Assembly (NCBI GenBank): GCA_963842085.1
Contig: CAWJET010000001.1
Span: 1,632,001 to 1,696,000, forward strand
Direction: 5' to 3'
From: an uncultured delta proteobacterium
GTDB lineage: Bacteria; Desulfobacterota; Binatia; Binatales; Binataceae
Length of the DNA stretch: 64,000 nucleotides
Under the pieces are notes generated by a model. It ran no database searches. It saw nothing but the letters and a program-made list of their open reading frames with translations, and was not told where the DNA came from. Every line of letters starts with the position of its first letter. Positions within the stretch are counted from its first letter, which is position 1. The translations under genes were made by a program, and so were the position numbers. Positions 1-64,000 of this stretch are shown piece after piece.

Positions 1-49
1 AAGTCACGTAGGCGGTTGGATCGCGGGTACAGACCGCGGGCGCCAAAAG

Positions 50-332
50 CAACAAGCGCAGAGTTGTGATCTATGGCACCAGCAAGTCTGGGTGGACGGG
101 TCTGCTTCCGATCGGAGCCGACCCGGCTCTTGACGTCACAGTAGTTGGCTTTCTCGATAATGAACCATCGACCGACAGCTTCGATAGGCTTCCTGTCATG
201 AATTGTGATGCGCATCCTCAATCCCGCAGTTTCGAAGGAGTCCTATCGGCCCTAACCAAACGGCCTGAGTCCACCTTGCGGGCGCCGAAGGCCTGCTGCA
301 GACATGCTAAGGTTCCGCTCAAGCGCTTCTAG
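50..332 (+). pseudogene. Remnant of a WcaJ/CapD-like CoA-binding (Rossmann) segment of a polysaccharide biosynthesis protein
   Basis: Translation RVVIYGTSKSG...IGADPALDVTVVGFLDNE resembles the RVLIxGAG...VGFxDD segment of these proteins. Similarity stops after about 50 aa. Lies at the window edge. Confidence 0.45.
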
Positions 333-426
333 TTCGATTTGGCAGGAAATGGCACTTCCGCGCCTTAGCCGGCGACGGCCGTGATTTCAGGATTGAGAAA
401 CTTTAAGTACCGGGGACGGTGCGAAG

Positions 427-1398
427 ATGAGTGATATGTCGCAAAGTACAGGTCACATCCCTGCGAGCATTCAGCGCGGATTGAAAGCAGCTGCAAGTGC
501 GTACGATACGGCAGTCGACGCGAAGGGTTCGGGCGCAGTCGCAATAAGTCGCAGGTCCGATCTCTCATACGATGAGTTTGTTCGAGAGTATCGCGATCCT
601 CGTGTTCCAGTCATTCTGACTGACGCTATCAGTGAGTGGCCGGCCCTCTCCAAATGGTCACCCGAGTTCTTCAAGAGATACTATTCCTCGACCCAAGTGA
701 CTATAGACGGTCGCTACGGCAATACTGAGCAGGGCCGCCATAGCCTGGGCGATATGATCGATGCGATCTTAAGGTCGACAATGTCATCGCCGGCTCCTTA
801 CCTGAAGAATCAAAATCTAATCGACGTTCATCCCGAGTTGCGCGCGGATATGTCGCCTCTCCCGATCTATGCGTTTCCAAATTGGCTGGATGGGCCGTTC
901 TCGGGGAAGTTGTACGACCGCTTCCACCGAGGGGAACCCGAACTGCATATAGGCGGACCCGGTGCAGTCTTCCCTTCGATGCACCACGATTACGGTCTCA
1001 TTCATACCTTTATCTCACAGATTTATGGGCAAAAGAAAGTCAAGGCGTTATCACCGGCCCAGTCTCAATTTGTTTATCCGAAGCTCGGAGAGAATCATCA
1101 CGGCTCGCGTATACCGGATATCGATCATGTGGATCTTGAACAGTTTCCTTTGTTCGCAAAAGCGGTTTTGATGACCGCCGATCTGCAACCGGGTGACACT
1201 TTGTTCGTACCAGCTGGTTGGTGGCATACGACTCGTATGGCTTCGGTGTCGATAACCGCCTCTTTCAACTTTGCTAACGCCTCCAACTGGTCAGATCTCT
1301 CACGTGAATGCGGCTACCTGGTTCCGATCTTTCCGAAGCTCAGGTTTCAGACCTATTTGCTTTTCTTGAGGCTTTTCCGGTCTGTGCTCGGCCATTGA
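427..1398 (+). CDS. JmjC/cupin-like (Cupin_8) Fe(II)/2-oxoglutarate oxygenase
   Basis: PVILTDAISEWPALSKWS N-terminal motif, HxD (MHHDY), GQKKV and LQPGDTLFVPAGWWH motifs. Confidence 0.9.
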   Translation: MSDMSQSTGHIPASIQRGLKAAASAYDTAVDAKGSGAVAISRRSDLSYDEFVREYRDPRVPVILTDAISEWPALSKWSPEFFKRYYSSTQVTIDGRYGNTEQGRHSLGDMIDAILRSTMSSPAPYLKNQNLIDVHPELRADMSPLPIYAFPNWLDGPFSGKLYDRFHRGEPELHIGGPGAVFPSMHHDYGLIHTFISQIYGQKKVKALSPAQSQFVYPKLGENHHGSRIPDIDHVDLEQFPLFAKAVLMTADLQPGDTLFVPAGWWHTTRMASVSITASFNFANASNWSDLSRECGYLVPIFPKLRFQTYLLFLRLFRSVLGH

Positions 1399-1627
1399 GA
1401 TGAGTCGTTATCGGGGGCTAACGCTAGATGTGGTGAGTCCGCGCAAACGTCATGGGTGAGGTCTGTGCTCGATCCTTCTGAGCCTTGTCGCGGTCCTCTG
1501 TTTAATTGATAGATGAACCGGAAGTGTGAAAGATGAAAGGGGCACAGATTATGTCGAGGTAAGTTCAAACTGGTAAAATATTTCAAAAAGTGTATCTTTA
1601 ACGTAGGCTCACAGTTGGCTATGTCCT

Positions 1628-2419
1628 ATGGCCGAAGGTTTGTGCATGAACACTGTAACCACAACGCGCGCGGATCGGGGGTATGAAAAGGCTGCGCGGA
1701 TAGACCCGTACTATGCAGTCATTCCATTTCCGCAGTTCCGGCGTTCGCAACTGTCCGAAGAGCATCTTCAGGAGTTCTTCGCCATCGGCGAGCAACACAT
1801 CGAGAATGTGATCTCGACAATCCGCAAACATTTCGCACCCGACTTCACGCCGCATCGGGTCCTCGATTATGGATGCGGAACGGGGCGGCTTGTAATACCG
1901 CTGAGCAGACGTGCGGAGCGTGTGGTCGGAGTTGACATCTCCCCGAGTATGCTTTCGGAGACACGCGTGAACTGCGACCGGTTCGGCGTCGACAACGTAG
2001 AACTCGTGCTAGCGGATGACAATCTTACGCGAGTAACGGGTAAGTTCGATCTGATCCATTCAACCATCGTGTTTCAGCACGTTCCCGCGAAGCGGGTGGA
2101 AAAGATCGTCAGAGGGCTGATCCCACACTTGGAACCCGGAGGATTTGGGTCGCTACATTTTCTTTTTTGGTCTCCGGCCAAGATGAGAATCGCCAGGTTC
2201 GTGAAACGGACAATTCCTTTCGGTAACGCTATCGCGAACCGGCTCAAGGGTCGTCCACGAGATTTCGGCTATATCGACTTACACCCGCTGTCTATGGACC
2301 GCATCGCGACTGTTCTCTGCGAAGGCGGCGCACGGGAAATATGGGCGGAGTTTCACGATTGGAAAGCCAAGTCCGACGATCGAACTGTCCATGTGACCTT
2401 CCGCTGTCCCGGCGGTTGA
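1628..2419 (+). CDS. Class I SAM-dependent methyltransferase
   Basis: VLDYGCGTG motif I, VVGVDIS, FDLIHS. Confidence 0.9.
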   Translation: MAEGLCMNTVTTTRADRGYEKAARIDPYYAVIPFPQFRRSQLSEEHLQEFFAIGEQHIENVISTIRKHFAPDFTPHRVLDYGCGTGRLVIPLSRRAERVVGVDISPSMLSETRVNCDRFGVDNVELVLADDNLTRVTGKFDLIHSTIVFQHVPAKRVEKIVRGLIPHLEPGGFGSLHFLFWSPAKMRIARFVKRTIPFGNAIANRLKGRPRDFGYIDLHPLSMDRIATVLCEGGAREIWAEFHDWKAKSDDRTVHVTFRCPGG

Positions 2420-2612
2420 CCCAGAGTCAAGAGTCATCTGCAAGGCAATCGTTTCTACTCGACGGCCTCCACCGCGGTTTGAACCCTCATGGCAGGCACC
2501 CTCGGCCTTACCCCTTTAGGATCACCCTCGCAAATTAGTGGTGTCGGGGTTTTGATTCACTCTGTCTGCTCCGTATGCGCATCGTTATTCGTCAGGACTC
2601 CTGGTGTTGACG

Positions 2613-2760
2613 TGTCAGAGCGAGTCAAGGATTTAGATCTGGAGTGCGCAATGTGACTGTCCCAAAATGGCGTTGTTCGGCGTCCGCGATCTGATCGTCG
2701 TCCAAGGGCGATCGCGTTGCCGCGAACCACATTTCCGCCGGCGTTGCCGACCGCGGCTCC
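2613..2760. repeat. Degenerate, rearranged copy of the manC 3' end and its downstream sequence (counterpart 6899-7270)
   Basis: 22-bp identity TGTCAGAGCGAGTCAAGGATTT (2613-2634 = 6899-6920). It is followed by manC-like peptides MALFGVRDLIVV (+) and GAAVGNAGGNVVRGNAIAL (-). Confidence 0.8.
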
Positions 2761-2789
2761 TGTCCTCACCGGCTGCATCCTCCGACTGC

Positions 2790-3185
2790 TCCGGCGGTGG
2801 CCGCGCAGGCGCTCGAGTTGCGCCGCCAGCGCATGCTGATGAAGCAGATCGCCGCGCAGCTCGCGCTCAGCATCGCCACTGTGAGCCGAGTGCTCAAGCG
2901 CAGCGGGCTGTCCCGGCTAAGCGCCCTGTCAGCGCCGCCGCCCATCCAACGTTACGAGTATCCCGCCGCCGGCGACTTGCTCCATCTCGACACCAAGAAG
3001 CTCGGCCGCTTCCACCGGGTCGGCTCAGGCATCACCGGCACTCACTAAAAGCGCAGCCTCGGGGCTGGGTTCGAAGTCGCCCACGTCTGCGTCGACGACC
3101 ATTCGCGCCTGGCCTACGCCGAAGTCCTGCCCAACGAGCGCAAGGAGACCACCACCGCGTTCCTCCCCGCACCCTTGATCACTTC
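2790..3185 (+). pseudogene. IS481-family transposase fragment
   Basis: HTH IAAQLALSIATVSRVLKRSGLSRL, RYEYPAAGDLLHLDTKKLGRF, then a frameshifted HVCVDDHSRLAYAEVLPNE. Confidence 0.85.
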
Positions 3186-3224
3186 CCCGCCAACCGCCGC
3201 CGCGCGGAGGCCTCGCGGCAGGCC

Positions 3225-3384
3225 TGAGGCGTTGCCTTGCCGTTCGCGAGATTGCCACTTCCAGCCCTGCCCCAACACCGGCACGATCTTCTCTGCCGTG
3301 TACCTTCGCTTCGCCATCCTCGGGTCCTCCTGGTCCAGCGATTTGCTAACTCTACAGCCGGTACAAAATCCCCTGGGCAGTCCA
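3225..3384 (-). mobile_element. IS3-family left end with start of orfA (fragment)
   Basis: Begins TGGACTGCCCAGGGGATTTTGTAC, then an AGGAGG RBS and MAKRRYTAEKIV. Confidence 0.65.
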
Positions 3385-3525
3385 GTGTGCTCGAGGCCGA
3401 GCACGGCTTCCGCCAGCTCGCCGGCTATCGTGCTATTCCGACCCTGGTGCCGCCCTGCGTGCGCACGATGCGCAACTCGATCGGGCTGAAGAAAAACTTG
3501 CCACCGCACAGAATGCCGCTTAACT
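3385..3525 (+). pseudogene. IS256-family transposase C-terminal fragment
   Basis: VLEAEHGFRQLAGYRAIPTLV matches the IS256 C-terminal EAExxFRRLxGY motif. Confidence 0.65.
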
Positions 3526-3589
3526 GACTATGCAGCCGCTACTCAATTCCAACAGCGCAATGGACATTACCTGCGCAGCATCGAACATC

Positions 3590-3598
3590 TGTGGATAA
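3590..3598 (-). promoter_or_regulatory. DnaA-box consensus (TTATCCACA), copy 1
   Basis: TGTGGATAA on the + strand. Confidence 0.4.
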
Positions 3599-4071
3599 GG
3601 AGCAAGCGCGTCGCGGACGCACGCATGTCGCCTCCGCGACGACGACCTGATAGCGGTGTCGCCAATGGGTTCATGTACTTCCTCTTGCTCTACTAGATTG
3701 CATCGAAACGGTTCGCCTATGTCAATTTTCACGTCACGTTAAACTTCTGACCTTCACAGTACAGTCACCCGAGGCCCTCCGACGTCCACTCAACCGGGTA
3801 AATCCACGGAGCGAATCTGCTTGAAAGTGCGAGGCGAGGATCCAGGCGCCTGCGTGACGCCGCGATGGCAGCGAAGGCCGGAGGCCGCCTGCTTTTGCCC
3901 AACGCCGTCGCTTGCACCCCGGTGAGTTCGATCGGCGCGAGGTAGCCTCTTAAAAACGCTATGCCTATTGTCAGAGCCTGCGACTTCTAGTAAAGTTAGG
4001 TAGACAGTTTGTAGTTCAAGGGGAAGTGAAGTAAAAAAACATATGCAGAATCGACCTGCACTGCAGACAGT

Positions 4072-4080
4072 TGTGGATAA
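4072..4080 (-). promoter_or_regulatory. DnaA-box consensus (TTATCCACA), copy 2
   Basis: TGTGGATAA on the + strand, in an AT-rich intergenic region. Confidence 0.45.
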
Positions 4081-4266
4081 AACGAGCCTGCCAGAAGAAG
4101 GAACCCCTTTTCTTTTTTGCCGAAATCTGCTTTGTTTGCATTTGTATGGCAGAAGTAGGCGTTGGGCAACTTAGGTGGAAAAAGGTGAAGATAGCGCGGG
4201 AGAATAACGTAAGTTATAATTTAAGTATAATCGTGGTTGGGGCGGTCTAACCAGAAGAGGTGGAGA

Positions 4267-4536
4267 TTGAAAGAACAAGGAATTGACAGCTCGGTTGAGG
4301 GCGCAAACAAATTCTATACGGTCAGTCAGTTGGCTGAGCTCCTTCAACTCACCGAAATGACCATATATCGGATGGCGGCGCGGGGGGATCTTCCGCACTA
4401 TTCGATTGGGCGAATGAAACGTTTCCGGTCAGACGATTTGGAGCGCTATCTCGCTAATCGCAGGGTACCGGGGTCGGAAGAGGCGAAATCCTCAGGACTT
4501 AGGCGCCGGCCCGCCAAAAGAATGGTCACCCGCTAG
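4267..4536 (+). CDS. Excisionase-family helix-turn-helix protein (HTH_17)
   Basis: FYTVSQLAELLQLTEMTIYRMAARGDLPHYSIGRMKRF. Start uncertain (4237 or 4267). Confidence 0.85.
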   Translation: MKEQGIDSSVEGANKFYTVSQLAELLQLTEMTIYRMAARGDLPHYSIGRMKRFRSDDLERYLANRRVPGSEEAKSSGLRRRPAKRMVTR

Positions 4537-4619
4537 ATTCAGCGTCGTTCGCTAGACTACGTCGGCGCGCATTCCGGGCGCTCAGAGTAGCTCGTGGTTT
4601 GGCGGTCAGTGACGGCTGG

Positions 4620-5025
4620 TCTCCTCGTATGTTGCCGAAGGGGGGAAACGGCAAGCAGAATTGGTGGCGGTGCGGCAAGTCGAAGCTTCCTTGTGCAAAA
4701 CAGCCCGCGAGATGCCGCAAACCATGCTCGCGGCCGAACAGTCGCGGGGCCGCAGCCGCGGCTTTCGATAGTTTCTCGCGCTCTTCTTGCAGCACCCGGT
4801 GCTCACGCCGCAGCCGCCGGACGGCCCGCATAGCGCTCCACGCGCGCCACTAGCTCGCAAATCAACTGAGCAGTCGATTTGACCTCCGTCGAGAGAGATC
4901 CTACGCCCTGCTCGCCCCGACTCGAGCGTTCGGCGCCAGTATTCTGGCATGTACTGTGCGTTCGGCATCGTGGTTCTCGTTTCCCTTCCCACTCCGCTAC
5001 TCTCCGCGAAACCAGGTCAGCTCCA
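4620..5025 (-). pseudogene. IS3-family orfA remnant(s)
   Basis: End-like TGGAGCTGACCTGGTTTCGCGGAGA at 5025; YMPEYWRR...RRLRREHRVLQEEREKLSKAAA is typical of orfA. Confidence 0.7.
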
Positions 5026-5347
5026 GACTGCGCTTCGGAGCCTCTGCCCATTTGAGTGTCTGGGCTGCCGGACCGCGCTCGCACATCTCTGGAAATCCCG
5101 CGCACTAATCATTTCTGCTGTGATAAAGAAATATGCTTAAGGAAAGAAAAATGCTATAAAATCGCCCCGAGGCGAGCTGGTGGGGATAGCAAGCGCTCGG
5201 GTCGAGGCCGATTGTCGATTCGCACGCAGAGTCGATCGAGGCAAAGCTGGTCTAGGCATCGGCTAGCGCGCGCCTTGCGGCGCTCTGAGTTGCTCCGCGG
5301 CTAGCTTCACGAAGAAGTGGAAGGACTTTTGCGATGTCATCGAACCC

Positions 5348-6532
5348 GTGAGGCATTTGGCTGGTACAGCGGTCGGTCAACGAACAAAAGATGGCGCGCC
5401 CGCAGTCGCTAGCGAGCACGAGGGTGCTGCGGCGCCATCGGCGAGTCGCGTCCCCGAGCTCACCGTCATCGTGCCCACGCTGAACGAGCGCAACAACATA
5501 GTTCCCCTACTTGATTTGATCGACACGGCGCTTGAGGGTGTCGCTTGGGAGGTAATCTTCGTCGACGACGATTCGCGCGACGGCACGGCAGATGCGGTGC
5601 GCGAAATCGCTCGGCGTGATGCGCGCGTGCGCTGTCTGCAGCGGCTCGGACGGCGGGGACTCTCCAGCGCTTGCATCGAGGGCGTGCTCGCTTGTGCCTC
5701 ACCTTATGTGGCGGTGATGGATGCCGACTTGCAGCATGACGAACGGCTGCTCCCGCAAATGCTGCACGTGCTCAAGAACGAGCCTTACGATCTCGTTGTT
5801 GGAAGCCGCTACGTCGACGGCGGCGGGCTCGGCGGTTGGGACGAGAGGCGAGCCACCATCAGCAGCTTGGCCACGCGACTCTCTCGGGTCATTTGCAAGG
5901 CAGAAATTGCCGATCCAATGAGTGGGTTTTTCATGGCTCGTCGCGAGGTGTTCGAAGCTGCCTTGCGCAAACTCTCGGGCGAAGGCTTCAAGATCCTGCT
6001 CGACCTACTAGCCTCATCGCCTAAGCCAGTTCGCCAAAAGGAGTTGCCCTTTCAATTTCGTCAACGCCAGCACGGCGACAGCAAGCTCGACACTCTCGTC
6101 GCGTGGGAATTTGGCATGCTGCTGGCCGACAAGTTGATCGGACACATCGTACCGGTGCGTTTTGCGCTCTTTGCCTTTATCGGCGCGCTAGGTCTTGTTT
6201 TGCATCTGGGTGTGCTGTGGTCGAGCTTGACTCTACTCGGTACGAGCTTTGTCACAGCACAGGCAATGGCCACTGCTTTAGCGATGACCTTCAACTTCTT
6301 TCTCAACAACCTCTTTACCTATCGTGATCAGCGGCTTAGGGGAGCCCGTCTCATTCGTGGGCTCGCGTCGTTTTATCTGATCTGTGGCGTTGGCGCGTTT
6401 GCGAACGTCGGAGTCGCTTCTTACGTCTTCGCGGCCCACAACGCTTGGTGGGTTGCTGGAATCAGCGGCGTCGTGATTGGTTCGGTTTGGAATTACGCAG
6501 TGTCTTCGGTGTTCACCTGGAACCGGCGCTGA
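5348..6532 (+). CDS. GT2 polyprenol-phosphate glycosyltransferase (DPM1-like) fused to a GtrA flippase-like domain
   Basis: VIVPTLNE, VDDDSRDGT, MDADLQH, DPMSGFF; C-terminal 4-TM GtrA domain (FNFFLNNLFTY...WNYAVSSVFTW). Confidence 0.93.
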   Translation: MRHLAGTAVGQRTKDGAPAVASEHEGAAAPSASRVPELTVIVPTLNERNNIVPLLDLIDTALEGVAWEVIFVDDDSRDGTADAVREIARRDARVRCLQRLGRRGLSSACIEGVLACASPYVAVMDADLQHDERLLPQMLHVLKNEPYDLVVGSRYVDGGGLGGWDERRATISSLATRLSRVICKAEIADPMSGFFMARREVFEAALRKLSGEGFKILLDLLASSPKPVRQKELPFQFRQRQHGDSKLDTLVAWEFGMLLADKLIGHIVPVRFALFAFIGALGLVLHLGVLWSSLTLLGTSFVTAQAMATALAMTFNFFLNNLFTYRDQRLRGARLIRGLASFYLICGVGAFANVGVASYVFAAHNAWWVAGISGVVIGSVWNYAVSSVFTWNRR

Positions 6533-6610
6533 GGCCGCGCTGCTTCGCTGTCGCGCTCGCTTTTCGTCCAGCGACACAAATCTCGAGAAGCAGATCGACC
6601 TGCTGCGCCC

Positions 6611-6874
6611 TCATTGTTTTTCGTGGAGCCTTGGATCATCAGTCGATATACATCGACTAGCCTCGAAATATTCGGCGGCATCCGGTTCAGAATCTCGAAG
6701 CGAGTCGATAATCTCACGTCTGCGTGCTTCACAATCAGCCGCAGAGTCGTAGCTGTGATGATTAGTCCATTGGGATAACGGGGCAGTCGCAACGATCTTA
6801 AGGTCTGCACCGCTCGGGGGTGACAATAAGCACCAAGCTCCCAAGGCTAGCGTTGCGGCGTGTCGAGACTTCAT
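6611..6874 (-). CDS. Small exported hypothetical protein
   Basis: Signal-like N-terminus; APLSQW...YDSAADCE...CISTDDPRL with a Cys pair. Confidence 0.7.
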   Translation of the reverse strand: MKSRHAATLALGAWCLLSPPSGADLKIVATAPLSQWTNHHSYDSAADCEARRREIIDSLRDSEPDAAEYFEASRCISTDDPRLHEKQ

Positions 6875-7037
6875 TCGTTTAGACTCTTGCCGTTAACCTG
6901 TCAGAGCGAGTCAAGGATTTGCATCCATCGCTGGAGTGTGCGCCCGTCCCAAATGTAAACGCCTCGGGATAAGCCACTTGAACCTAATTTAATCTGAATA
7001 GCAGAACTTCGCTTTTTAGTCGAGCCTGTGTACTCGC

Positions 7038-8120
7038 TCATAAGTAGCGTTGCAAGCCGCGGCGCTCGAGTTCTTCCGTGACGCGGCGGAGGTGTGGTGA
7101 CATCTCGCGGTGCGCCACTAGGATCGCGTCTCCCGCGTCGACGACGATCAGATCGCGCACGCCGAACAACACCATCAGGCGCGAATCCGAATGCGCCAGC
7201 ACGCGCTCGGAATCGAGCGCGATCGCTTTGCCGCGAAGCACGTTGCCGCCGGTTTTGCCAACCGCGCCCCACAGCCCATCCCACGATCCCACGTCATGCC
7301 ATGAGAATCGCGCGCGCACGCCTAGCACGTTGGTGCTTTTCTCCATTATCACGCGATCGAACGAATCGAAGCGCAGCCGCCGATAGGCGCGCGCGAGTTT
7401 CGTCCGCGGAGTCAGCGCAAGGCGTTCGGCGGCTATCCCGAGCGCCGGACAATGCTCGGCCAATTCCCGCGCTAGCATCCGCGTCGACACCACGAACATC
7501 GAGGCATTCCACAAGTAGCGCCCGCTGCGCACCATCCGGCGCGCCAGCGCGAGCGCCGGTTTCTCCACGAACTTTTCGATTCGGAATCCGGCACCGACCT
7601 TGGGACCAATCTTCTGGTAGCCGTAGCCGGATTCGGGCCGGGTCGGAGTAATCCCGATCGCGACGATAGATTCGTGCGTCGCGGCGAGACGGATCGCTTC
7701 GGCAAGCGTGCGGCGATATTTGGCGGGTGTCGCGATGTAATGATCGGCGGCCACCGCGGCGATGACTCCGTTGCCCAGTCTGCGCTTGATAATCGCGGCG
7801 CCGTAAGCGATTGCGACCGCGGTGCCTCGGGCGGCAGGTTCAACGATCAAGTTATGCGCCGGAATCAGGCCACGCAGCGCCGGCCGAAACGGCGCCTGGT
7901 GCACCGCGGCGGCCAGTACAAAAATTCGCTCGCGCGGGATGAGCGGCACATGACGCTCGATCGTATCCGCAAGCAGGCTGGTCTTACCGTCAATCGAAAA
8001 GAGCGGCTTGGGCCGCGACTCGCGACTCGCAGGCCAAAAGCGCGTGCCACGGCCGCCTGCGATAATCAGCACCGAGGCGCGCCCGGCCGCGGAAGTTCGA
8101 GCCATCGGATCAGGTAGCAC
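7038..8120 (-). CDS. manC: Mannose-1-phosphate guanylyltransferase
   Basis: IIAGGRGTRFWPASRESRPKP, EPAARGTA, ADH, GYGY, FVEKP, WNASMF, WHDVGSW. Confidence 0.93.
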   Translation of the reverse strand: MLPDPMARTSAAGRASVLIIAGGRGTRFWPASRESRPKPLFSIDGKTSLLADTIERHVPLIPRERIFVLAAAVHQAPFRPALRGLIPAHNLIVEPAARGTAVAIAYGAAIIKRRLGNGVIAAVAADHYIATPAKYRRTLAEAIRLAATHESIVAIGITPTRPESGYGYQKIGPKVGAGFRIEKFVEKPALALARRMVRSGRYLWNASMFVVSTRMLARELAEHCPALGIAAERLALTPRTKLARAYRRLRFDSFDRVIMEKSTNVLGVRARFSWHDVGSWDGLWGAVGKTGGNVLRGKAIALDSERVLAHSDSRLMVLFGVRDLIVVDAGDAILVAHREMSPHLRRVTEELERRGLQRYL

Positions 8121-8449
8121 CTTCGCGGAGTTTGCCGCCGAACAGCGCTCGAGTTTCGGCCAATGCCTGTTCGCCGGTCGCTTCGAAGCGCGTAAGCAGC
8201 GCGGGCTGGGTATCTGACGCGCTCACGAAGCCCCATCCGTCGGCAAAATTCACATGCACGCCGTCACTGTCGATAACTTCAAAGTGCTTTCTGAAAAAAC
8301 CGATGGGCCAAGCGTGATCGTTTTTTCCCTGCCCGATGCAACGAGGTGCAATAGTCTGGCTCAAGATCGGCCACGAAGTCGGTTGTCGAAATCACTTGCG
8401 ACTGTGCCACAGACGTCGTAATCGCGAAAGACTTGCGAATTCAGCGCAT
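8110..8449 (-). pseudogene. Phosphomannomutase/phosphoglucomutase (manB/algC) with a large internal deletion
   Basis: N-terminus NSQVFRDYDVCGTV (cf. IFREYDIRG) sits within ~150 bp of the C-terminus DGVHVNFADGWGFVSASDTQPALLTRFEA. Confidence 0.8.
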
Positions 8450-8515
8450 CTGTCTCAACCCGCTTGAATCATAACTTAGATTAAGCGAATAAAACAGCCT
8501 ACGTATAACACTAGC

Positions 8516-8613
8516 ATGGGAGGAAACCGATAGAATTTCAAATCAGCAGGTCTCGTTTCAGCCGGGTCCGGCAGTATCAACGGCTTCTGAGCAGGTCAGG
8601 CCACTGCAGGAGC
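8516..8613 (+). pseudogene. Truncated 5' copy of the repeat-helix protein gene at 28735-29211
   Basis: Encodes SNQQVSFQPGPAVSTASEQVRPLQE versus SNEQVSFQPGLAVSTVFEQVRPLQE, with the same upstream ATGGGAGGA. Confidence 0.8.
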
Positions 8614-8628
8614 ATCACCGGCGATGTC

Positions 8629-8826
8629 CTGAAACCCCGGAAAAGAGTGTCAGTTGCTGTCAGTACTCAACGGTTGCGAATCACCATTGCCGATTCGTGG
8701 AATCTTTCCGGTCTTTTCCATGGGAAAATTCGGCCAAAGTGCGCCAGAAGGTCGGCTTTCACAGGTGTTGTGCTGTAGGCTAGTGACGATCACTGACAGC
8801 AACTGACGGTCTTTTCCGGGGTTCAG
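8629..8826. repeat. ~35-bp imperfect inverted repeat (arms 8629-8664 and 8792-8826); candidate origin or element end
   Basis: CTGAAACCCCGGAAAAGAGTGTCAGTTGCTGTCAGT versus reverse complement CTGAACCCCGGAAAAGACCGTCAGTTGCTGTCAGT (2 mismatches, 1 gap). Confidence 0.85.
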
Positions 8827-10489
8827 AAGCAGAGACCAGGGAGACTAGGCGTCTGCCGCGGATATCGGCGCGGCTGAACTGAATGTCGATTCCGACTGCG
8901 CGCAGGTTGCTTGCCATGCGCCGCAGCGCGCTGCCGAGCGCACTCGGCGCCTTGGGCCAGCGCACCGAGCGGCGCACGCCTTCGCTCTTCATGCGGTTGA
9001 GCCGGTCATACAGTTCTGCGACTGTCCCGCTAAAGCCCTCGTTGGCCAGTTCGGCCACCGGTTCGTACAGCAGCGACGACTCAAGTGCCAGGTTGTGTGT
9101 CTCGGTGCGGTTGGACTGGTAGGCAGTCATGGCCTCGCCTGGTTTCATTCCGAGGCTCTCTTCGCACGCCTTTACCCAGAGCGCGAAGTCGGCCATCCGC
9201 GGCGGCTGCTCGAGCGTGACGTTGGGCAGATTCCCAAGTCCGGCCACAACGGCATCGAGCAGGGCGCCGAGGATCCGCGGCCTTACCTCTTCGAATTCGC
9301 GCCAGAACTGCGCCTCGTCGCGGCGCATCTCGGGCTTCATGTCGAGGAACTCCACGATCACCGCGCGATCCAGAAAATCGGGCCGCGCGGCACCCAGGTC
9401 GGGAATCGCATTGAACACAATGGGACGGGTAGCGTCGAAGGTCGCTTCGTCATGATCGCTATAGAGTTCCCGGCCACCGAAACCGCCGCCGGTGGCTAGT
9501 CGGCAAGCTGCGTCGGCGAGTTCCTCTGGCAGGTGGCTCAAGTTATCGAAGCATACGATCCACGAATTCCTTGCCGCCGCGGTCAGATCGCGAACTTCAC
9601 GGGGTACGCCCCGCAGTGCCCCGGTGCGCGGGTCGATCAGCGCGCTCATTATTCTGCACGCGGTCGTCTTGCCAGCTCCCTGCTCACCCTTGGCGACCAG
9701 GATAGGGCAGGGCACGCCCGGACGTAGCGCCGCGACCAGAAAGGCCTTGATCAGCGTCCAGCCCTGGTGGTCGACGTTCAGGAAGCGGCGCAGTTCGTCG
9801 AGACCGCCGCCCCGCTCGGGTGGGGGCAGCGGGCGCGAACCACGTGTCCGATGAAATCTCGGCGGCGGTCGGTCCACTATCCGCCAACCGTCGGCGTCGA
9901 TTTCGATCGCCCGCCAAGCGCGATCGCACAGGTCGAGATAGAGTTTCTGCCGATGATTCGCGACCCGGATATTGATGGGAGACTCCTCGCCGTCAAAAAG
10001 GGCCTTGGCCTCGAACAGGTCCAGCGCGGCGCGGATGGCTTGTGCGCCCGGGCTGTTGCCGGTCTCCCGGTAATAGGTTCGCAACAGGAAGAGTTGGAAC
10101 GGGCGGGAGCGGATCGGGTGATTCTCGAAGTGCCCATCGACCCGAACCGAAGCCCAGCCGTGCTGGTCGGGGTCGTGAAAGAACTCGATTCCAGAATCGA
10201 GCACAAGTCCAATCAGTCTGTCCGCAGCGGACCCGCCGTCGCCGCGCTCCAAGGGCAGCGGAGCGCCGAGCATATGCTCGATCAGGTCGGCTTTTTCGTA
10301 CTTCTCCAGAATCCTGCGCCAGTGTTGCCACGTGAGCGGATCCCCGCGCCTGACCGCTGCGAAGGAGAGTACCGCCTCGGTCGAGACCAGCCGCTCGGGC
10401 TCTTCTGCGACTAGCGGCTCAAGTTCGCGCAGGAACAACAGAGCCAGCTCGACCGCGATGGTGCGGGATGATTCGCCTGCCGCACTCAT
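8780..10489 (-). CDS. Phage/plasmid-type P-loop ATPase (putative replicative helicase)
   Basis: Walker A GEQGAGKTT, Walker B-like IVCFDNLS, LATGGGFGGRELYSD, PRMADF. ATG at 10489 abuts the HNH stop. Confidence 0.8.
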   Translation of the reverse strand: MSAAGESSRTIAVELALLFLRELEPLVAEEPERLVSTEAVLSFAAVRRGDPLTWQHWRRILEKYEKADLIEHMLGAPLPLERGDGGSAADRLIGLVLDSGIEFFHDPDQHGWASVRVDGHFENHPIRSRPFQLFLLRTYYRETGNSPGAQAIRAALDLFEAKALFDGEESPINIRVANHRQKLYLDLCDRAWRAIEIDADGWRIVDRPPPRFHRTRGSRPLPPPERGGGLDELRRFLNVDHQGWTLIKAFLVAALRPGVPCPILVAKGEQGAGKTTACRIMSALIDPRTGALRGVPREVRDLTAAARNSWIVCFDNLSHLPEELADAACRLATGGGFGGRELYSDHDEATFDATRPIVFNAIPDLGAARPDFLDRAVIVEFLDMKPEMRRDEAQFWREFEEVRPRILGALLDAVVAGLGNLPNVTLEQPPRMADFALWVKACEESLGMKPGEAMTAYQSNRTETHNLALESSLLYEPVAELANEGFSGTVAELYDRLNRMKSEGVRRSVRWPKAPSALGSALRRMASNLRAVGIDIQFSRADIRGRRLVSLVSASEPRKRPSVAVSDRH

Positions 10490-10491
10490 CT

Positions 10492-10989
10492 CTAGAATCT
10501 GGGAACCAGCTTTCTGGACTTGGCCCGGTTGCAGCGTCGGCACAGGGTTTGAAGATTCGATTCTTCGGTCTTGCCGCCCTTGCTGACCGGGACAATGTGA
10601 TCCATTTCCAGCAGGATCGCCCTCCGGCACTTTCGACATCGCCCGCCGTCGCGCACCAGCACTGTCGCCCGCATGCTGTCCGGTACGCGACGGTTCGCCA
10701 CGCGGTCCTGCCAGCTCGGCCTTTCCACCGCATCGAAGTCGACGAAGTCTGCGAACGCGCTCAAATCTAAAGGCTCGGTGGCGCCGATCAGACACTCCAA
10801 CTTTACGGGATTGTTGGGCAGGAGATTGTTCATGCGCGCCGAGAGCAGCAGCAGACAGATCAGGTGAGCCTTGCGGGCGTCGGGAAGCTGACGGAAACGG
10901 ACGTCGTTCAACAGATCGTAGGGCAGCCTGATCTCTCTGCGGGTGCGCTCGAACTGGCGGAAATTGTGAAAGCCGAAGAATTCCTGCAT
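10492..10989 (-). CDS. HNH endonuclease with an N-terminal phage replication-initiator-like helical domain
   Basis: VLVRDGGRCRKC...EMDHIVPVSKGG...NLQTLCRRCNRAK; N-terminus IRLPYDLLNDVRFRQLPDARKAHLICLLLL. Confidence 0.88.
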   Translation of the reverse strand: MQEFFGFHNFRQFERTRREIRLPYDLLNDVRFRQLPDARKAHLICLLLLSARMNNLLPNNPVKLECLIGATEPLDLSAFADFVDFDAVERPSWQDRVANRRVPDSMRATVLVRDGGRCRKCRRAILLEMDHIVPVSKGGKTEESNLQTLCRRCNRAKSRKLVPRF

Positions 10990-10996
10990 GACTGGT

Positions 10997-11875
10997 CTAT
11001 TGCTGGTTGGCCTCGATGAAGTTGATCTTTACGACCGCGACCGGCGGTTTTCGGTAGGGTTCGAGGTTGACGCCGCGGAGCTCCGGCACAGCAGCGTAAT
11101 CGACCGCGCCCTTGCGCGAGCTCTTCAGGACTTCGACGCCACAGCCATAAGTCCGCCGCGCCGTCGCCATGCACCGGAGCATTGCGCGCAGTCTTTGCTC
11201 CTCGGCTGCTGCGTTCTCCAGCCGGAGCCTGACTTCACGGTAACGCAGCGCGGCGTGACGCCATTTTGGCTCCGCGCTCAGATCCAGTTCCTCGTTGGCC
11301 AATTCGGGCCAGCGGTTTTCCTGCACCAGCTGCCAGAACGCGGCCTCTGCCTCTACCAGACGCTTCGCGTATTCCCGGTCGGGGCGTATTTCGACCAAGA
11401 CTCCGTCGGTCCCGTGGAAGGACCAGTAATGCGCCTGCTCTGCTCCGGAGACCTTCAGTTGATGCTGTAGTTGCGCATAGTACTGGGAGGGGATGCGACC
11501 TTGCTGTGCTGATAAACGATCTCCGAATCTGAGCGGGCACTTAATCTCCAGCAGTATGGAACCGTCGAAGCTGAGACCATCCAACGACGCCCGCATCCAC
11601 TCGAACTCCCCGTGGACCAGACACAGTGGCTCCATCTGGATTCCTGTTTGTCGCTCGTACGCCTTACGCGCGAAGCGCTCCATTTCGCGACCGCGTCGCG
11701 CTGCTGGACCCGCCGCAGCTTCCTGCATCAGCCCGGTTTTTATCGACCACAGCATTCTCGGGGTCTTGAACGCAGTCTCGCCCATGATCACCGGAGCGTC
11801 GCTGGCTCCAATCCCCTGCGTGCGCCAACGATGCCACTCGGGGGTGTTCTGATGCAGCGGCTCAATCCGGGGCAT
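10997..11875 (-). CDS. YqaJ-like viral recombinase / lambda exonuclease family
   Basis: QNTPEWHRWRTQGIGASDA, ASLDG, LEIKCP, YYAQLQHQL. Confidence 0.93.
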   Translation of the reverse strand: MPRIEPLHQNTPEWHRWRTQGIGASDAPVIMGETAFKTPRMLWSIKTGLMQEAAAGPAARRGREMERFARKAYERQTGIQMEPLCLVHGEFEWMRASLDGLSFDGSILLEIKCPLRFGDRLSAQQGRIPSQYYAQLQHQLKVSGAEQAHYWSFHGTDGVLVEIRPDREYAKRLVEAEAAFWQLVQENRWPELANEELDLSAEPKWRHAALRYREVRLRLENAAAEEQRLRAMLRCMATARRTYGCGVEVLKSSRKGAVDYAAVPELRGVNLEPYRKPPVAVVKINFIEANQQ

Positions 11876-12971
11876 GAACCGTCTCCTGATTGCCGCGTTT
11901 GGCCAGTTTGCGATTGAGCACTTCGACCGCGCGCCGGTAGGTCGTTTCGGTCATTTCGCCCAGTGAAGCGACCTTGTAGTAGGCCAGCACCCGTTCGAGA
12001 TCAGTATTGGTGTCGTTGATCAGTTGCTCGAGTTCGCGAACCTCTTCGGCATTGATCGGGCGAGGGGAATTGGGCGTGGCGCAGCGACCATCCGCCCGTT
12101 CGTCTTCCGGGTCGTCGCCGGTGGCCAACAGAAACGATTGCAGCAGCGCGTACTTCAACGCCCCAGTCATCGCCTTGTAGGGCGCCTTGTCGCCCGGATC
12201 GAGTCCCTGGCCCGCGACCTTGGCGATCACTTCTTCGCCGCTGTCGACGTCGGCGAAGGTGTAGGCCATCACGACCCGCGCCATACGCGTGGTCTCGCCG
12301 CGACCCGTCGCCGACTCGTATTCGATATTCTCGAGGCACGGGATCACGACCACGCCCAGCTCGGAGAGGAGGTCGCCGACCGAGCCGGCGATGTCGGCGG
12401 CGGTAACGTAACTGTAGTTGAAACGCTCGTTGTGACCGCGCTTCTGGACGTAGCCGATGCGGCGGCGAACTTCGGCGAGCTTCTGCCGGAGGTTCAGCCG
12501 CACCGGATCTTCGGGAGCGGCGCCGTTGAAAGTCGAGGCGCTCGTCTCGACGGCAGCGGGTGCTTCCGCCGGGCGCGCGTCGGGCTTTGCAGTCACGACC
12601 TGCAACGCTTGCTGCTTACTCCTGCTGCTTCGATTCTTTTTCAAGAGCCGCTTGGCGCCGCTTCTTTTTCCGTTCGCCTGCCCTTCCTTCAGCGAAGCCT
12701 CGAGCAGCACCTCGAGCTCGGTCTTCTCCCGCTCCGCCAGATGCTCGACCGCGATCGGCTTCGTCTCGCCCTTGTCCGCTAGCTGATAGACCTTTCCTTC
12801 TTCGTCCACGTAAATTCCCTCCTGTTGATTGATGCTCGTTACCGGTCGGCCGAGCAGTATATGGACTTCTTCGTGGTTTGCTGTACTGACCGGAAACCAC
12901 TTTTTTGGTTCGGTTCCGCTTTCGAGGAGCACACAAAGAAATCGGTCGCGATAGTCCAAGCTAGCCTTCAT
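11862..12971 (-). CDS. ERF-family single-strand annealing protein with a ~150-aa N-terminal extension
   Basis: VQKRGHNERFNYSY, GQGLDPGDKAPYKAMTGALKYALLQSFLLATGDDPE (ERF signature). Confidence 0.92.
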   Translation of the reverse strand: MKASLDYRDRFLCVLLESGTEPKKWFPVSTANHEEVHILLGRPVTSINQQEGIYVDEEGKVYQLADKGETKPIAVEHLAEREKTELEVLLEASLKEGQANGKRSGAKRLLKKNRSSRSKQQALQVVTAKPDARPAEAPAAVETSASTFNGAAPEDPVRLNLRQKLAEVRRRIGYVQKRGHNERFNYSYVTAADIAGSVGDLLSELGVVVIPCLENIEYESATGRGETTRMARVVMAYTFADVDSGEEVIAKVAGQGLDPGDKAPYKAMTGALKYALLQSFLLATGDDPEDERADGRCATPNSPRPINAEEVRELEQLINDTNTDLERVLAYYKVASLGEMTETTYRRAVEVLNRKLAKRGNQETVHAPD

Positions 12972-13076
12972 TTCGCCTCCGGCGTGATGCGCCTTCTTCC
13001 TCGACGATTGGCGTCGTTTCCGAATCCTGTTCTTACGCTCTGCTATATTACTAGAAGGTACACTACGAAGGAATAC

Positions 13077-13670
13077 CTAAAAGGAATATGGTGCAACGAA
13101 GATCGGCGGAGGGGAGAACGTGGCCAAGGTCAGGCTGTGGGGTTTCCGTTGCGAGCGGTGCGGGCACAAATGGTTGCCGCGAGAAACCGGCAAAGAACCG
13201 CGAGTTTGTCCCCGCTGTAAATCTCCGTACTGGAACCGGCCCAGGAGGAATCCGAAACCGGCCGGCAGATGATACTCTGTTGGATGAACAACGGTCACTG
13301 CGCTTCGGCCGTTGTTTCGCATCTCCCGATGCGCCCCCCTCGAATCTGCGTTTGGTTCGTGCTCCTTCCCGCCTTTCAACGAAGCCTCCAGTAGCACCTC
13401 GAGTTCGGTTTTCTCCCTCCCCGGAAGATGCTCGACCGCTATTGGCTTCGTCTCGCCCTTGTCCGCCAGCTGAAAACCGTTCCCTTCTTCGTCCACGTAA
13501 ATTCCCTCCTGCAGATTGACGCTCGTGACCGGTCGGCCGTGGAGCGTTTGGGCTTCGGCGTAGTCCGCCTTGCGGACCGGAAGCCACTTCGGCGGCGCCC
13601 CGGTCGTACCGTCCTTTTCTTCGACGACATAGAGAAAATCGTCCCTGTACTCGAGGGTTGTCTTCATCAT
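13077..13670 (-). CDS. Hypothetical protein, paralog of the ERF N-terminal extension
   Basis: First ~100 aa align with ERF residues 1-97 (GRPVTSxNxQEGIYVDEEG..QLADKGETKPIAVEHL..REKTELEVLLEASLK). GGAGG RBS. The 3' part overlaps the Zn-ribbon gene in antisense. Confidence 0.75.
   Translation of the reverse strand: MMKTTLEYRDDFLYVVEEKDGTTGAPPKWLPVRKADYAEAQTLHGRPVTSVNLQEGIYVDEEGNGFQLADKGETKPIAVEHLPGREKTELEVLLEASLKGGKEHEPNADSRGAHREMRNNGRSAVTVVHPTEYHLPAGFGFLLGRFQYGDLQRGQTRGSLPVSRGNHLCPHRSQRKPHSLTLATFSPPPIFVAPYSF
13120..13272 (+). CDS. 50-aa zinc-ribbon protein (missing from the ORF track)
   Basis: GTG start after GGAG; MAKVRLWGFRCERCGHKWLPRETGKEPRVCPRCKSPYWNRPRRNPKPAGR, with two CxxC motifs. Confidence 0.8.
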   Translation: MAKVRLWGFRCERCGHKWLPRETGKEPRVCPRCKSPYWNRPRRNPKPAGR

Positions 13671-14054
13671 GCTGCCTCCATTGCGAATTTATTGAACGCT
13701 GGCTGTTCTCGGCGGCGCCAACTCTAATTACTCAAAGTTCAGCTGAGTTTCTCGTGGCTCTTCTTTAGTCTTGTCTGAACCATCGCACCGATTTGCGCCG
13801 GGTAATGTTAAATATATAGGACATTCGGCTTTGAATCAAGTGGCGATTTACGGTAGATTTCATGAATGAATTTGGGTATGAGCAACTGTGGCGCACGCCA
13901 CGGCGATATTAATTGTCCTATGTATGCTACTATTTCAGTTTCTGGAAGTTCAAAGCAGCATTTGAGTATCATCGAAGTGATGCCTAAACTGCCCTCCATG
14001 GGTCGGAAGAAAATCTCTGCTCGACCTACAGGTAAACGGGCGGAGAAGCCCAAT

Positions 14055-14264
14055 ATGGTGGCTGCCGCTGTCGAGCTCGCTGGCGGCGCGGCCGCAGTGG
14101 GTAAGCTATGCGGAGTTCGCCGGCAGTCCGTCTATTGGTGGATTAAAGAATGGAAGGTGGAGAGGCTGGTCGATGCCCTGAAGCTATCGCGTGCTTCAGG
14201 AATCCCAGTTGAAAAGTTTGCTGGCGAGATCGTCGACGCGGAACAGCTCAAGGAAATAAAATGA
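14055..14264 (+). CDS. Cro/YdaS-like HTH transcriptional regulator
   Basis: AVELAGGAAAVGKLCGVRRQSVYWW...LSRASGIPVEKF. Alternative starts at 13980 and 13998. Confidence 0.8.
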   Translation: MVAAAVELAGGAAAVGKLCGVRRQSVYWWIKEWKVERLVDALKLSRASGIPVEKFAGEIVDAEQLKEIK

Positions 14265-14394
14265 CCATTGCCCGCCGATTCCTCGCCAGGTCACTTTGCT
14301 GACAAGCGTTCCAGGACCTTCGGTCGCAACTGTTACGTATATCCGTGTAGTAACACGTCGTGGTCGCGTGCGGTTGTGGATCTAGAGGCCTTAG

Positions 14395-15571
14395 GGAACC
14401 TCTGCACAGGTCGTCATACAGCGGCAGTTCGATATAGTAATGAGAGCTAAGAGCAGGAACGGCAGCAGCGCGTTGGGGTTGATCGTTGCTGGGAAGCGAT
14501 TAGGAGCATTGGGGAGCTGCTCGATCTTCTTCACAACCCGCAACTGGTCCCGACCGGGATCAACCGATACCGGACCCGGTAGAGATTGGCCAGCGCGAAC
14601 ATGGTCTGCGCCCGAGCCAGATTCTTGGCCAGCCCGCGATATCTCACCTTGCTGAAGCCCCACAACTGCTTGAGCACGCGGAAGGCATGCTCGCCGCAAG
14701 CGCGGGTGCGCGAACGCACCCGGTTGATCATCCGCCAGCGCTCGCTCAACGGGTGCCGGGGGGTAGGACGGCGATTGATCCGATAATGTATTCCCCGCGA
14801 CTCAAGGAACCTGCGGTCGTCTTCTTTCCAATACGCCTGGTCGCCGAACACCTCGCTTTCGTACCCGTGCAGCAGCTCCGGCAGCTGGGTGACATCGGCG
14901 ACCGCGGCGTCGGTCGCTCTTACGCTGTGGACGATGCCGCGCTTGTCTGCACCGATGTGCAGTTTCATCCCGAAGTGCCAGTTCCTGCCCTTGCGAGTCT
15001 GCTTCATCTCAGGGTCGCGCGTCCCACTGGCGTTCTTGGTGGGAACTGGGCGCTGCGATGATGGTCGCGTCCACAATCGTTCCCGAGCGCAGCAACAGGC
15101 CGCGGGCCTCGAGCAGGCCGCCGATCGCGTCGAAGATCGCTTTGGTAAGGTCGTGCCTTTCCAGCAGATGGCGAAAGCGCAGAATGGTGGTCTCATCCGG
15201 CACCACGTCGTCGCCCAGCTCCACCCGCGCAAACCGGCGCATCGACTCGCTGTCGTAGATCGCGTCCTCGGCCTGCGGGTCGGAGAGATTGAACCACTGC
15301 TGCAGGAAGTAGATGCGCAGCATCTTCTCCAGCCCCAGCGGCTGGCGGCCGTTGCCCGCTGTGGGATAGTGCGGCTCGATCAGCCGCAGCAGCCGCGCCC
15401 AAGGGATCACCGCGTCCATCTCGGCCAGAAACCGCTCGCGCCGGGTCACCTTGCCCTTCGCACTCCACGCCACCGAAGCAAACGTCTGCTGGCTACCCAT
15501 CACCGCACCTCCGCATCCGTCGATCGTCTGGTTCCTTTGTACACCAATCGATCAACTTGTGCAGAGGTTCC
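14395..15571 (-). mobile_element. IS5-family (IS5 subgroup) insertion sequence, 1177 bp
   Basis: 14-bp perfect TIR GGAACCTCTGCACA; TTAG duplicated at 14391-14394 and 15572-15575. Confidence 0.95.
14531..15503 (-). pseudogene. IS5 transposase split by a 1-nt insertion
   Basis: TRRERFLAEMDAVIPW...VDATIIAAPSS / TKNASGTRDPEM...HFGMKLHIG...VRYRGLAKN. Extra C in TCCCACC near 15040. Confidence 0.9.
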
Positions 15572-15658
15572 TTAGCGGCGAGTCCTTTCCATGTAAGGGT
15601 TCGGGCAAAAGCGATTGCCAGGCGCACGGCGGTGGTCCATCGCCGCTCGTGCGGAACG

Positions 15659-15757
15659 TTAAGAGCGCCCTCGAGGAGCATCCGATCTTCCCTTGCGCTC
15701 GAAAATGACTTCCAGATAGTCGCCTTCGGCGTCGCATCAGACCTTTACGTCTTTGCG
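15659..15757 (-). pseudogene. DUF2283-like fragment
   Basis: KDVKV*CDAEGDYLEVIFERK resembles KVWYDxEGDYLEV, with Trp changed to a stop. Confidence 0.55.
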
Positions 15758-15773
15758 CTAGATACCAGCCTCT

Positions 15774-16079
15774 TCAGGATTTCGCTCGTAGCCGGCGCTT
15801 CCAATAATCCGGCCGGCGGCGCAGGTGCATGACGGCGATCACAGACAGTTCCTCCGGACCGGACTGATACAAAATCGCAAACGGGAAGCGCTGGACGAGC
15901 CGGCGCCGGATCGTTCCCGTAAACAAGCTCCCGGCTTCGGGATTGGCGACGATCTGCGCCAACGTGTGCTCCACTTGCCGGATGAAATCCCCACCCAGGC
16001 CGCTGGCGCGCGCTTCGTAAAATTTGGTTGATTCGATGAGTTCACGTTCGCACAAGGGGTGAAAAACGACCCTGGTCAC
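15774..16079 (-). CDS. RelE/ParE-family toxin
   Basis: VFHPLCERELIES..FYE...RRRLVQRFPFAILY...VIAVMHLRRRPDYW; GTGA overlap with the antitoxin. Confidence 0.9.
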   Translation of the reverse strand: MTRVVFHPLCERELIESTKFYEARASGLGGDFIRQVEHTLAQIVANPEAGSLFTGTIRRRLVQRFPFAILYQSGPEELSVIAVMHLRRRPDYWKRRLRAKS

Positions 16080-16309
16080 CGAAGCGCCGCACGCGCCTTC
16101 CTGAGCGCTTTCTCGGCAGGAATTCCCTTGAGCCTGCCGCTGGCGATCTCTTCCGCGCGCCGCTCTGCCTCGGCAGCCCATAATCTTTCGGCATCCGGCT
16201 CGGCAGGTTCCTCCTCCAGGCTTGCGAGCAATCGTTCGGCCAGCCGCGCGCGCGAACGAGCGGGAAGCCTCATGGCCTGATCTTCAAGCTTCTTGAGTAC
16301 AGCGGGCAT
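16076..16309 (-). CDS. Putative addiction module antitoxin (TIGR02574-like)
   Basis: LPARSRARLAERLLASL...WAAEAERRAEEIASG...IPAE. Confidence 0.9.
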   Translation of the reverse strand: MPAVLKKLEDQAMRLPARSRARLAERLLASLEEEPAEPDAERLWAAEAERRAEEIASGRLKGIPAEKALRKARAALR

Positions 16310-16686
16310 GGTTCACCTCCTCGTTAATTGTTCGGGTTGATCATACCAGGCTTCGATGCGGCTGCCGCACATCGAACCCCATCTTGCAACTGCTTGCCGG
16401 ACCGCCTTACCGGCGGTTCGCTCGCCATATTCATGCTGACGTTTTTCGCAACCTTCTTGGAGAGGTCGCGCGTCCGCATGATCTCCGCGCGAATCTCGCC
16501 GGCCGAGACCCCCCCATGCCGCTGGCGGGCCGCGCCGAGCCATGTCGGCGCGGTGCAGGTCGCCGCCATAACGTGGATCAACCGGCCGACTCCGAACAGC
16601 CCTCAGCAAACCTCGCGCGCGGCCGCATGCCGAGAATTGATTTGTTGGAGAATGGCGCACGATCACAACTTGATTTCAGCAGCCAA

Positions 16687-17361
16687 CTATATTCTTCCCC
16701 CTCGCCAAATCACCTTACCCACCAAGATTCGATCAACCTCCGTCGCCTCCAGTTCCTCCGAAATTCCCGAACCGGTAACCACGAAACCCCGCTTGAGCCC
16801 AACTTGAACGCGTCTTATGGCCAGCCCCGTCGGTGCGGAAAATACATACAACCCCTCACCACGCGGCAATCTCTTGCCCGCGGACCGGTCCACCAATAAC
16901 AAATCCTGCGTTCTGATTTCGGTTGGAAGATCTCGGTCGGCCTCCAAAAGGAAGAGCTGCTCGGGTTCGCGGATACCGAGCGCCCGTTCGAGCCACGAGC
17001 GGCTGAACGGAAGAAGTGCGCGAATCTGCTCCATGTGCAGCGCCGCATGGATGTCGCGCAGTTCGACCATGGCCACATCGGCGAACGTCGCGCCCGGCGG
17101 CTGTCCGGCGGCTCTCATTTCACCCTGGCCCGTTGCCAGCCAGTCGACCGACACGTTGGCGGCGCGCGCGAGCTTAATCAGAATGTCGCTCCGCGGAGGA
17201 AGTTCTTGACGCGCATATTGCTGCAGGGTTGACTCCGGAACCCCCGAGGCCTTGGCTAGCCGGTACCGGCTGCCGAACTCCTTGACGAGCAGCGCGAAAC
17301 GAGCGGCAAACGAGCCGCGCTTTTGTTTGCCCCGACTACGACGTCGGCCGTTGTTTGACAT
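16687..17361 (-). CDS. CI-like repressor (XRE HTH plus degenerate S24 domain)
   Basis: LAKASGVPESTLQQY...LARAANVSVDWLATGQGEM; C-terminus DLLLVDR..GLYVF..VGKVIW. Confidence 0.85.
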   Translation of the reverse strand: MSNNGRRRSRGKQKRGSFAARFALLVKEFGSRYRLAKASGVPESTLQQYARQELPPRSDILIKLARAANVSVDWLATGQGEMRAAGQPPGATFADVAMVELRDIHAALHMEQIRALLPFSRSWLERALGIREPEQLFLLEADRDLPTEIRTQDLLLVDRSAGKRLPRGEGLYVFSAPTGLAIRRVQVGLKRGFVVTGSGISEELEATEVDRILVGKVIWRGGRI

Positions 17362-17393
17362 AGCTACGATATCCGTGGTACTTTGAGTAAAGA

Positions 17394-17612
17394 ATGGCCC
17401 GACTCTTCAAATCGCTGCAAAAGACTTCAAGGGAGGCAACGCAAGTGGCAACGCTACGACAAATTGGAAAGACCCGCAATCCGGCGAATTTCGAAAAGGT
17501 CGCAGAGAAGCTTCAGGCTGCCGTCATCGACGCGGTTGCCATTTTGCGCGCGGCCCTGTTCGACGGTTTGCCGTTGACACCGATCCACGCCGCCGTGACC
17601 GTCCGTCTTTAG
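17394..17612 (+). CDS. Hypothetical protein divergent from the CI-like gene
   Basis: ORF only; no recognisable motif. Confidence 0.3.
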   Translation: MARLFKSLQKTSREATQVATLRQIGKTRNPANFEKVAEKLQAAVIDAVAILRAALFDGLPLTPIHAAVTVRL

Positions 17613-17716
17613 AGTCTCGTTGCGGCACTGGACCTGAAGCCATCAGGCGGAAAGTCGGCTGCCGACGAAAGGCCCGATTCTGTCATCGATGAACACCGCA
17701 GAGAAGGTACCGACCC

Positions 17717-18700
17717 ATGGTCGTAGGTGAACCGCCAACAGGGGAAAGTCAATCTCCGCTAACCAAGGACGCCGATACTTCGCCAGCACCGCGGCGCACC
17801 TCCGTCAAGCAAATCGAGGCCAACCGGAGAAACGCGCTTCACTCAACCGGACCGACCACGCCTGAGGGTAAGCGGGCCTCGCGACTCAACGCCCTGACGC
17901 ACGGCTTGCGGGCGAAGAAGGTGATAATTCCCGGGGAGGAAAATCCCGCAGAGCTGGAAGCGTTATTAAGAGAACTCTTTGAGGATTGGAAGCCTGAGGG
18001 TCACACGGAGCGCCACCTGGTCGAGCAAATTGGACTGGCGGAATGGCGGCTGCGGCGGGTGCACCGCGCCGAACTCGGCGAAACTCGAACGCAAATGTCG
18101 AGCACAATGGTGAGCAATGCCAAAGCCGAGATCGATCACGCGTTTAGGCATTTCCCCGAGCGCGTGCCGCAAATCTTGAGAAAAAGCAGCGCAGGGATCC
18201 CTTATCTGCGGGACGCAATCGACGAGGCCGTCTACGAACTCGAAAAGGAGGGTACAGTTTCCGAGGATAGCTGCGACCGGCTCGAGGAAGTATTTGGAGA
18301 CGAACTACAAAGTCCCGCCTCGGCGCTCAGGTTTTGGTTTCTTGGGGAAATCCCGGAGGTGTTAAAGGAGGCTTTGGATAGTGTCGGCGAGCCAACGGCT
18401 ACGGCCGACAAGGGCGATTCCGACACGAAGGAAATTGCACGCAATTACTTGGGGACGATGCTCAAGGATCTGGATCGCCAGGAACGAAAGCTGCGTAAAC
18501 AGGAAAGAATCGCTCTTGAGATCGCCCGACAACGGCTGAGCATTCCCCAAGGCCTCGAACTCGAACGCATCCAGCGCTACGAGACCGCAATTAAGCGCGA
18601 AATGCGCCGTGACATCGATCAACTCGAGCGTCTGCAGCGCCGGCGGATAGGTGAGCCGCTGCCGCCGACCGTGAACGTGAACGTGTCGAAAGACGAATGA
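17717..18700 (+). CDS. Conserved hypothetical protein of the 'ANRRNAxxSTGP-TxEGK' family
   Basis: KQIEANRRNALHSTGPTTPEGKRASRLNALTHGL...WRLRR...LERIQRYE. Confidence 0.85.
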   Translation: MVVGEPPTGESQSPLTKDADTSPAPRRTSVKQIEANRRNALHSTGPTTPEGKRASRLNALTHGLRAKKVIIPGEENPAELEALLRELFEDWKPEGHTERHLVEQIGLAEWRLRRVHRAELGETRTQMSSTMVSNAKAEIDHAFRHFPERVPQILRKSSAGIPYLRDAIDEAVYELEKEGTVSEDSCDRLEEVFGDELQSPASALRFWFLGEIPEVLKEALDSVGEPTATADKGDSDTKEIARNYLGTMLKDLDRQERKLRKQERIALEIARQRLSIPQGLELERIQRYETAIKREMRRDIDQLERLQRRRIGEPLPPTVNVNVSKDE

Positions 18701-19077
18701 GTCTGCGCTCGCACAACCTGCTGGCACACGAGAAATCGAAACCTCCGTCGCATAGGCCGACTGATGGGCGTGCCGAAGAAGGGTTCGGTTGCGCCGAAGA
18801 TAACAGAACGTTGTTTGATTTAGATGCCGACGACGAGCGCAAAGGGCCGGCGAAGAATTCTCTGCTTTTTGCCGAACGAACCCATTTCCAATGCAAATGA
18901 GCGAGCCCTAGCCAAAGTGGCGCAGGATATTGTCGCTATACGAGAAGACAGCCAGCTTGTTTGTGCGCCAACGCGCAGCGGCAAGGGACCGTTGGCAGGC
19001 CGTCCTCCGTTTGAGCGGCCCGAACCTGGCTTGAAACTTTTCTGGCAACCTGCAATCATCTTACTGGCAATCTTACC

Positions 19078-19332
19078 ATGACTCAGACGACGAAATTGTC
19101 TACCAAGGGCCAGGTCGTTCTTCCCAAATCGCTCAGGACGTCCCGTCGATGGAAGCCCGGCACTGAATTCATCATCCAGGACCGGGAGGAGGGCATTTTG
19201 CTCAAGCCGAAAACCGGGGGCGCGTCGCGGACTTGGGAGTCGATCATCGGCTGCCTCTCTTATGCTGGTTCGCGCAAGAGCGTAAGGGAAATGGATGAGG
19301 CGGTGGCGGCTGAGGCACGGTCGCGCAAATGA
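19078..19332 (+). CDS. AbrB/MazE/SpoVT-family antitoxin (VapB)
   Basis: TKLSTKGQVVLPKSLR...GILLKP. Confidence 0.92.
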   Translation: MTQTTKLSTKGQVVLPKSLRTSRRWKPGTEFIIQDREEGILLKPKTGGASRTWESIIGCLSYAGSRKSVREMDEAVAAEARSRK

Positions 19333-19724
19333 TGACGGCGCTCGATACGAATGTGCTTGTCCGCATCATAACCAACGACGATAGAGCTCAGGCGACTCGG
19401 GCCGCGCGGTTTCTGCGTGAGCAGGAGAGAGTTTTTGTCTCAAAGACAGTTCTACTCGAACTGGAGTGGGTTCTACGGAGCGCCTATAAGGTCGGGCCAA
19501 ATGCTATTATTTCCGCATTCCGCGGCGTCCTGAGTGTGTTCAATGTCGAAGTTGAAGACGAAGCGGTAGCGAGGCAAGCCATCGAATGGTACGAGAAGGG
19601 CATGGACTTTGCGGACGCCCTGCACGTCGCTTCCGCCGGTCGCAAGCGAAAGTTCGCTACATTTGACAATCGGTTGCGTCAGAAAGTTCGGCGTCTCGGG
19701 CTGGGTGAATTAGCAGAAATCTGA
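19329..19724 (+). CDS. VapC PIN-domain toxin
   Basis: LDTNVLVR, ELEWVL, DFADALH, TFD; ATGA overlap with the antitoxin. Confidence 0.93.
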   Translation: MMTALDTNVLVRIITNDDRAQATRAARFLREQERVFVSKTVLLELEWVLRSAYKVGPNAIISAFRGVLSVFNVEVEDEAVARQAIEWYEKGMDFADALHVASAGRKRKFATFDNRLRQKVRRLGLGELAEI

Positions 19725-20156
19725 GTAAAAACAAGCTGCGGAATCGGTCAGCCAGAAATAAGGAGGAAGGCAATCAGCCGGCCGACCGAAATTCACAAAA
19801 CAAAGCCATTTGGGGTGCAGACCGCAGCCCCTCCCGAGCTCGCCAGCCTATGTGCAGCACGTCTCGCTCGATCGCACCATGGGCCCTACTGTTCCGGCAG
19901 CGGATCCGGATGGTCTTGCCGGGGGCTCAAGGGTTGCTTGGCGACCAATCAGTTGCAAGGCCAAGGCCACTGGTCTCACTCCTTTGATAGGACGTCATTG
20001 ATCGCGTACCGCCTTCTCCGCCTCTTCCGACTGCGCATCGATTCTCGATCCCATCTCACCGCTCCTTCCGCAGTTAAAGATGAGCCAAAAACACTCTCTT
20101 CCTCAATCGCCTCGAACTGTCCAACTTGTGCTGACGGGGAACAACTCGCCCCTTGC

Positions 20157-20414
20157 TCAGCTCTTCTGTGGCCGACCTTTGCTGTCGGATTGGTGTGCCA
20201 GTGTCGTTCGCAGGGTTTTCTCGTTGACCCTCCAAGTAATTCCAATCTTGAAGCCCGGAATGTCTCCGCGCCTGATGAGCCGGTAGACCGTATTGCGATG
20301 CAGACGCAAGATTTGGGCGACCTCGCTGATCGTGAGGAACGTCTCGAAACCGTGCGTGTGCACTCTTGCCTTGTCCGGGATCCGAGTCCGAACTTCACGG
20401 ATTTGCTTGTTCAT
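20157..20414 (-). CDS. Excisionase-family HTH_17 protein
   Basis: FLTISEVAQILRLHRNTVYRLIRRGDIPGFKIGITWRV. Confidence 0.88.
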   Translation of the reverse strand: MNKQIREVRTRIPDKARVHTHGFETFLTISEVAQILRLHRNTVYRLIRRGDIPGFKIGITWRVNEKTLRTTLAHQSDSKGRPQKS

Positions 20415-20940
20415 TCGGGCACGCGTACAGCCGTTACCCTTTTACTCTTCCATCTTGGCAGCGATGTGCGCTCTGACTCGGCGTGACTTGGTGAATTTGA
20501 CCGGCAATGCTCGCTCAGATACTGCAAAATATCGTGGGTGGCTGGCATACCGCACCGAAAATTAAGAGCCTGCGGCTACCAAAAGAGCTTCGAACGTGCC
20601 TGAACGGAGATAGATTTCGGATAACTAGGCCTAGGACCATCAATTGAGAAACACCTCGGAGCGCAGTGACGGTGCCCGCCAGAGCGTCGGATGGGCCGAT
20701 CCACGGCGCCGTGCCCCAGCGAGGTCTGCCCGGTGTCCGCAGATTCAACAGACGGGGGACTCGACAAATCATTTGACAAGAGTAGGATATGTGCTTGGCG
20801 CTTGAGGGGTTGTGGAGGCGGGTGATGCGGTGGAAGCGCCATCTCACCGCTAACCGCAAAATTTGGCTCGGTCTCGGCGAGAGGGCATCGCTAATAACTA
20901 GCGTAGTCTTCCGGCCGCTTGACCGCTTGGAGGGAAAGCG

Positions 20941-21399
20941 ATGAAAAGCGATCTGCAAGAGAATGAAGGTACGATTGATTGCAAGTCCGAACTCACTCGG
21001 CCACCGGCAGCCGCCGGGTCCTCATCGGTCCGGACTGGCTCTTGTCTCGGCAAGGGGTCCGAAATCATAGGGACGGTAGTCTTCGAAGGCCCGGTTGTCA
21101 TTGACGGCAAAGTGGAAGGAGAGATCGAGGGACCGGACAACATCACCGTGGGTAAGAACGGGTCCGTAATTACTACCAGGCTCACCGCCGACTCGATCGT
21201 CATCGGAGGGTCGGTGAAGGTCAAATCGATAGCGAGTAGACGCATCGAAATTCTTCCGACCGGAAAAGTTTGGGGCGACCTAGCCTCACCTTCGTTGCTC
21301 ATCCATGAAGGCGCCGAATTCGTAGGGAAAGCCTTTGCGCGAGAAGCGCAGCGAGAGCCAAACGGCTCGGGGAGACGGACCAGGGAGTCGCGCGGATAA
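20941..21399 (+). CDS. Bactofilin (polymer-forming cytoskeletal protein)
   Basis: LGKGSEIIGTVVFEGPVVIDGKVEGEI...GKVWGDL...IHEGAEFVG. Confidence 0.9.
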   Translation: MKSDLQENEGTIDCKSELTRPPAAAGSSSVRTGSCLGKGSEIIGTVVFEGPVVIDGKVEGEIEGPDNITVGKNGSVITTRLTADSIVIGGSVKVKSIASRRIEILPTGKVWGDLASPSLLIHEGAEFVGKAFAREAQREPNGSGRRTRESRG

Positions 21400-21672
21400 A
21401 AGGGGCGGCGCGCTGCGACCGCGGCGCCGCGCCGCCGGGCAGCGATCAAGGTCGTTTCAAGAAGCCATGCGCTCTGCGACGATCTCATCGCGCGTCGCAG
21501 TAGGGAGTGTGTCGGAAATTTTGTGTTCGAGCCATACGGCCGCCTCCGATTTAAGGTCAGATTCACTCCAATTTCAGCATTACAGGTGAGGACGCACGTA
21601 GGTGCATTAGAAATCTGAAACAAACGCACTGGCCGCTCGGGGGGGTGCGCATCACGATATCGGAGGTTCCCG

Positions 21673-21915
21673 ATGAATCTGATTCACGACGGAGATGGTG
21701 AGCTGGTGAAACGGACCGCGACAAGCCAAACCGAACTCAGCAGTCTTCTTACCATCCAAGAGGTCGCCGAAGTGTTGCGCACGCACCCTACGACAATCTA
21801 TCGCTTGATCAGGCGCGGCGAGCTTCCGGGGTTCAAGATCGGCGGCAACTGGAGGATTAACCGAGCGTCCCTTGATTCATGGCTGTCGGCACCACGCCAC
21901 ACCCGCAACATCTGA
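21673..21915 (+). CDS. Excisionase-family HTH_17 protein
   Basis: LLTIQEVAEVLRTHPTTIYRLIRRGELPGFKIGGNWRI; GGAGG RBS. Confidence 0.9.
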   Translation: MNLIHDGDGELVKRTATSQTELSSLLTIQEVAEVLRTHPTTIYRLIRRGELPGFKIGGNWRINRASLDSWLSAPRHTRNI

Positions 21916-22008
21916 CCTCAAAAGCTTGAGTCGCAAGAGCGATTCTTCGAACCAGAACTTCCCGCTTGACCGCAACGACCCTCCCGTGAAACCACGGAGC
22001 TCAATTCT

Positions 22009-22773
22009 CTATTTTGGCCAGCTGGCCTCAGCTGGCCAGTTCCGTCGCGCCACATTCCAATCGTGACCAGCCGCCGCGACGGCCGCGGCGTAGCGCGAAT
22101 CAATGTTGAGGTTCTCGATCTTCCAGTTCGACCTGTCTGAGGAGTTCTCGGTTCCAACCAGAGTCGCCGTTTCGCCCTGAATCAACGACACATCAAACGA
22201 ATCCAGCGAGATTGAAAGTCCCATTCCTCGCGCCTTGATATACGCCTCTTTACGTGCCCAGCAGCCAAAGAATCCTGCGAGTCTCAGCGGTTGCGGCATG
22301 GCTTCCAGTGCCGCGATCTCGTTAACCGAGAAGAACCTTTTCGCCACCTCCTCGGAAGGCACGGAGTTGTCGATCAACTCGACATCCACCCCAACGTCAC
22401 GATCGATTGCGACTGCAATCAGTATTACTTCGTTGGAATGAGACAGGTTGAAACTCAAGTTACGAACTTCCCTTGAATCCGCCAGACGCGGTTTGCCGAA
22501 TTTGTTGTAGAGAAACCGCAGAGCAGAGGGCCTTGTCTCGAGATAGCTGGCCAGGACAGCGCGCAGAATTCCGCGTCGGCCGACAAAATTCTTCCGATCG
22601 CGTTCAAAATGAAATCTCCCCGCGCGCGCGATCTCATCCGCGGAGAGCGTGCGCTCCAGTTCGCCTAGTCGTTGCGATCCAATCTCCGTGCTGGCTAGCC
22701 AGACGTGGAGCTCGTCGCGATTTAATTTGACTTTCGTACCCATCTGGCCCAAACGGTTTTCAACCGCGCGCAT
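22009..22773 (-). CDS. Sfp/HetI-type 4'-phosphopantetheinyl transferase
   Basis: GKP, FNLSHS, VGVDVE, WARKEAYIKARGMG. Confidence 0.93.
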   Translation of the reverse strand: MRAVENRLGQMGTKVKLNRDELHVWLASTEIGSQRLGELERTLSADEIARAGRFHFERDRKNFVGRRGILRAVLASYLETRPSALRFLYNKFGKPRLADSREVRNLSFNLSHSNEVILIAVAIDRDVGVDVELIDNSVPSEEVAKRFFSVNEIAALEAMPQPLRLAGFFGCWARKEAYIKARGMGLSISLDSFDVSLIQGETATLVGTENSSDRSNWKIENLNIDSRYAAAVAAAGHDWNVARRNWPAEASWPK

Positions 22774-23147
22774 TTGGCGTTGACGCGGCTTAGTAGAGCA
22801 AGTTCAGCGGCACCAATGCCAGCCGGCCGCCACCACTGTTGCAACAAACACTCATTGGTCCGGTGGCTTCACACGCTGATCGCGACGTCGCTCGCTGGCG
22901 CGCTCTTCATTTTCGCGATAGCCGGCGACAACGACGCTACCTGGCGCTTTGCGAGGGCACCGCTCGCGTCAGCGTGGCACTGGGGCGAGTGACTGGGCTG
23001 CGGCCGCGCAAACCACAGCGCCCATGCCCGAAGCACGGCACTCACGTCGATCATCTGCTCGAGCGCGATGATTGCCGGAGCGTCCTCGGGGCCGAGGTCC
23101 CGCTGAAGCTCGGTTGATCGCTTGATTTCGACGACGAGATGTGGCGG

Positions 23148-23543
23148 CTAGTCGGCGACGTTGCGAAACAGCGACCGATTCCAAGTCGACCCCGGCAACG
23201 GCACGACGTAGTTGCCCGGATTCGCCTGAATCTCTTCACGCGCCGACGGATATCTGTCGAGAAACTGTTGTAGCGCCGGATGCTTCTCGACATACGCCGG
23301 CCGGGCCACCAGCCCGGGAGAGATCGCGATTTGATCGGCGATTGCAGGATCGGCGTGTTGCGCTGCGTCGAACGCACTCAGCTCATCGAGGTTCAGGTTT
23401 GCAGTGCCCGGCTCAAACTCGATCGTGATTTCGGGCTTGCCGCCGCTGGCGGGAATGACGATCGTGCCTTGCGCCGCGAGGGCTGCGGAAGCGAGCGTGA
23501 CGCCGATCGCGGCAGTAACGAGCGCGCAGGCAATTGCCTTCAT
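23148..23543 (-). CDS. Exported hypothetical protein
   Basis: GGAGG RBS, signal peptide MKAIACALVTAAIGVTLASAALA, HPALQQFLDRYP. Confidence 0.75.
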   Translation of the reverse strand: MKAIACALVTAAIGVTLASAALAAQGTIVIPASGGKPEITIEFEPGTANLNLDELSAFDAAQHADPAIADQIAISPGLVARPAYVEKHPALQQFLDRYPSAREEIQANPGNYVVPLPGSTWNRSLFRNVAD

Positions 23544-24521
23544 TACGGACCCTCCATAACAGTTGAACGGACACGCGCGAGTCGACCCGCGGTATACAGG
23601 AATGCCGTTAACCCAGGACGCGGATTTCGACTCGCAGCGCCGGATGGACGATACCGGCACCGGAGGTGAAGCGCCAGCGGCGGCCTCTTAAAACTTGCTC
23701 CGCGCGTATCGCCCGGAGGTTACCCATCCTCCGCGCGCACTAGGCCTGCGGAAACAGCAACCTCGATTCACGCCTCACGATGGCCGACGCCGTATGCCAG
23801 GCACTCCTGCCGTGGGCAAACGAAGAGCCTAGACGCTCAACCATGCTCTGCGCGTTCCAGCGCGGTTTCACGGACTTCCGCTTTCCTCTTTGATAATTCG
23901 GCTGCGTCTGGGCTGTGGATTCATTCAAGCCATGTGATTCCCCAAGCAAGCGTGCGCGCAGGAAGGCTTCGAACGTACCGGCGCCACGGATCTGCGCGTT
24001 AAACAGGTAAGCATGCGCGTGGGTCTCGATAACCTCCTCATGCAGACCGAGAAGGGGATCGTCGCTGTTCCACAGCCTCTCGCGATGGTTGGTCGGGGTC
24101 TGTTTTGCTCTGGCGTGTTGGCTTCGCTGCTTGCTCTTCGCTTTTCTCTCCGGGACGATTTGATCGTCGCCCAGGACGAACGGTTGGCTCGCTTCACAAT
24201 TCTGCATCAAGGAACCCTCCCATCTGCTACCTGCCGGGCGGTAGCCACCCTCAGCGTGCAGCAAGACGCGTACCATTTTTCGTCGTCGGTTTCGGCATTC
24301 GCGGATTGAACCAAATACACAATGAAAAGCGGGAGTTTCCGGCCAGTCAGCGCTTCCTCAAACCATTTCCGGCGCAAGCAACGCTGATTCGACATTTGTC
24401 CGATCAGCCGCCTACATGATGCGGCTCCGCAACGTTTTGATGAACGTCTGCATCACGAACGAGCTCACCTGTGTGTAAATGAGATCCGGCCGCACGGACA
24501 GAAATCAAAGGAGCTCAGCGG

Positions 24522-24760
24522 TCACTGGCAAAACGCATGACCCATTTGTGCAGCGTCTTCTCGCACACGTCCAAGGCCGCGGCCACTGCCACCGCCGTTT
24601 CGCCCGCTGAAACTCGCCTGGCCAGCTCTGCTCGACCATGCGGGCGTGGCGCGCGCATTCTTATGAATGTCCATGCGGGGTGACCTCCTGCGTAGGTGTT
24701 GAGTTCGCACCCTTCACCTTCCAGTGTCGTACCGGAAGGACAGCCTATTGAGACATCACA
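24522..24760 (-). mobile_element. IS481-family left end with N-terminal transposase fragment
   Basis: TGT end (TGTGATGTCTCAATAG), AGGAGG RBS, MDIHKNARATP, then frameshifted. Confidence 0.75.
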
Positions 24761-24897
24761 CCCAAAGAGGTAAGGCCAACTCCTCGCCCGAATTAAGACA
24801 GCACCAGTTACATTTGCACGGGTTAATGGCCAAGCCTAAGCTCAAACCTTGGAGCGGCGCGGATCATTGGCCAATTGCGCCCAGAGGAGTTTTTGCG

Positions 24898-25368
24898 ATG
24901 GCGCTGTTCACGAAAGAGCCTGAAAAGAATCCGAAAATCCAACCCACCACGACGCCGCAAGGGCCGCCCGAGGGAAGGGCGTATCTCGATCGAGGATCGA
25001 GAATCACCGGCAAAATCTGCTTCGAGGGTCCCGCGAGAATCGACGGTGAGGTCGACGGCGAGATCAATGCCAAGGACAGCCTCACGATTGGCGAGTCCGC
25101 CGTGGTTACCGCCCAGATTCGCGGCGCTTCCGTGTCCGTCGCGGGTAAGGTCAGCGGTGATATCGTTGCGAGCCAGCGAATCGAAATCCGTCCTTCGGCG
25201 AAGTTGAACGGAAATATCACAGCTCCCTTGCTTTCGGTTCACGAAGGCGCGCTGTTCGAGGGACATTGCTCAATACATCCCGAGGGCATCCGCGAAGACC
25301 GCAAAGTAACCATATTGCCCAAGGAGGAGCGCGCGGCGCAGGCCGCCGGAGGACAGAAGCAGGCCTGA
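24898..25368 (+). CDS. Bactofilin
   Basis: YLDRGSRITGKICFEGPARIDGEVDGEI...VHEGALFEGHC; AGGAG RBS. Confidence 0.92.
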   Translation: MALFTKEPEKNPKIQPTTTPQGPPEGRAYLDRGSRITGKICFEGPARIDGEVDGEINAKDSLTIGESAVVTAQIRGASVSVAGKVSGDIVASQRIEIRPSAKLNGNITAPLLSVHEGALFEGHCSIHPEGIREDRKVTILPKEERAAQAAGGQKQA

Positions 25369-25384
25369 ATTGCTCCGCCCCGGT

Positions 25385-25780
25385 TCAGAGAGGCCCTCGC
25401 CGCCCGGCACTTTGGTAGTTGAGGGGCAGGCTATGGCGATCCGGGTCGTACCGCTCGCCCGAGAGCCACACGACGATTGGGCCGTCGCGCTCCTCGAGCT
25501 CGGCATCGCGCCAGACAAAACCGCTGCGGAACACGTTCAGCGCGGCAGCCAGCAGATCGTGCATCATCTCGACGTCGGTGTCGTCGACGATTTCGATCTC
25601 CTGCCGGTCCGCGGCCTTGACGTTGTCCGGCTGGACCATGATTCGCGACAGTGCGGTGGTGGCGCGGGCTAACAGCGCGTTGCGGTTGTCCGCTTCGATC
25701 TCGATCGCGAGTACTTTGCCGCGTTCGACCTTGTACAGTCCTCCTTCATCGGCCATCTTCATCTCCTCTGATCTTTTCAT
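25385..25780 (-). CDS. Archease-like protein, C-terminus apparently degenerate
   Basis: LAIEIEADNRNALLARATTAL...GERYDPDRH; lacks the KAVTYH motif. Confidence 0.6.
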   Translation of the reverse strand: MKRSEEMKMADEGGLYKVERGKVLAIEIEADNRNALLARATTALSRIMVQPDNVKAADRQEIEIVDDTDVEMMHDLLAAALNVFRSGFVWRDAELEERDGPIVVWLSGERYDPDRHSLPLNYQSAGRRGPL

Positions 25781-26085
25781 ATGTGCCCGGGCTCGCGCTC
25801 GCGCCGGCTATCGCGTTCGAGCTGCACGGTCATTTGACGGATGTTGAACTTGCGCACGTGCGAGATGTTCGCCAGCACGCGATCGTGATCGGCGTCTATC
25901 CTTTATCACCGGTGCGCCGCGAGCGCGAATTGCTGCGAGGAGAGGTCACCACACGCGCAAGTCGTGGACCTCTTCGGTGCCTTCCACCGCGAGCAGGTCG
26001 CTGCGCCACTGCTCGAGGTCGATGCGGCGGGAACCGACTCCATCATGACCTCGGCACCCTCGCACATCAGACCCACGTAACCCGG
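25777..26085 (-). pseudogene. Cation diffusion facilitator (CzcD/ZitB) C-terminal remnant
   Basis: Frameshifted VMMESVP...EGTEEVHDLRVW..LSSQQFALAAH...FNIRQMTVQLE. Confidence 0.7.
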
Positions 26086-26368
26086 ACAATCACCTCTGTC
26101 GTCGCACTCGCAGTCGAAGCTGCCGATATCCGACTTGAAGTCGCACCGATGCTAGGCGTTATGCAAAAGTAGAGTTCGATCCAGATCAAAGAGATGTCGA
26201 GCATATCGATGACGACAAAGCTCCAAGACCCTGATAGACTTGTCTTGAGTCGCTGTTTGGCCGCGCGGGTTTCGAGTGAAATGAACTGGCGCGAAACCGC
26301 GGCGAATCTTTAGCGTATCTAGGACTAGCGCTCATCATCATTACTGCTCGACAAGGAGCAAGAAGTAC

Positions 26369-26737
26369 GTGCCCGAAGAATCAACCAGTACCATGGGTCA
26401 GAGTGACGACGCGCTGGCGCGGCTCGAGCGACGCATCGAAAGCCTCGAGTTCGCGACGCAGCGGGAAAATCGATGGTGGCGAGGTGGCTTGATTGCGGCG
26501 CTCGTGCTGGTGGCGCTATCGATTTTGATAGCCGGCCATCACCGACATCATTACCCGCCGTGGATGATGGGAACGCGAGGCGGAGGAGGGGCGCGCATGA
26601 TGCCCTATGGCCCACCTCCGCCGCCTTACTGGGGTTATGGTCCCGGCAGCGGCTACTACGGACCCTCTGAGGGTTGGCGCTATCGCCAATGGAATGGCCC
26701 AGGCCCCGCGACTCAGCCGCCTCCGCCCAAGGGCTGA
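26369..26737 (+). CDS. Small single-TM protein with a Pro/Gly/Tyr-rich tail
   Basis: Coiled-coil N-terminus, TM segment GGLIAALVLVALSILIAG, low-complexity C-terminus. Confidence 0.7.
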   Translation: MPEESTSTMGQSDDALARLERRIESLEFATQRENRWWRGGLIAALVLVALSILIAGHHRHHYPPWMMGTRGGGGARMMPYGPPPPPYWGYGPGSGYYGPSEGWRYRQWNGPGPATQPPPPKG

Positions 26738-26933
26738 TTTACAAGGACCCCGGCCTCTCGACGCCCCGGTTCTTGCGCGCTTCGGCTTGACCTTTGATGC
26801 GCCGTCGGGCGGCCGCGGCGCCTGGCCGCTCATGGAAAGCGCGGTTCCAGCCGCCGCGACGTTCCTAGTCCACCGCATGAAGCTCCGGCATCACCGCTTT
26901 CACCGTCGCGGGCGACTCAAGACGTAACAAACA

Positions 26934-27146
26934 TTAGATCATGATCGTGCTGCACTTCGTTAGCGGTATACGTGACACGGCGGCTTCATAGGAATACGAC
27001 CCCTTGATGGAGCGGCGCCGGAAAACTCGCACGTTCTTCGAAGAATCTTCCGGCGGTTGCGGACATCGTTGTCGCTGCTTTCCTCTTACGCGGAGAAGAG
27101 CGGGCGGCGCCAGCACCTCCTTGAGCGACTTGAAGGCGTCGAGCAA
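26934..27146 (-). pseudogene. Truncated paralog of the 27752-28732 protein
   Basis: LDAFKSLK versus LLGAFDSLK; follows the second repeat-helix gene. Confidence 0.4.
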
Positions 27147-27656
27147 CTACCGGGGTAAACCTTGTGGCCTTCGCTCGAAGCTCTGCGCCAGCGCCGAGAA
27201 TTCCTGGCGAAGGGTCTTGGCCGGTTCAAATTGGACGGCGAGACGCACAAGTTTATCCTGAAGCGTAGCCGCGGGCTCGAGCGCTGCGACAAGTTGGCTC
27301 AAACTCTCGCAGAATGCCGCGCAAAAGTGATCGAGCTCCTGCTCTAACGCCTGCAGGGGCGTGAATTGCTTCAGGACCTGTTGAAGCCGGTCCCGGAAAT
27401 TATGCATCGGCTCGAGCACTTTGGCCAGCTTCTCGATCCGCATCTCGAACTCACGGAGAGGCTCAAACACTTTTGCCAGCTCGGCCAGCTGGTGCATAGG
27501 TCCCGCAACATATGCGATCTGAGCGAGCCGTTCTTGCAGTGGCCTGACCTGCTCAAAAACCGTCGACACCGCGAGATGGGGTTGAAACGGCTCGGAACGC
27601 CCCCCCGTCGGTGAGTCTGCGCCGCGGAGAATTGCATCCAAGTCAAACAGTATCAT
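27147..27656 (-). CDS. Amphipathic 17-aa-repeat helical protein, copy 2
   Basis: AGGAG RBS; repeats of the form xFEP/LEP...LAx; paralog of 28735-29211. Confidence 0.8.
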   Translation of the reverse strand: MILFDLDAILRGADSPTGGRSEPFQPHLAVSTVFEQVRPLQERLAQIAYVAGPMHQLAELAKVFEPLREFEMRIEKLAKVLEPMHNFRDRLQQVLKQFTPLQALEQELDHFCAAFCESLSQLVAALEPAATLQDKLVRLAVQFEPAKTLRQEFSALAQSFERRPQGLPR

Positions 27657-27751
27657 CGTGTTCTCCTAGGTCAGAACGTGATGGCTGTCGATACTATTCC
27701 CGGACTAGGAGATTCGAGCGCAGGGTTGGTCGGGCGAGCAGCAACTGCCGA

Positions 27752-28732
27752 TCAGATGCTACCGCTGCTTCGCGTCAGGGACTTGCTCCGCCTGAGAAAT
27801 ATTGCGAGAGCAGCGCTTGCTACCAACAGAATCTCGCCGCCCAGAAGGGTCTTGGAGTCGCCCGTCTTGCCCAACCTCGCAGCTCGTTCAATGAACGATG
27901 AACCAGGTAGGGCCAGCTTGGACGACAGATGATGCCACCAATTCAACATCAACTTGACGCAGCTCCACATCATCGCTGCCAGCAAAACGAGTGCGGAGGA
28001 AAAGACCCCGAACTGGCGAAGCGGGCTGCGAGCATTGCTACCCGTCCATGAATCTGATTCAAGCAGTTTCGCCAGGGCGTCGCGGCGAATACGCTCGGCC
28101 ATCTCGCTAAAGTCCGGTATCGGCGGTTCGACTTTCTTGCCCGGGACTTGGAGCGGCTCGGGTAGATCGGTTACTTGCAAGTTCGCTCGTTTCCTAGCTT
28201 CGCGAATTTGACCCAATATGAACAGCAGGTCTTGCTTGCAAGTCAAAGATCCCAGCAGAGATGCGCTGGACAGCGCGTCGAGCTCCTGAGGAGTCACCCG
28301 GAGGCGCTCGATGACTTGATGGTCGTTGCGAAATTCTTCGATGATGTCGTGCTGGCTTGATTGAGCTTCGATTTGACGGTCCGGGGTCTCTGAACTCTCA
28401 TCGCCCTCGAACGCAGCGATCTGTTCTGGTTCTCCCTCGATATCTGAAACCATCCCCGTCAGAACCTCGACAGGCGTGGTCGCGACGAGGCATGGGTCCG
28501 CTGACGTGATTGATGGAGTGCCACCGACAAGCTCAGAGGGCTTCGAACGACCTTCCTGCGACTTAGGAGGTTGTTGTTGCTCGCTTTCGCTTGGCGAGGA
28601 GCAAGTGAGTGGCCTCGACATCGTTTTGAGCGAATCGAAGGCGCCGAGCAACTCGCGGACCAATCTCTCGGTGTCGACAGGTGCGGTGTCCAATTTTTGA
28701 TCTCCCGGTTCTGGATTTTCTGCTGGTTTCAC
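27752..28732 (-). CDS. Hypothetical protein with C-terminal TM segment(s)
   Basis: Long ORF coupled to the upstream gene; globular core IEEFRND...LLGSLTCKQDLLFILGQIR. Confidence 0.7.
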   Translation of the reverse strand: MKPAENPEPGDQKLDTAPVDTERLVRELLGAFDSLKTMSRPLTCSSPSESEQQQPPKSQEGRSKPSELVGGTPSITSADPCLVATTPVEVLTGMVSDIEGEPEQIAAFEGDESSETPDRQIEAQSSQHDIIEEFRNDHQVIERLRVTPQELDALSSASLLGSLTCKQDLLFILGQIREARKRANLQVTDLPEPLQVPGKKVEPPIPDFSEMAERIRRDALAKLLESDSWTGSNARSPLRQFGVFSSALVLLAAMMWSCVKLMLNWWHHLSSKLALPGSSFIERAARLGKTGDSKTLLGGEILLVASAALAIFLRRSKSLTRSSGSI

Positions 28733-28734
28733 GC

Positions 28735-29211
28735 TTACTGGGGTAAACCTTCTGGCTTTCGCTCGAAACTCTGCGCGAGCGTCGAGAATTCTTCGCGAAG
28801 GGTCTTGGCCGGCTCAAATGCAGTAGCAAGATGCGCGAGTCGATCCTGAAGCGCAGCCGCCGGCTCGAGCGCGGCGACAAGTTGGCTCAAACTTTCGCCG
28901 AACGCCGCGGAAAGCTGGTCAAGCTCGCGATCCAGATCCTGCAGGGGCGCGAACTGCTTCAGGACCTGTCGAAGCTGGTCCTGGAAATTGTGCATCGGCT
29001 CGAGCACCTTGGCCAGCTCTTTGATCTTCACCTCGAACTCGCGGAGAGGCTCAAACACATTTGCCAGCACGGAAAGCTGGTGCATCGGTTCCAGAATGAC
29101 CGCGATCTGAGCGAGCTGTTCTTGCAGTGGCCTGACCTGCTCGAAAACCGTCGATACCGCCAGACCCGGCTGAAACGAAACCTGCTCATTTGACATTCCA
29201 ATTCCTCCCAT
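28735..29211 (-). CDS. Amphipathic 17-aa-repeat helical protein, copy 1
   Basis: VFEQVRPLQEQLAQIAV / VFEPLREFEVKIKELAK / VLEPMHNFQDQLRQVLK / ALEPAAALQDRLAHLAT / AFEPAKTLREEFSTLAQ. Confidence 0.82.
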   Translation of the reverse strand: MGGIGMSNEQVSFQPGLAVSTVFEQVRPLQEQLAQIAVILEPMHQLSVLANVFEPLREFEVKIKELAKVLEPMHNFQDQLRQVLKQFAPLQDLDRELDQLSAAFGESLSQLVAALEPAAALQDRLAHLATAFEPAKTLREEFSTLAQSFERKPEGLPQ

Positions 29212-30147
29212 TTTTTAGCTATGAAAAATTGTTTAGCCTTTTGGCTAGAGTCCGATTTGGTGCCCGCAAGCTATCGAATTCCACGCCCGAATGGTCGCTG
29301 AAGATTGATGAGCATTGACGAACGTGCCTTCGCTTCGCAACCAGCCATTCTGGCGTATTGTTCTAGCTAACTGACGGCTCACCTTTGCTACTCCTCGACA
29401 GACGGATTTTCGGTCATAGTTCGGCATGAGTCAAGCCCCCATATCTTGTGTTTTAGTCAGCTTATGCAAATCGTAGTATCCCCACATAAAATGAAGCGCG
29501 GAATCCATGTTGCGTCTTCTCCAAAATTAGTTCGCGGGGATTTGGTGGTTTTGCTCATGGCCGCGGAAGGTCCGGCGTTTGACCGCAAGAGTAACGAACT
29601 TCGCTCCGTCCCGCCGCCATATGAAGAGGCGGACTTTTTGGGGAACTGGCTCGCGAGACACACCTTCCAACTTTTCCATGTTTTCGGTTGCTTGCGCTGA
29701 CCCCCGCTTCTATGCCGACTCCCAAGCGGCGCAATTTTAGCCGTTGATGCAAAACATGACTCGTAGTTGGCTTGTGCTAACTGAGCGCGCGATCTACGGT
29801 GAGAGCTAACACCGGAGACGTTTCACCAGATTGCGGTCCACCTCGGGATCGTCGCCTGCGAGAGTGCGGGCGCCTCATGGGGTCGGAGTCTTTCCCCGGA
29901 CTCGATGTTGAACTGCAACCAAATGCTGCGCGAATGCAACAACCTTAGATCCGCAATTTTAGATCCAGAAAACAGCAGAAGAAGCTGCCGCACAAGGCGC
30001 GCGGCTCACGCCACGTTCCTGTGAATCACAAAAGGGACGAAATAGCGTCAGCAACAGATTGTTGCATACCTTCTACAAATTGTAGCTATAAGCTTACTGT
30101 TGGCGGGAGTGCGCCTTATCTTCGGGGCGTTATCGAGCAATCGCCTG

Positions 30148-30163
30148 TGGCACATTGATTGCT
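30148..30163 (+). promoter_or_regulatory. Sigma-54 -24/-12 promoter
   Basis: TGGCACATTGATTGCT = TGGCAC-N5-TTGC, intergenic. Confidence 0.65.
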
Positions 30164-30240
30164 GTTAGCGAAGAGGGGGGTCTGTTGGGTGGGATGATTG
30201 GGTGGGATGAAAAGATGCCACACGCTGGGAGGGTGCGAGG

Positions 30241-30435
30241 ATGCTGCCAGCGAGTTCAACTGGAATCCGCTATATACAACTTGAGCTAAGCCAGGCAAGA
30301 TCCTTGCACACTGTAAAACTGAACCGTCTCCTTCTTAAATTTCGCGAACTCTGGAAGGGAGAGGTCGGTCTCCAGAGGCCGCGTAGGTCGATCGACCGCG
30401 AGCTGCAAGAGAGCGAGTCAATGGATTTGCCGTAG
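30241..30435 (+). CDS. Small hypothetical protein downstream of the sigma-54 motif
   Basis: ORF preceded by GGAGG/GAGG. Confidence 0.35.
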   Translation: MLPASSTGIRYIQLELSQARSLHTVKLNRLLLKFRELWKGEVGLQRPRRSIDRELQESESMDLP

Positions 30436-30439
30436 CTGG

Positions 30440-30665
30440 CGCGCCTCCCTTCTTGGGCTCCGCAAGCGCAGCGATCGGTACTTGCGCACTTTGCTCGTTG
30501 ACGGAACCGCTCAGTTTTGTGCAGGGTCGAATAAAGACGCGACCCGCGCAGCATCTGGGGGGGAACACCCGGTTCAAAATCGCGCGCAGATCCAATGTGG
30601 CGGCGGTGGCGAGCAAGGACGCGCCTAGCCTGAACCGTTCCCGCGCGGCGATGACTATCGGCCGG
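30440..30665 (+). pseudogene. IS110-family transposase C-terminal fragment
   Basis: LGLRKRSDRYLRTLLVDG (cf. ISKRGDRYLRTLLVHG) and RSNVAAVASKDA. Confidence 0.7.
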
Positions 30666-30849
30666 TAGTCCCTGCCGACCCACAACCAGGCGTGGCATTT
30701 CGGCGGCTGTCTGGCCCTCTTCGACCTCGCAAATGGATTTTGCAGGCGCGCCAGGCGACATGTTGCTGGTACCGATCGAGCCTACTTTGGTCGTGCCTCA
30801 CGCTGACAATGCAGCAGCACTTCGCCGCCCAAATTGGCTCGTGCCGCGC

Positions 30850-31083
30850 TTAGGGAGCGGTCTCCATCGTGCCCGATGGAAACCTTTTCTGTACCCGGTA
30901 CAGAGAATCGCCGAATCTCATGTCCAGAAACGACGTGACGTTGGGTTGTCCCAGGAACCCCTGCACCTTCTTTTGCACCGATTCTACTGCGGGCGAACTG
31001 GCCGAGCAGGCCGCGCAAGCGAGTGCGCCCGTCATGCCCACCAGCATCGCGCGGACAACTGCATGGGCGCGCGGCGACGGCAT
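30850..31083 (-). pseudogene. Truncated putative lipoprotein
   Basis: Lipobox-like GALACAAC; early TAA with IS110 debris downstream. Confidence 0.5.
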
Positions 31084-31086
31084 CGG

Positions 31087-31611
31087 TCACGAATCTTTGG
31101 CAACCGCCGAGGCCGACAGCACGACGCGCAGCCCGCCCGATTCAACGGCGCTCAGCAGGATCGCCACTCGCTCGGCGCCGGAAAGATAGCGCTGGAAGAT
31201 CGCTTCGAATCCACGGAAGGGGCCTTCGACTACAATCACGCGCTCGCCCGTGCCGAACGGTTTGTCGGGTATTTCGATCACGTCGTTCACGCCGCGGCGG
31301 CGAATCTCCGACACTATCGCCGCCGGCACCGCAAGCGGATCGATTCCCGCCGACACGATAGCGCGCACCCCAGCCATATACTTTACGTCGAAGTACTGCC
31401 GCTGGAGATCGAAGCGCGCGAACACGTAACATGGAAAAAGCGGCGCTATCGACACCGCCATCCGTCCCCATCGCGGCGCCTTCGCCTTGAGCATCGGCAG
31501 AAACACCTCCGGCACCACGTTGGCGAGCTGGTCGCGGACCCATCGCTCCTTACCGATCTTGGTGCGTACGAGGTACCAGTCTGTTTGTGGATTGTCGTTC
31601 ATCGCGGGCAT
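31087..31611 (-). CDS. NusG/RfaH-family specialised transcription antiterminator
   Basis: WYLVRTK, PLFPCYVF (NGN domain); GERVIVVEGPFRGFEAIF (KOW). Confidence 0.9.
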   Translation of the reverse strand: MPAMNDNPQTDWYLVRTKIGKERWVRDQLANVVPEVFLPMLKAKAPRWGRMAVSIAPLFPCYVFARFDLQRQYFDVKYMAGVRAIVSAGIDPLAVPAAIVSEIRRRGVNDVIEIPDKPFGTGERVIVVEGPFRGFEAIFQRYLSGAERVAILLSAVESGGLRVVLSASAVAKDS

Positions 31612-31692
31612 GGCAGCCGGTGTAAAGAATGGAGGCGAAAAAACTCCTCCCCTACCCTTCCGTTCGAGCCGGCAATGCCCTCATCGTGCCGG

Positions 31693-31730
31693 AAAAACAA
31701 AGGCGGCTGTAGCATACGCCACAGCCGCCC
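31693..31730 (-). terminator. Rho-independent terminator after the DUF1302 gene
   Basis: GGCGGCTGTGGC-loop-GCTACAGCCGCC followed by TTTGTTTTT on the - strand. Confidence 0.8.
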
Positions 31731-31748
31731 GATCAGTCCAATCGACTT

Positions 31749-33707
31749 CTAGATTTCGTACGTGAAAGTGAACTCGAGCTCGTTGAAACGCTGCTGGCGG
31801 CTTAGCAGGTACGGATCGGTGTAGCGCCCGCTGCGTCCGATGAACCACTGGGAGTTCAGTCCGAACAGCACGTTTCGTGAATAGCGGTAAACGTTGGTCG
31901 TCGTGAGATCGCCGACGTCGTCGTCGATATCCCACGTGAAAACGTTGGTAGTGGTCAACTGGCCGTTCATCAGCCAGTTCGTTGCCGCAAAGAAAAACAG
32001 GTTGCTAAGTTCACGCTGCTTGCCGACGCCGGCCAATCCGGGAACCACGATGGCCTGCGCATCAGTCGGACGATCCGGCAGCCAAGTGGTGGTTTCCTGA
32101 GCCGTCAGGAACGTGTGCTGCTTCGATAGCCACGGGATGTAGGTCGGACGGTCACCCGCAATGATCCAGCGGGTCAGCTCGGTCCAGGCCGTTCCCCCCG
32201 GATAGCGGGTGGGGACGCCATTAATGGCCGCGGGCGTGGAGACCGCGTGATCCGGCTGGTACAGAAAGTCGTATCGGTACACGATGTCGGTCAAGTCTTT
32301 ATCGTAATAGGTTCCCGTCAAGCCGAAGAACTTGTTGCGGACGATGTCATTCGAGCTGACGATATTAACCGATCCGGCCTTGGCCACACCCGCGCGAGGG
32401 TTGCCATGCGTATAGTGGCCAGGAGTGACGAAGACTCCGGGGGCAGCGGTGAACGAGCCCGGCAATCCCGTGACGGCCGGTCCGCACCAGAAGCACGTCT
32501 GACTGCGCGCATCGCGGTATTCGTACAGAAAGATGAAGCTGGCCTGGAGCCCGTTTCCAATTGGCAGCAGGCTCGAATAACGCATGCCAAATTCGCTGTT
32601 TTCTATCGAGTTTGACGGGGTCTTGCTGATACTCTGCAGGATAACGTCGTAGAATTGACCATACTGGTGCTTGCCAATTTTGGGCCCGACAGGCAGGAAG
32701 ATCATTGCCTTGTCGTCGGCGTTGGGCAGCTCATTGACGTTGAGTTGCTGGCCGTTCTGGTTGATGCTCAGCGGAAACGGAGTGTCACCCGGGCCGCATG
32801 CCCCTGCCGGTAAATTGCAGCCACCGCCCAAGGCGGCCGGAACCACCCACGGATTGCGCGGGTCGGTTTGAGCTTCAAGCCCGGCGGCCTGGAAGTCGCC
32901 GGGGATCCAGAAGCCTTCAAACTCGTTGTTGGCAGTCTTTTCGAAATCGGGCAGGATGTAGTTGAGCTTGACCATCCGGACGTTTGTGCGCACGTCCTCG
33001 GCCGACTCCGCGCCGTAAACTCCGTGCCATCTGGCGTTAACCGGGTTGGTGACTTCGGTTCCGGACAGCGCATCGGCTTCCGACCAGATGACCTGCTGCT
33101 TGCCGATGCGAGCAGAGAGGTTGTCGGTAAAGTTCAACTGCGCATAATACTCGCGCAGATCGTTCTTGAAATATTCGTCCTGCAGCGCGCGGCCCCCTTG
33201 CGCCGAGTACGGGATCACGTCGGTGTTCGGCCGCTGCCGGCCACTGTTTTTGATCGAGCCGAACGAGTCGTACCACGGCCGGTAGTAGGCGAAGAAATCC
33301 GCATCCTTGATCAGCAGCGTGTCGAAGCGGCCCAGCAGTTTGTAGTTCTTGATCATGTGGTAATCGGGACGCACGTCTGCCAGGTTGCGCTGCTCAACCA
33401 GATCCCAATGGTTGAAATCGAAACTGCCGCCGTTCATCCCGAACGACTTGCCGGGCGATTGGAACGTCGTAGTGGGTGTTGGATGTGTGGTCAACGTCGG
33501 CGTCGAGTTTCTGCTGGAGCTGCCTTCGCCCCAGCGACCCGCCTCGCGGGTTTCAAAATAGCCGAAGACCGAAAAGTCGCCCTGCGTGATCGTCGCCATT
33601 GCGACCGAGGTCCATAGCGTCCCGACCGTTGCCACGGCAGCCACCAACAAACTCCGCCACCGCGTTCCTCCGAAACCCTTGTTCCCGTTCTGCATAGTCA
33701 CCCCCAA
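31749..33707 (-). CDS. DUF1302-like outer-membrane beta-barrel protein
   Basis: Signal peptide, LREYY...RIGKQQVIWSEAD, aromatic alternating C-terminus FTFTYEI. Confidence 0.8.
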   Translation of the reverse strand: MGVTMQNGNKGFGGTRWRSLLVAAVATVGTLWTSVAMATITQGDFSVFGYFETREAGRWGEGSSSRNSTPTLTTHPTPTTTFQSPGKSFGMNGGSFDFNHWDLVEQRNLADVRPDYHMIKNYKLLGRFDTLLIKDADFFAYYRPWYDSFGSIKNSGRQRPNTDVIPYSAQGGRALQDEYFKNDLREYYAQLNFTDNLSARIGKQQVIWSEADALSGTEVTNPVNARWHGVYGAESAEDVRTNVRMVKLNYILPDFEKTANNEFEGFWIPGDFQAAGLEAQTDPRNPWVVPAALGGGCNLPAGACGPGDTPFPLSINQNGQQLNVNELPNADDKAMIFLPVGPKIGKHQYGQFYDVILQSISKTPSNSIENSEFGMRYSSLLPIGNGLQASFIFLYEYRDARSQTCFWCGPAVTGLPGSFTAAPGVFVTPGHYTHGNPRAGVAKAGSVNIVSSNDIVRNKFFGLTGTYYDKDLTDIVYRYDFLYQPDHAVSTPAAINGVPTRYPGGTAWTELTRWIIAGDRPTYIPWLSKQHTFLTAQETTTWLPDRPTDAQAIVVPGLAGVGKQRELSNLFFFAATNWLMNGQLTTTNVFTWDIDDDVGDLTTTNVYRYSRNVLFGLNSQWFIGRSGRYTDPYLLSRQQRFNELEFTFTYEI

Positions 33708-34280
33708 GCTGGAGCCCTCGTGGTTACGTCGAACTCCTCGCCCGGCCCACCGGGCAAGCGTCAGACACTCGTTCCCCGTTCGTGCGTAAGGAACCTACGA
33801 ACGCGGCTTAGCTACCATTCCCCGGCGTACCTTGTCAAGAAGGGAGCACGAGCCGGTCACACGTTTGCAACATTCCGTTAAGCGCCGAGTGATATCGACG
33901 ATTCCGGATTTCGGGCAACGCGCAGGGGTGCGTTCTTCCGGTTTTGGTGCTACCCAGAGTGCCGGACGACCCCATTCCCAAGGCACTAGCACTCTTTCTA
34001 CGCAAATGATTAAAGTCCCGTGTCAATCAGATGCCCACGATCGAGCGCGGGGCCGATCGTGAAGCGGATCATGAACAAAGAATTACGTCGCACTTGAATT
34101 TATCATCCGATCAGTGTAGGTACGACCACCGGATGCGCGTCCGGGGGGATTTCCGGACCTTGGCGGGGCTTCAGTTTGGCCTTGCGGAGAGAGGAAGAAC
34201 CGAATGGCCGCATGGGCTTTTCTAGGCTGATTGGGTCAGCAGACGGGACACCGATTCGACTCGGCGGGGGTTAGACACTA

Positions 34281-35654
34281 ATGATGCATGGAAGGATGCA
34301 GACGATGACTGAGGGCAACGATGGGATCTCGTTGGCGCATGGAGTGGCGCCGAAGTTGAGGGCGGTCGCTCCTCAGCTTTCGCTCGTGGCCGCGATGTTG
34401 TTGTTCGCTGCGTTCGTCGGGGGAACAACCGGCACCAGCTACGCGAAAAAGCCACCGAAGAGGGCTCTGCTTGACACGGTCGTCGTCTCAAATTACGGGA
34501 GTGCGTTCGCCGGCAGCATCGAGACATTTAGCGCGGGTGCACCCCGCAACTCGAAGCCTTTCTTGCGCATCACGGGCACGAACACGCTCTTGGGTATTGG
34601 TACTGGGCCGACTGGCGACGCGCAGAGCTCACTCGACGGCGACATAGTGGTGGGGGTGCCTCTCGTCCTTCTCCCCATCGGTTTCCCCAACGGGTTCGTT
34701 GAGGTCTTCTCCCCCGGCTCGAACGGTAATTCAGAACCAAAAAGCCTGATTGGCGATCCGACAGGATTCGACGTTACGGGCGTCAACCTTCCCCAGGGCG
34801 TTGGATTTGAAAACCCCTTCGACGGGGTTCATCCGTTCGGGGTCGATATATTAGCGGTCGCGAACACCCTTCCACTGGTGACTGCGCCAGATCTCCACAT
34901 CCCGGAACTTGGGTTATGCGCTCCGAATGCGCCCGGCTTCAGCTTGGGCACGATTACCGAGTATGACCACGAGACGTTGGCTCCGGGCCTCAATGTCATT
35001 CCCCCTTTCAACGACAGCCCGGTGAATGGCGGCGCGAACCCGGCCACGATCGGCGGATGCGACACTTATCTTGCCGGTCCGGTGGGCCTTGCGTTCGACG
35101 CCAAAGGCTTTCTGTATGCCGTGAACGAGGGTTTCGTGCCGACCACCTCGTACGTTACCGTGTATGAGCCTGGCGCGCATGGCAACGCGATACCAATAGC
35201 CATCGTAGGTACGGGTGCTCTCGTCAATCCGTTGTATGTCGCAGTCGCCTCAGGTCCAATAATGTTAGTGGACGGTGTCCCGCTCCCGCAGGACACTATC
35301 TACGTGACCGACGTGGGCGACAACAGCATCAAAATCTTCGCTCCTTTCGACCCGGCAACTTGCTTTACGCCGGCGCTTCCATTTGGCTGTTTCGGCACCC
35401 AGACCGGCACGATCAGCGGCGGCAGCACGAAACTCAAGCGGCCCGAAGGAATTGCGCTCAGCGCCGACGGCAATCTGTACGTGGTAAACAACAATGGAAA
35501 TTCGCTGGCGGAGTTTGCAGATATCGCAGCAGATCTCGGAGGCGGCGACATCGCGCCGACGTTTATGCTCCCCGGGGTCATCGGCGGGAAGGCCCCGGCA
35601 ATGAACTTCCCGGTCGGCGTTGCCCTGCCGGCGTTCCCGCCGCCGCCGCTTTGA
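34281..35654 (+). CDS. Secreted NHL-repeat / beta-propeller protein
   Basis: GPVGLAFDAKGFLYAVN, IYVTDVGDNSIKIF, RPEGIALSADGNLYVVN. Confidence 0.8.
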   Translation: MMHGRMQTMTEGNDGISLAHGVAPKLRAVAPQLSLVAAMLLFAAFVGGTTGTSYAKKPPKRALLDTVVVSNYGSAFAGSIETFSAGAPRNSKPFLRITGTNTLLGIGTGPTGDAQSSLDGDIVVGVPLVLLPIGFPNGFVEVFSPGSNGNSEPKSLIGDPTGFDVTGVNLPQGVGFENPFDGVHPFGVDILAVANTLPLVTAPDLHIPELGLCAPNAPGFSLGTITEYDHETLAPGLNVIPPFNDSPVNGGANPATIGGCDTYLAGPVGLAFDAKGFLYAVNEGFVPTTSYVTVYEPGAHGNAIPIAIVGTGALVNPLYVAVASGPIMLVDGVPLPQDTIYVTDVGDNSIKIFAPFDPATCFTPALPFGCFGTQTGTISGGSTKLKRPEGIALSADGNLYVVNNNGNSLAEFADIAADLGGGDIAPTFMLPGVIGGKAPAMNFPVGVALPAFPPPPL

Positions 35655-35679
35655 GAAAATCAGCGGAACTATTCACTAG

Positions 35680-36330
35680 CTGACGAACTAAACGGCGAGC
35701 GCCGAATCCGGAAGACCGGATTCGGCGTTCGCGCTTGTGCACCAAACCGGCGCAATCGCCAGGCAGATTCTCCGCGAGCGACGCCGCGAGCAATCCGCCG
35801 ATCGCGCCACGAGCCGCCAGGCTCGGGTGATCCGCCTCGACCGCCACCTCGCGCTTGGCGGCGAGTTCGAGAACCAGCGCCGCGTCCACGCCTTCGACAC
35901 TGAACCTGACGAATTGGACCGCGCTGATGCTCTCGTCTGACATCTGACGATCGTCGAATCGCGCCGCTATTCTCTGCGGGCCAATCTTCAGCCACAGATG
36001 GCGCTCCAGTCCGACCAGCCGCACCAGCACGGCGTCGCGTTCGCGCGGCTCGGCGTACTCGATCAGCACGGTCGCAGCTAGTTCGCCCGCGGCTGGAATC
36101 AACTCGTTGTACGTGTCGATTTCGTGCTGGATCGCGTCGCGCTGCGTCATTTTCTCGGCCCGAATCATCTCTTCGACCTGGCACCACGCAGTCTGCGCAT
36201 TCTCGAAAATGAACGTGAGATGCGGGCCGACGTGGAGCGGCGCCGTTCCTTACATGAATGAATAAAGGGCGCAGCCTGTCGCGCACGCGTTCGTAATCGG
36301 CCAGCGAAAGTGTTCTGTTGCAACGACTTA
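35680..36330 (-). pseudogene. DUF3501-family protein, frameshifted
   Basis: LSLADYERVR...HVGPHLTFIFEN...EMIRAEK...EIDTYNELIP...ISAVQFVRF, spread over different frames. Confidence 0.8.
35697..35730. terminator. Strong hairpin between convergent genes
   Basis: GAGCGCCGAATCCGG-AAGA-CCGGATTCGGCGTTC. Confidence 0.65.
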
Positions 36331-36428
36331 AGAAAATCGTCCAGCCAGGTTCGAGTCCTGACGCGACTTGCGGATCATGAGCGTGTGAGCGGCGTTTCAA
36401 AACGACTTGAAACGCCGCTCCGCTGAGA

Positions 36429-39165
<2,737 letters not shown>

Positions 39166-39168
39166 AAC

Positions 39169-39209
39169 CTAGGTGATAATTACTATCATCTAGTTTTTGC
39201 TGTTGTCAA
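39169..39209 (-). promoter_or_regulatory. Fur/Per box overlapping a sigma-70 promoter
   Basis: TGATAAT-T-ACTATCA (39174-39188; one mismatch to the 7-1-7 consensus); TTGACA on the - strand at 39204-39209. Confidence 0.8.
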
Positions 39210-39220
39210 GCTACTGCACG

Positions 39221-39259
39221 TTTGTCATTCTGAGCGGAGTTTGCGGAGCGAAGAATGAC
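39221..39259 (+). repeat. REP-like GTCATTCTGAGC...GCGAAGAAT element (related copy at 59282-59315)
   Basis: TTTGTCATTCTGAGCGG...GCGAAGAAT versus TTTGTCATTCAGAGCCG...GCGAAGAATC. Confidence 0.6.
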
Positions 39260-39266
39260 ACGGTGG

Positions 39267-40553
39267 CTACAGTTGCGGCAGAAGCGGGGCGCGGCGGGAT
39301 TCGGGCTTGGTCAGCAGCATCTGCACGTCGCCGATATAACGCTCGCGGAAGCCGCCCTCGCAGTAGCAGAGGTAGAACTCCCACATCCGGATGAATTCTT
39401 CGGGATAGCCGAGCGCGCGCACGCGCTCGATGTTCTTGAACATCCTAAGCCGCCAGTTCTTCAAGGTCTCGGCGTAGTTGGGCGTGAGGTCTTCGAGATG
39501 AAACAGGCGCAGGTCGCTCGCGCGCGCGATCGAATCGCACAGCGCCGTGACCGACGGGATGAAGCTGCCCGGGAAGATGTACTTCTTGATGAAATCGACG
39601 CGCTTGAGCGCGCCCTCGTATTCGCGGTCGGTAATCGTGATCGCCTGCAACAGCATCATGCCGTCGGGCTTCAGCAGCTCGCCGCATTTACGGAAATATG
39701 AATCGACGAAGTGATGCCCGACCGCTTCGATCATCTCGATCGAGACGGCCTTGTCGAACTGGCCGGTCAGGTCGCGGTAGTCCTTGAACAGCACGGTGAT
39801 GCGCTCGGACAGGCCCTCAGCGGCGATCCGCTTGACGGCGTAGTCGTGCTGCGCGCGCGAAATGGTGGTGGTCGTGACGCGGCAGCCGTAGTTTTTGGCC
39901 GCGTGAATCGCAAACCCGCCCCATCCGGTACCGATCTCGACCAGGTGGTCGTGCGCGCGCAGATCTAGCTTGCGGCAGATGCGATCGACCTTGGCTGCCG
40001 CCGCTTCCTCGAGGGTGGCGTCGGGGCGCTCGAAGATCGCGCACGAGTACATCATCAGCGTGCGATCGAGAATCAGCTCGAAGAAATCGTTGCCGAGGTC
40101 GTAATGCGCCGCGATGTTGCGCTGGCTGCCGGTCCTGGTGTTGCGATTGAGGTAATGGATGAAGCGGCGGACGGGATTGGCGAGCCGCGCGAGGCCGCTG
40201 TCGATGCCCTCCATCACATCGCGGTTGCGAATCATGATTTGCACGAGCGCGGTCAGGTCGTCGGTCGTCCACGAGCCGGCCATGTACGCCTCGCCGGCGC
40301 CCACGCTGCCCGCGAGCGCGAGGTCGGAATAAAAGCGGCGGCCGTGAACGCGGATGGTGGCGCGCAAATCGGAGTCTGCAAGATCCTGGCCGAATGGGAT
40401 GCGTTCATCGCCGTCTTCGACTACGATACGGCCATTTTTGATTCCCGCCAGACGGTTCAGAACTGCGCCGCGCGCGAAACGGTCGATGACGGCCGGACGA
40501 CGCGCCCGGGCCGCATCGACACCCGACACGACAATGGAATCCGACTTGGCCAT
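39267..40553 (-). CDS. Cyclopropane-fatty-acyl-phospholipid synthase family methyltransferase
   Basis: NIAAHYDLGNDFF, YSCA, EIGTGWG, SIEMIEAVG, YIFPG, WEFYLCYCEGGF. Confidence 0.93.
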   Translation of the reverse strand: MAKSDSIVVSGVDAARARRPAVIDRFARGAVLNRLAGIKNGRIVVEDGDERIPFGQDLADSDLRATIRVHGRRFYSDLALAGSVGAGEAYMAGSWTTDDLTALVQIMIRNRDVMEGIDSGLARLANPVRRFIHYLNRNTRTGSQRNIAAHYDLGNDFFELILDRTLMMYSCAIFERPDATLEEAAAAKVDRICRKLDLRAHDHLVEIGTGWGGFAIHAAKNYGCRVTTTTISRAQHDYAVKRIAAEGLSERITVLFKDYRDLTGQFDKAVSIEMIEAVGHHFVDSYFRKCGELLKPDGMMLLQAITITDREYEGALKRVDFIKKYIFPGSFIPSVTALCDSIARASDLRLFHLEDLTPNYAETLKNWRLRMFKNIERVRALGYPEEFIRMWEFYLCYCEGGFRERYIGDVQMLLTKPESRRAPLLPQL

Positions 40554-40628
40554 CTCGACGCATCGAATACACGCGACCGCATCGCGGCGCAAGCGCGGCG
40601 GACGGTAGAAGGGAAGAACTTAATTGAA

Positions 40629-40684
40629 TGTGAAACCCATCGTGGGTTTCACACTTCCCTGGGCAGGGGTGCCCCCTGCACCCA
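40629..40684. repeat. Perfect 11-bp palindrome plus a GGGTGCAGGGG-type repeat (related copy at 56602-56623)
   Basis: TGTGAAACCCA-TCG-TGGGTTTCACA; reverse complement GGGTGCAGGGGGCACCCCTGC versus GGGTGCAGGGGTCACCCTGC. Confidence 0.65.
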
Positions 40685-40789
40685 GCACTAAGAGAAGATG
40701 CGGGACTTCGTCCCTGTCAGAGCGAGTTAGTGAGAGGGTGGCGAGGGTGAGTGCCCGCTTTCAAGGGAGAAGTAATTTCAGCCGAAGTT

Positions 40790-41908
40790 TCACGGGGCGG
40801 GCTCGGGCTCGGTGACGGCGACACCTGCACTGCGCGGTGCGATCTCGGAGAGCTGCGGGATGATTCGACTGCCGTCGCCGGCGTCGCGGCACGCCTCCGC
40901 AGCTGACGGCGTCGCAGCGGCTGGAATAGCGCGATTCTTTGCGACGACTGCGGCGCGGCGCTCATCGAGCAGGTCTTCTTCGAGGAGTTCGGGCGGTACC
41001 TGGCGGAGGTCCCAGATTATCCCGCACGCCTCGAGCAGCTTGAGTGCGTAGTATGTGATGTCGATTTCCCACCAGAAAAAACCGTTGCGGGCGGCTGCCG
41101 GGTAATGGTGGTGGTTGTTGTGCCATCCTTCGCCCAGCGTGACCATCGCGAGCGTGAAACTGTTGCGGCTGTCGTCGTTAGTCTCGTAGCGGCGCCGCCC
41201 GAACACATGCGCGAGCGAATTGATCGTAAAGGTGCCGTGCGCGAGCGCCACCGTCGAAATGAAAAATCCCCAGATGAGCATTTGTGCGCCGGTCGTGTGC
41301 AGGCCCGGCGCGTGGCGTTGGAGGAACGCACCAAGACCAAACAGTGCGAAGCCGAGAATGGTCGGGACCAGCACATCGAAGCGATCGAGAAACATCAGCT
41401 CGGGAAATTTGGCGAGGTCGCGCACGACGCGCAGCTCGGAGCGGAAGTTCGCCTCCGACGTGATCCATCCGATGTGGCTCCAGATGAAACCATGCTGGCG
41501 CGGCGAATGAACGTCGGCCGGCTCGTCAGAGCGCTGATGGTGCAATCGATGATGCGACGCCCACCACAGCGCACCGCGCTGCACGGCGGTCGCGCCAATA
41601 GCGGCGAAGATGAACTGGCCGGCGCGCGAAGTCTTGAACGAGCGATGCGAAAAATAGCGATGATAAAAACCGGTGATCGCGAACATCCGGATGAAATACA
41701 GCGCGACGGCGACGCCGGCCGCGACGGGGCTCCATCCGACCCAGATGACGCCGAGGCACATCAGGTGGACAACCACGTACGGGATGCATCGGAACCAATC
41801 GGTCTTCTGCGGCAGGTCGGCAGCGGGAGCGCCGCCGGCCGATGTGTCGAACCATCGCGCGACGGCGATCAAAAATCTTCGGGACTTACCCTCTGTCCAT
41901 GACGTCAT
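40790..41908 (-). CDS. Acyl-CoA (delta-9-type) desaturase
   Basis: His boxes YHRYFSH, HRLHH and WHNNHH. Confidence 0.93.
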   Translation of the reverse strand: MTSWTEGKSRRFLIAVARWFDTSAGGAPAADLPQKTDWFRCIPYVVVHLMCLGVIWVGWSPVAAGVAVALYFIRMFAITGFYHRYFSHRSFKTSRAGQFIFAAIGATAVQRGALWWASHHRLHHQRSDEPADVHSPRQHGFIWSHIGWITSEANFRSELRVVRDLAKFPELMFLDRFDVLVPTILGFALFGLGAFLQRHAPGLHTTGAQMLIWGFFISTVALAHGTFTINSLAHVFGRRRYETNDDSRNSFTLAMVTLGEGWHNNHHHYPAAARNGFFWWEIDITYYALKLLEACGIIWDLRQVPPELLEEDLLDERRAAVVAKNRAIPAAATPSAAEACRDAGDGSRIIPQLSEIAPRSAGVAVTEPEPAP

Positions 41909-41993
41909 CCTGTCTCCCCGTTCCGTAGCGGAATTCCTAACCGCCCGGTGCCCGCTGATAATGCCCAGATTTGCGTATCTAAGTGAACAGGCG

Positions 41994-42866
41994 TCATTTG
42001 ACAACTGTAAGCTTCTCGATGTCGTCGAACCGCGTGTAATCGACGCTTCTGCTGCCGTCGGGATGGAGCACGAGCACATCGGCGAAGCGGGCGCCCCATA
42101 TGATCTCATGGAGCTCGAAGGTATGCCGCGCGTGGATGGTCTGCGAGAAGCTCTCGTCGAGGCCGGTGATCGACACGATGATTTCGGGCGCGGAACTGGC
42201 GAGCGATTCGCGCGTCTCGCCGAACAGCGGACTGCTCTCGACGATGCGATGGACCGCGGTCCACGACAATACGAACATCGCGCTGCGGTCGCGGGTGGTG
42301 GGAAGATCGTAGAAGCGGCGAATCGATTCACCCTCGGCAGTAATTTCCTGGCGGGCGAATACGACGTGGATATTCGCCTCGACGATTCGGTTCGCGCGCA
42401 TGTTAGCCATCCGGATCATCAGGCTGTTCACGCCGTCGCGCGGTCCGACAACCACATAGCGGCTGAACCTGACGCGCGCGGTGGGGCGCGAGAACTTTGA
42501 GAAAACCAGGCCGGTCATCAGCGCCAGCGCGAGCAACCCGGTGAGCGCCTCGATCGAAACCAAGATGTTCGAGAACAGTGTGACCGGCACCATCTGGCCG
42601 TAACCGATCGTCGCCATGGTCTGGACGCTGAAAAAAAACATGTCGGCGAACGAGCCGGAATGAGTGTTCTCGATACCCTGGTCGAGGTAGTAGCCGACCG
42701 CGAACAGCAGGTTGGCGACGGTGAACGCAATCGCGATCAAGGCGATGAGCAGCGGCCATGAAGCCGTCACCAGGTGATGGTAGAGGTCGTCGAGCGCGCG
42801 GGTCGGTGCGCCGCGAATCGGGCGGTCGCCCTTGATGCTGCCGGGTTGAGTTGGTCGCTTCGCCAT
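41994..42866 (-). CDS. KirBac inward-rectifier potassium channel
   Basis: FFFSVQTMATIGYG filter, KFSRPTAR, LSWTAVH, GLDE. Confidence 0.95.
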   Translation of the reverse strand: MAKRPTQPGSIKGDRPIRGAPTRALDDLYHHLVTASWPLLIALIAIAFTVANLLFAVGYYLDQGIENTHSGSFADMFFFSVQTMATIGYGQMVPVTLFSNILVSIEALTGLLALALMTGLVFSKFSRPTARVRFSRYVVVGPRDGVNSLMIRMANMRANRIVEANIHVVFARQEITAEGESIRRFYDLPTTRDRSAMFVLSWTAVHRIVESSPLFGETRESLASSAPEIIVSITGLDESFSQTIHARHTFELHEIIWGARFADVLVLHPDGSRSVDYTRFDDIEKLTVVK

Positions 42867-42928
42867 CGCGGAGGAATACTAGCGGAGGGCGCTGCGCGCA
42901 GTCAGCAGGGGGATCGGGGCGAGTTGAG

Positions 42929-43873
42929 CTACCGCGCGAAGGCTGCTTTCAGGGCGTCTGCCGCCTGGCGCTGGCCTTCTTTGCCTTTGTCGAGGCCGTC
43001 GGCGAAGCTGACGAAGCCGTGGGTGACGCCTTCATAGCGGGTGCAGGTGGTTTTGACGCCGGCCGCGATCAGGCGCTCGGCGAATCGCTCGCCCTCGTCG
43101 CGCAGCGGGTCGTGACTGGCAGTCAGCACCAGCGCGGGAGGCAGGCTGGTCAAGTCTTTCGCGCGCAGCGGGCAGGCGTAGGGATTATTTTTTTCGGCGC
43201 CGGGGTCGGTGTAATTTTTCCAGAACCATTCCATATCGAGGCGCGACAGCACGTAGCCGTCGGCGGCGAATTCCTTCTGCGAAGGTGTGTCGAGCGCGCA
43301 ATCGGTGACAGGATAAAGCAGCAACTGGAAGTTGATCGCCGGAGCGCCGCGATCGCGCGCCATCATCGAGACCACCGCGGCCAGGTTTCCGCCCGCGCTG
43401 TCGCCGCCGACCGCCAGCCGTGACGAGTCCGCGCCGAGCGCAGCCGCGTTTTCGGCCACCCATTTCGTCGCGGCGTAGCAATCCTCGGCGCCGGCCGGAA
43501 AAACGTGCTCCGGCGCGAGGCGGTAGTCGACCGACACGACCACGCATCCGGCGCCGTTGGCGAGCGCGCGGCATACGCGGTCGTGACTCTCGAGATCGCC
43601 GAGCACCCATCCGCCGCCGTGGAAATACACCAGCACGCCCATCGGCGAATTTCCCTCGGGTGTATAAACGCGTGCCGCGATGTTGCCGGCGGCGCCGGGA
43701 ATGTGGCGATCCTCGACGCAATAGATGGGCGGCGGCGGAATCGGATTCGCCTCGAGTAGCGCGCGCATCTTGGCTCGCGCCTGCTCGGCAGTCTCCGCGC
43801 GCAGGAACAACGGACCGGCCGCGTTGAACGTGTCGAGCAGCAGCTTCATCTGGGGATCGAGAGCGCTTGTCAT
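42929..43873 (-). CDS. Alpha/beta hydrolase (HSL/Aes-type esterase)
   Basis: HGGG, YRLAPEH, GDSAG, DPLRDEG, HGF. Confidence 0.95.
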   Translation of the reverse strand: MTSALDPQMKLLLDTFNAAGPLFLRAETAEQARAKMRALLEANPIPPPPIYCVEDRHIPGAAGNIAARVYTPEGNSPMGVLVYFHGGGWVLGDLESHDRVCRALANGAGCVVVSVDYRLAPEHVFPAGAEDCYAATKWVAENAAALGADSSRLAVGGDSAGGNLAAVVSMMARDRGAPAINFQLLLYPVTDCALDTPSQKEFAADGYVLSRLDMEWFWKNYTDPGAEKNNPYACPLRAKDLTSLPPALVLTASHDPLRDEGERFAERLIAAGVKTTCTRYEGVTHGFVSFADGLDKGKEGQRQAADALKAAFAR

Positions 43874-43970
43874 GCGAGATACTTAGGTTAGGCGGCACCG
43901 AGAGGCAAGCGCCGGAGTGTGCAGAGCGCTCTGCGAAACCATGAAAGTTCGCGCGCCAATGTGCGCGCGG

Positions 43971-44714
43971 CTAATTCTCGAAGCGGTGGAAGTCGGCGCG
44001 CCAGTGCGCGCGGAACCAGGGCTCGCCGTCGCGCGTGCCGAACACATCGGCGCTGACCACCATGTCGGCGCCGGCGATGCGGCAGTCGAGGTTGGTGGTT
44101 TCGTCAACCGCAAACGTCGGTGAGAAGGCATCGGCGCGGGTTCTGTACTCGTCGAAGTGTAAGCGCGAGCGCATCGTGGCGTAGGCGCGGCCGTCGGTCG
44201 CGATGGGCACCACGCTGCCGTGAGGATTGATAATTTTCTCACTCGGCGCGACGCCAATTTCGGTAAACGTGAGCATGAAGGGCTGACTGCCGACCTGTTT
44301 GTAGCAGAGCTGGTAGGTCTTCGGCGTCCAGAAGCCGATCTTGTGCGCGCCCGGTTCGCGCTGGATCCAATCGAGTTGATTGACCTGTCCATCCCAGCAT
44401 CCGCGGAAAACGGCCGGCAGGGCAGGAGCCGCCTGCGCCGTCATCGGTGCGGCGTTCACGGGCGGCGGCGGTGGCGGAACGGGTTGCGGCTGCGCAGGCG
44501 CGGGCCTCGATAATTGCGGCAGCAGTTGAATCGTATCGCCATTGTCGGGCTCATACGGCGCTGATGGCGGCGGTGCCTGGCGCGGCGGAACATACGGCTG
44601 ATACTGGTTCGCAGGTCCGGGGACCTCGAGGGTTGTCTGCGCGCGCGCGGATCGATTGGCAATCGAAGTCAGGACGCAGGCGAGAGCGCACACAATGAAA
44701 AAACGGATTCGCAT
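43971..44714 (-). CDS. Exported hypothetical protein with a Pro-rich linker
   Basis: Signal peptide, PPPPPP linker, Cys-containing C-terminal domain. Confidence 0.75.
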   Translation of the reverse strand: MRIRFFIVCALACVLTSIANRSARAQTTLEVPGPANQYQPYVPPRQAPPPSAPYEPDNGDTIQLLPQLSRPAPAQPQPVPPPPPPVNAAPMTAQAAPALPAVFRGCWDGQVNQLDWIQREPGAHKIGFWTPKTYQLCYKQVGSQPFMLTFTEIGVAPSEKIINPHGSVVPIATDGRAYATMRSRLHFDEYRTRADAFSPTFAVDETTNLDCRIAGADMVVSADVFGTRDGEPWFRAHWRADFHRFEN

Positions 44715-44857
44715 GGAGCAACTCGTCCCCACTTCATTATATACGAATTATTTCGAGTGCCGTTGCTTTTGGCGACCGCGCCATAGATTGACCCCCAAAC
44801 GACGGCTACCATCGAAAAAAGTTCGCAGCGCTTTCACGTAAGAAGTTGCCGAGGAAG

Positions 44858-45565
44858 ATGAGCGATCAAAATGTAAATTTTGAAGCGGCGTGGGCGGTCA
44901 GCCAGGCGCCTGCCACCGGGCGGCGCGCCCAGGCGCATCGATTAGCCAACGCGATGCGGCGCGTGATCGACCATTTGGTGCAGGTCGCCGCGCCTGAAGA
45001 AGACTTGTCGGCGGCCGCCGACGCGCTGGAGCGCTACGCCAGGCGCTTGTCGAAGTATCCTGTTTCGCGCAGCTACGAGGGGTTTGCCGAGAGCGCCAAC
45101 GCCGGCGATCCGCACGCGTTTTTCGATCACAGCCCGCTGATCGGAATCGCAAATCCGCTCGCGCCGCCGATTCGACTGGCCGTGCTCGGCGACAAGGTCG
45201 AGGGGCGCGGAACGTTCGGCGTCGCGTATGAAGGACCGCCGGGTCATGTGCACGGCGGATTTCTCGCGGCGGCGTTCGACGAGGTGCTGGGGATGGCGCA
45301 GTCGCTGACCGGCAATCCCGGCATGACGGGGACGCTCACGATTCGCTACCGGCGGCCGACGCCGCTGCTGACCGAGCTGGTCTTCGAGGCGCGTGTAGAT
45401 CGCGTCGACGGACGGAAGATCTTCACGCACGGGACTTTGTCGGCGAACGGCGTGCTGACCGCGGAAGCCGAGGGATTGTTCATCGCAGTCGGTCAGGAGC
45501 GCTTCGCCGCGATGGCCGCGATGGTGTCGGAGAAATCCGCAGAGAAGAGATCGCACAAGAAGTAA
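44858..45565 (+). CDS. PaaI-family (hotdog) thioesterase
   Basis: YEGPPGHVHGG...FDEVLG...TGTLTIRYRRPTPL. Confidence 0.92.
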   Translation: MSDQNVNFEAAWAVSQAPATGRRAQAHRLANAMRRVIDHLVQVAAPEEDLSAAADALERYARRLSKYPVSRSYEGFAESANAGDPHAFFDHSPLIGIANPLAPPIRLAVLGDKVEGRGTFGVAYEGPPGHVHGGFLAAAFDEVLGMAQSLTGNPGMTGTLTIRYRRPTPLLTELVFEARVDRVDGRKIFTHGTLSANGVLTAEAEGLFIAVGQERFAAMAAMVSEKSAEKRSHKK

Positions 45566-45580
45566 GCTTGCTTTCCACAA

Positions 45581-45620
45581 ACCTAACGCCTTACCCCTTC
45601 CCGCAGTGGGAAGGGGGACC
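45581..45620 (+). repeat. CCTAAC...CCCCTTCCC-GGGAAGGGG REP-like element
   Basis: CCTAACGCCTTACCCCTTCCCGCAGTGGGAAGGGGGAC; related copy at 62820-63107. Confidence 0.7.
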
Positions 45621-45632
45621 AATCGCATCGAG

Positions 45633-47270
45633 TTAGTCGGGGCGGACCAGGCCCGACAGGCCGGCGAACAGTAGTGGCGTGATTGTCCATCCGGCGAGGA
45701 TGTGCACCCACAGGTAGCATCGCAGCAGGCGGCTTGGGACCGAGCTTGGATCGCGCATCTCGCCGCTGCGCGTCGTTCTGCCCGCCACTCGATGGCGCGG
45801 ATTGGGGCGCCAGTATTTGTCCTGGTGCAACTCCACCACCGGCAGGAAGTTTTCCAGCGAGTAAACCAGCGGATTGAAGACCGGATAGTGCGGCGGTGCT
45901 TCTCCACTGGCGACGAACTCGCGGTAGGCGGGTTCCTCGGTGGGGGTGATGATGCGCATCCGATAACCCCATCCGAAGAGAATCGTGCCGAGACCGACGA
46001 AGCCCGCAATCCACCAGAGCGCTCGCAGCGGCTGGTAGCCGAAGCCGATCGTGTATTGCAGCATCAGGCTCCACGCGCGCTGCGGGAGGCTCTCATGGCC
46101 GAAGCGGCGCTGCGCGATTTCCTTGGCGATGCGCACGCGGGTCGCGCCGTCGTCGCGTCCCATCTCGTTCAAGGCCTTTGCCAATTGGCGAAACGGCTGC
46201 GGATGGTATTCCGGCGGCTGCAACGCGAGCCATCGCAGGCGCGACGGGCCGTCGCTGGGACCGCCGGCGATGTCGCCGTAGACGAAGCCGTTGATGACGA
46301 GGTTGCCGGGGGCAGGCCAGCTCGCCTCGTCGTCCCAGATTGCGCCGGCGTGCGCGTCCTCGAGGTCGAGCACGGTCTTCGCCGTATGCTTTATGTCGAC
46401 CCAGTAGAAGGTGCCGTCGATGGTCGCGCGCTCGGCGTCGAATTCGCCATCGCCCCTGAACTCCGCGCCGTGGAAGCTGAGATCGTGCGCGATCTTCGCC
46501 AGCCGCGCGTACACGATGCTGTCGGTCGTGAAACCGTCATGAAACAGCACGTCGCCGGCGACGTTCGCCTCGACCAGGTTGACCGCGTCCTCGTCCGCGT
46601 TGAGGATTCGCGCGCCGGTCAAGTCGAGAGTTCCGTCGATTCGTGCGCGCATGAAACTCACAGGGCCGTAGTCGCCGTTCAGGAACGACGCGTCGCCGTG
46701 GATGTTCGCGAGGTTGCCAAACACCGGGCCGGTGCGAGAACGACGCACGGTTATCTCCTGCAAGTGGGCGGAGAGCAGGTTGATTCCGTCGGGGACGTAG
46801 CAACGGATCAGGGTCAGCGGCTTGCTGACGGTGGCGTAGGAGAGATCCAGGCTTCCGGCGATGCGCGCGCCGGCCAGCGCGACCCCGCTCGGATCGATGA
46901 ATTGGGACGGCCGCGGGTCGCTGACCAGCCATTCGACGAATTCCGCGCGCACGGTGCGCTCGGCGCCCCAATTCTCGCCCTGCGCGGTGTCGTTGGCGGC
47001 GTTGTCCGGGTCGTCGCTGGGGCCGAACCACGGCACTGCACGCAATGGCGCGGCGTGCAGGAGCTTTTGCTCAGCCGCGTTCAGCGAAACGCCGAACTTT
47101 TGCTGCGCCATCGCCTCGAGCGCGGCATCGGGAGTCGCAGAGGCGTTGAACGCCCCGGAATCAGGCTCGTTCGCTCGGGCCGCGAACGACGGCGATGCAG
47201 CGAAGGTCAGCGCAGCGATCGCGATCGCGGCGGCGACTTTTTTTCGCTCGATGAAAATTGCGGGGACCAA
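45633..47270 (-). CDS. Beta-solenoid repeat protein with a C-terminal membrane domain ('membrane-associated oxidoreductase'-like)
   Basis: Repeats GARIAGSLDLSYATV and RARIDGTLDLTGARI; PQPFRQLA; GFGYQPLRA; YSLENFLPVVEL; GW-TM. Confidence 0.8.
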   Translation of the reverse strand: MVPAIFIERKKVAAAIAIAALTFAASPSFAARANEPDSGAFNASATPDAALEAMAQQKFGVSLNAAEQKLLHAAPLRAVPWFGPSDDPDNAANDTAQGENWGAERTVRAEFVEWLVSDPRPSQFIDPSGVALAGARIAGSLDLSYATVSKPLTLIRCYVPDGINLLSAHLQEITVRRSRTGPVFGNLANIHGDASFLNGDYGPVSFMRARIDGTLDLTGARILNADEDAVNLVEANVAGDVLFHDGFTTDSIVYARLAKIAHDLSFHGAEFRGDGEFDAERATIDGTFYWVDIKHTAKTVLDLEDAHAGAIWDDEASWPAPGNLVINGFVYGDIAGGPSDGPSRLRWLALQPPEYHPQPFRQLAKALNEMGRDDGATRVRIAKEIAQRRFGHESLPQRAWSLMLQYTIGFGYQPLRALWWIAGFVGLGTILFGWGYRMRIITPTEEPAYREFVASGEAPPHYPVFNPLVYSLENFLPVVELHQDKYWRPNPRHRVAGRTTRSGEMRDPSSVPSRLLRCYLWVHILAGWTITPLLFAGLSGLVRPD

Positions 47271-47278
47271 CGCCCGAG

Positions 47279-48430
47279 CTAGATCGATTCGGCCCAGCGG
47301 CGCTCGAGCGCGGTTTCCGGCCGGTCTGCGATATGTTGGTTGAGTGCGGCCCGTGCCTCGTCCGTGCGCCCGGCTCTGATCAGCGACACCAAATGAGACT
47401 CGGCAAATACGCCGCGCTGCTCGTCACTTCCGCCAACGCAGGGCACATCGGCCAGGATTGGCTGCAGGAGCGCGCTCGCGCGATCGTAGTCGCCGGCCGC
47501 GAACGCGGCGCACCCCCGCGCGAGCGGCACCCCGACGTCGTTCCATACATGCGCCAGACCGCCGGTTTGCTTTTCGGCGTGCCGCTCCATGCCGGCGAGT
47601 GCGCCGGCCGCCTGTTTGGTCTCGCCGGCGCGGGTCAGCGCGTACAAGTAGATGCAGTTCAGGAAAGGGAAAAGATGGTCGTGCGCGTTGGCGCGAATAT
47701 GCGGCGCGATCGCGCGCCATTCGGCGTCGACTTTTCCGCCGGCCAGCTCGAGATACCATAGCAACAATATGGAATCTGTGTGTTCAACTACAGCTTCGGG
47801 TGAGTATCCCCAAATATACTTTCTATATGCATTGCGGGCGTCGTCGAACCTCAGTTCGCTCAAATACAGAGTAGCCAGATGGAACCAATTGTGCGCGACT
47901 GTGTAATGGCTGAACTTATTCCATGACGGCGCGTATTGCTCCATCGCGACAATTCCCTCGTGGCTCACGTCGGGACTTGCCGCAGCCGCCTTGCGCATCA
48001 ATTCGAGTTGCCGGCCTGCGAGGCCAGTCTCGAAAAAGTGGAACTCGGCCAGCTTGGCGGCGACTATATCGCGCGGCCAGCGGTCGGCAATTTGTTCGTA
48101 GAGAGCGAGCGCACGTTCGAAATCGCCGGCGCATCCGGCCTTCACCGCGTTGATGAATACCTGCTCGCGCTCGCTCAGATCGCCGAGCCGAGTCTCCGCG
48201 CGAGCGAGATAGGGCGCCGCCTGTTTGGCGCCTGCCGTAGTCTGGGAATAGAGAAAGGTCGACGCGCAGCACGCCTGAAGCACCGCACAGTCCGGATATG
48301 CGTCGACGGCGGCCTGCACCGCGGCAGTATCAGTGCCCAGCGCGAGCAGTTCGTGCGCGTAATGGTCGATCGCGTGGATGGCGCCTTCGGATTCGGTGCA
48401 GACTGCGAGACCCCGGCTGTCGAATCTCAT
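47279..48430 (-). CDS. TPR protein, TTC38-like
   Basis: WPRDIVA, HNWFHLA, VGGSDEQR (cf. GGSHAQR). May carry an internal deletion. Confidence 0.8.
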   Translation of the reverse strand: MRFDSRGLAVCTESEGAIHAIDHYAHELLALGTDTAAVQAAVDAYPDCAVLQACCASTFLYSQTTAGAKQAAPYLARAETRLGDLSEREQVFINAVKAGCAGDFERALALYEQIADRWPRDIVAAKLAEFHFFETGLAGRQLELMRKAAAASPDVSHEGIVAMEQYAPSWNKFSHYTVAHNWFHLATLYLSELRFDDARNAYRKYIWGYSPEAVVEHTDSILLLWYLELAGGKVDAEWRAIAPHIRANAHDHLFPFLNCIYLYALTRAGETKQAAGALAGMERHAEKQTGGLAHVWNDVGVPLARGCAAFAAGDYDRASALLQPILADVPCVGGSDEQRGVFAESHLVSLIRAGRTDEARAALNQHIADRPETALERRWAESI

Positions 48431-48583
48431 CGGGACACTCCCGGATGACCGTGCCATGCCAATTCGCGGAGTGTCAATCGCGCCGACGCGATGCATTGCG
48501 GATTTGCTTCGATCCCGGCGACGATGCTTAGAGTTTTCTGTCACACCCGACGTTGCGGCGCTCAATTCGCAGAGGAGTGATAA

Positions 48584-49027
48584 GTGGAAACTGCACAGGA
48601 GGAGAGATTGGCCGCGCTGCTGGCCGAGGTCCAGGTCGCAATTCTCGTAACGCAGGGCGAGCAGTGGCCGACGGCGACGATGCAGGCGTTCGCCGAGACG
48701 CCGGAGTTCGATCTGTTGTTCATCATGAACGATGCATCGGAGAAGTTTCAGAACCTGCGCAAGTATCCGTACGTCACGGTCTACCTGGACGCGCGCGAAA
48801 AGGGCAAAGTCGAGACGTTCGAGATCTCGCGCGTGCTGATCCAAGGCGTCGCCAGCGAAATCGAGCGCGACGGCGCCGAATGGGAACCGATGAAGGAAAT
48901 ATTCCTGAAGAAGAGCCCCTTCGAAGCGCCCTTCTTCAAGTACCCGACGCTGCGCATGATGCGCGTGCGGCCCAAGCGGTTGTCATACGCAGGCGCCGAC
49001 CGCGTCGCGTTCAAGGCGGAGTTCTGA
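48584..49027 (+). CDS. Pyridoxamine 5'-phosphate oxidase-like split-barrel protein
   Basis: AILVTQG..WP..T..., SEKFQNLRKYPYVTV, IQGVA; AGAGGAG RBS. Confidence 0.85.
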   Translation: METAQEERLAALLAEVQVAILVTQGEQWPTATMQAFAETPEFDLLFIMNDASEKFQNLRKYPYVTVYLDAREKGKVETFEISRVLIQGVASEIERDGAEWEPMKEIFLKKSPFEAPFFKYPTLRMMRVRPKRLSYAGADRVAFKAEF

Positions 49028-49083
49028 GAATTGCGGGCGCATATCGCGTGCTGTAAGAAGAGAGCTGCGCCAAGGATTTCCGG

Positions 49084-49974
49084 GTGACGACGCTCGCCGA
49101 CAAAGTCGCACCATACGCCGCCGCATTCCGGCGCGACGGCTTCGTCATGGTGCCCGATTTGCTCGACGCGGACGAACTCGAACGCTACGGCCGCGCAGTC
49201 GATGAAGCAGTGGCGCGGCGCAAGCGCTTCGACAATCGCAAGCTCGGCGAAAAGACGCCCTACGAACAGTCATTCATCCAATGCATCAATCTGTGGGAAG
49301 ACACGCCGGCGGTTCGGCCGCTCACGTTTCATCCGACGGTGTGCGAGACGGCGTCGCGCTTGCTCGGCGTCGAGAAGCTCCGGCTGTGGCATGACCAGGC
49401 GCTGTACAAGGAAGCAGGCGGGCGGCTGACCGACCCGCATCAGGATCAACCGTACTGGCCTATGGTGGAGAGCGACACGATCACGGCGTGGATTCCGTTC
49501 GACGGCTCGTCGCACGCGACCGGGTGCATGGGCTATGTGCCGGGCTCGCATGCGGTGGGGCTGCGGGTGTTCGTGAACATCTTCAAGCCCGAGGACGCGC
49601 TCGAAATTCTGAAGATGCCGGAGATCAAAGACACTCCGCCGGTTTGGGTCGAGGTGCCGCGCGGCGGAGTCGCGTTCCATCACGGATTGACGGTGCACAT
49701 GGCGAAACCGAACCTCGGGTCGCGGACGCGGCGCGTGCACACGATGATTTTTTTCCGCGACGGATCGACGCGCAAGAATAATTTTCCGCACGACTCGGTC
49801 GAGCGCTACCACATCAAGATCGGTGATCCGATCGACAGCCCCGTGACACCGATCGCATGGCCGCGAGCAGCGGGCGACCTGCCGGAGCCGCCGGACGCGC
49901 CGATCTCGGAGATCTTCGCGAAGGCCGTCGAGCTGGGCGCATTTCCGGACAAGGCCAATCGCGCCGATCGTTAG
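49084..49974 (+). CDS. Phytanoyl-CoA dioxygenase (PhyH) family protein
   Basis: FRRDGF, PHQDQPYW, ITAWIP, GCMGYVPGSH, FHHGLTVH...N..R. Confidence 0.92.
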   Translation: MTTLADKVAPYAAAFRRDGFVMVPDLLDADELERYGRAVDEAVARRKRFDNRKLGEKTPYEQSFIQCINLWEDTPAVRPLTFHPTVCETASRLLGVEKLRLWHDQALYKEAGGRLTDPHQDQPYWPMVESDTITAWIPFDGSSHATGCMGYVPGSHAVGLRVFVNIFKPEDALEILKMPEIKDTPPVWVEVPRGGVAFHHGLTVHMAKPNLGSRTRRVHTMIFFRDGSTRKNNFPHDSVERYHIKIGDPIDSPVTPIAWPRAAGDLPEPPDAPISEIFAKAVELGAFPDKANRADR

Positions 49975-49982
49975 AACTTTTT

Positions 49983-50414
49983 CTACTTGCAGTTCACGCT
50001 CTTGACTACATTGCCGCCGCTGCCGAAGCGAAGGTTGTGATCGTAAACAACGTCGCATCGCGTGACGCTCGCCGGCAATCGACGCGAGATCTGCGCCGTG
50101 GTGTTCGCATAGTTGCACTGTAGCCAGTAGCCGCGATCGCTTTTGGCTAATTGCCAGGTCTGGATGATGTTGTCGCCGATCGTCTTCTCATCGTCGGGCA
50201 CGAGCGACGCCTGCGCGGAGGGTGGACCATCGAAAATAGTGACGCCCGCGACTGCGGTCTGGTAGCCGGAGTAGGTGACAGCCCAGTCCGAAGCCGGCGC
50301 AGCCGCTTTCTGCTCGACTGTGAGCTCGGGAGGACAAGCCGACTCGGCGCGCGCGAGCTGCGGCGCCGCAATCGCGCACGCGAATGCAATCAGGCCAAGT
50401 GTGATTCGCTTCAT
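49983..50414 (-). CDS. Secreted Cys-containing protein, STY0301-like
   Basis: Signal peptide, ACP, VTIFDGPP..ASLVPD, YWLQCNYANT, C-terminal Cys. Confidence 0.75.
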   Translation of the reverse strand: MKRITLGLIAFACAIAAPQLARAESACPPELTVEQKAAAPASDWAVTYSGYQTAVAGVTIFDGPPSAQASLVPDDEKTIGDNIIQTWQLAKSDRGYWLQCNYANTTAQISRRLPASVTRCDVVYDHNLRFGSGGNVVKSVNCK

Positions 50415-50561
50415 CTGGAACCTCCCCGGGCGAGGCGGAAGTCTAGAATGCGGCGCGAGGAAAAACGAGTGCGGGGCGGAGTCGCGATAATGATTCGCGC
50501 TTCCGCCCCGCAGATGGGGTTAGGCGTCCGCGGCTTGGGCGCTGCAGGCACGGGCGAGCGT

Positions 50562-50666
50562 TCAGCGCTCGGGCTTTGGTCTCTTGTAGAACGGCTTGGC
50601 CGGCCCGGCGATTATCACAATCGCAATAGCCAGTCCCGCCAACAACGATAATCCTTCCATCATCAT
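50562..50666 (-). CDS. 34-aa single-TM small protein (missing from the ORF track)
   Basis: MMMEGLSLLAGLAIAIVIIAGPAKPFYKRPKPER. Confidence 0.5.
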   Translation of the reverse strand: MMMEGLSLLAGLAIAIVIIAGPAKPFYKRPKPER

Positions 50667-50890
50667 ACTAACTCACTTACGCGCGTGCGGACCTTGCGGC
50701 CGATTCCAGTAACGCGCTATTTCAGATCGATTGTCCTTTGGCTCGCCGCGCCGCACTTGCGAATCGCTTCGCGTTCGTGCCGCAACGCGTCGCATCTATC
50801 GGTGAAGTAACTTCAGAACGCCCCGGGAAGCCGATCGAAGTTGTTTCGCTCGACCGGGTTCTTCCCGTGCGTGATATGCGATGCGTCTTC

Positions 50891-51064
50891 TTACAGGCTC
50901 ACGAACGAGAGAACGATGTAAGCCAGGGTGAGGAATGCGAACGCGACACCGGGCAGTTCGCTCAGCAGACTGTTCTGCGCGATGCGATCCGCGGCCGCAG
51001 TCTCGGTCTGCTCCCGCACCTGCTGAAAGCCTGCGAGTCTCTGATTAATTGTGGTAGCAGCCAT
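50891..51064 (-). CDS. 57-aa protein with a C-terminal TM helix
   Basis: GGGAGG RBS; MAATTINQRL...LPGVAFAFLTLAYIVLSFVSL. Confidence 0.7.
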   Translation of the reverse strand: MAATTINQRLAGFQQVREQTETAAADRIAQNSLLSELPGVAFAFLTLAYIVLSFVSL

Positions 51065-51106
51065 TTTCTTTGCCTCCCGTAAAAGTTCGTCGTCAGCAGA
51101 GGGTAG

Positions 51107-51122
51107 AGCAAGGCCGGTGCCA
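51107..51122 (-). promoter_or_regulatory. Sigma-54 -24/-12 promoter
   Basis: TGGCACCGGCCTTGCT on the - strand, ~43 nt upstream of ATG 51064. Confidence 0.75.
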
Positions 51123-51307
51123 ATGACCGAATCGTTTATTTCATTCAACTATTTTCGACAGATGCAGTCATTATTGTTTGCGATTCGCAAAACGTTGGCC
51201 TTTTCTCGCGAAAACTCCGCTCTTTGCACACAGTCCGTCGATAGCAGCCGCGCGACTGCATGCAGCGGATTCACGTCGTCGGGATTGCGCCCATTGTTAC
51301 GAAACCG

Positions 51308-52807
51308 TTACGGGCGAGGCGGTATCTCGATCGCTCCCACGGCATAAGCGACGGCGGCAGATGACGTAAGCAGGTCCGCGCGGCTCTGAACGATCGTGTA
51401 GCGCGCATTCGCAAGGTCGCGATCGGCAGTCAGCAACTCGACGATTGTGCTGAGCCCCTGCCGATACGTGTCGAGATTCGCGTCGTAGGACTCCTGCGAC
51501 GCCGCCAGCAGCGCCTTGGCATAGTCGTAGCGGCTGACCGCGGTCTGGAATTCGTAGTACGCGCGCCATACGGAACTGATCGCATCGACCTCGAGCGACT
51601 TGAGCTGCGCAGTGGCAGCGTCGCGATCGGCCTCGGCCTGACGCACGTCGTTGAGACGCCTGAAACCCGTGAAGAGGTCCCAGTTGATCGTCAACAGCGC
51701 GGTGTATTGCGGCTGGTTGGCGTCGACGTTCCGCGTGCCATCGTATTTGTAGTCCCAGTTCTGAGTACCGTAGCTGCCCATGAGTCCGACAGTTGGATAG
51801 AAGGCAGCCTTCTTTTGTTCGACGGCGGCGCGGCGCGCATCGAGGGTTGCGACCTGGGCCGCGAGATCGGGACGACTGCGCACGGCAGTTTCGATCAATT
51901 GATCCACTTCGCTGCCCAGTCCCGCTGGAATCGGCAGGCTGTCGAGACTCGGCACGTCGAGCGGAGTATTGGCTGCCACTCCCAGCGCCACGGCCATGCT
52001 GGCCTGCGCTTCGCGCACCAGCAGATGCGCGCTCGCCAGATCGTACTGCGATTGCGCGACGCGCTCGCGCGAGAGCAGCAGTTCGGGCTCGGTAGCCAGT
52101 CCGAGGTCGACGCGGCGGCTGACGGCCTCGTCGTCGGTCCTCGCGAGCGCGACGTTTTGTTCCGCGGCCTCCACGGCAGCCTTCGCTGCGCCGATTGCAT
52201 AGAACGAGCGCTGGGTTGCGAACACGACGTCCTGCAGCTTGCGGTTGAACGAGAAGTTGGCGGCGGCCAACTGATCACGCGCGGCGGCGGCTCCGGCGCT
52301 GCGGCGGCCGAAGTCGAGCAGCGTGTAGGTGAACTCGAGCATCGGGGTTATCTGCCACTGCCTGAGCACGGCATTTTGCCCGGGCAACTGAAATATCTCG
52401 CGTTCATATCCACCTGGGACCTGCGTGCTCACGACCGGATAGAACGGCGCGCGCGAGACGCCGTAAGCGGCGGCCGCGGCCCGAGCCTGGTCCCATGTCT
52501 GCCGGGTGTCAGGATTGTTGCTGAGTGCAATGTCGATGAGCGCGGGCAGGTCGTACTTGATGCCCGCATTCATGGCGCGCGGCTCGGGCAGGGTACTTGG
52601 CGGCCGCGCTTGCATCGGTATCACGTATTCGTTCGCCGTTCCGGACCTGGGTGTCCAGGCGCGATCGGATTCCGGGGGCGCGAATTTCTCGGGATACACT
52701 TCGGGCTGCTCGGCAAAATATGTGCATCCTCCCGCGCATACCACGAGACCGAGTGTGGCGAAGACTAACTTCCGCGTTACGCGACGCATTTCAAAATCAA
52801 ATTTCAT
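51308..52807 (-). CDS. TolC-family outer-membrane efflux protein
   Basis: Lipobox-like signal; ALSNNP; YTLLDFGRR; FYPTVGL; YRQGLSTIVELLTA. Confidence 0.93.
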   Translation of the reverse strand: MKFDFEMRRVTRKLVFATLGLVVCAGGCTYFAEQPEVYPEKFAPPESDRAWTPRSGTANEYVIPMQARPPSTLPEPRAMNAGIKYDLPALIDIALSNNPDTRQTWDQARAAAAAYGVSRAPFYPVVSTQVPGGYEREIFQLPGQNAVLRQWQITPMLEFTYTLLDFGRRSAGAAAARDQLAAANFSFNRKLQDVVFATQRSFYAIGAAKAAVEAAEQNVALARTDDEAVSRRVDLGLATEPELLLSRERVAQSQYDLASAHLLVREAQASMAVALGVAANTPLDVPSLDSLPIPAGLGSEVDQLIETAVRSRPDLAAQVATLDARRAAVEQKKAAFYPTVGLMGSYGTQNWDYKYDGTRNVDANQPQYTALLTINWDLFTGFRRLNDVRQAEADRDAATAQLKSLEVDAISSVWRAYYEFQTAVSRYDYAKALLAASQESYDANLDTYRQGLSTIVELLTADRDLANARYTIVQSRADLLTSSAAVAYAVGAIEIPPRP

Positions 52808-52894
52808 AGATCGTCACCCACCATTGGCTACGCTTGCGGACATTGAATCCCGCAACGTGCGTTTGCACAATCCGGCGCGTACAATCTTCCCCGC

Positions 52895-53170
52895 ATGCGA
52901 TTCCCCCACGCGATCAGAGGCAGGTTCGCGCTGCCGCTCTGCGCGGCGTTGCTGCTGGCCGGATGCGATCCGGTCGTCAATATCGCGGGCGCGAATTTCC
53001 CAAGCTGGCTGTTTTGCGCAATCTGCGGCGCGATATTGACCGTCGCGATTCGGCCAATCTTCGTCCTGACGCGCGTCGAGTCCTACCTGTGGCCGCTGCC
53101 GATTGTGTATTCGAGCCTCACGATCCTGATGGGATGCATCGTGTGGCTCATCTTCTTCAATCGAATCTGA
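52895..53170 (+). CDS. YtcA-family lipoprotein
   Basis: LLLAGCDPVVNIAGANFPSWLFC...WLIFF. Confidence 0.88.
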   Translation: MRFPHAIRGRFALPLCAALLLAGCDPVVNIAGANFPSWLFCAICGAILTVAIRPIFVLTRVESYLWPLPIVYSSLTILMGCIVWLIFFNRI

Positions 53171-54252
53171 TGAACACCGCGACTACGATCGAAACCGAAT
53201 CATCGCTGACCTTGCGATTTGGCGGCCACGTTCTCAGCGCCGCGATTGTGGCCGCCACCGTCATCGTCGGGCTTTACGTCGCGCGCCTCTACTACATATA
53301 TCCGCGCACCGACGACGCCTACGTTCGCGCCAACTCGGTCGGAATCGCGCCGCACGTGAGCGGACCGATAACAGAACTGCCGATTGTCGATAATCAGTAC
53401 ATCAAGCAAGGCGACCTGCTATTCGTGGTCGATCCGCGCCCCTATCAAGCGGCGCTGGACGCCGCAGTCGCCAAGCTTCAATTGACGGAGCTGAATATCA
53501 AGGCGCTCGAAGATTCGATTCGGACGGCGCAATCCGATCAAATCCGGCTCGAAGCCGATGCCGCCTATGCCAAGCAGTATCTCGCTCGCATCGAGCCGCT
53601 GCTCGCGAAGCACTTCGTCACCGCCAACGACGTCTTCAACGCGCGCTCGCGTGTCAACGCCGCCGAGGCCGCGGTCGAGGCTGCGGGCTCCGACGTGCGC
53701 AAGGCGCAAAACCAGCTCGGCCAGTACGGCGACATCAACGCGCTGCGCAAAGCCGCCGAGGCCGCCGTTTACGACGCAAAGCTCAACGTCGGTTACTGCT
53801 ACATTCGCGCGCCGTACAACGGCTACGTCACCAACCTCAACATCGCGGTCGGCCAGTACGCCAACGAAGGCCGGCAGGTCGTCAGCCTGATCGACGATCG
53901 CAAGTGGTACGTGATCGCGAATTTCCGCGAGACGTTTCTCTCGCACATCAAGCCCGGCATGACCGCCGAGGTTTTCATCCTCGCCTATCCCAACAAGCGC
54001 TTTCGCGGGCGCGTGCAAGGCGTGGGATGGGCGCTGTATCAGCAGAACGGCGCAAGCATCGAGGGCCTGCCGCAGGTCGAGGCGACGCTCAACTGGGTGC
54101 GGCTGGCGCAGCGCTTCCCGGTGCGCATCGTGCTCGAGGACCGCGACCCGAAATTCCCGTTCAGGATGGGCAACACGGCAGTAGTGACGATCCAGGGCTA
54201 TCGCGATCAAGACGATCGCGATCAGAATTCCCGAGAACAGAGCAGCCACTGA
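53170..54252 (+). CDS. HlyD-family membrane fusion protein (MdtN/AaeA-like)
   Basis: PRTDDAYV, IAPHVSG, LFVVDPRPY, ANFRET, WVRLAQRFPVRI. Confidence 0.95.
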   Translation: MNTATTIETESSLTLRFGGHVLSAAIVAATVIVGLYVARLYYIYPRTDDAYVRANSVGIAPHVSGPITELPIVDNQYIKQGDLLFVVDPRPYQAALDAAVAKLQLTELNIKALEDSIRTAQSDQIRLEADAAYAKQYLARIEPLLAKHFVTANDVFNARSRVNAAEAAVEAAGSDVRKAQNQLGQYGDINALRKAAEAAVYDAKLNVGYCYIRAPYNGYVTNLNIAVGQYANEGRQVVSLIDDRKWYVIANFRETFLSHIKPGMTAEVFILAYPNKRFRGRVQGVGWALYQQNGASIEGLPQVEATLNWVRLAQRFPVRIVLEDRDPKFPFRMGNTAVVTIQGYRDQDDRDQNSREQSSH

Positions 54253-54254
54253 TC

Positions 54255-56567
54255 GTGTCAGCCGCGACGCCACCGCGCATGGGGATCGATCGCCGCCTCA
54301 CGGCGCTGGGAGCGGCGCTGCGCCGCAGATCGGCAGGCCGTCGGAACCAACTGATCCGTCTGCTCGGTGAGGAGCTCTCGCCCAACCCGCGGCGCATCCG
54401 GATAGCGGCCAGAATCGGCCTCGAATGCGCACTCGGGATGGGCCTGATGGCCGCGATGCAAATCGACAGCATCCTCGGCGCATACGTGCTCTACAACCTC
54501 GCGTCGGCGGGCGCGCCGATGCTCCGGCCGCTGACATGCGCTCTCCTTATACTGGTCGAAGGCGCCGCGCTGGCGCTGTCGCATCCGCTCGCCGGCATCC
54601 TCGTGGAAGCGCCTTGGCTGATGCTCGCCTTCTTCGCGCTCGAGACCGCGACGTATGGGTACCTGGTCAGCCGTCTCCAGCTTGGAGCGGTGTGGCTGAT
54701 GGTGCAGGTCACTTTCCTCGGCACATTTTACGTCGTGGTGTTCGCCCCCAACGACTTCGGCTGGGGGCTAGCCTACACCTTCGGCGGGGTCACGGTCGCC
54801 TTCCTTGTTATGACCGTGTTCGACACCGTGTTTTGGCCCGAGCCGGCCGAGGCCGCCCTGCTGGAATCGTTGCACGCATGTCTCGAACACACCCGCGAAC
54901 AATTGCGAAATGTAGTTGAGGCCTTTCTCGCGCCCGACGGGGCAAACACCGTCCCGCCCGTGCCGCTGATTTCCCACCTGCCTGCTCATCTGAATTTGCT
55001 CAACCGCGCCGCGTCGGAACGTTCCGACCCCCATCGCGACGCGGTCCTCCTTGCGTTCATTACAACTGTCGAGCGCCTCTACGTCGAACTCGCGCGTCTG
55101 ACCTATGTCGTCGGCGAACATACGCCGCGAGTCTTCCGCGATCTGTTCAAGCCGCAGATCGAAGACGTCGCTGACGCGCTCGATCGTTCGATGGCTCGCC
55201 TCGCAGAATACATCGTCGGTGGTATCGTCCACGGTCCGGCCTCGCCGATGGCCGAATCCGGCGCTAAAGTCGCGGCCGCATTCAAGGCGTTGGACGCCCG
55301 GCGCGACGAGCTCGCAATTTTGAATCGTCCGGAAGTGCAAGCGGCCGAGGTAAACGTAATGGGCTCGTTCATGCTCGCACTGCGAGGGCTCGCGCGCCTG
55401 CTCGAGCTGAGCCCCGACGACACGCCGACCCCGGTCAGCAAGGCGCCGCCGCAAACGGTCGCCTCGAAGCTGTTCCCGCTCGATCCCGGCGCCACAAAAT
55501 ATGCGACCAAACTCGGCGTCGCGATCGCGCTCGCCTACGTGGTCGGGCTGACGACTCAGCGCGGCGATCTCACCGTCATATTGTGGACCGTTGTCATCGC
55601 CGGATTGCCGACCTACGGCGCGACCTACCGCAAGATGTGGCTGCGGCTGATCGGCGGTGTCATTGGCGGCGCAATCGGTCTTGCGATGATCATCGTCATC
55701 ACGCCCAACTTCGAAACTGTGCTGACCTACATGATCGTGTGTTTCGCCGCTCTTGGTTTAGCGGGATACGCCGCGCAAAGCAGCGATCGGATCAACTACG
55801 CCGCGCGTCAGGCCGGGACTTCGTTCGTCCTGGTGTGGGCGGGCCTCAGTCCGAGCGAAGACGTCTATGCCCCGCTGTGGCGCGTCTGGGGGATGCTGCT
55901 CGGAATCGCAATCGTATCTCTGGTCTTCCTGATTCTATGGCCCGAGTACGCGGCCGACTCGCAGTTGCCGCGGATCAAGAAACTCCTGCGTACATGCCTC
56001 GACCTGATGCCCGGTGGCGCCGCGTCTTCATCCGATGGACAGATTCAATCGGCGGAGCGCGAGGTAATGAAGACGGCGAACGAATTGTTGACCATCGCCG
56101 ACGACGCCCGCCTCGAGGGTCGCGCGTCGGCGATCGATCCGGACCGCGTCGTCGATGCGGCCGGGACGCTCCGGCGAATCGCGTATCGCGCTGGCAGTAT
56201 CTCGGAGGCTCGCTTGCAGACGCCGATGCCGCCGCTCGCGCCCGAAACGCAGGCCGCACGCGACGCGTTCGAGGCCGAAATGCGCGCGCGTCTACAGTCG
56301 TGGCTCGATTACATCGAGACGCACCGTCCGCCGACCAGCCGCAGCACCCTCGCATGGGCTGCGCAACACGATCAGGCGAGGCTGGGCGACTTGCTCACGC
56401 GATACACCGACAGAATTTCGGCGGCGGCGTACGCCGAGGTAGCGCGCTGGCCGGCCGACGCCCGAATCGTGCTGTTAGCAGAGCTCGAGTCCTTCCACCG
56501 CTTTGTCGTGCTCGCAGGCGAACTCGACGACAACCTCGCGCGCGTCCCGGTACCGCGCAAATACTAG
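54255..56567 (+). CDS. FUSC-family inner-membrane efflux protein (MdtO/AaeB-like)
   Basis: Two hydrophobic multi-TM blocks, each followed by a helical domain; LWP motifs; RINYAARQAG. Confidence 0.88.
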   Translation: MSAATPPRMGIDRRLTALGAALRRRSAGRRNQLIRLLGEELSPNPRRIRIAARIGLECALGMGLMAAMQIDSILGAYVLYNLASAGAPMLRPLTCALLILVEGAALALSHPLAGILVEAPWLMLAFFALETATYGYLVSRLQLGAVWLMVQVTFLGTFYVVVFAPNDFGWGLAYTFGGVTVAFLVMTVFDTVFWPEPAEAALLESLHACLEHTREQLRNVVEAFLAPDGANTVPPVPLISHLPAHLNLLNRAASERSDPHRDAVLLAFITTVERLYVELARLTYVVGEHTPRVFRDLFKPQIEDVADALDRSMARLAEYIVGGIVHGPASPMAESGAKVAAAFKALDARRDELAILNRPEVQAAEVNVMGSFMLALRGLARLLELSPDDTPTPVSKAPPQTVASKLFPLDPGATKYATKLGVAIALAYVVGLTTQRGDLTVILWTVVIAGLPTYGATYRKMWLRLIGGVIGGAIGLAMIIVITPNFETVLTYMIVCFAALGLAGYAAQSSDRINYAARQAGTSFVLVWAGLSPSEDVYAPLWRVWGMLLGIAIVSLVFLILWPEYAADSQLPRIKKLLRTCLDLMPGGAASSSDGQIQSAEREVMKTANELLTIADDARLEGRASAIDPDRVVDAAGTLRRIAYRAGSISEARLQTPMPPLAPETQAARDAFEAEMRARLQSWLDYIETHRPPTSRSTLAWAAQHDQARLGDLLTRYTDRISAAAYAEVARWPADARIVLLAELESFHRFVVLAGELDDNLARVPVPRKY

Positions 56568-56665
56568 TCCTCCTCCGCGCCGGCCCGATTCGTCTCAAGA
56601 TGGGGTGCAGGGGTCACCCTGCTTCCGTTTGACCGCGTCGGCAGAGTCGGCCTTTAATGCCGGTC

Positions 56666-58075
56666 ATGGCTGGAATTGTTTCTTACGGTTCATACGTTCC
56701 CTACCGGCGACTCAAGCGCTCTGCGATAGCCGCAGTCCTCGGCACGCCCGCCGGCAAGGGTGAGCGCGCAATCGCGAGCTTCGATGAAGACAGCGTGTCG
56801 ATGGCGGTCGAGGCGGCGCGCGACGCGCTGAAAGCCGCGCCGCCCGGCGATGTGCAGGCGCTCATCTTCGCGACTACGACGCCGCCATACGCGGAGAAGC
56901 TGAGCGCCGCCGTTATAGGGGCAGCAACCCAGCTCCGCGCGGAGATTCGTGCGTCGGATATGACCGGCTCGGTCCGCGCCGGCATGTCGGCCCTCCTGCA
57001 AGGCGCCGACGCGGTCAGCGGCGGCGCGAAGCGCGCGCTCGTCGCGATCGGCGATTGCCGCCTCGCAGCGCCCGAGGGCAAGGCCGAGCAGACCACCGGC
57101 GACGGCGCGGTCGCCTTCGTGCTCGGCTCGGAGGGCGTGATCGCCGAAATCGAGGCGAGCGCCTCGCTCACGCGCGAATTGCTCGACAGCTGGCGCGCGC
57201 AGGGCGAGCGTTTTTCGCATTCGTGGGAAGAGCGCTTCACGCTGACGCAGGCGCATTCGCCGCTGCTCGGCACCGTTATCAAGAACGTGCTCGCGAAGGC
57301 GAAAGTGGCGCCGGGCGATCTGTCGAAGGTGATCCTCGACGCGCCCAACGTCCGCGCGGCCGACGAAATCGCGCGCGCGCTCAAGATCGATCCCGCCAAA
57401 TTCTCAGATTCGTTTGCGTTGACCGTGGGACAAACCGGCGCCGCGCATGCGGGCCTGATGCTCTCCGCCGCGCTGCCAGCCGCCAAGCCGGGAGACCGGA
57501 TTCTAGTGGCGACGGTCGCCGACGGCGCCGATGCGATTTTGTTCCGCGTCACTCCGGCCAGCGCCGGCTTCAAGCCGGTGCATTCTGTCGGCCGCATGAT
57601 CGAGTCCAAAGGCGACGTGTCCTACGCCAACTATCTCAAGTGGCGCGAGATTCTACCGACCGAGCCGCCGCGCCGTCCGGATCCCGACCGGCCCGCGGGA
57701 CCGCCGATGATGCGCTCGGAGAAGTGGAAGTTCGGCTTCGTCGGCTCGCGATGCACCAATTGCGGGACGCCGCAGCTCCCGCCACAACTGGTCTGCGTGA
57801 AATGTCATAAGCGCGGCTTCATGGAGCCGTATCAGTTCGCCGACCGCACCGCTAAAATCGCGACCTACGCAATCGATCGTCTCGCCTATTCTCTCAATCC
57901 GCCGACTGTTAACGTCGTATTGGATTTCGACGGCGGCGGCCGCTTCCTTGCCGAGATGACTGACTGCGAGCCCGACAAGGTCGCGATTGGCGACGAAGTC
58001 GAAATGACGTTTCGCCGGCTCTTTACCGCCGGCGGCGTTAACAACTATTTTTGGAAAGCACGCCCGAGGCGTTAA
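56666..58075 (+). CDS. HMG-CoA synthase-like domain fused to DUF35 (Zn ribbon plus OB fold)
   Basis: YGSYVPYRRL, DEDSVSMAVEA, GDGAVAF; CTNC...CVKC; VEMTFRRL...YFWKARP. Confidence 0.9.
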   Translation: MAGIVSYGSYVPYRRLKRSAIAAVLGTPAGKGERAIASFDEDSVSMAVEAARDALKAAPPGDVQALIFATTTPPYAEKLSAAVIGAATQLRAEIRASDMTGSVRAGMSALLQGADAVSGGAKRALVAIGDCRLAAPEGKAEQTTGDGAVAFVLGSEGVIAEIEASASLTRELLDSWRAQGERFSHSWEERFTLTQAHSPLLGTVIKNVLAKAKVAPGDLSKVILDAPNVRAADEIARALKIDPAKFSDSFALTVGQTGAAHAGLMLSAALPAAKPGDRILVATVADGADAILFRVTPASAGFKPVHSVGRMIESKGDVSYANYLKWREILPTEPPRRPDPDRPAGPPMMRSEKWKFGFVGSRCTNCGTPQLPPQLVCVKCHKRGFMEPYQFADRTAKIATYAIDRLAYSLNPPTVNVVLDFDGGGRFLAEMTDCEPDKVAIGDEVEMTFRRLFTAGGVNNYFWKARPRR

Positions 58076-58091
58076 GGCCGAGGAGAAAATT

Positions 58092-59276
58092 ATGGCAAGC
58101 AGAGGAATCAAGGACCGCGTCGCGATCATCGGGATGGGATGCACCAAGTTCGGCGAGCATTGGGACAAGGGGCCGGACGACCTGCTGGTCGATGCCGCGT
58201 ACCAGGCCTACGAATCGGCCGGCATGGAGCCGAATGATGTCGACGCGTACTGGCTCGGCACGATGGGCTCGGGCGTTTCGGGCTTGACCCTCAGCGAACC
58301 GCTTAAGATTCAGTACAAGCCGGTGACCCGCGTCGAGAACATGTGCGCGACGGGCTCCGAGGCGCTGCGGCAGGCATGCTACGCGGTCGCGTCGGGCGCG
58401 TTCGATGTCGCGATGGCGATAGGAGTCGAGAAGCTCAAGGACTCGGGCTACTCGGGATTGGTCGGCAATGCGCCGCCCAACGACGGCACCGAGGGCAGCA
58501 TGACGGCGCCCGCCTCGTTCTCGCTGCTGGCGCCCGCCTACTTCAAGAAATACGGACTCGACCCCGACAAGGGCAAGGACGTGCTCACGCGTATCGCGTG
58601 GAAAAATCACCGCAACGGCGCCAAGAATCCCAAGGCGCAATTCCAGAAAGAAGTGTCGCTCGAGACCATCAAGAACTCGCCCAAGATTGCGGACCCGCTC
58701 GGAATCATGGATTGCTCGGGTGTGTCGGACGGCTCGGCGGCGGCGATCGTCGTTCGCGCCGAGGACGCGCACAAGTACTGCAAGAATCCCATCTACATAA
58801 AGGCGCTCTCGTTCATCGCAGGGCCGGCGGAAGGGCCGCTGTCGCAGGACTACGATTTCACGACCTTCCGCGAAGTCGTCGCCACCGCCAAGGACGCGTA
58901 CGCGCAGGCGGGCATCACGAATCCGCGCGAGCAGATCAGCATGGCCGAGGTTCACGACTGCTTCACGCCCACCGAGCTGGTGCTCTACGAGGACCTCGGC
59001 TTCAGTCCGCGCGGGACCGCATGGCAGGACGTGATGGACGGGTTCTTCGACCTCGAAGGCAAGCTGCCGGTGAATCCGGACGGCGGTCTCAAGTCGTTCG
59101 GGCATCCGATCGGCGCGTCGGGCCTGCGCATGATGTACGAGATGTGGCTGCAGATGCGCGGCGAGGCGGGACCGCGTCAGATCAAGAATCCGAAAGTAGG
59201 ACTGACGCACAACCTCGGCGGCGCACCCGGCCGATGCGTCAGCTTCGTCTCGGTAGTCGGCAGCCAGGTCGGCTAG
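58092..59276 (+). CDS. Thiolase (SCP-x/archaeal-type acetyl-CoA acetyltransferase)
   Basis: VENMCATG, EVHDCF, NPDGGL..GHPIGASG, HNLGG. Confidence 0.95.
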   Translation: MASRGIKDRVAIIGMGCTKFGEHWDKGPDDLLVDAAYQAYESAGMEPNDVDAYWLGTMGSGVSGLTLSEPLKIQYKPVTRVENMCATGSEALRQACYAVASGAFDVAMAIGVEKLKDSGYSGLVGNAPPNDGTEGSMTAPASFSLLAPAYFKKYGLDPDKGKDVLTRIAWKNHRNGAKNPKAQFQKEVSLETIKNSPKIADPLGIMDCSGVSDGSAAAIVVRAEDAHKYCKNPIYIKALSFIAGPAEGPLSQDYDFTTFREVVATAKDAYAQAGITNPREQISMAEVHDCFTPTELVLYEDLGFSPRGTAWQDVMDGFFDLEGKLPVNPDGGLKSFGHPIGASGLRMMYEMWLQMRGEAGPRQIKNPKVGLTHNLGGAPGRCVSFVSVVGSQVG

Positions 59277-59338
59277 CGCCGTTTGTCATTCAGAGCCGCT
59301 GCGGCGAAGAATCCCGACTTCTTTTTTGAAGCACGCGC

Positions 59339-59370
59339 ACGGCCGGCATTGTAAGGTGCCGGCCGTTTTT
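59339..59370 (+). terminator. Rho-independent terminator
   Basis: ACGGCCGGCA-TTGTAAGG-TGCCGGCCGT followed by a T-tract. Confidence 0.8.
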
Positions 59371-59384
59371 CATTTCACAACTCG

Positions 59385-59666
59385 ATGCTCGACATCGCCC
59401 CACTACTGAAACGGATGGCCGCTGCGATCGTGGTGCTAGTAGTCGTCCTATACTTCGGCGACTATGTCGTCGTGAGGTTGAGAAACGATCCAACGGGATC
59501 CGTACAGATCAACAAGTTCTACGCAGTGCCTCAGAAGGACGGCAAGACCTCGTTCGAACCGGGCGAGCCGGAAACGCAGACCTGCGTCAATTCGATGTTC
59601 CCGCATATGGGTTACAATCCATGCTGGTACGTCAAGCGTCACAGGAATCAGCAGATAAATCTCTGA
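59385..59666 (+). CDS. Hypothetical membrane-anchored protein
   Basis: N-terminal TM; CVNSMFPHMGYNPCWY. Confidence 0.75.
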   Translation: MLDIAPLLKRMAAAIVVLVVVLYFGDYVVVRLRNDPTGSVQINKFYAVPQKDGKTSFEPGEPETQTCVNSMFPHMGYNPCWYVKRHRNQQINL

Positions 59667-59715
59667 GGTAATGAAGGCGGCTGTTCGCGCAAGTTCAAGC
59701 AGCTATCGACAGCCG

Positions 59716-60219
59716 CTACCGTGTGACTCCTTGCGAGCCGGTGGAACCGGCGTCCGCATGATGGTGGATCAGCTTCCATTTGCCGTCTTCGAGCCGGAAG
59801 ACATTGGTCGCGCGCTGATTGAACTTGACCATCGGACCATCGGCCGAACGTAATTGGCCGGTTTCGGTGCAGACCGAAAAACCCATCTCCCCGTCCGCGA
59901 CGATCAGGATGTCCTGCGGGGCGATCCGGCCACCTGGGTAGAGCCGGACCATGGTTTGAAAGTCTGCGTGAACTTCGTTCCATCCTGTTGCGCGGCCGCC
60001 GCCCGCGTCCAAGTTTGAGACGTCCGGGCGATGGGACCATACGGCGCTCAGCGGGCCGAGGTCGCCGTGCAGCGCGCTGTTGAACGCGTCGTAGAAAAGC
60101 ATCGTCGCGCTGCGGATCTCACCCGCAGCAGCCGCCGAAGCTCCGGGAGCCTGCGACTGTGCGCATGCAATCCGCGCGAGTGGCGGCGCGAGGCCAAGCA
60201 AGGCGATTACGGCAATCAC
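59716..60219 (-). CDS. SnoaL/NTF2-like domain protein, exported
   Basis: FYDAF...VWSH...GWNEV...RATNVFRLEDGKWKLIHHH. Start estimated. Confidence 0.85.
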   Translation of the reverse strand: MIAVIALLGLAPPLARIACAQSQAPGASAAAAGEIRSATMLFYDAFNSALHGDLGPLSAVWSHRPDVSNLDAGGGRATGWNEVHADFQTMVRLYPGGRIAPQDILIVADGEMGFSVCTETGQLRSADGPMVKFNQRATNVFRLEDGKWKLIHHHADAGSTGSQGVTR

Positions 60220-60395
60220 CGAACCTAAATTTCGCCAACACCGTGATAGTTCCACTGCTGCCTCCGGGGCGTTCGCGCCGCGGTCGAATCTGCCGCGGGT
60301 CACTCCTTTGCCATTCGAACGGTAGCATACGGTGAGTGCCGGGCGGGCGTCATCAGATTTGAACCACGAGGTAAACCTGGACGTATTGCGCAGTT

Positions 60396-61556
60396 CTACT
60401 TGCGGGTCTCGAGGCCGAGGCGGCGGGCTATTATCACCTTCATGATTTCGTTGGTGCCTGCGTAGATTGATTGGACTGCGGCGTCTGCATAGTCGGTTGA
60501 TACCGGGTATTCCGTCATGAAGCCGTAGCCGCCGTGTAGTTGCAGGCATTGGCTCGTCAGGCGCTTCTGTAAGTCTGTGGTCCACCATTTTGCCATGCTC
60601 ACTTCGGCTACGATCTCGTCGCCGCGGACGTGCGCGACCAAGAGCTTGTCGACGAAGGCCTGCCCGACTTCCACTTCGGTCGTCATTTCGGCGAGCTTGA
60701 ACTGGGTGTTTTGAAATTCCGCGATCGGCTGGCCGAACGCGCGCCGATTCTTGCAGTAGGCGATGGTGTCCTCGAGCGTGCGCCGGCAGCTCGCTATCGA
60801 GGCGACTCCGATGCACAGGCGCTCCTGCTGGAGTTTCTCCATCAGCATCTTGAAGCCCGCCCCTTCCGTCCCGAGCAGGTTGCCCGCCGGGACGCGGCAG
60901 TCCTCGAAGAACAACTCGCTGGTGTCCTGGCCGCGCAGCCCGAGCTTGTCGAGCTTGCGCCCGCGGACGAAGCCGGGAGCGGTCGCGTCGACGAGCATCA
61001 GGCTGACGCCCTTGTGCGGAGGGTTGGCCTTGGGGTCGGTCTTGCAGACGACGATTACGAGATCGGCGATCTGCCCGTTGGAGATGAAAATCTTCGAGCC
61101 GTTGATCACGTAATGGTCGCCGTCGCGGCGCGCGGTGGTCTGCACGGCGGCGAGATCGGAGCCGGTGCCCGGCTCGGTCATCGCGATCGCGAGGATTGTC
61201 TCGCCGCCGATCGCGCCGGGGATGTAGCGGCGCTTCTGCTCCGCGTTGCCGAAGCTCGTGATGTAGGGCATGCAGATGTCCGAATGCAGCGACATCATGA
61301 GGCCGTGCGCGCGCACGCGTGCGAGCTCTTCCATCACGATGGCGTCGTAGATGAAATCCACGCCGCCGCCGCCGTATTCGGCCGGCGCGTTGGCGCCGAG
61401 GAAGCCGGCCGTGCCCATTTTGCGCCAGCTCGCGCGATCGCTCATCCCGGAGCGGTTCCATTCGGCGACCTTGGGCTCGATCTCGGTATCGACGAAGCGG
61501 CGCACCTGCGCGCGGAACATCTCATGCTCGGGGGTGAAGATATCTCGTCGCATCAT
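60396..61556 (-). CDS. Acyl-CoA dehydrogenase (LCAD-like)
   Basis: AIAMTEPGTGSDL, INGSKIFISNG, KLQQERL, QLHGGYG, IYAGTNEIMK. Confidence 0.96.
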   Translation of the reverse strand: MMRRDIFTPEHEMFRAQVRRFVDTEIEPKVAEWNRSGMSDRASWRKMGTAGFLGANAPAEYGGGGVDFIYDAIVMEELARVRAHGLMMSLHSDICMPYITSFGNAEQKRRYIPGAIGGETILAIAMTEPGTGSDLAAVQTTARRDGDHYVINGSKIFISNGQIADLVIVVCKTDPKANPPHKGVSLMLVDATAPGFVRGRKLDKLGLRGQDTSELFFEDCRVPAGNLLGTEGAGFKMLMEKLQQERLCIGVASIASCRRTLEDTIAYCKNRRAFGQPIAEFQNTQFKLAEMTTEVEVGQAFVDKLLVAHVRGDEIVAEVSMAKWWTTDLQKRLTSQCLQLHGGYGFMTEYPVSTDYADAAVQSIYAGTNEIMKVIIARRLGLETRK

Positions 61557-61661
61557 GCTGGCATCTTCGTGTTGCCGCGCAGTCTGATCAAGCCCGGCAG
61601 CCTGGCTTTGCAATCTTACTAAACGATTGGTATGTGAATGAGAATCACGGAGGATCCTCGA

Positions 61662-62744
61662 ATGAAAGTTGGTGGCGCTGTTATTTTTCAGAATCCGCTC
61701 AATGCCCGTTCGGACCGCGACGTTTATCTCGAAGACCTGCGAATCGGGGACCTCTACGAGCCGCTTGGATTCGACTCGATCTGGAGCGTCGAGCATCACT
61801 TTGACGACTACACGATGTGCCCCGACGTGCTCCAGTTCCTGACCTACTACGCGGGGCGGACGAAGACGATACAGCTTGGCTCGATGGTGGTCGTGATGCC
61901 CTGGCATGACCCGATGCGGGTGGCGGAGCAGGTGTCGGTGGTCGATCACATGTCGAACGGGCGCATGATTCTGGGTCTGGGGCGCGGGCTTGCGCGGATC
62001 GAGTTCGAGGGCTTCCGCGTTCCGCTCGGTGAATCGCGTGAGCGCTTCATCGAATCGGCCGAGATGCTGCTCGAGGGACTCGAGAAGGGCTACTGCGAAT
62101 ACGACGGCAAGTACATCAAGCAGCCGCGCCGCGACATCAGGCCCAAGCCGTTCAAGTCGTTCAAGGGACGCACTTACGCGGCCGCGGTCTCGCCCGAGTC
62201 GGCGCGGATCATGGCGAAGCTCGGCATCGGCATCCTGATTATCCCGCAGAAGCCGTGGGAGGCGGTCGCGCAGGAACTCGGCGAGTATCGCACCATCTAC
62301 AGGCAGGTGAACGGCGGAGAGCCGCTACCGACGATCGCGGCGGGCTGGACGTTCTGCGACAAGAGCGCCGATCGCGCGCGCGAGATGGCGGTCAAGTATA
62401 TCGGCGGCTACTGGAACACCGCGCTGCGGCATTACGAGATGGCGAGCGAACATTTCGGCAAGGCCAAGGGCTACGAATATTACGAGATGATGGCGAAGAA
62501 CCTGAAGGGCAACACCGATGCGTCGATCGAGTACTTCCTGAGCCTGCAGGTGTGGGGCACGCCCGAGATGTGCGTCAGCAAGATCGACGAGATTCGCCAG
62601 AAGGTCGGCGCCGACCATTTCACCGGCGTGTTCAGCTATGCGGGGATGCCGATCGAGGACGCGGAGAAGAGCCTGCGGCTGTTCGCCGCCGAGGTGATGC
62701 CCGAGGTGAAAAAACTCAACGGGGTGAAGGCCGAGGCGGCATAG
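61662..62744 (+). CDS. LLM-class (luciferase-like) flavin-dependent oxidoreductase
   Basis: GFDSIWSVEHHF, PWHDPMRVAEQ, SNGRMILGLGRG, LFAAEVMP; GGAGG RBS. Confidence 0.95.
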   Translation: MKVGGAVIFQNPLNARSDRDVYLEDLRIGDLYEPLGFDSIWSVEHHFDDYTMCPDVLQFLTYYAGRTKTIQLGSMVVVMPWHDPMRVAEQVSVVDHMSNGRMILGLGRGLARIEFEGFRVPLGESRERFIESAEMLLEGLEKGYCEYDGKYIKQPRRDIRPKPFKSFKGRTYAAAVSPESARIMAKLGIGILIIPQKPWEAVAQELGEYRTIYRQVNGGEPLPTIAAGWTFCDKSADRAREMAVKYIGGYWNTALRHYEMASEHFGKAKGYEYYEMMAKNLKGNTDASIEYFLSLQVWGTPEMCVSKIDEIRQKVGADHFTGVFSYAGMPIEDAEKSLRLFAAEVMPEVKKLNGVKAEAA

Positions 62745-62765
62745 ACGCTTCCAGACAATCGAGTT

Positions 62766-62803
62766 TCGAGGGCAGTCGGCAGACCGGCTGCCCTTTCGAT
62801 TTT
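62766..62803 (+). terminator. Rho-independent terminator
   Basis: GGGCAGTCGG-CAGA-CCGGCTGCCC followed by T-rich sequence. Confidence 0.7.
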
Positions 62804-62850
62804 GTGCTCGCGAGAGGAACCTAACCCCTAACCCCCTTCGACTTCGCTCA

Positions 62851-63073
62851 GAGTTTGTGAGCGAATTGAACAATGGCAGAAGCGGAGTCGCGCGCAGCGC
62901 TCGAACCAGAAGACCGGAACCGGCTTCGCGTGGCGCGAAGCTGTCCGAGGTCCCTCCTCCCGGCGCTAACGCTCCCGTCGTCGGGATGACAGACGGTGGC
63001 GCGTCGCTCGCTTGGTAAGAGCCATGACTTGGAGCAGGGCGCTCCGATAACCAACCAATTTCCTCACAAACTC
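62851..63073. mobile_element. 223-bp MITE with IS5/IS1031-like ends
   Basis: TIRs GAGTTTGTGAGCGAATTG and GAGTTTGTGAGGAAATTG (16/18); TCA duplicated at 62848-62850 and 63074-63076; no coding capacity. Confidence 0.85.
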
Positions 63074-63158
63074 TCAGGACAGGCTCTTACCTAGCGGGAA
63101 GGGTAACAAGAATGCGAGGATTCCCGCGCGGGTAGGAGAACCAGAACTAATACTCCAT

Positions 63159-63947
63159 TCACTTACCGATGAACTTGCCGGAGCGGCGTTCGCTGACCGC
63201 CTTGACGCCTTCGCGATGATCCTGGGTGCGGAACAGCCGCGACTGCTCCTTGAACTCATGATCGGTCTGCGCCTTGACGGCGTCGGCGAGGCCCTGGCGC
63301 ATCGTCGCTCGCGTCGATAACAGCGCCAGCGGCGCGCCTTCGCCGATTTCCGCCGCCAGCGCGAGCGCGGAATCGCGGAGATCATCCGGCTTCGCGATTG
63401 AATCGCACAGTCCCCACGCGAGCGCCTCTTCGCCGGTCACGCGGCGTCCCGTGTAGAACATCAGGCTGGCCTTTTGCGCGCCGATCAAACGCGGGAGCGT
63501 GTAGGTGAGGCCGAAGCCCGGGTGGATGCCGAGCTTGACGAAGTTCGCGGCGAAGCGAGCATCGGCGGTCGCCACGCGGAAGTCCGCGACCAGCGCGAGT
63601 CCCAGGCCTCCGCCAATCGCAGCACCCTGAATCGCGGCGACGACCGGCTTGCGGCATCGGAACAGCCGCACGCCCTCGACGTAGAGCGGATTTTCGCCAG
63701 CGCGGGCTGTAGTTTCGCCGCTTTGCGCATCGCGATTGGCAAAGTTAAAGCCGGCGCAGAACGACTTGCCCTCGGAACAGAGCATGAGGGCACGGCAGTC
63801 GGACTCGCCGTCGAGCGCCTCGAACACATTGGCGAGATCGCGAATCAGATTGAAGTCGAAGAAATTGTGCGGCGGCCGATGAATCTCGAGTTGGGCTACA
63901 TTGCCATCGAGCATCACGGACACGTCGCCATATTTTGGTTCCAACAT
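63159..63947 (-). CDS. Enoyl-CoA hydratase/isomerase family protein
   Basis: FCAG, KPVVAAIQGAAIGGGLGLAL, GIHPGFG, DHREG. Confidence 0.95.
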   Translation of the reverse strand: MLEPKYGDVSVMLDGNVAQLEIHRPPHNFFDFNLIRDLANVFEALDGESDCRALMLCSEGKSFCAGFNFANRDAQSGETTARAGENPLYVEGVRLFRCRKPVVAAIQGAAIGGGLGLALVADFRVATADARFAANFVKLGIHPGFGLTYTLPRLIGAQKASLMFYTGRRVTGEEALAWGLCDSIAKPDDLRDSALALAAEIGEGAPLALLSTRATMRQGLADAVKAQTDHEFKEQSRLFRTQDHREGVKAVSERRSGKFIGK

Positions 63948-64000
63948 TAGAAGCTCCTTATCCGGCTATAGCCTGAACGCGCGCAAGCTGCTACAAAGTT

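Follow-up and report, generated by a model that had tools for sequence, protein, structure and literature searches.

A recurrent replication-recombination cassette in Binataceae genomes: probable core of an unusual hitchhiker element of phage descent

Genes and probable origin of the cassette

Four minus-strand genes stand in tandem at this locus, encoding in order an ERF-family annealing protein, a YqaJ-type exonuclease, an HNH nuclease and a P-loop ATPase, and they are followed by a 32-nt inverted repeat (Table 1). The gene coordinates give an overlap of 14 nt between ERF and YqaJ and then gaps of 7 nt and 2 nt, the same values that an initial annotation of this DNA had claimed. Its view of a compact unit also stood, the four genes and the repeat forming one discrete block of about 4.3 kb. 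The full element is larger than the span that it had assigned, 8629-14264, and includes an upstream mosaic regulatory region with Cro-, CI- and p327-like genes.

Table 1. Features of the cassette and its surroundings. Positions are those of the window, the whole 64,000-nucleotide stretch analysed (C1:1632001-1696000).
Feature	Position	Strand	Remarks
Probable origin of replication, forming the right end of the conserved cassette	8616..8826	-	Arms and iterons; repeat at the identical place in 33 of 35 loci holding the 3' end
Outer iteron arm	8633-8664
Spacer	8665-8791
Inner iteron arm	8792-8823		Within the helicase's last codons
SF3 (D5/SaPI-Rep-like) helicase, predicted (AF2 and Foldseek)	8780..10489	-	569 aa; without primase domain
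Putative C-terminal specificity domain of the helicase	~9149 down to 8780	-
HNH nuclease	10492..10989	-	165 aa; PF01844 6.2e-14; phrog_589 7.3e-17; N-terminal 90 aa uncharacterised
YqaJ/lambda-Exo-type exonuclease	10997..11875	-	292 aa; PF09588 3e-29; phrog_434 3.7e-48
ERF-family single-strand annealing protein	11862..12971	-	369 aa; family-specific N-terminal extension of ~150 aa; PF04404 E 7.8e-15, above cut-off, residues 162-300; phrog_155 2.1e-32
Small Zn-ribbon gene, divergent from ERF	13120..13272	+	PF09723 8.1e-05, below curated cut-off
Promoter-like site upstream of ERF	13269..13298	-	Consensus match only
Remnant of a second ERF N-terminus	13302..13667	-	Inside ORF 13077-13670
Cro/YdaS-like HTH gene, divergent from the cassette	13866..14264	+	Weak HTH_29 and YdaS matches, below cut-off
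IS5-type transposase, two ORFs	14531..15503	-	PF05598 9.5e-22; PF01609 4.2e-21
CI-like repressor	16687..17361	-	PF07022 9.9e-08; phrog_4 1.2e-18
p327, all-helical protein	17717..18700	+	Leftmost gene family recurring beside cassettes

The first two genes qualify as an exonuclease-annealase pair, with an annealase of a known family and an adjacent, co-oriented YqaJ gene that keeps its active-site motifs; the D...EIKC stretch is invariant across 23 copies. The HNH motif CxxC...DH...N...CxxCN likewise shows no change in 29 copies. Against the PADLOC models, the core proteins matched no known anti-phage defence family: the HNH protein gave generic HNH/REase matches only, and the other nine proteins tested gave none.

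The ATPase was read from an ATG two bases past the HNH stop codon, the longest open reading frame extending to 10795. Its sequence had no match above the cut-off in Pfam, SF3 families included, and none in PHROG or NCBIfam. The best Foldseek matches of its AF2 model (pLDDT 84.7) were the ASFV PrimPol (8iqi, 4.7e-08) and the SaPI5 primase-helicase (7ola, 1.5e-07), with MPXV E5/D5 and the C-terminal region of NrS-1 further among the top matches, and the modelled fold is that of a D5/SaPI-Rep-type SF3 helicase. The Walker-type motifs GEQGxGK and VCFDNLS are invariant across 23 copies of the protein, whose family holds 20,773 cluster representatives (E<=1e-3). Neither Pfam nor the AF2 model, which shows helices and a beta-hairpin at the C terminus, revealed a primase domain in the 569 residues. 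Nine long relatives were scanned, of which two carry PolA, one of these additionally Prim-Pol, and one DUF3854. The sole primase hint is a sub-threshold RepB_primase match (0.0059) in one neighbouring family, and p327, which is related to it, is all-helical.

Behind the helicase, the initial annotation had reported a 35-bp inverted repeat within 8629-8826. The repeat is indeed there, with measured arms of 32 nt that are 94% complementary and lie 127 nt apart; its fold as single-stranded DNA scores z = -7.1, a value reached by none of 200 shuffles. It consists of two inverted sets of two to three iterons, 9-10 nt each, starting inside the helicase's last codons, and about 17 conserved bases follow the outer arm. 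The first two iterons are the same in both arms at 21 of 26 loci, and across 38 loci the iteron arrays are confined to this place, apart from five isolated matches. They flank a spacer that is more A+T-rich than the cassette, with a median GC of 0.52 versus 0.62 (0.51 for the spacer of the window copy). Parts of PMC9371898 describe SaPI iterons as lying directly downstream of rep, a minimum of two to either side of an AT-rich centre and in opposite directions, where they are read by a winged-helix C-terminal domain of the helicase. The layout is the same here: the iterons start at the 3' end of the gene and lie on both sides of the centre, in opposite directions.

Among 16 copies with T-type and 8 with C-type iterons, helicase identity over nt 1-1340 is no lower between the types than within them (0.82-0.91), whereas from nt 1341 onward the between-type identity is 0.67-0.68 and the within-type identity 0.81-0.86. 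The C-terminal domain and the iteron type co-segregate, although part of this pairing is unavoidable, since the inner arm itself encodes the tail of the helicase. Judging from sequence, the repeat is probably the helicase's own replication origin. An element terminus and an HNH target were considered as other roles for it; the origin reading fits better. The replication function that had been claimed for the module was borne out to the extent that an SF3 helicase with matching iterons is present.

Copies, selection and neighbourhood

The genome holds four copies of the cassette at about 85% nucleotide identity, with homology spanning only about 4.2-4.4 kb, and 34 further loci were found in other Binataceae MAGs. 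Gene order, whose conservation the initial annotation had made the test of its view, is constant across the four own copies and, wherever the genes are present, at all 34 other loci, without a nearby integrase; the right end is constant too. Copy number ranges from 0 to 5 per genome. Among the matches listed, 16 of 47 genomes of the genus have a cassette match of at least 1 kb, and a cassette protein match was found in 7 of 18. Most copies have all four frames open. Breakage is also frequent: among the own copies, the ERF gene of copy 2 contains a stop, the helicase gene of copy 4 is interrupted and the end of that copy's YqaJ is altered, and frameshifts occur in cassettes at other loci.

Median dN/dS values across 22-29 intact copies are 0.23 for ERF, 0.16 for YqaJ, 0.13 for HNH and 0.17 for the ATPase, and paralogue pairs within the own genome give 0.09-0.23. 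By this measure all four genes are under purifying selection, the absence of which had been named beforehand as grounds for giving up the idea of a functional module. The copies group by genome, the four own ones at 100/100 support, and one MAG has several 300-nt windows in a row that match a sister copy at 100%, in cassettes that elsewhere are 84-97% alike. Such tracts show that copies exchange sequence by gene conversion; for recombination activity of the ERF-YqaJ pair they are an indirect sign at most, as host RecA could produce them too.

Upstream, the initial annotation had recognised Zn-ribbon, Cro-like and CI-like genes, and all three are present; the matches of the first two are below cut-off. 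The Zn-ribbon gene also occurs upstream of ERF in copy 4 and at several other loci, allelic variants of the Cro/YdaS-like gene lie upstream of most copies, and the CI-like repressor is 78% identical to its counterpart beside copy 3. The ERF remnant is 61% identical to the ERF of the window copy and 70% to that of copy 3. Upstream regulator regions are mosaic between copies, and the IS5-type transposase is an insertion into the element's regulatory region. Homology to other loci stops about 100 nt beyond the stop codon of p327. Other recurrent neighbour genes, as called in the flanks by crude ORF scoring, had no PHROG match, the small terminase aside. The scrambling of neighbouring genes, which had been ascribed to the cassette, shows no tie to its enzymes; those genes sit in a 22-kb non-syntenic island with insertion sequences and toxin-antitoxin genes.

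Interpretation of the cassette

As the initial annotation had stated, the window holds no recognisable integrase, terminase or capsid gene: there is no match in it to PF00589, PF00239, PF05065, PF03237 or PF04860. In family searches of the whole genome, the tyrosine and serine recombinases nearest to any own copy were a PF00589 match no closer than 135 kb and a PF00239 match no closer than 171 kb, respectively. PF00589 was absent within 50 kb on the same contig from all 15 copies in five other genomes, and only one of the 34 loci matched, by a 51-aa fragment, any of 22 recombinase ORFs and one TerL ORF from the own genome. The capsid and portal families PF05065 and PF04860 have no match anywhere in the genome and PF03237 a single one, 138 kb from copy 3; by these profile searches, the surroundings of the own copies hold no remnant of capsid, portal or large terminase genes. 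At the other 34 loci, the flanks were checked for virion genes by one TerL query and protein clustering. None of the copies examined lies in a complete prophage, the setting that, had it been universal, would have made the cassette an ordinary remnant.

Since neither integrase nor virus-shell genes accompany the recurring block, it appears to be the core of an unusual hitchhiker element of phage descent rather than a new kind of system. Our preferred reading, to which we give a probability of roughly 0.6, is that the cassette is the replication-recombination core of small, phage-derived integrated islands that lack an integrase and are satellite-like or defective-phage-like. This island family is largely confined to one Binataceae genus; a replication module is present, and the recurrent part measures about 5-10 kb. 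Under such a reading, an upstream CI/Cro-type switch would release the operon, and the helicase would bind the iterons through its C-terminal domain, melt the spacer and load itself. Since no primase is encoded, it would rely on host primase and polymerase. YqaJ and ERF may process and anneal ends, leading to recombination-dependent replication and also driving exchange with sister copies, and the HNH enzyme may nick or cut DNA, either for end-processing replication or to let a helper phage package the element.

Lone small terminase genes (PF03592, 5.6e-25 and 2.7e-22), which link the islands to phages, form a BLAST family found beside 6 of the 38 copies. Several observations count against the island family: this terminase is absent beside the other 32 copies, an IMG/VR close-relative scan returned no cassette copy, the integrase that delimits known satellite families is missing, the element has no defined left end, and no sign of excision, circles, packaging or a helper phage appeared.

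The boundaries of the block bear on a different proposal, the one made by the initial annotation, that of an autonomous, recombinase-free mobile cassette in which the HNH enzyme would cut at or near the repeat, YqaJ resect, ERF anneal the ends to short homologies elsewhere and the helicase replicate, so that the 4.3-kb block would place copies of itself at new sites. The right end is constant: in all four own copies homology ceases about 20 nt beyond the outer arm, and there, as at other loci, the downstream flanks are mutually unrelated. No recombinase lies near any copy, and the genome-wise clustering is limited to the core and not shared by the upstream regulators. Partial copies occur beside whole ones, as helicase 3' fragments 0.3-1.7 kb downstream at several loci and as the ERF 5' remnant in the window, and at C1:1569338 there is a solo outer arm whose breakpoint falls exactly on its inner edge. 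However, the left boundary is diffuse, with similarity fading within the first ~100 nt of ERF and continuing upstream in some pairs, and sub-families have another 40-50 nt in common beyond the common right end, which suggests modular exchange rather than a fixed terminus. Both repeat arms are at one end and thus are not terminal repeats; nor is the block a transposon or insertion sequence, as it has no transposase, no terminal repeats at both ends and no target-site duplication. Comparison of 27 loci gave neither flanking direct repeats nor a target motif other than chance matches of 9-16 nt; the relatives compared showed no empty site, and no circle junction was found among the assembled contigs of public runs aligned to the region. 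Gene conversion alone, visible in tracts of 100% identity and in mosaic nearest neighbours, can yield the clustering by genome. We therefore consider autonomous movement by this route unlikely, and it is doubtful that the block is a self-mobile element of an undescribed kind, with its own origin and its own cut-resect-anneal enzymes and with neither integrase nor transposase. If it were, its fixed end would lie at the origin, and the gene-conversion tracts, the partial copies nearby and the breakpoints at arm edges would follow from its own recombination machinery.

Ordinary decay, in which each copy would descend from a separate temperate phage that lost its late genes and integrase and would have no present function as a unit, is improbable. 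Temperate phages (lambda, P22, Rac, the Bacillus subtilis skin element) usually have an early region in which CI/Cro-type control governs an annealase and an exonuclease with replication genes behind them, and the cassette has that layout. The broken copies agree with decay, as do junkyard neighbourhoods with IS elements, toxin-antitoxin pairs and gene fragments, and a distant helicase relative in another family of the class (L021, 41% identity) has a tyrosine integrase 341 nt downstream. Random decay, however, would not halt at one and the same base across more than 25 loci whose flanks differ, and the open frames, the purifying selection on all four genes, own-genome paralogue pairs included, and the missing virion-gene remnants near the own copies also speak against it.

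A host module, domesticated for repair or replication restart and retained for the cell's benefit, had been offered as an alternative and would agree with the purifying selection and with a possibly long residence (copy 4 and a locus in another genome, L016, in the same place as L030, have nearby host genes in common in rearranged order), but it is very improbable because the cassette is patchy (16 of 47 genomes among the matches listed), multi-copy and partly pseudogenised, and its non-syntenic islands, phage-type repressors and private origin, the last two needless for a host repair system, point the same way.

Comparison with known systems

The cassette resembles the replication module of SaPI/PICI elements in its predicted SF3 helicase fold (7ola), in iterons that run from the helicase 3' end, two to three per side of an A+T-richer centre and in opposite orientation, and in a C-terminal domain that appears to match the iteron type. 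The upstream repressor-controlled operon, the lack of virion genes and the small terminase beside some copies are further likenesses. Unlike SaPI/PICI, the cassette has no integrase, no primase gene or domain was found, an ERF-YqaJ-HNH trio stands ahead of the helicase, and several diverged copies occur per genome; its host is an uncultured soil lineage.

With P4-like satellites and integrative elements the cassette has in common a D5-type helicase as the apparent replication initiator of a small integrated element, and in the distant relative L021 an integrase sits directly behind the helicase. P4-type alpha proteins, however, have a primase domain, which the cassette lacks. Portions of PMC10085698 describe the known satellite families as delimited by integrase, and unlike the known satellites (SatelliteFinder PICI, P4-like and PLE), the cassette has no integrase at its end.

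The translational coupling of a YqaJ/lambda-Exo-type exonuclease to an annealing protein recalls lambda Red, RecET, P22 Erf and the yqaJ-yqaK pair of the skin element. In the early operon of the B. subtilis skin element, replication genes come after the recombinase genes, and here too replication genes come next. Unlike all of these systems, the cassette has the annealase first, with its family-specific extension, and an HNH gene as a fixed third member; it ends in its own probable origin and recurs as a fixed 4.3-kb block.

The gene block and its copies

All four genes are encoded on the minus strand, arranged as the initial annotation had described them, with a 14-nt overlap between ERF and YqaJ followed by gaps of 7 and 2 nt, and their catalytic motifs are invariant among the cassette copies. 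The families of the first three were confirmed, and the ATPase was identified by its fold. Searches of the PDB by sequence, with the ATPase as a single protein and as a profile, returned matches at the P-loop level only, and a fold search was therefore needed. An AlphaFold model based on an alignment of 40 sequences (pLDDT 84.7) was grouped by Foldseek with D5-type SF3 helicases, the matches being ASFV PrimPol (8iqi, 4.7e-08), the SaPI5 primase-helicase (7ola, 1.5e-07), MPXV E5/vaccinia D5, and the C-terminal region of NrS-1. A protein atlas pointed the same way. On the strength of this model, the ATPase is predicted to be a replicative helicase; a primase domain is absent from the protein. 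A search of cluster representatives yielded 20,773 relatives at E<=1e-3, many of them longer at the N terminus by about 300 amino acids. Among nine long relatives scanned, two carried a family-A polymerase, one of these also with Prim-Pol, and another match was to DUF3854 (one protein).

The genome consists of two contigs, C1 and C2, with the window at C1:1632001-1696000, and contains four copies of the cassette. Their DNA homology, 85 to 89%, is confined to about 4.2 to 4.4 kb; it ends on the right about 20 nt beyond the outer arm of the inverted repeat in all four copies and fades on the left within the first ~100 nt of ERF. The ERF gene of copy 2 contains a stop; in copy 4, the helicase is interrupted and the end of YqaJ is altered. 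Scanning species genomes added 34 loci, all in metagenome-assembled genomes (MAGs) recorded as Binataceae, delta proteobacterium, or proteobacterium, and conservation of gene order, which had been proposed as a check, was borne out: order and spacing were the same wherever the genes were present. Within the genus, at least 16 of 47 genomes have a match of at least 1 kb among the matches listed, with 1 to 5 copies each, a count to which another 192 weaker matches do not contribute. A protein search found matches in 7 of 18 genus genomes and, elsewhere in the class, in 1 of 12 genomes. In IMG/VR, a scan for close relatives of the helicase returned a single pattern match, and no relative was confirmed. 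A solo outer arm on C1 carries 230 nt of the outside flank of the window copy at 87% identity; a 1.36-kb repeat, also present at C1:1576755 and C1:1580708, interrupts it precisely at the inner edge of the arm.

Features of the cassette, its copies, and their surroundings (plain numbers are window positions; C1 and C2 are contigs, L-numbers are loci; dN/dS is the median pairwise NG86 value)
Feature	Position	Strand	Family match or content	dN/dS (intact copies)
ERF	11862-12971	-	Pfam and PHROGs	0.23 (22)
YqaJ	10997-11875	-	Pfam and PHROGs	0.16 (23)
HNH	10492-10989	-	Pfam and PHROGs	0.13 (29)
ATPase (helicase)	8780-10489	-	None above cut-off in Pfam, PHROGs, or NCBIfam	0.17 (23)
Inverted repeat, outer arm	8633-8664
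Inverted repeat, inner arm	8792-8823
Copy 1 (window)	C1:1640783-1644971
Copy 2	C1:2522349-2526574
Copy 3	C2:1314922-1319119
Copy 4	C2:1438847-1443201
Solo outer arm (L059)	C1:1569338-1569606
IS5-type transposase	14531-15503		Two overlapping ORFs (DUF772, DDE_Tnp_1)
Toxin-antitoxin-like pair	15774-16309		Unstab_antitox gene; partner without Pfam match
Toxin-antitoxin-like pair	19102-19724		MazE-type antitoxin; PIN-domain protein
manB deletion point	8302-8306
manB C-terminal fragment	8110-8364		PF00408
Dispersed repeat	8516-8614; 29117-29211
ORF of 457 amino acids	34281-35654		NHL
Small-terminase genes	L056:2934-3476; L033:633-1112		PF03592
Restriction methylase and toxin-antitoxin genes	L056:5458-6418		HsdM_N, N6_Mtase; BrnT/CopG type
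Short repeated element, left of copy 3	L057:2015-2206
Helicase and integrase of another family	L021:11935-15415

Surroundings of the copies

Flank genes were called with an in-house codon-score ORF picker, and profile annotation was applied to samples of the flanks. The downstream flanks have almost nothing in common between loci. The upstream 1 to 5 kb is a mosaic of recurrent families (F6, which includes the 327-amino-acid protein p327; F12; F15; and CI-like, Cro-like, and Zn-ribbon genes), each present in 4 to 7 loci and 65 to 85% alike between them, most without a Pfam or PHROG match. From these comparisons we read the mosaic as a putative variable regulatory part of the element. The genes upstream of the block in the window are those for a Zn-ribbon protein, a Cro/YdaS-like protein, an IS5-type transposase, an antitoxin, a CI-like repressor, and p327; the transposase lies between the Cro-like and CI-like genes, and two toxin-antitoxin-like pairs were seen. 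The model of p327 is all-helical (pLDDT 74.8), with no fold match at E<=0.001 and none in Pfam, PHROG, NCBIfam, or PADLOC, and the idea that it is a hidden recombinase or primase was dropped.

Within the window, synteny with five relatives is absent between about 8400 and 30800. The manB gene lacks about 1 kb of internal sequence relative to five genus genomes, and only a C-terminal fragment and about 95 nt of its 5' side are left. A dispersed ~100-nt repeat at 8516-8614 and 29117-29211 is also found at C1:1659532, C2:1257915, and C2:1261383 (79 to 86% identity) and has no Rfam match. Left of copy 3 is an element of ~150 to 190 nt that is possibly a MITE, with many copies in nearly every genus genome at 77 to 90% identity. 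Very large NHL-repeat proteins (~650 to 1300 amino acids) occur on either side in the flanks of six loci (L035, L040, L045, and L056, for example), and one window ORF matches NHL too. Upstream of copy 2 there are fragments of a type I restriction methylase and a toxin-antitoxin pair.

The claim that the cassette lacks an integrase, made initially for the window, held more widely. This genome has 14 PF00589 and 9 PF00239 recombinase matches, the nearest to any copy at 135 kb and 171 kb. In five other genomes, 0 of 15 copies lie within 50 kb of a PF00589 match on their own contig; the closest is about 58 kb away, and two of the copies sit at contig ends. A tblastn comparison of the 34 loci with ORFs from this genome, 22 for recombinases and one for TerL, matched a single locus, through a 51-amino-acid fragment. 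Searches of this genome for virion and terminase genes found neither PF05065 nor PF04860, and PF03237 once, at a distance of 138 kb from copy 3. One BLAST family found beside 6 of the 38 copies consists of lone small-terminase genes, two of its members being confirmed by Pfam or PHROGs; such PF03592 genes occur 1 to 6.5 kb upstream of some cassettes, away from any large terminase. A 41%-identical helicase in a different family of the class is followed first by a 130-amino-acid ORF; a tyrosine integrase comes next, 341 nt downstream of the helicase. That arrangement may be an integrase-bearing ancestor form of the cassette. It was discarded as a lead to a lost integrase, as this integrase and its neighboring genes have no match in the 38 loci. 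The absence of integrase and primase is the unusual feature of the cassette.

Nature of the cassette

The genes are arranged like the early operon of a satellite or temperate phage, with a probable origin of its own at the end. The annealase and exonuclease come first and the predicted replication initiator next, all under CI/Cro-type control. We consider the cassette to be a satellite-like or defective-phage-like replicon core, with a probability of about 0.6. It poses a puzzle, being a replicon that has recombination genes and no integrase and is present at many sites. The initial annotation had offered one solution, an autonomous cassette that inserts itself by cutting, resecting, and annealing. 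This is unlikely, given that no target repeats were found, the left end is blurred, and no junctions were seen in the short contigs of public runs. Flanking direct repeats at cassette loci did not exceed chance, no tRNA or tmRNA that could serve as an attachment site occurs within the window, and Rfam had no match in window 8000-19500. Comparison of occupied with empty loci, suggested at the outset, yielded no pair, using the window flanks in five genus genomes and copies 2 and 3 in 47. Sequences from the two sides of the island, the one with manC and the far one, map to distant places in relatives, and the flanks of copies 2 and 3 are patchy or repeated in themselves. Ten soil-metagenome runs contain the window stretch or a small part of it; four, kept as short contigs, were mapped. 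Their contigs break within the repeated cassette, and most of the joints are small skips consistent with sister copies whose spacers are shorter. The exception is one backward joint, seen in two runs, from 18898 to 14129 with 23 other letters in between, which may stem from a related locus. These data are neutral on circles, neither for nor against. Each of the four runs also has a contig in which 6920 is connected to 7175, with the two positions on opposite strands, just past the manC 3' end; a small inversion may be the cause, or else an assembly variant of the hairpin type.

Lower still we place inert prophage remnants, which are improbable. The unit shares one end point against more than 25 different flanks, no virion gene was found near the copies in the searches described above, and all four genes are under purifying selection, the median dN/dS of 0.13 to 0.23 extending to pairs within this genome (0.09 to 0.23); together these observations argue against random prophage decay. 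A domesticated host repair module, also raised initially, is very hard to reconcile with a distribution that is patchy, multi-copy, and located in islands.

The copies of the proposed replicon core also exchange sequence. A maximum-likelihood tree of the YqaJ-to-helicase stretch was built from 29 copies, leaving out nine truncated, off-register, very divergent, or degenerate loci. The copies cluster by genome: the four of this genome group together with 100/100 support, all four of one MAG with 99/98, and all three of another with 100/100. In sliding-window comparisons, one MAG has runs of several successive 300-nt windows in which a cassette and its best sister copy are 100% identical, the rest of the cassettes being 84 to 97% alike, and some copy ends are closer to copies of other genomes. 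The identical tracts and the cross-genome ends show that gene conversion and modular exchange are active, and these can explain the clustering by genome; fresh duplication may be a source of it too. If the best reading is true, an integrase-less, multi-copy variant joins the phage satellites and defective phages, and a very large family without a Pfam model above the cut-off, that of the 20,773 representatives, would gain a replicative-helicase function. The host belongs to an uncultured soil phylum, and a literature search on these points listed no paper on its mobile elements.

A candidate origin at the inverted repeat

The inverted repeat noted initially is real. Its 32-nt arms show 94% complementarity and are separated by 127 nt, and the inner one falls within the final codons of the ATPase gene. 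Its fold as single-stranded DNA gave z = -7.1. An inverted repeat occurs at the equivalent position in 33 of the 35 loci that have the 3' end, and the spacer is A+T-richer than the cassette (median GC of 0.52 versus 0.62). A terminator was considered and rejected because the arms are so far apart and lack a T run; 0/4 terminator-like sites fell there. The arms are built of tandem units of 9 to 10 nt, two or three per arm. The T-type iteron is GATCGTCAGT, with variants carrying TGTCAGT or CTTCAGT, and the C-type iteron is ATCGTCAGC. Both arms of a copy use one variant: the first two units are identical between arms in 21 of 26 loci, and arm identity within a copy averages 0.955 over 18 nt (n = 26). 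The between-copy arm identity of 0.33 and its permutation result were set aside, as arms from different loci do not share a register. Iteron arrays are almost confined to this site, with five isolated matches elsewhere in the 38 loci, and no second cluster marking a left end was found beyond chance. On this sequence evidence, the repeat is most likely the helicase's own origin.

Over helicase nt 1 to 1340, T-type and C-type copies are as alike between types as within types. Over the last ~370 nt, identity is 0.67 to 0.68 between types versus 0.81 to 0.86 within them. The C-terminal domain and the iterons thus travel together. If the best reading is true, the paired domains and iterons of the two types are natural swap material for the study of origin recognition by SF3 helicases. 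In SaPI Rep proteins (PMC9371898), a winged-helix C-terminal domain reads iterons situated immediately after the rep gene, which flank an AT-rich center in opposite directions, two or more on either side. The cassette helicase and its iterons have this SaPI Rep layout, from which we infer that the iterons are probably bound here as well.

What the first reader, a model, noticed from the sequence alone, without database searches (positions are those of the whole stretch)
12680..13670. Unknown ~100-aa domain present twice: free-standing and fused to the ERF annealase
Seen: GRPVTS(I/V)N(Q/L)QEGIYVDEEG..QLADKGETKPIAVEHL..REKTELEVLLEASLK occurs in both genes. Many of the DNA differences between the copies are synonymous, which suggests selection on the protein. 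I do not recognise the domain, and ERF proteins normally begin with the annealing domain. Inference: ELEVLLEASLK followed by a Lys/Arg-rich stretch (GKRSGAKRLLKKNRSSRSK) recalls the DLMxALxxSL helix and basic tail of bacterial Ku, so it may be a docking module. The free copy could act as an adaptor or competitor.
Basis: partly seen in the sequence, partly recalled or inferred. Interest (0 to 1): 0.7.

Follow-up and report, generated by a model that had tools for sequence, protein, structure and literature searches.

The report
ERF annealase N-domain plus truncated gene remnant
A soil bacterium's mobile-element recombinase (ERF) carries a conserved, uncharacterised small domain at its front end, and the apparently free second copy next door is most likely the leftover front end of a second recombinase gene cut off by a rearrangement.

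Summary
ERF (11862-12971, minus strand) and ORF 13077-13670 (minus) share about 120 residues (61% identity, E 2e-42).

The shared part is an acidic, beta-rich domain of about 77 residues. It matched nothing in Pfam, PHROGs, NCBIfam, PDB or BFVD. A basic linker of about 80 residues, modelled at low confidence, joins it to the ERF core.

The fusion is the normal form. All 10 long database hits I scanned carry ERF downstream. All 11 matches in sister genomes lie in open frames of 308-417 aa. The family was found only in Binataceae genomes.

The free copy is best read as a gene remnant. Homology to ERF 5' ends stops at 13298, inside the linker. Homology to a zinc-ribbon gene region stops at 13288. 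The ORF's last ~70 residues are antisense to that zinc-ribbon gene and are not conserved. Contigs from 4 runs (2 studies) bridge the junction, so it is not an assembly artefact.

The remnant keeps its start codon, Shine-Dalgarno sequence and a promoter-like site, so a residual role is not excluded.

The domain co-varies with the neighbouring cro-like gene, not with the ERF core, YqaJ, HNH or the 671-aa protein. The Ku resemblance was not supported. The domain's function is only inferred: a tethered docking module.

The parts
11862..12971 (-). Full-length ERF annealase gene (369 aa) with the N-terminal domain
   Evidence: ORF. Pfam ERF 7.8e-15 at residues 162-300. PHROG 155 'Erf-like ssDNA annealing protein' 2.1e-32.
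12741..12971 (-). N-domain core, ERF residues 1-77: acidic and beta-rich, with no known family
   Evidence: AF2 pLDDT 85-88 over residues 1-60, with strands at 2-8, 11-18, 21-30, 43-48, 53-56, 61-63 and 74-76. Conserved L5, L12, C13, W25, P27, G41, R42, E51, G52, Y54, D56, E57, G59, L64, G68. pI 5.2.
12501..12740 (-). Linker, ERF residues 78-157: a partly conserved helix at 85-94, then a basic, low-confidence stretch
   Evidence: pLDDT below 50 for residues 94-155. pI 9.5. Length and sequence vary between relatives but stay in frame.
12120..12500 (-). ERF core, residues 158-284
   Evidence: Pfam ERF. AF2 gives helix, three long strands, helix. Mean protein distance among 13 loci is 0.09.
11868..12068 (-). 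C-terminal helical domain of ERF, residues 302-368
   Evidence: AF2 helices at 308-321, 325-331 and 342-363, pLDDT 77-89.
13298..13670 (-). The 'free copy': the first ~124 codons (N-domain plus part of the linker) of a second, type-B ERF gene, cut in the linker
   Evidence: blastn homology to ERF 5' ends of other loci starts at 13298-13299 (L023, L011, L024). It runs on through the start codon into the upstream region and cro gene of L015/L021 (13350-14050). It clusters with L004, L015, L017 and L026 in the tree.
13077..13297 (-). Non-homologous tail of the 197-aa ORF, reading through the junction antisense to the zinc-ribbon gene
   Evidence: This frame is closed by a stop in 4 of 4 other close zinc-ribbon loci (L002, L018, L019, L020) and is open only here.
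13289..13297 (.). Junction between the zinc-ribbon/ERF module (type A) and the truncated ERF/cro module (type B)
   Evidence: Homology on the zinc-ribbon side ends at 13272-13288 and on the ERF 5' side begins at 13298. Contigs of 4 runs from 2 studies bridge it with no mismatch. An 8-bp inverted repeat lies at 13287-13294 and 13309-13316.
13120..13272 (+). Small zinc-ribbon gene (50 aa, GTG start, two CxxC pairs), divergent from ERF
   Evidence: Pfam Zn_ribbon_8 8.1e-5, below the curated cut-off. NCBIfam FmdB-type zinc ribbon 8.6e-5, below cut-off. Intact at 78-84% identity in L002, L009/L018, L010/L020, and partial in L019 and L026. dN/dS 0.07-0.18.
13811..13839 (-). Promoter-like site upstream of the truncated copy
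   Evidence: TTGATT-17-TATATT, 9 of 12 matches. This is a consensus match only. GGAGG lies 5 nt before the ATG at 13670 (read).
13866..14264 (+). cro-like HTH gene, probably starting at 14001
   Evidence: Pfam HTH_29 8.3e-4 and YdaS_toxin 2.3e-3, both below cut-off. Found divergent from ERF in most related loci.
10997..11875 (-). YqaJ-type exonuclease; its start overlaps the end of ERF by 14 nt
   Evidence: Pfam YqaJ 3e-29. Conserved directly downstream of ERF in related loci.
10492..10989 (-). HNH endonuclease
   Evidence: Pfam HNH 6.2e-14.
8780..10795 (-). 671-aa ORF (probably starts further in, near 10491) with a P-loop-like motif and no family match
   Evidence: No Pfam or PHROG hit. Only weak ABC-ATPase P-loop matches in NCBIfam. 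Conserved downstream of HNH in related loci.
16687..17361 (-). CI-like repressor of the type-B immunity module
   Evidence: Pfam Phage_CI_repr 9.9e-8. 78% identical to the CI next to the cro-like gene in L004.

Best explanation
The shared segment is a real protein domain. It is an acidic, beta-rich fold of about 77 residues that forms the normal N-terminus of a Binataceae-restricted lineage of ERF single-strand annealing proteins. A mostly basic linker of about 80 residues, modelled at low confidence, tethers it to the ERF core.

In evolution the domain travels with the neighbouring variable cro/CI module. It is reassorted independently of the ERF core, YqaJ, HNH and the 671-aa protein, with the module boundary lying in the linker.

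The 'free-standing' copy is not a separate gene family. It is the first ~124 codons of a second (type-B) ERF gene. That gene was broken in the linker and joined 17-25 bp downstream of the zinc-ribbon gene of a type-A element. The likely cause is a deletion or illegitimate recombination between two related elements.

The remnant keeps its Shine-Dalgarno sequence, start codon and native upstream region. It may therefore still be made as the N-domain plus an unrelated tail.

Inferred, not shown: the N-domain is a tethered protein-docking or targeting module. Its partner would lie in the immunity module or the host rather than among the downstream recombination and replication genes.
For: Real domain. 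The search found 105 representatives at E <= 1e-3. 98 of them align to this ERF protein. dN/dS is 0.17-0.34 across all ten pairs of the five in-genome copies. AF2 pLDDT is about 86 over residues 1-60, with the same strands from two different alignments.

The fusion is the norm. 10 of 10 long hits carry Pfam ERF downstream. 11 of 11 matches in six sister genomes lie in open frames of 308-417 aa. 19 of 20 ORFs tested give 366-400 aa reaching the ERF C-terminus. 99 of the 120 closest ERF-core relatives are 340 aa or longer.

The free copy is a remnant. The homology boundaries are 13288 and 13298. Homology continues from the fragment through its upstream region into the cro-like gene of L015/L021. 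The tail frame has a stop in 4 of 4 other loci. The zinc-ribbon gene normally sits between cro and ERF (L009/L018, L019, L026).

Other broken forms exist in the family: L005 (a CGA-to-TGA change in the linker), L028, L012, P0076 and P0086.

The junction is not an artefact. Contigs X2 12803-13404, X3 12750-13409, X5 12750-13404 and X4 12632-13600 cross it with 0 differences.

Module behaviour (Mantel tests). N-domain against ERF core r=0.07, YqaJ r=-0.11, HNH r=-0.17, 671-aa protein r=0.00 (13 loci). N-domain against cro r=0.70, p=0.0002 (13 loci).

Charge. The N-domain has pI 4.5-5.2 in 20 of 21 proteins. The linker has pI above 8 in 16 of 21.
Against: Against a dead remnant: the fragment has no stop or frameshift in its ~124 homologous codons. 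Its singleton codon changes within its clade are 3 synonymous to 0 non-synonymous, which is no worse than intact relatives. Its terminal branch is short. It keeps a good Shine-Dalgarno sequence and a promoter-like site. A second locus in the same genome (L005) also yields a stand-alone N-domain ORF through a stop in the linker.

These points fit a recent break equally well, and the counts are small.

The N-domain/cro correlation may reflect nothing more than physical linkage. In the set, which includes distant loci, the N-domain against ERF core gave r=0.45 (p=0.06). The independence from the ERF core is therefore clearest among the close loci.

No experiment or prediction here shows any binding partner, so the docking function is inference only.
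Confidence: 0.7

Rival explanations
1. The free copy is a functional stand-alone gene kept by selection. It could be a competitor or dominant-negative form that occupies the N-domain's partner, or an adaptor.
For: The N-domain reading frame is intact, with a Shine-Dalgarno sequence and a promoter-like site. Singleton changes are 3 synonymous to 0 non-synonymous. The arrangement is present in contigs of 4 runs from 2 studies. A second stand-alone N-domain ORF arose through a nonsense codon in L005.
Against: Among the 24 occurrences examined, the two N-domain ORFs not continuous with ERF are both in this genome. The break lies where other rearrangements also fall. The last ~70 residues are antisense to a conserved zinc-ribbon gene and are closed by a stop in 4 of 4 other loci. 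Pairwise dN/dS cannot separate past selection from present selection.
Confidence: 0.17
2. The N-domain is an intramolecular regulator. The acidic domain would act as a DNA mimic or autoinhibitor, folding back on the basic linker or the ERF DNA-binding surface until released.
For: The domain is acidic (pI 4.5-5.2 in 20 of 21) and sits next to a basic linker. The hairpin E51-G52-x-Y54-x-D56-E57-E58-G59 is highly conserved and acidic.
Against: The N-domain does not co-vary with the ERF core of its own protein among close loci (r=0.07). That is unexpected for a specific intramolecular interface, although the ERF core is nearly invariant. No contact information was obtained from the full-length model.
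Confidence: 0.12
3. The duplicated arrangement is an assembly chimera, caused by four paralogous elements in one genome.
For: The genome has four ERF modules at about 85% DNA identity.
Against: Contigs from 4 runs of 2 studies cross 13289-13297 with at least 100 bases on each side and no mismatch. One of the studies may be the source of the assembly.
Confidence: 0.02
4. The helix plus basic tail is a Ku-like docking motif linking ERF to the host end-joining machinery.
For: The host encodes one Ku. Its C-terminus has a short amphipathic helix followed by basic residues. By eye this resembles ERF residues 85-120.
Against: BLASTP found no alignment at E <= 100. The helix is absent from the distant full-length members L013, L014, P0034, P0035, P0061, P0071 and P0072. 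Its residues are conserved in only about 55-75% of the family.
Confidence: 0.03

Closest known systems
ERF-family single-strand annealing proteins (Pfam PF04404; phage P22 Erf as the type, recalled) paired with a YqaJ-type exonuclease
   Same: The ERF domain scores above the Pfam cut-off. PHROG 155 matches. A YqaJ exonuclease gene overlaps the end of ERF. The genes sit in a CI/cro-type early region.
   Different: This lineage carries an extra N-terminal domain of about 77 residues plus a linker of about 80 residues ahead of the ERF core. Neither Pfam nor PHROGs models them. The lineage was found only in Binataceae genomes.
Lambda Red-beta architecture: annealing domain, flexible linker and a small partner-binding domain
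   Same: Both have a globular module tethered to the annealing core by a flexible linker. In Red-beta the small domain binds lambda Exo and host SSB (passages read in PMC11611040).
   Different: In Red-beta and RecT the partner-binding domain is C-terminal and helical. Here the extra domain is N-terminal and beta-rich, and this ERF also has its own C-terminal helical domain. No partner has been shown.
A single blade of NHL or other beta-propeller repeats
   Same: Four NHL-repeat proteins were weak hits (E 4e-5 to 6e-4) to residues 38-72, the G-x-Y-V-D-x-x-G-N-V-Y hairpin. The best structural rows are single propeller blades, Z 4.0-4.5 with 40-47 residues aligned.
   Different: The Pfam NHL model does not hit the domain (0 families for P0001, and TEN_NHL in 1 of 100 members at E 0.036). 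The Z values are below the range the tool calls meaningful. A lone blade is not a propeller.
Gene remnants left by module exchange in mosaic temperate phages (general knowledge, recalled)
   Same: A truncated 5' gene fragment sits at the boundary between two modules of different ancestry, with its native upstream region retained.
   Different: Here the break lies inside a two-domain gene at its linker. The remnant therefore happens to encode a complete domain.

Membership tests
ERF superfamily (PF04404) | Profile match above the curated cut-off | tested here: met
   55.6 bits against a cut-off of 25, residues 162-300. There are four such genes in the genome.
ERF superfamily (PF04404) | Rad52-like beta-beta-beta-alpha annealing core | tested here: inconclusive
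   The AF2 model shows helix 189-204, strands 207-223, 226-241 and 247-258, and helix 263-281. No fold search was run on this model.
ERF superfamily (PF04404) | ssDNA annealing activity and ring oligomers | not testable with these tools
   This needs biochemistry.
Any characterised domain family, for residues 1-100 | Significant match in sequence or structure libraries | tested here: not met
   Pfam 0 hits. PHROGs best E 0.39. NCBIfam 0. PDB sequence profile 0 at E <= 10. Foldseek PDB best E 0.69. BFVD best E 0.21.
Bacterial Ku C-terminal helix plus basic tail | Sequence similarity to the Ku C-terminus | tested here: not met
   No BLASTP alignment at E <= 100 with the genome's own Ku. The helix is not conserved across the family.
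NHL repeat / beta-propeller blade | Pfam NHL match, or a repeated blade forming a propeller | tested here: inconclusive
   The Pfam NHL model gave no hit for the domain. Weak reciprocal phmmer hits exist to four NHL proteins. Structural Z is 4.0-4.5 to single blades.
EF-P / eIF5A (the name one source gives to relative P0346) | Match to EF-P family models | tested here: not met
   NCBIfam gave 0 families for P0346 at E <= 10. No EF-P family appears among the 25 families listed in the Pfam tally of 100 members (42 matched in all). No EF-P chain appears in the listed fold-search rows.
Truncated gene remnant (for the free copy) | Homology to full-length relatives ends abruptly, and the downstream domains are missing | tested here: met
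   Homology ends at 13298. No ERF core follows. Unrelated zinc-ribbon-module DNA follows instead.
Truncated gene remnant (for the free copy) | The reading frame beyond the break is not conserved | tested here: met
   A stop occurs in that frame in 4 of 4 other zinc-ribbon loci.
Truncated gene remnant (for the free copy) | Relaxed selection after the break | tested here: inconclusive
   3 synonymous and 0 non-synonymous singleton changes, which is too few to judge. Branch models were not available.

The most novel reading that the evidence does not exclude
The N-domain may be a specificity module of the immunity region that is physically tethered to the recombinase. It could recognise the element's own repressor/Cro system or a host factor, and so decide where or when ERF acts. 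If so, truncated stand-alone copies (this one, and the nonsense-split L005) would act as decoys that block the ERF of competing sister elements in a genome carrying four such elements.
Probability: 0.08. Interest if true: 0.65.

Novelty: new variant of a known kind. Interest (0 to 1): 0.35.

Why it matters
ERF annealases have no solved structure, according to the review passages I read (PMC11611040). How they are recruited to partners is poorly known. Here a conserved, well-modelled extra domain is tethered to the annealing core and swapped together with the immunity region. That gives a concrete handle for asking how an ERF is targeted.

It also defines an unnamed domain family of about 100 representative clusters, plus a compact element abundant in soil Binataceae: CI, cro, ERF, YqaJ, HNH and a 671-aa P-loop-like protein.

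The practical lesson is narrower. A 'free-standing paralogue' next to a fused gene can be a recombination scar. Here the break fell in an interdomain linker, so the scar looks like an intact small gene.

Tried and rejected
Complex prediction of YqaJ (alignment A4) with the N-domain (alignment A2) gave score 0.00 in both runs. The tool's verdict was 'no answer' and the controls were not folded. This is no evidence either way.

RNA evidence: no RNA holder was listed among the 10 runs found, so expression of the fragment is untested.

Protein atlas: the best rows were unnamed clusters at 0.88-0.90 with low recognition, which is uninformative.

P0051 (3151 aa, 25 stretches) looked like a giant repeat relative. 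It is a Glu/Lys/Gln-rich coiled-coil repeat protein with no real similarity, so I rejected it as compositional. P0090 and P0095 were also dropped as non-family hits, and P0095 was not inspected further.

Alternative fusion partners. P0086 carries a LuxR-type HTH at its C-terminus. The stretch between it and the partial N-domain looks out of frame, so I read it as a broken locus. P0076 is an in-frame deletion joining ERF to the 671-aa protein. P0015, P0043, P0048, P0056 and P0062 look like frameshifted ERF genes. No convincing second partner was found.

The EF-P/eIF5A name on P0346 was not reproduced.

PHROG and Pfam scans of larger ORFs to the right of CI found no phage structural genes and no integrase. 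I therefore cannot call the element a prophage.

The terminator scan was at chance level (2 found, 1.5 expected).

Literature: two full-text searches and passages of PMC11611040 and PMC8093625 showed no description of an N-terminal domain on ERF. These searches were narrow and do not show that it is unpublished. Supplementary files were not consulted.
Full report
OBSERVATION

The window carries two minus-strand ORFs: 11862..12971 (369 aa) and 13077..13670 (197 aa). BLASTP aligns their first ~120 residues at 61% identity (75 of 122, E 2e-42). The DNA alignment shows a core about 90% identical with more diverged flanks.

Pfam finds ERF at residues 162-300 of the long protein. It finds nothing in its first 100 residues or in the short ORF. 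PHROGs agrees: phrog_155 matches residues 157-360, and the N-terminal part has no hit better than E 0.39.

THE DOMAIN IS A FAMILY AND THE FUSION IS ITS NORMAL STATE

The genome itself has five copies of the segment and four ERF genes.
- Three copies head intact ERF genes: the window gene, L002 and L004.
- One (L005) heads an ERF gene split by a single in-frame CGA-to-TGA change in the linker.
- One is the short ORF of the finding.

An exhaustive HMMER search with residues 1-100 found 105 representative proteins at E <= 1e-3, and 61 at E <= 1e-10. Of these, 98 align to the window ERF protein, mostly as fragments. The other 7 are:
- a compositionally biased coiled-coil repeat protein (P0051);
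- four NHL-repeat proteins that match only residues 38-72;
- two further non-family hits.

All 10 long hits that I scanned have Pfam ERF downstream of the domain.

In 40 related genomes the domain was found in 6 of 24 other genomes of the same genus. It was found in 0 of 16 genomes from other families of the class. All 11 matches there lie in open frames of 308-417 aa.

A scan of one genome per species returned 15 loci. All are from MAGs titled Candidatus Binataceae or 'uncultured delta proteobacterium'.

I tested 20 ORFs for continuity from the domain's start. Five loci appear twice in that set because two tools fetched them. Of the 20, 19 give 366-400 aa ending in the conserved ERF C-terminus, and one (L012) is frameshifted.

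Of the 120 closest relatives of the ERF core, 99 are 340 aa or longer. About 9 of the shorter ones begin in or just after the linker.

ANATOMY OF THE PROTEIN

AlphaFold2 gave the same picture with two different alignments (100 sequences for residues 1-100; 21 full-length sequences).
- Residues 1-76 form a beta-rich domain, with strands at 2-8, 11-18, 21-30, 43-48, 53-56, 61-63 and 74-76. pLDDT is 85-88 over residues 1-60 (78 for 61-70).
- Helix 85-94 is modelled at low confidence.
- Residues 94-155 have pLDDT below 50.
- The ERF core (helix, three long strands, helix) follows.
- A C-terminal helical domain at 305-363 ends the protein.

The most conserved positions are L5, L12, C13, W25, P27, G41, R42, E51, G52, Y54, D56 (97%), E57, G59, L64 and G68.

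The ELEVLLEASLK helix is conserved at only about 55-75%. It is missing from the distant full-length members.

The domain is acidic, with pI 4.5-5.2 in 20 of 21 proteins. The linker is basic, with pI above 8 in 16 of 21.

No library recognises the fold or the sequence:
- Foldseek against PDB: best E 0.69.
- BFVD: best E 0.21.
- VIA-align against 48,161 chains: no Z >= 5; the top rows are single propeller blades at Z 4.0-4.5.
- PDB sequence profile: nothing.
- NCBIfam: nothing.
- Pfam on all 100 family members: only ERF, in 16 members, plus scattered noise.

The NHL-like hairpin (G-x-Y-V-D-x-x-G-N-V-Y) is the only recurring weak resemblance. I treat it as a resemblance at motif level.

WHAT THE FREE COPY IS

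In related loci the gene order is CI, a divergent cro-like gene, sometimes a small zinc-ribbon gene on the cro strand, then N-domain-ERF, YqaJ, HNH and a 671-aa protein.

In the window, blastn maps two blocks that meet in a 9-bp interval.
- The first block covers ERF's upstream region plus the zinc-ribbon gene. Its homology (L002, L010, L020, L009/L018, L019) ends at 13272-13288.
- The second block is homologous to the 5' ends of ERF genes. It begins at 13298-13299 (L023, L011, L024).
- The second block continues through the fragment's start codon into the upstream region and the cro-like gene of L015/L021 (13350-14050).

The short ORF is therefore the first ~124 codons of a second ERF gene. 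That is the N-domain plus the first two thirds of the linker. The fragment is still attached to its own regulatory region and cro-like gene, and it is joined 17-25 bp past the stop of the zinc-ribbon gene. In the tree it groups with the 'type B' N-domains of L004, L015, L017 and L026, whereas the window's intact ERF groups with 'type A'.

The remaining ~70 residues of the 197-aa ORF run antisense through the zinc-ribbon gene. That frame carries a stop in 4 of 4 other close loci. The zinc-ribbon frame is intact in all five and has dN/dS 0.07-0.18.

A deletion between two adjacent related elements would produce exactly this arrangement. So would an illegitimate exchange of the immunity module. 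An 8-bp inverted repeat (13287-13294 and 13309-13316) overlaps the junction. Whether it played a part is unknown.

The junction is not an assembly error. Contigs from four runs of two studies cross it without a mismatch: X2 12803-13404, X3 12750-13409, X5 12750-13404 and X4 12632-13600. One of the two studies may be the source of the assembly.

IS THE REMNANT STILL USED?

The evidence cuts both ways.

For use:
- It has GGAGG 5 nt before its ATG.
- It has a promoter-like site at 13839-13811.
- It has no disabling mutation.
- Its singleton codon changes within its clade are 3 synonymous to 0 non-synonymous. Intact relatives show 4:1, 4:5, 4:5 and 2:2.

Against use:
- The two N-domain ORFs not continuous with ERF both occur only in this genome.
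- Its tail is accidental.
- The family shows many other scars: the L005 nonsense codon, a truncated ERF beside an inverted second copy in L028, a frameshift in L012, a deletion joining ERF to the 671-aa protein in P0076, and a broken locus in P0086.

Pairwise dN/dS of 0.17-0.27 for the fragment mostly reflects history before the break. I put a retained function at about one in six.

MODULE BEHAVIOUR AND LIKELY ROLE

Among 13 loci the N-domain is the most divergent segment, with a mean protein distance of 0.39. The ERF core is at 0.09, HNH at 0.10 and YqaJ at 0.13.

Its distance matrix is uncorrelated with the ERF core (r=0.07), YqaJ (-0.11), HNH (-0.17) and the 671-aa protein (0.00). Those downstream genes correlate with one another at r=0.28-0.73.

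By contrast it correlates with the adjacent cro-like gene (r=0.70, p=0.0002, 13 loci). In that test the window's cro was paired with the fragment. That set includes distant loci, and there the N-domain against ERF core gave r=0.45 (p=0.06).

The linker therefore behaves as a recombination boundary inside the gene, and the N-domain belongs to the variable cro/CI module. This may be plain linkage. It does argue against a specific co-evolving contact with YqaJ, HNH or the 671-aa protein.

The architecture is a folded acidic domain on a long flexible basic tether. My best inference is a docking or targeting module whose partner lies in the immunity region or the host. A rival is autoinhibition of DNA binding. 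Neither is shown.

In Red-beta the partner-binding domain is C-terminal and binds both the exonuclease and SSB (passages of PMC11611040). This ERF has its own C-terminal helical domain that could play that part.

THE KU IDEA

The genome has one Ku gene. Its C-terminus does have a short amphipathic helix followed by basic residues. However, BLASTP of ERF residues 78-125 against it gives nothing at E <= 100, and the helix is not a conserved feature of the family. I reject the analogy as a basis for function.

VERDICT

This is a genuine, unnamed N-terminal domain on a lineage-restricted ERF annealase, which makes it a new variant of a known kind. Beside it lies a recombination scar that mimics a free-standing paralogue. 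Interest is moderate to low. The domain is worth a structure and an interaction screen, but nothing here points to a new kind of system.

Noticed in passing
window 8620-17380; also L002, L004, L005 (G000 C2:1441405-1444701, C2:1313422-1316730, C1:2520849-2524178): A compact module recurs four times in this genome at about 85% DNA identity over about 4.2 kb. It comprises a 671-aa P-loop-like protein, HNH, YqaJ and ERF, with a cro-like gene at three of the four loci and CI confirmed at two. It is abundant in soil metagenomes: 1314 YqaJ relatives at E <= 1e-10. I found no integrase or phage structural genes next to it, so what kind of mobile element it is remains open.
   Followed up: partly
L005 1870-1872 (G000 C1, near 2522720): A single CGA-to-TGA change in the ERF linker splits that copy into a 123-aa N-domain ORF and a 247-aa ERF ORF. 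The downstream part is otherwise intact.
   Followed up: yes
window 14531-15503, minus strand: A DDE transposase lies between the cro-like gene and CI, which are adjacent in L004. It is split into two overlapping ORFs: DUF772 9.5e-22 and DDE_Tnp_1 4.2e-21. Part of the element (14392-14518) is 98% identical to a site near the C2 copy.
   Followed up: partly
window 15774-16309, minus strand: A 77-aa 'Unstab_antitox' addiction-module component (3.7e-13) overlaps a 135-aa ORF with no family. Together they look like a toxin-antitoxin pair inserted between cro and CI.
   Followed up: no
window 13287-13294 and 13309-13316: An 8-bp inverted repeat (AACAACGG / CCGTTGTT) overlaps the junction of the rearrangement. 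It may be chance.
   Followed up: no
L028 4001-6059; proteins P0076, P0086: Other scars occur in the family. L028 has an ERF truncated after about 60 residues of the core, next to an inverted YqaJ-ERF. P0076 is an in-frame ERF/671-aa deletion fusion. P0086 is a partial N-domain ORF running into a LuxR-type HTH.
   Followed up: partly
L002 2299-3002 and L005 493-1017: Similar alpha/beta-hydrolase-like sequences lie just beyond the regulatory end of two copies of the element. The one in L002 appears to be broken across frames. This could be a preferred insertion target or part of the element.
   Followed up: no
window 13120-13272: In this locus the zinc-ribbon protein has Trp where four relatives have Ser (residue 7). 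That change removes the antisense stop codon that would otherwise end the remnant ORF about 14 codons earlier.
   Followed up: partly
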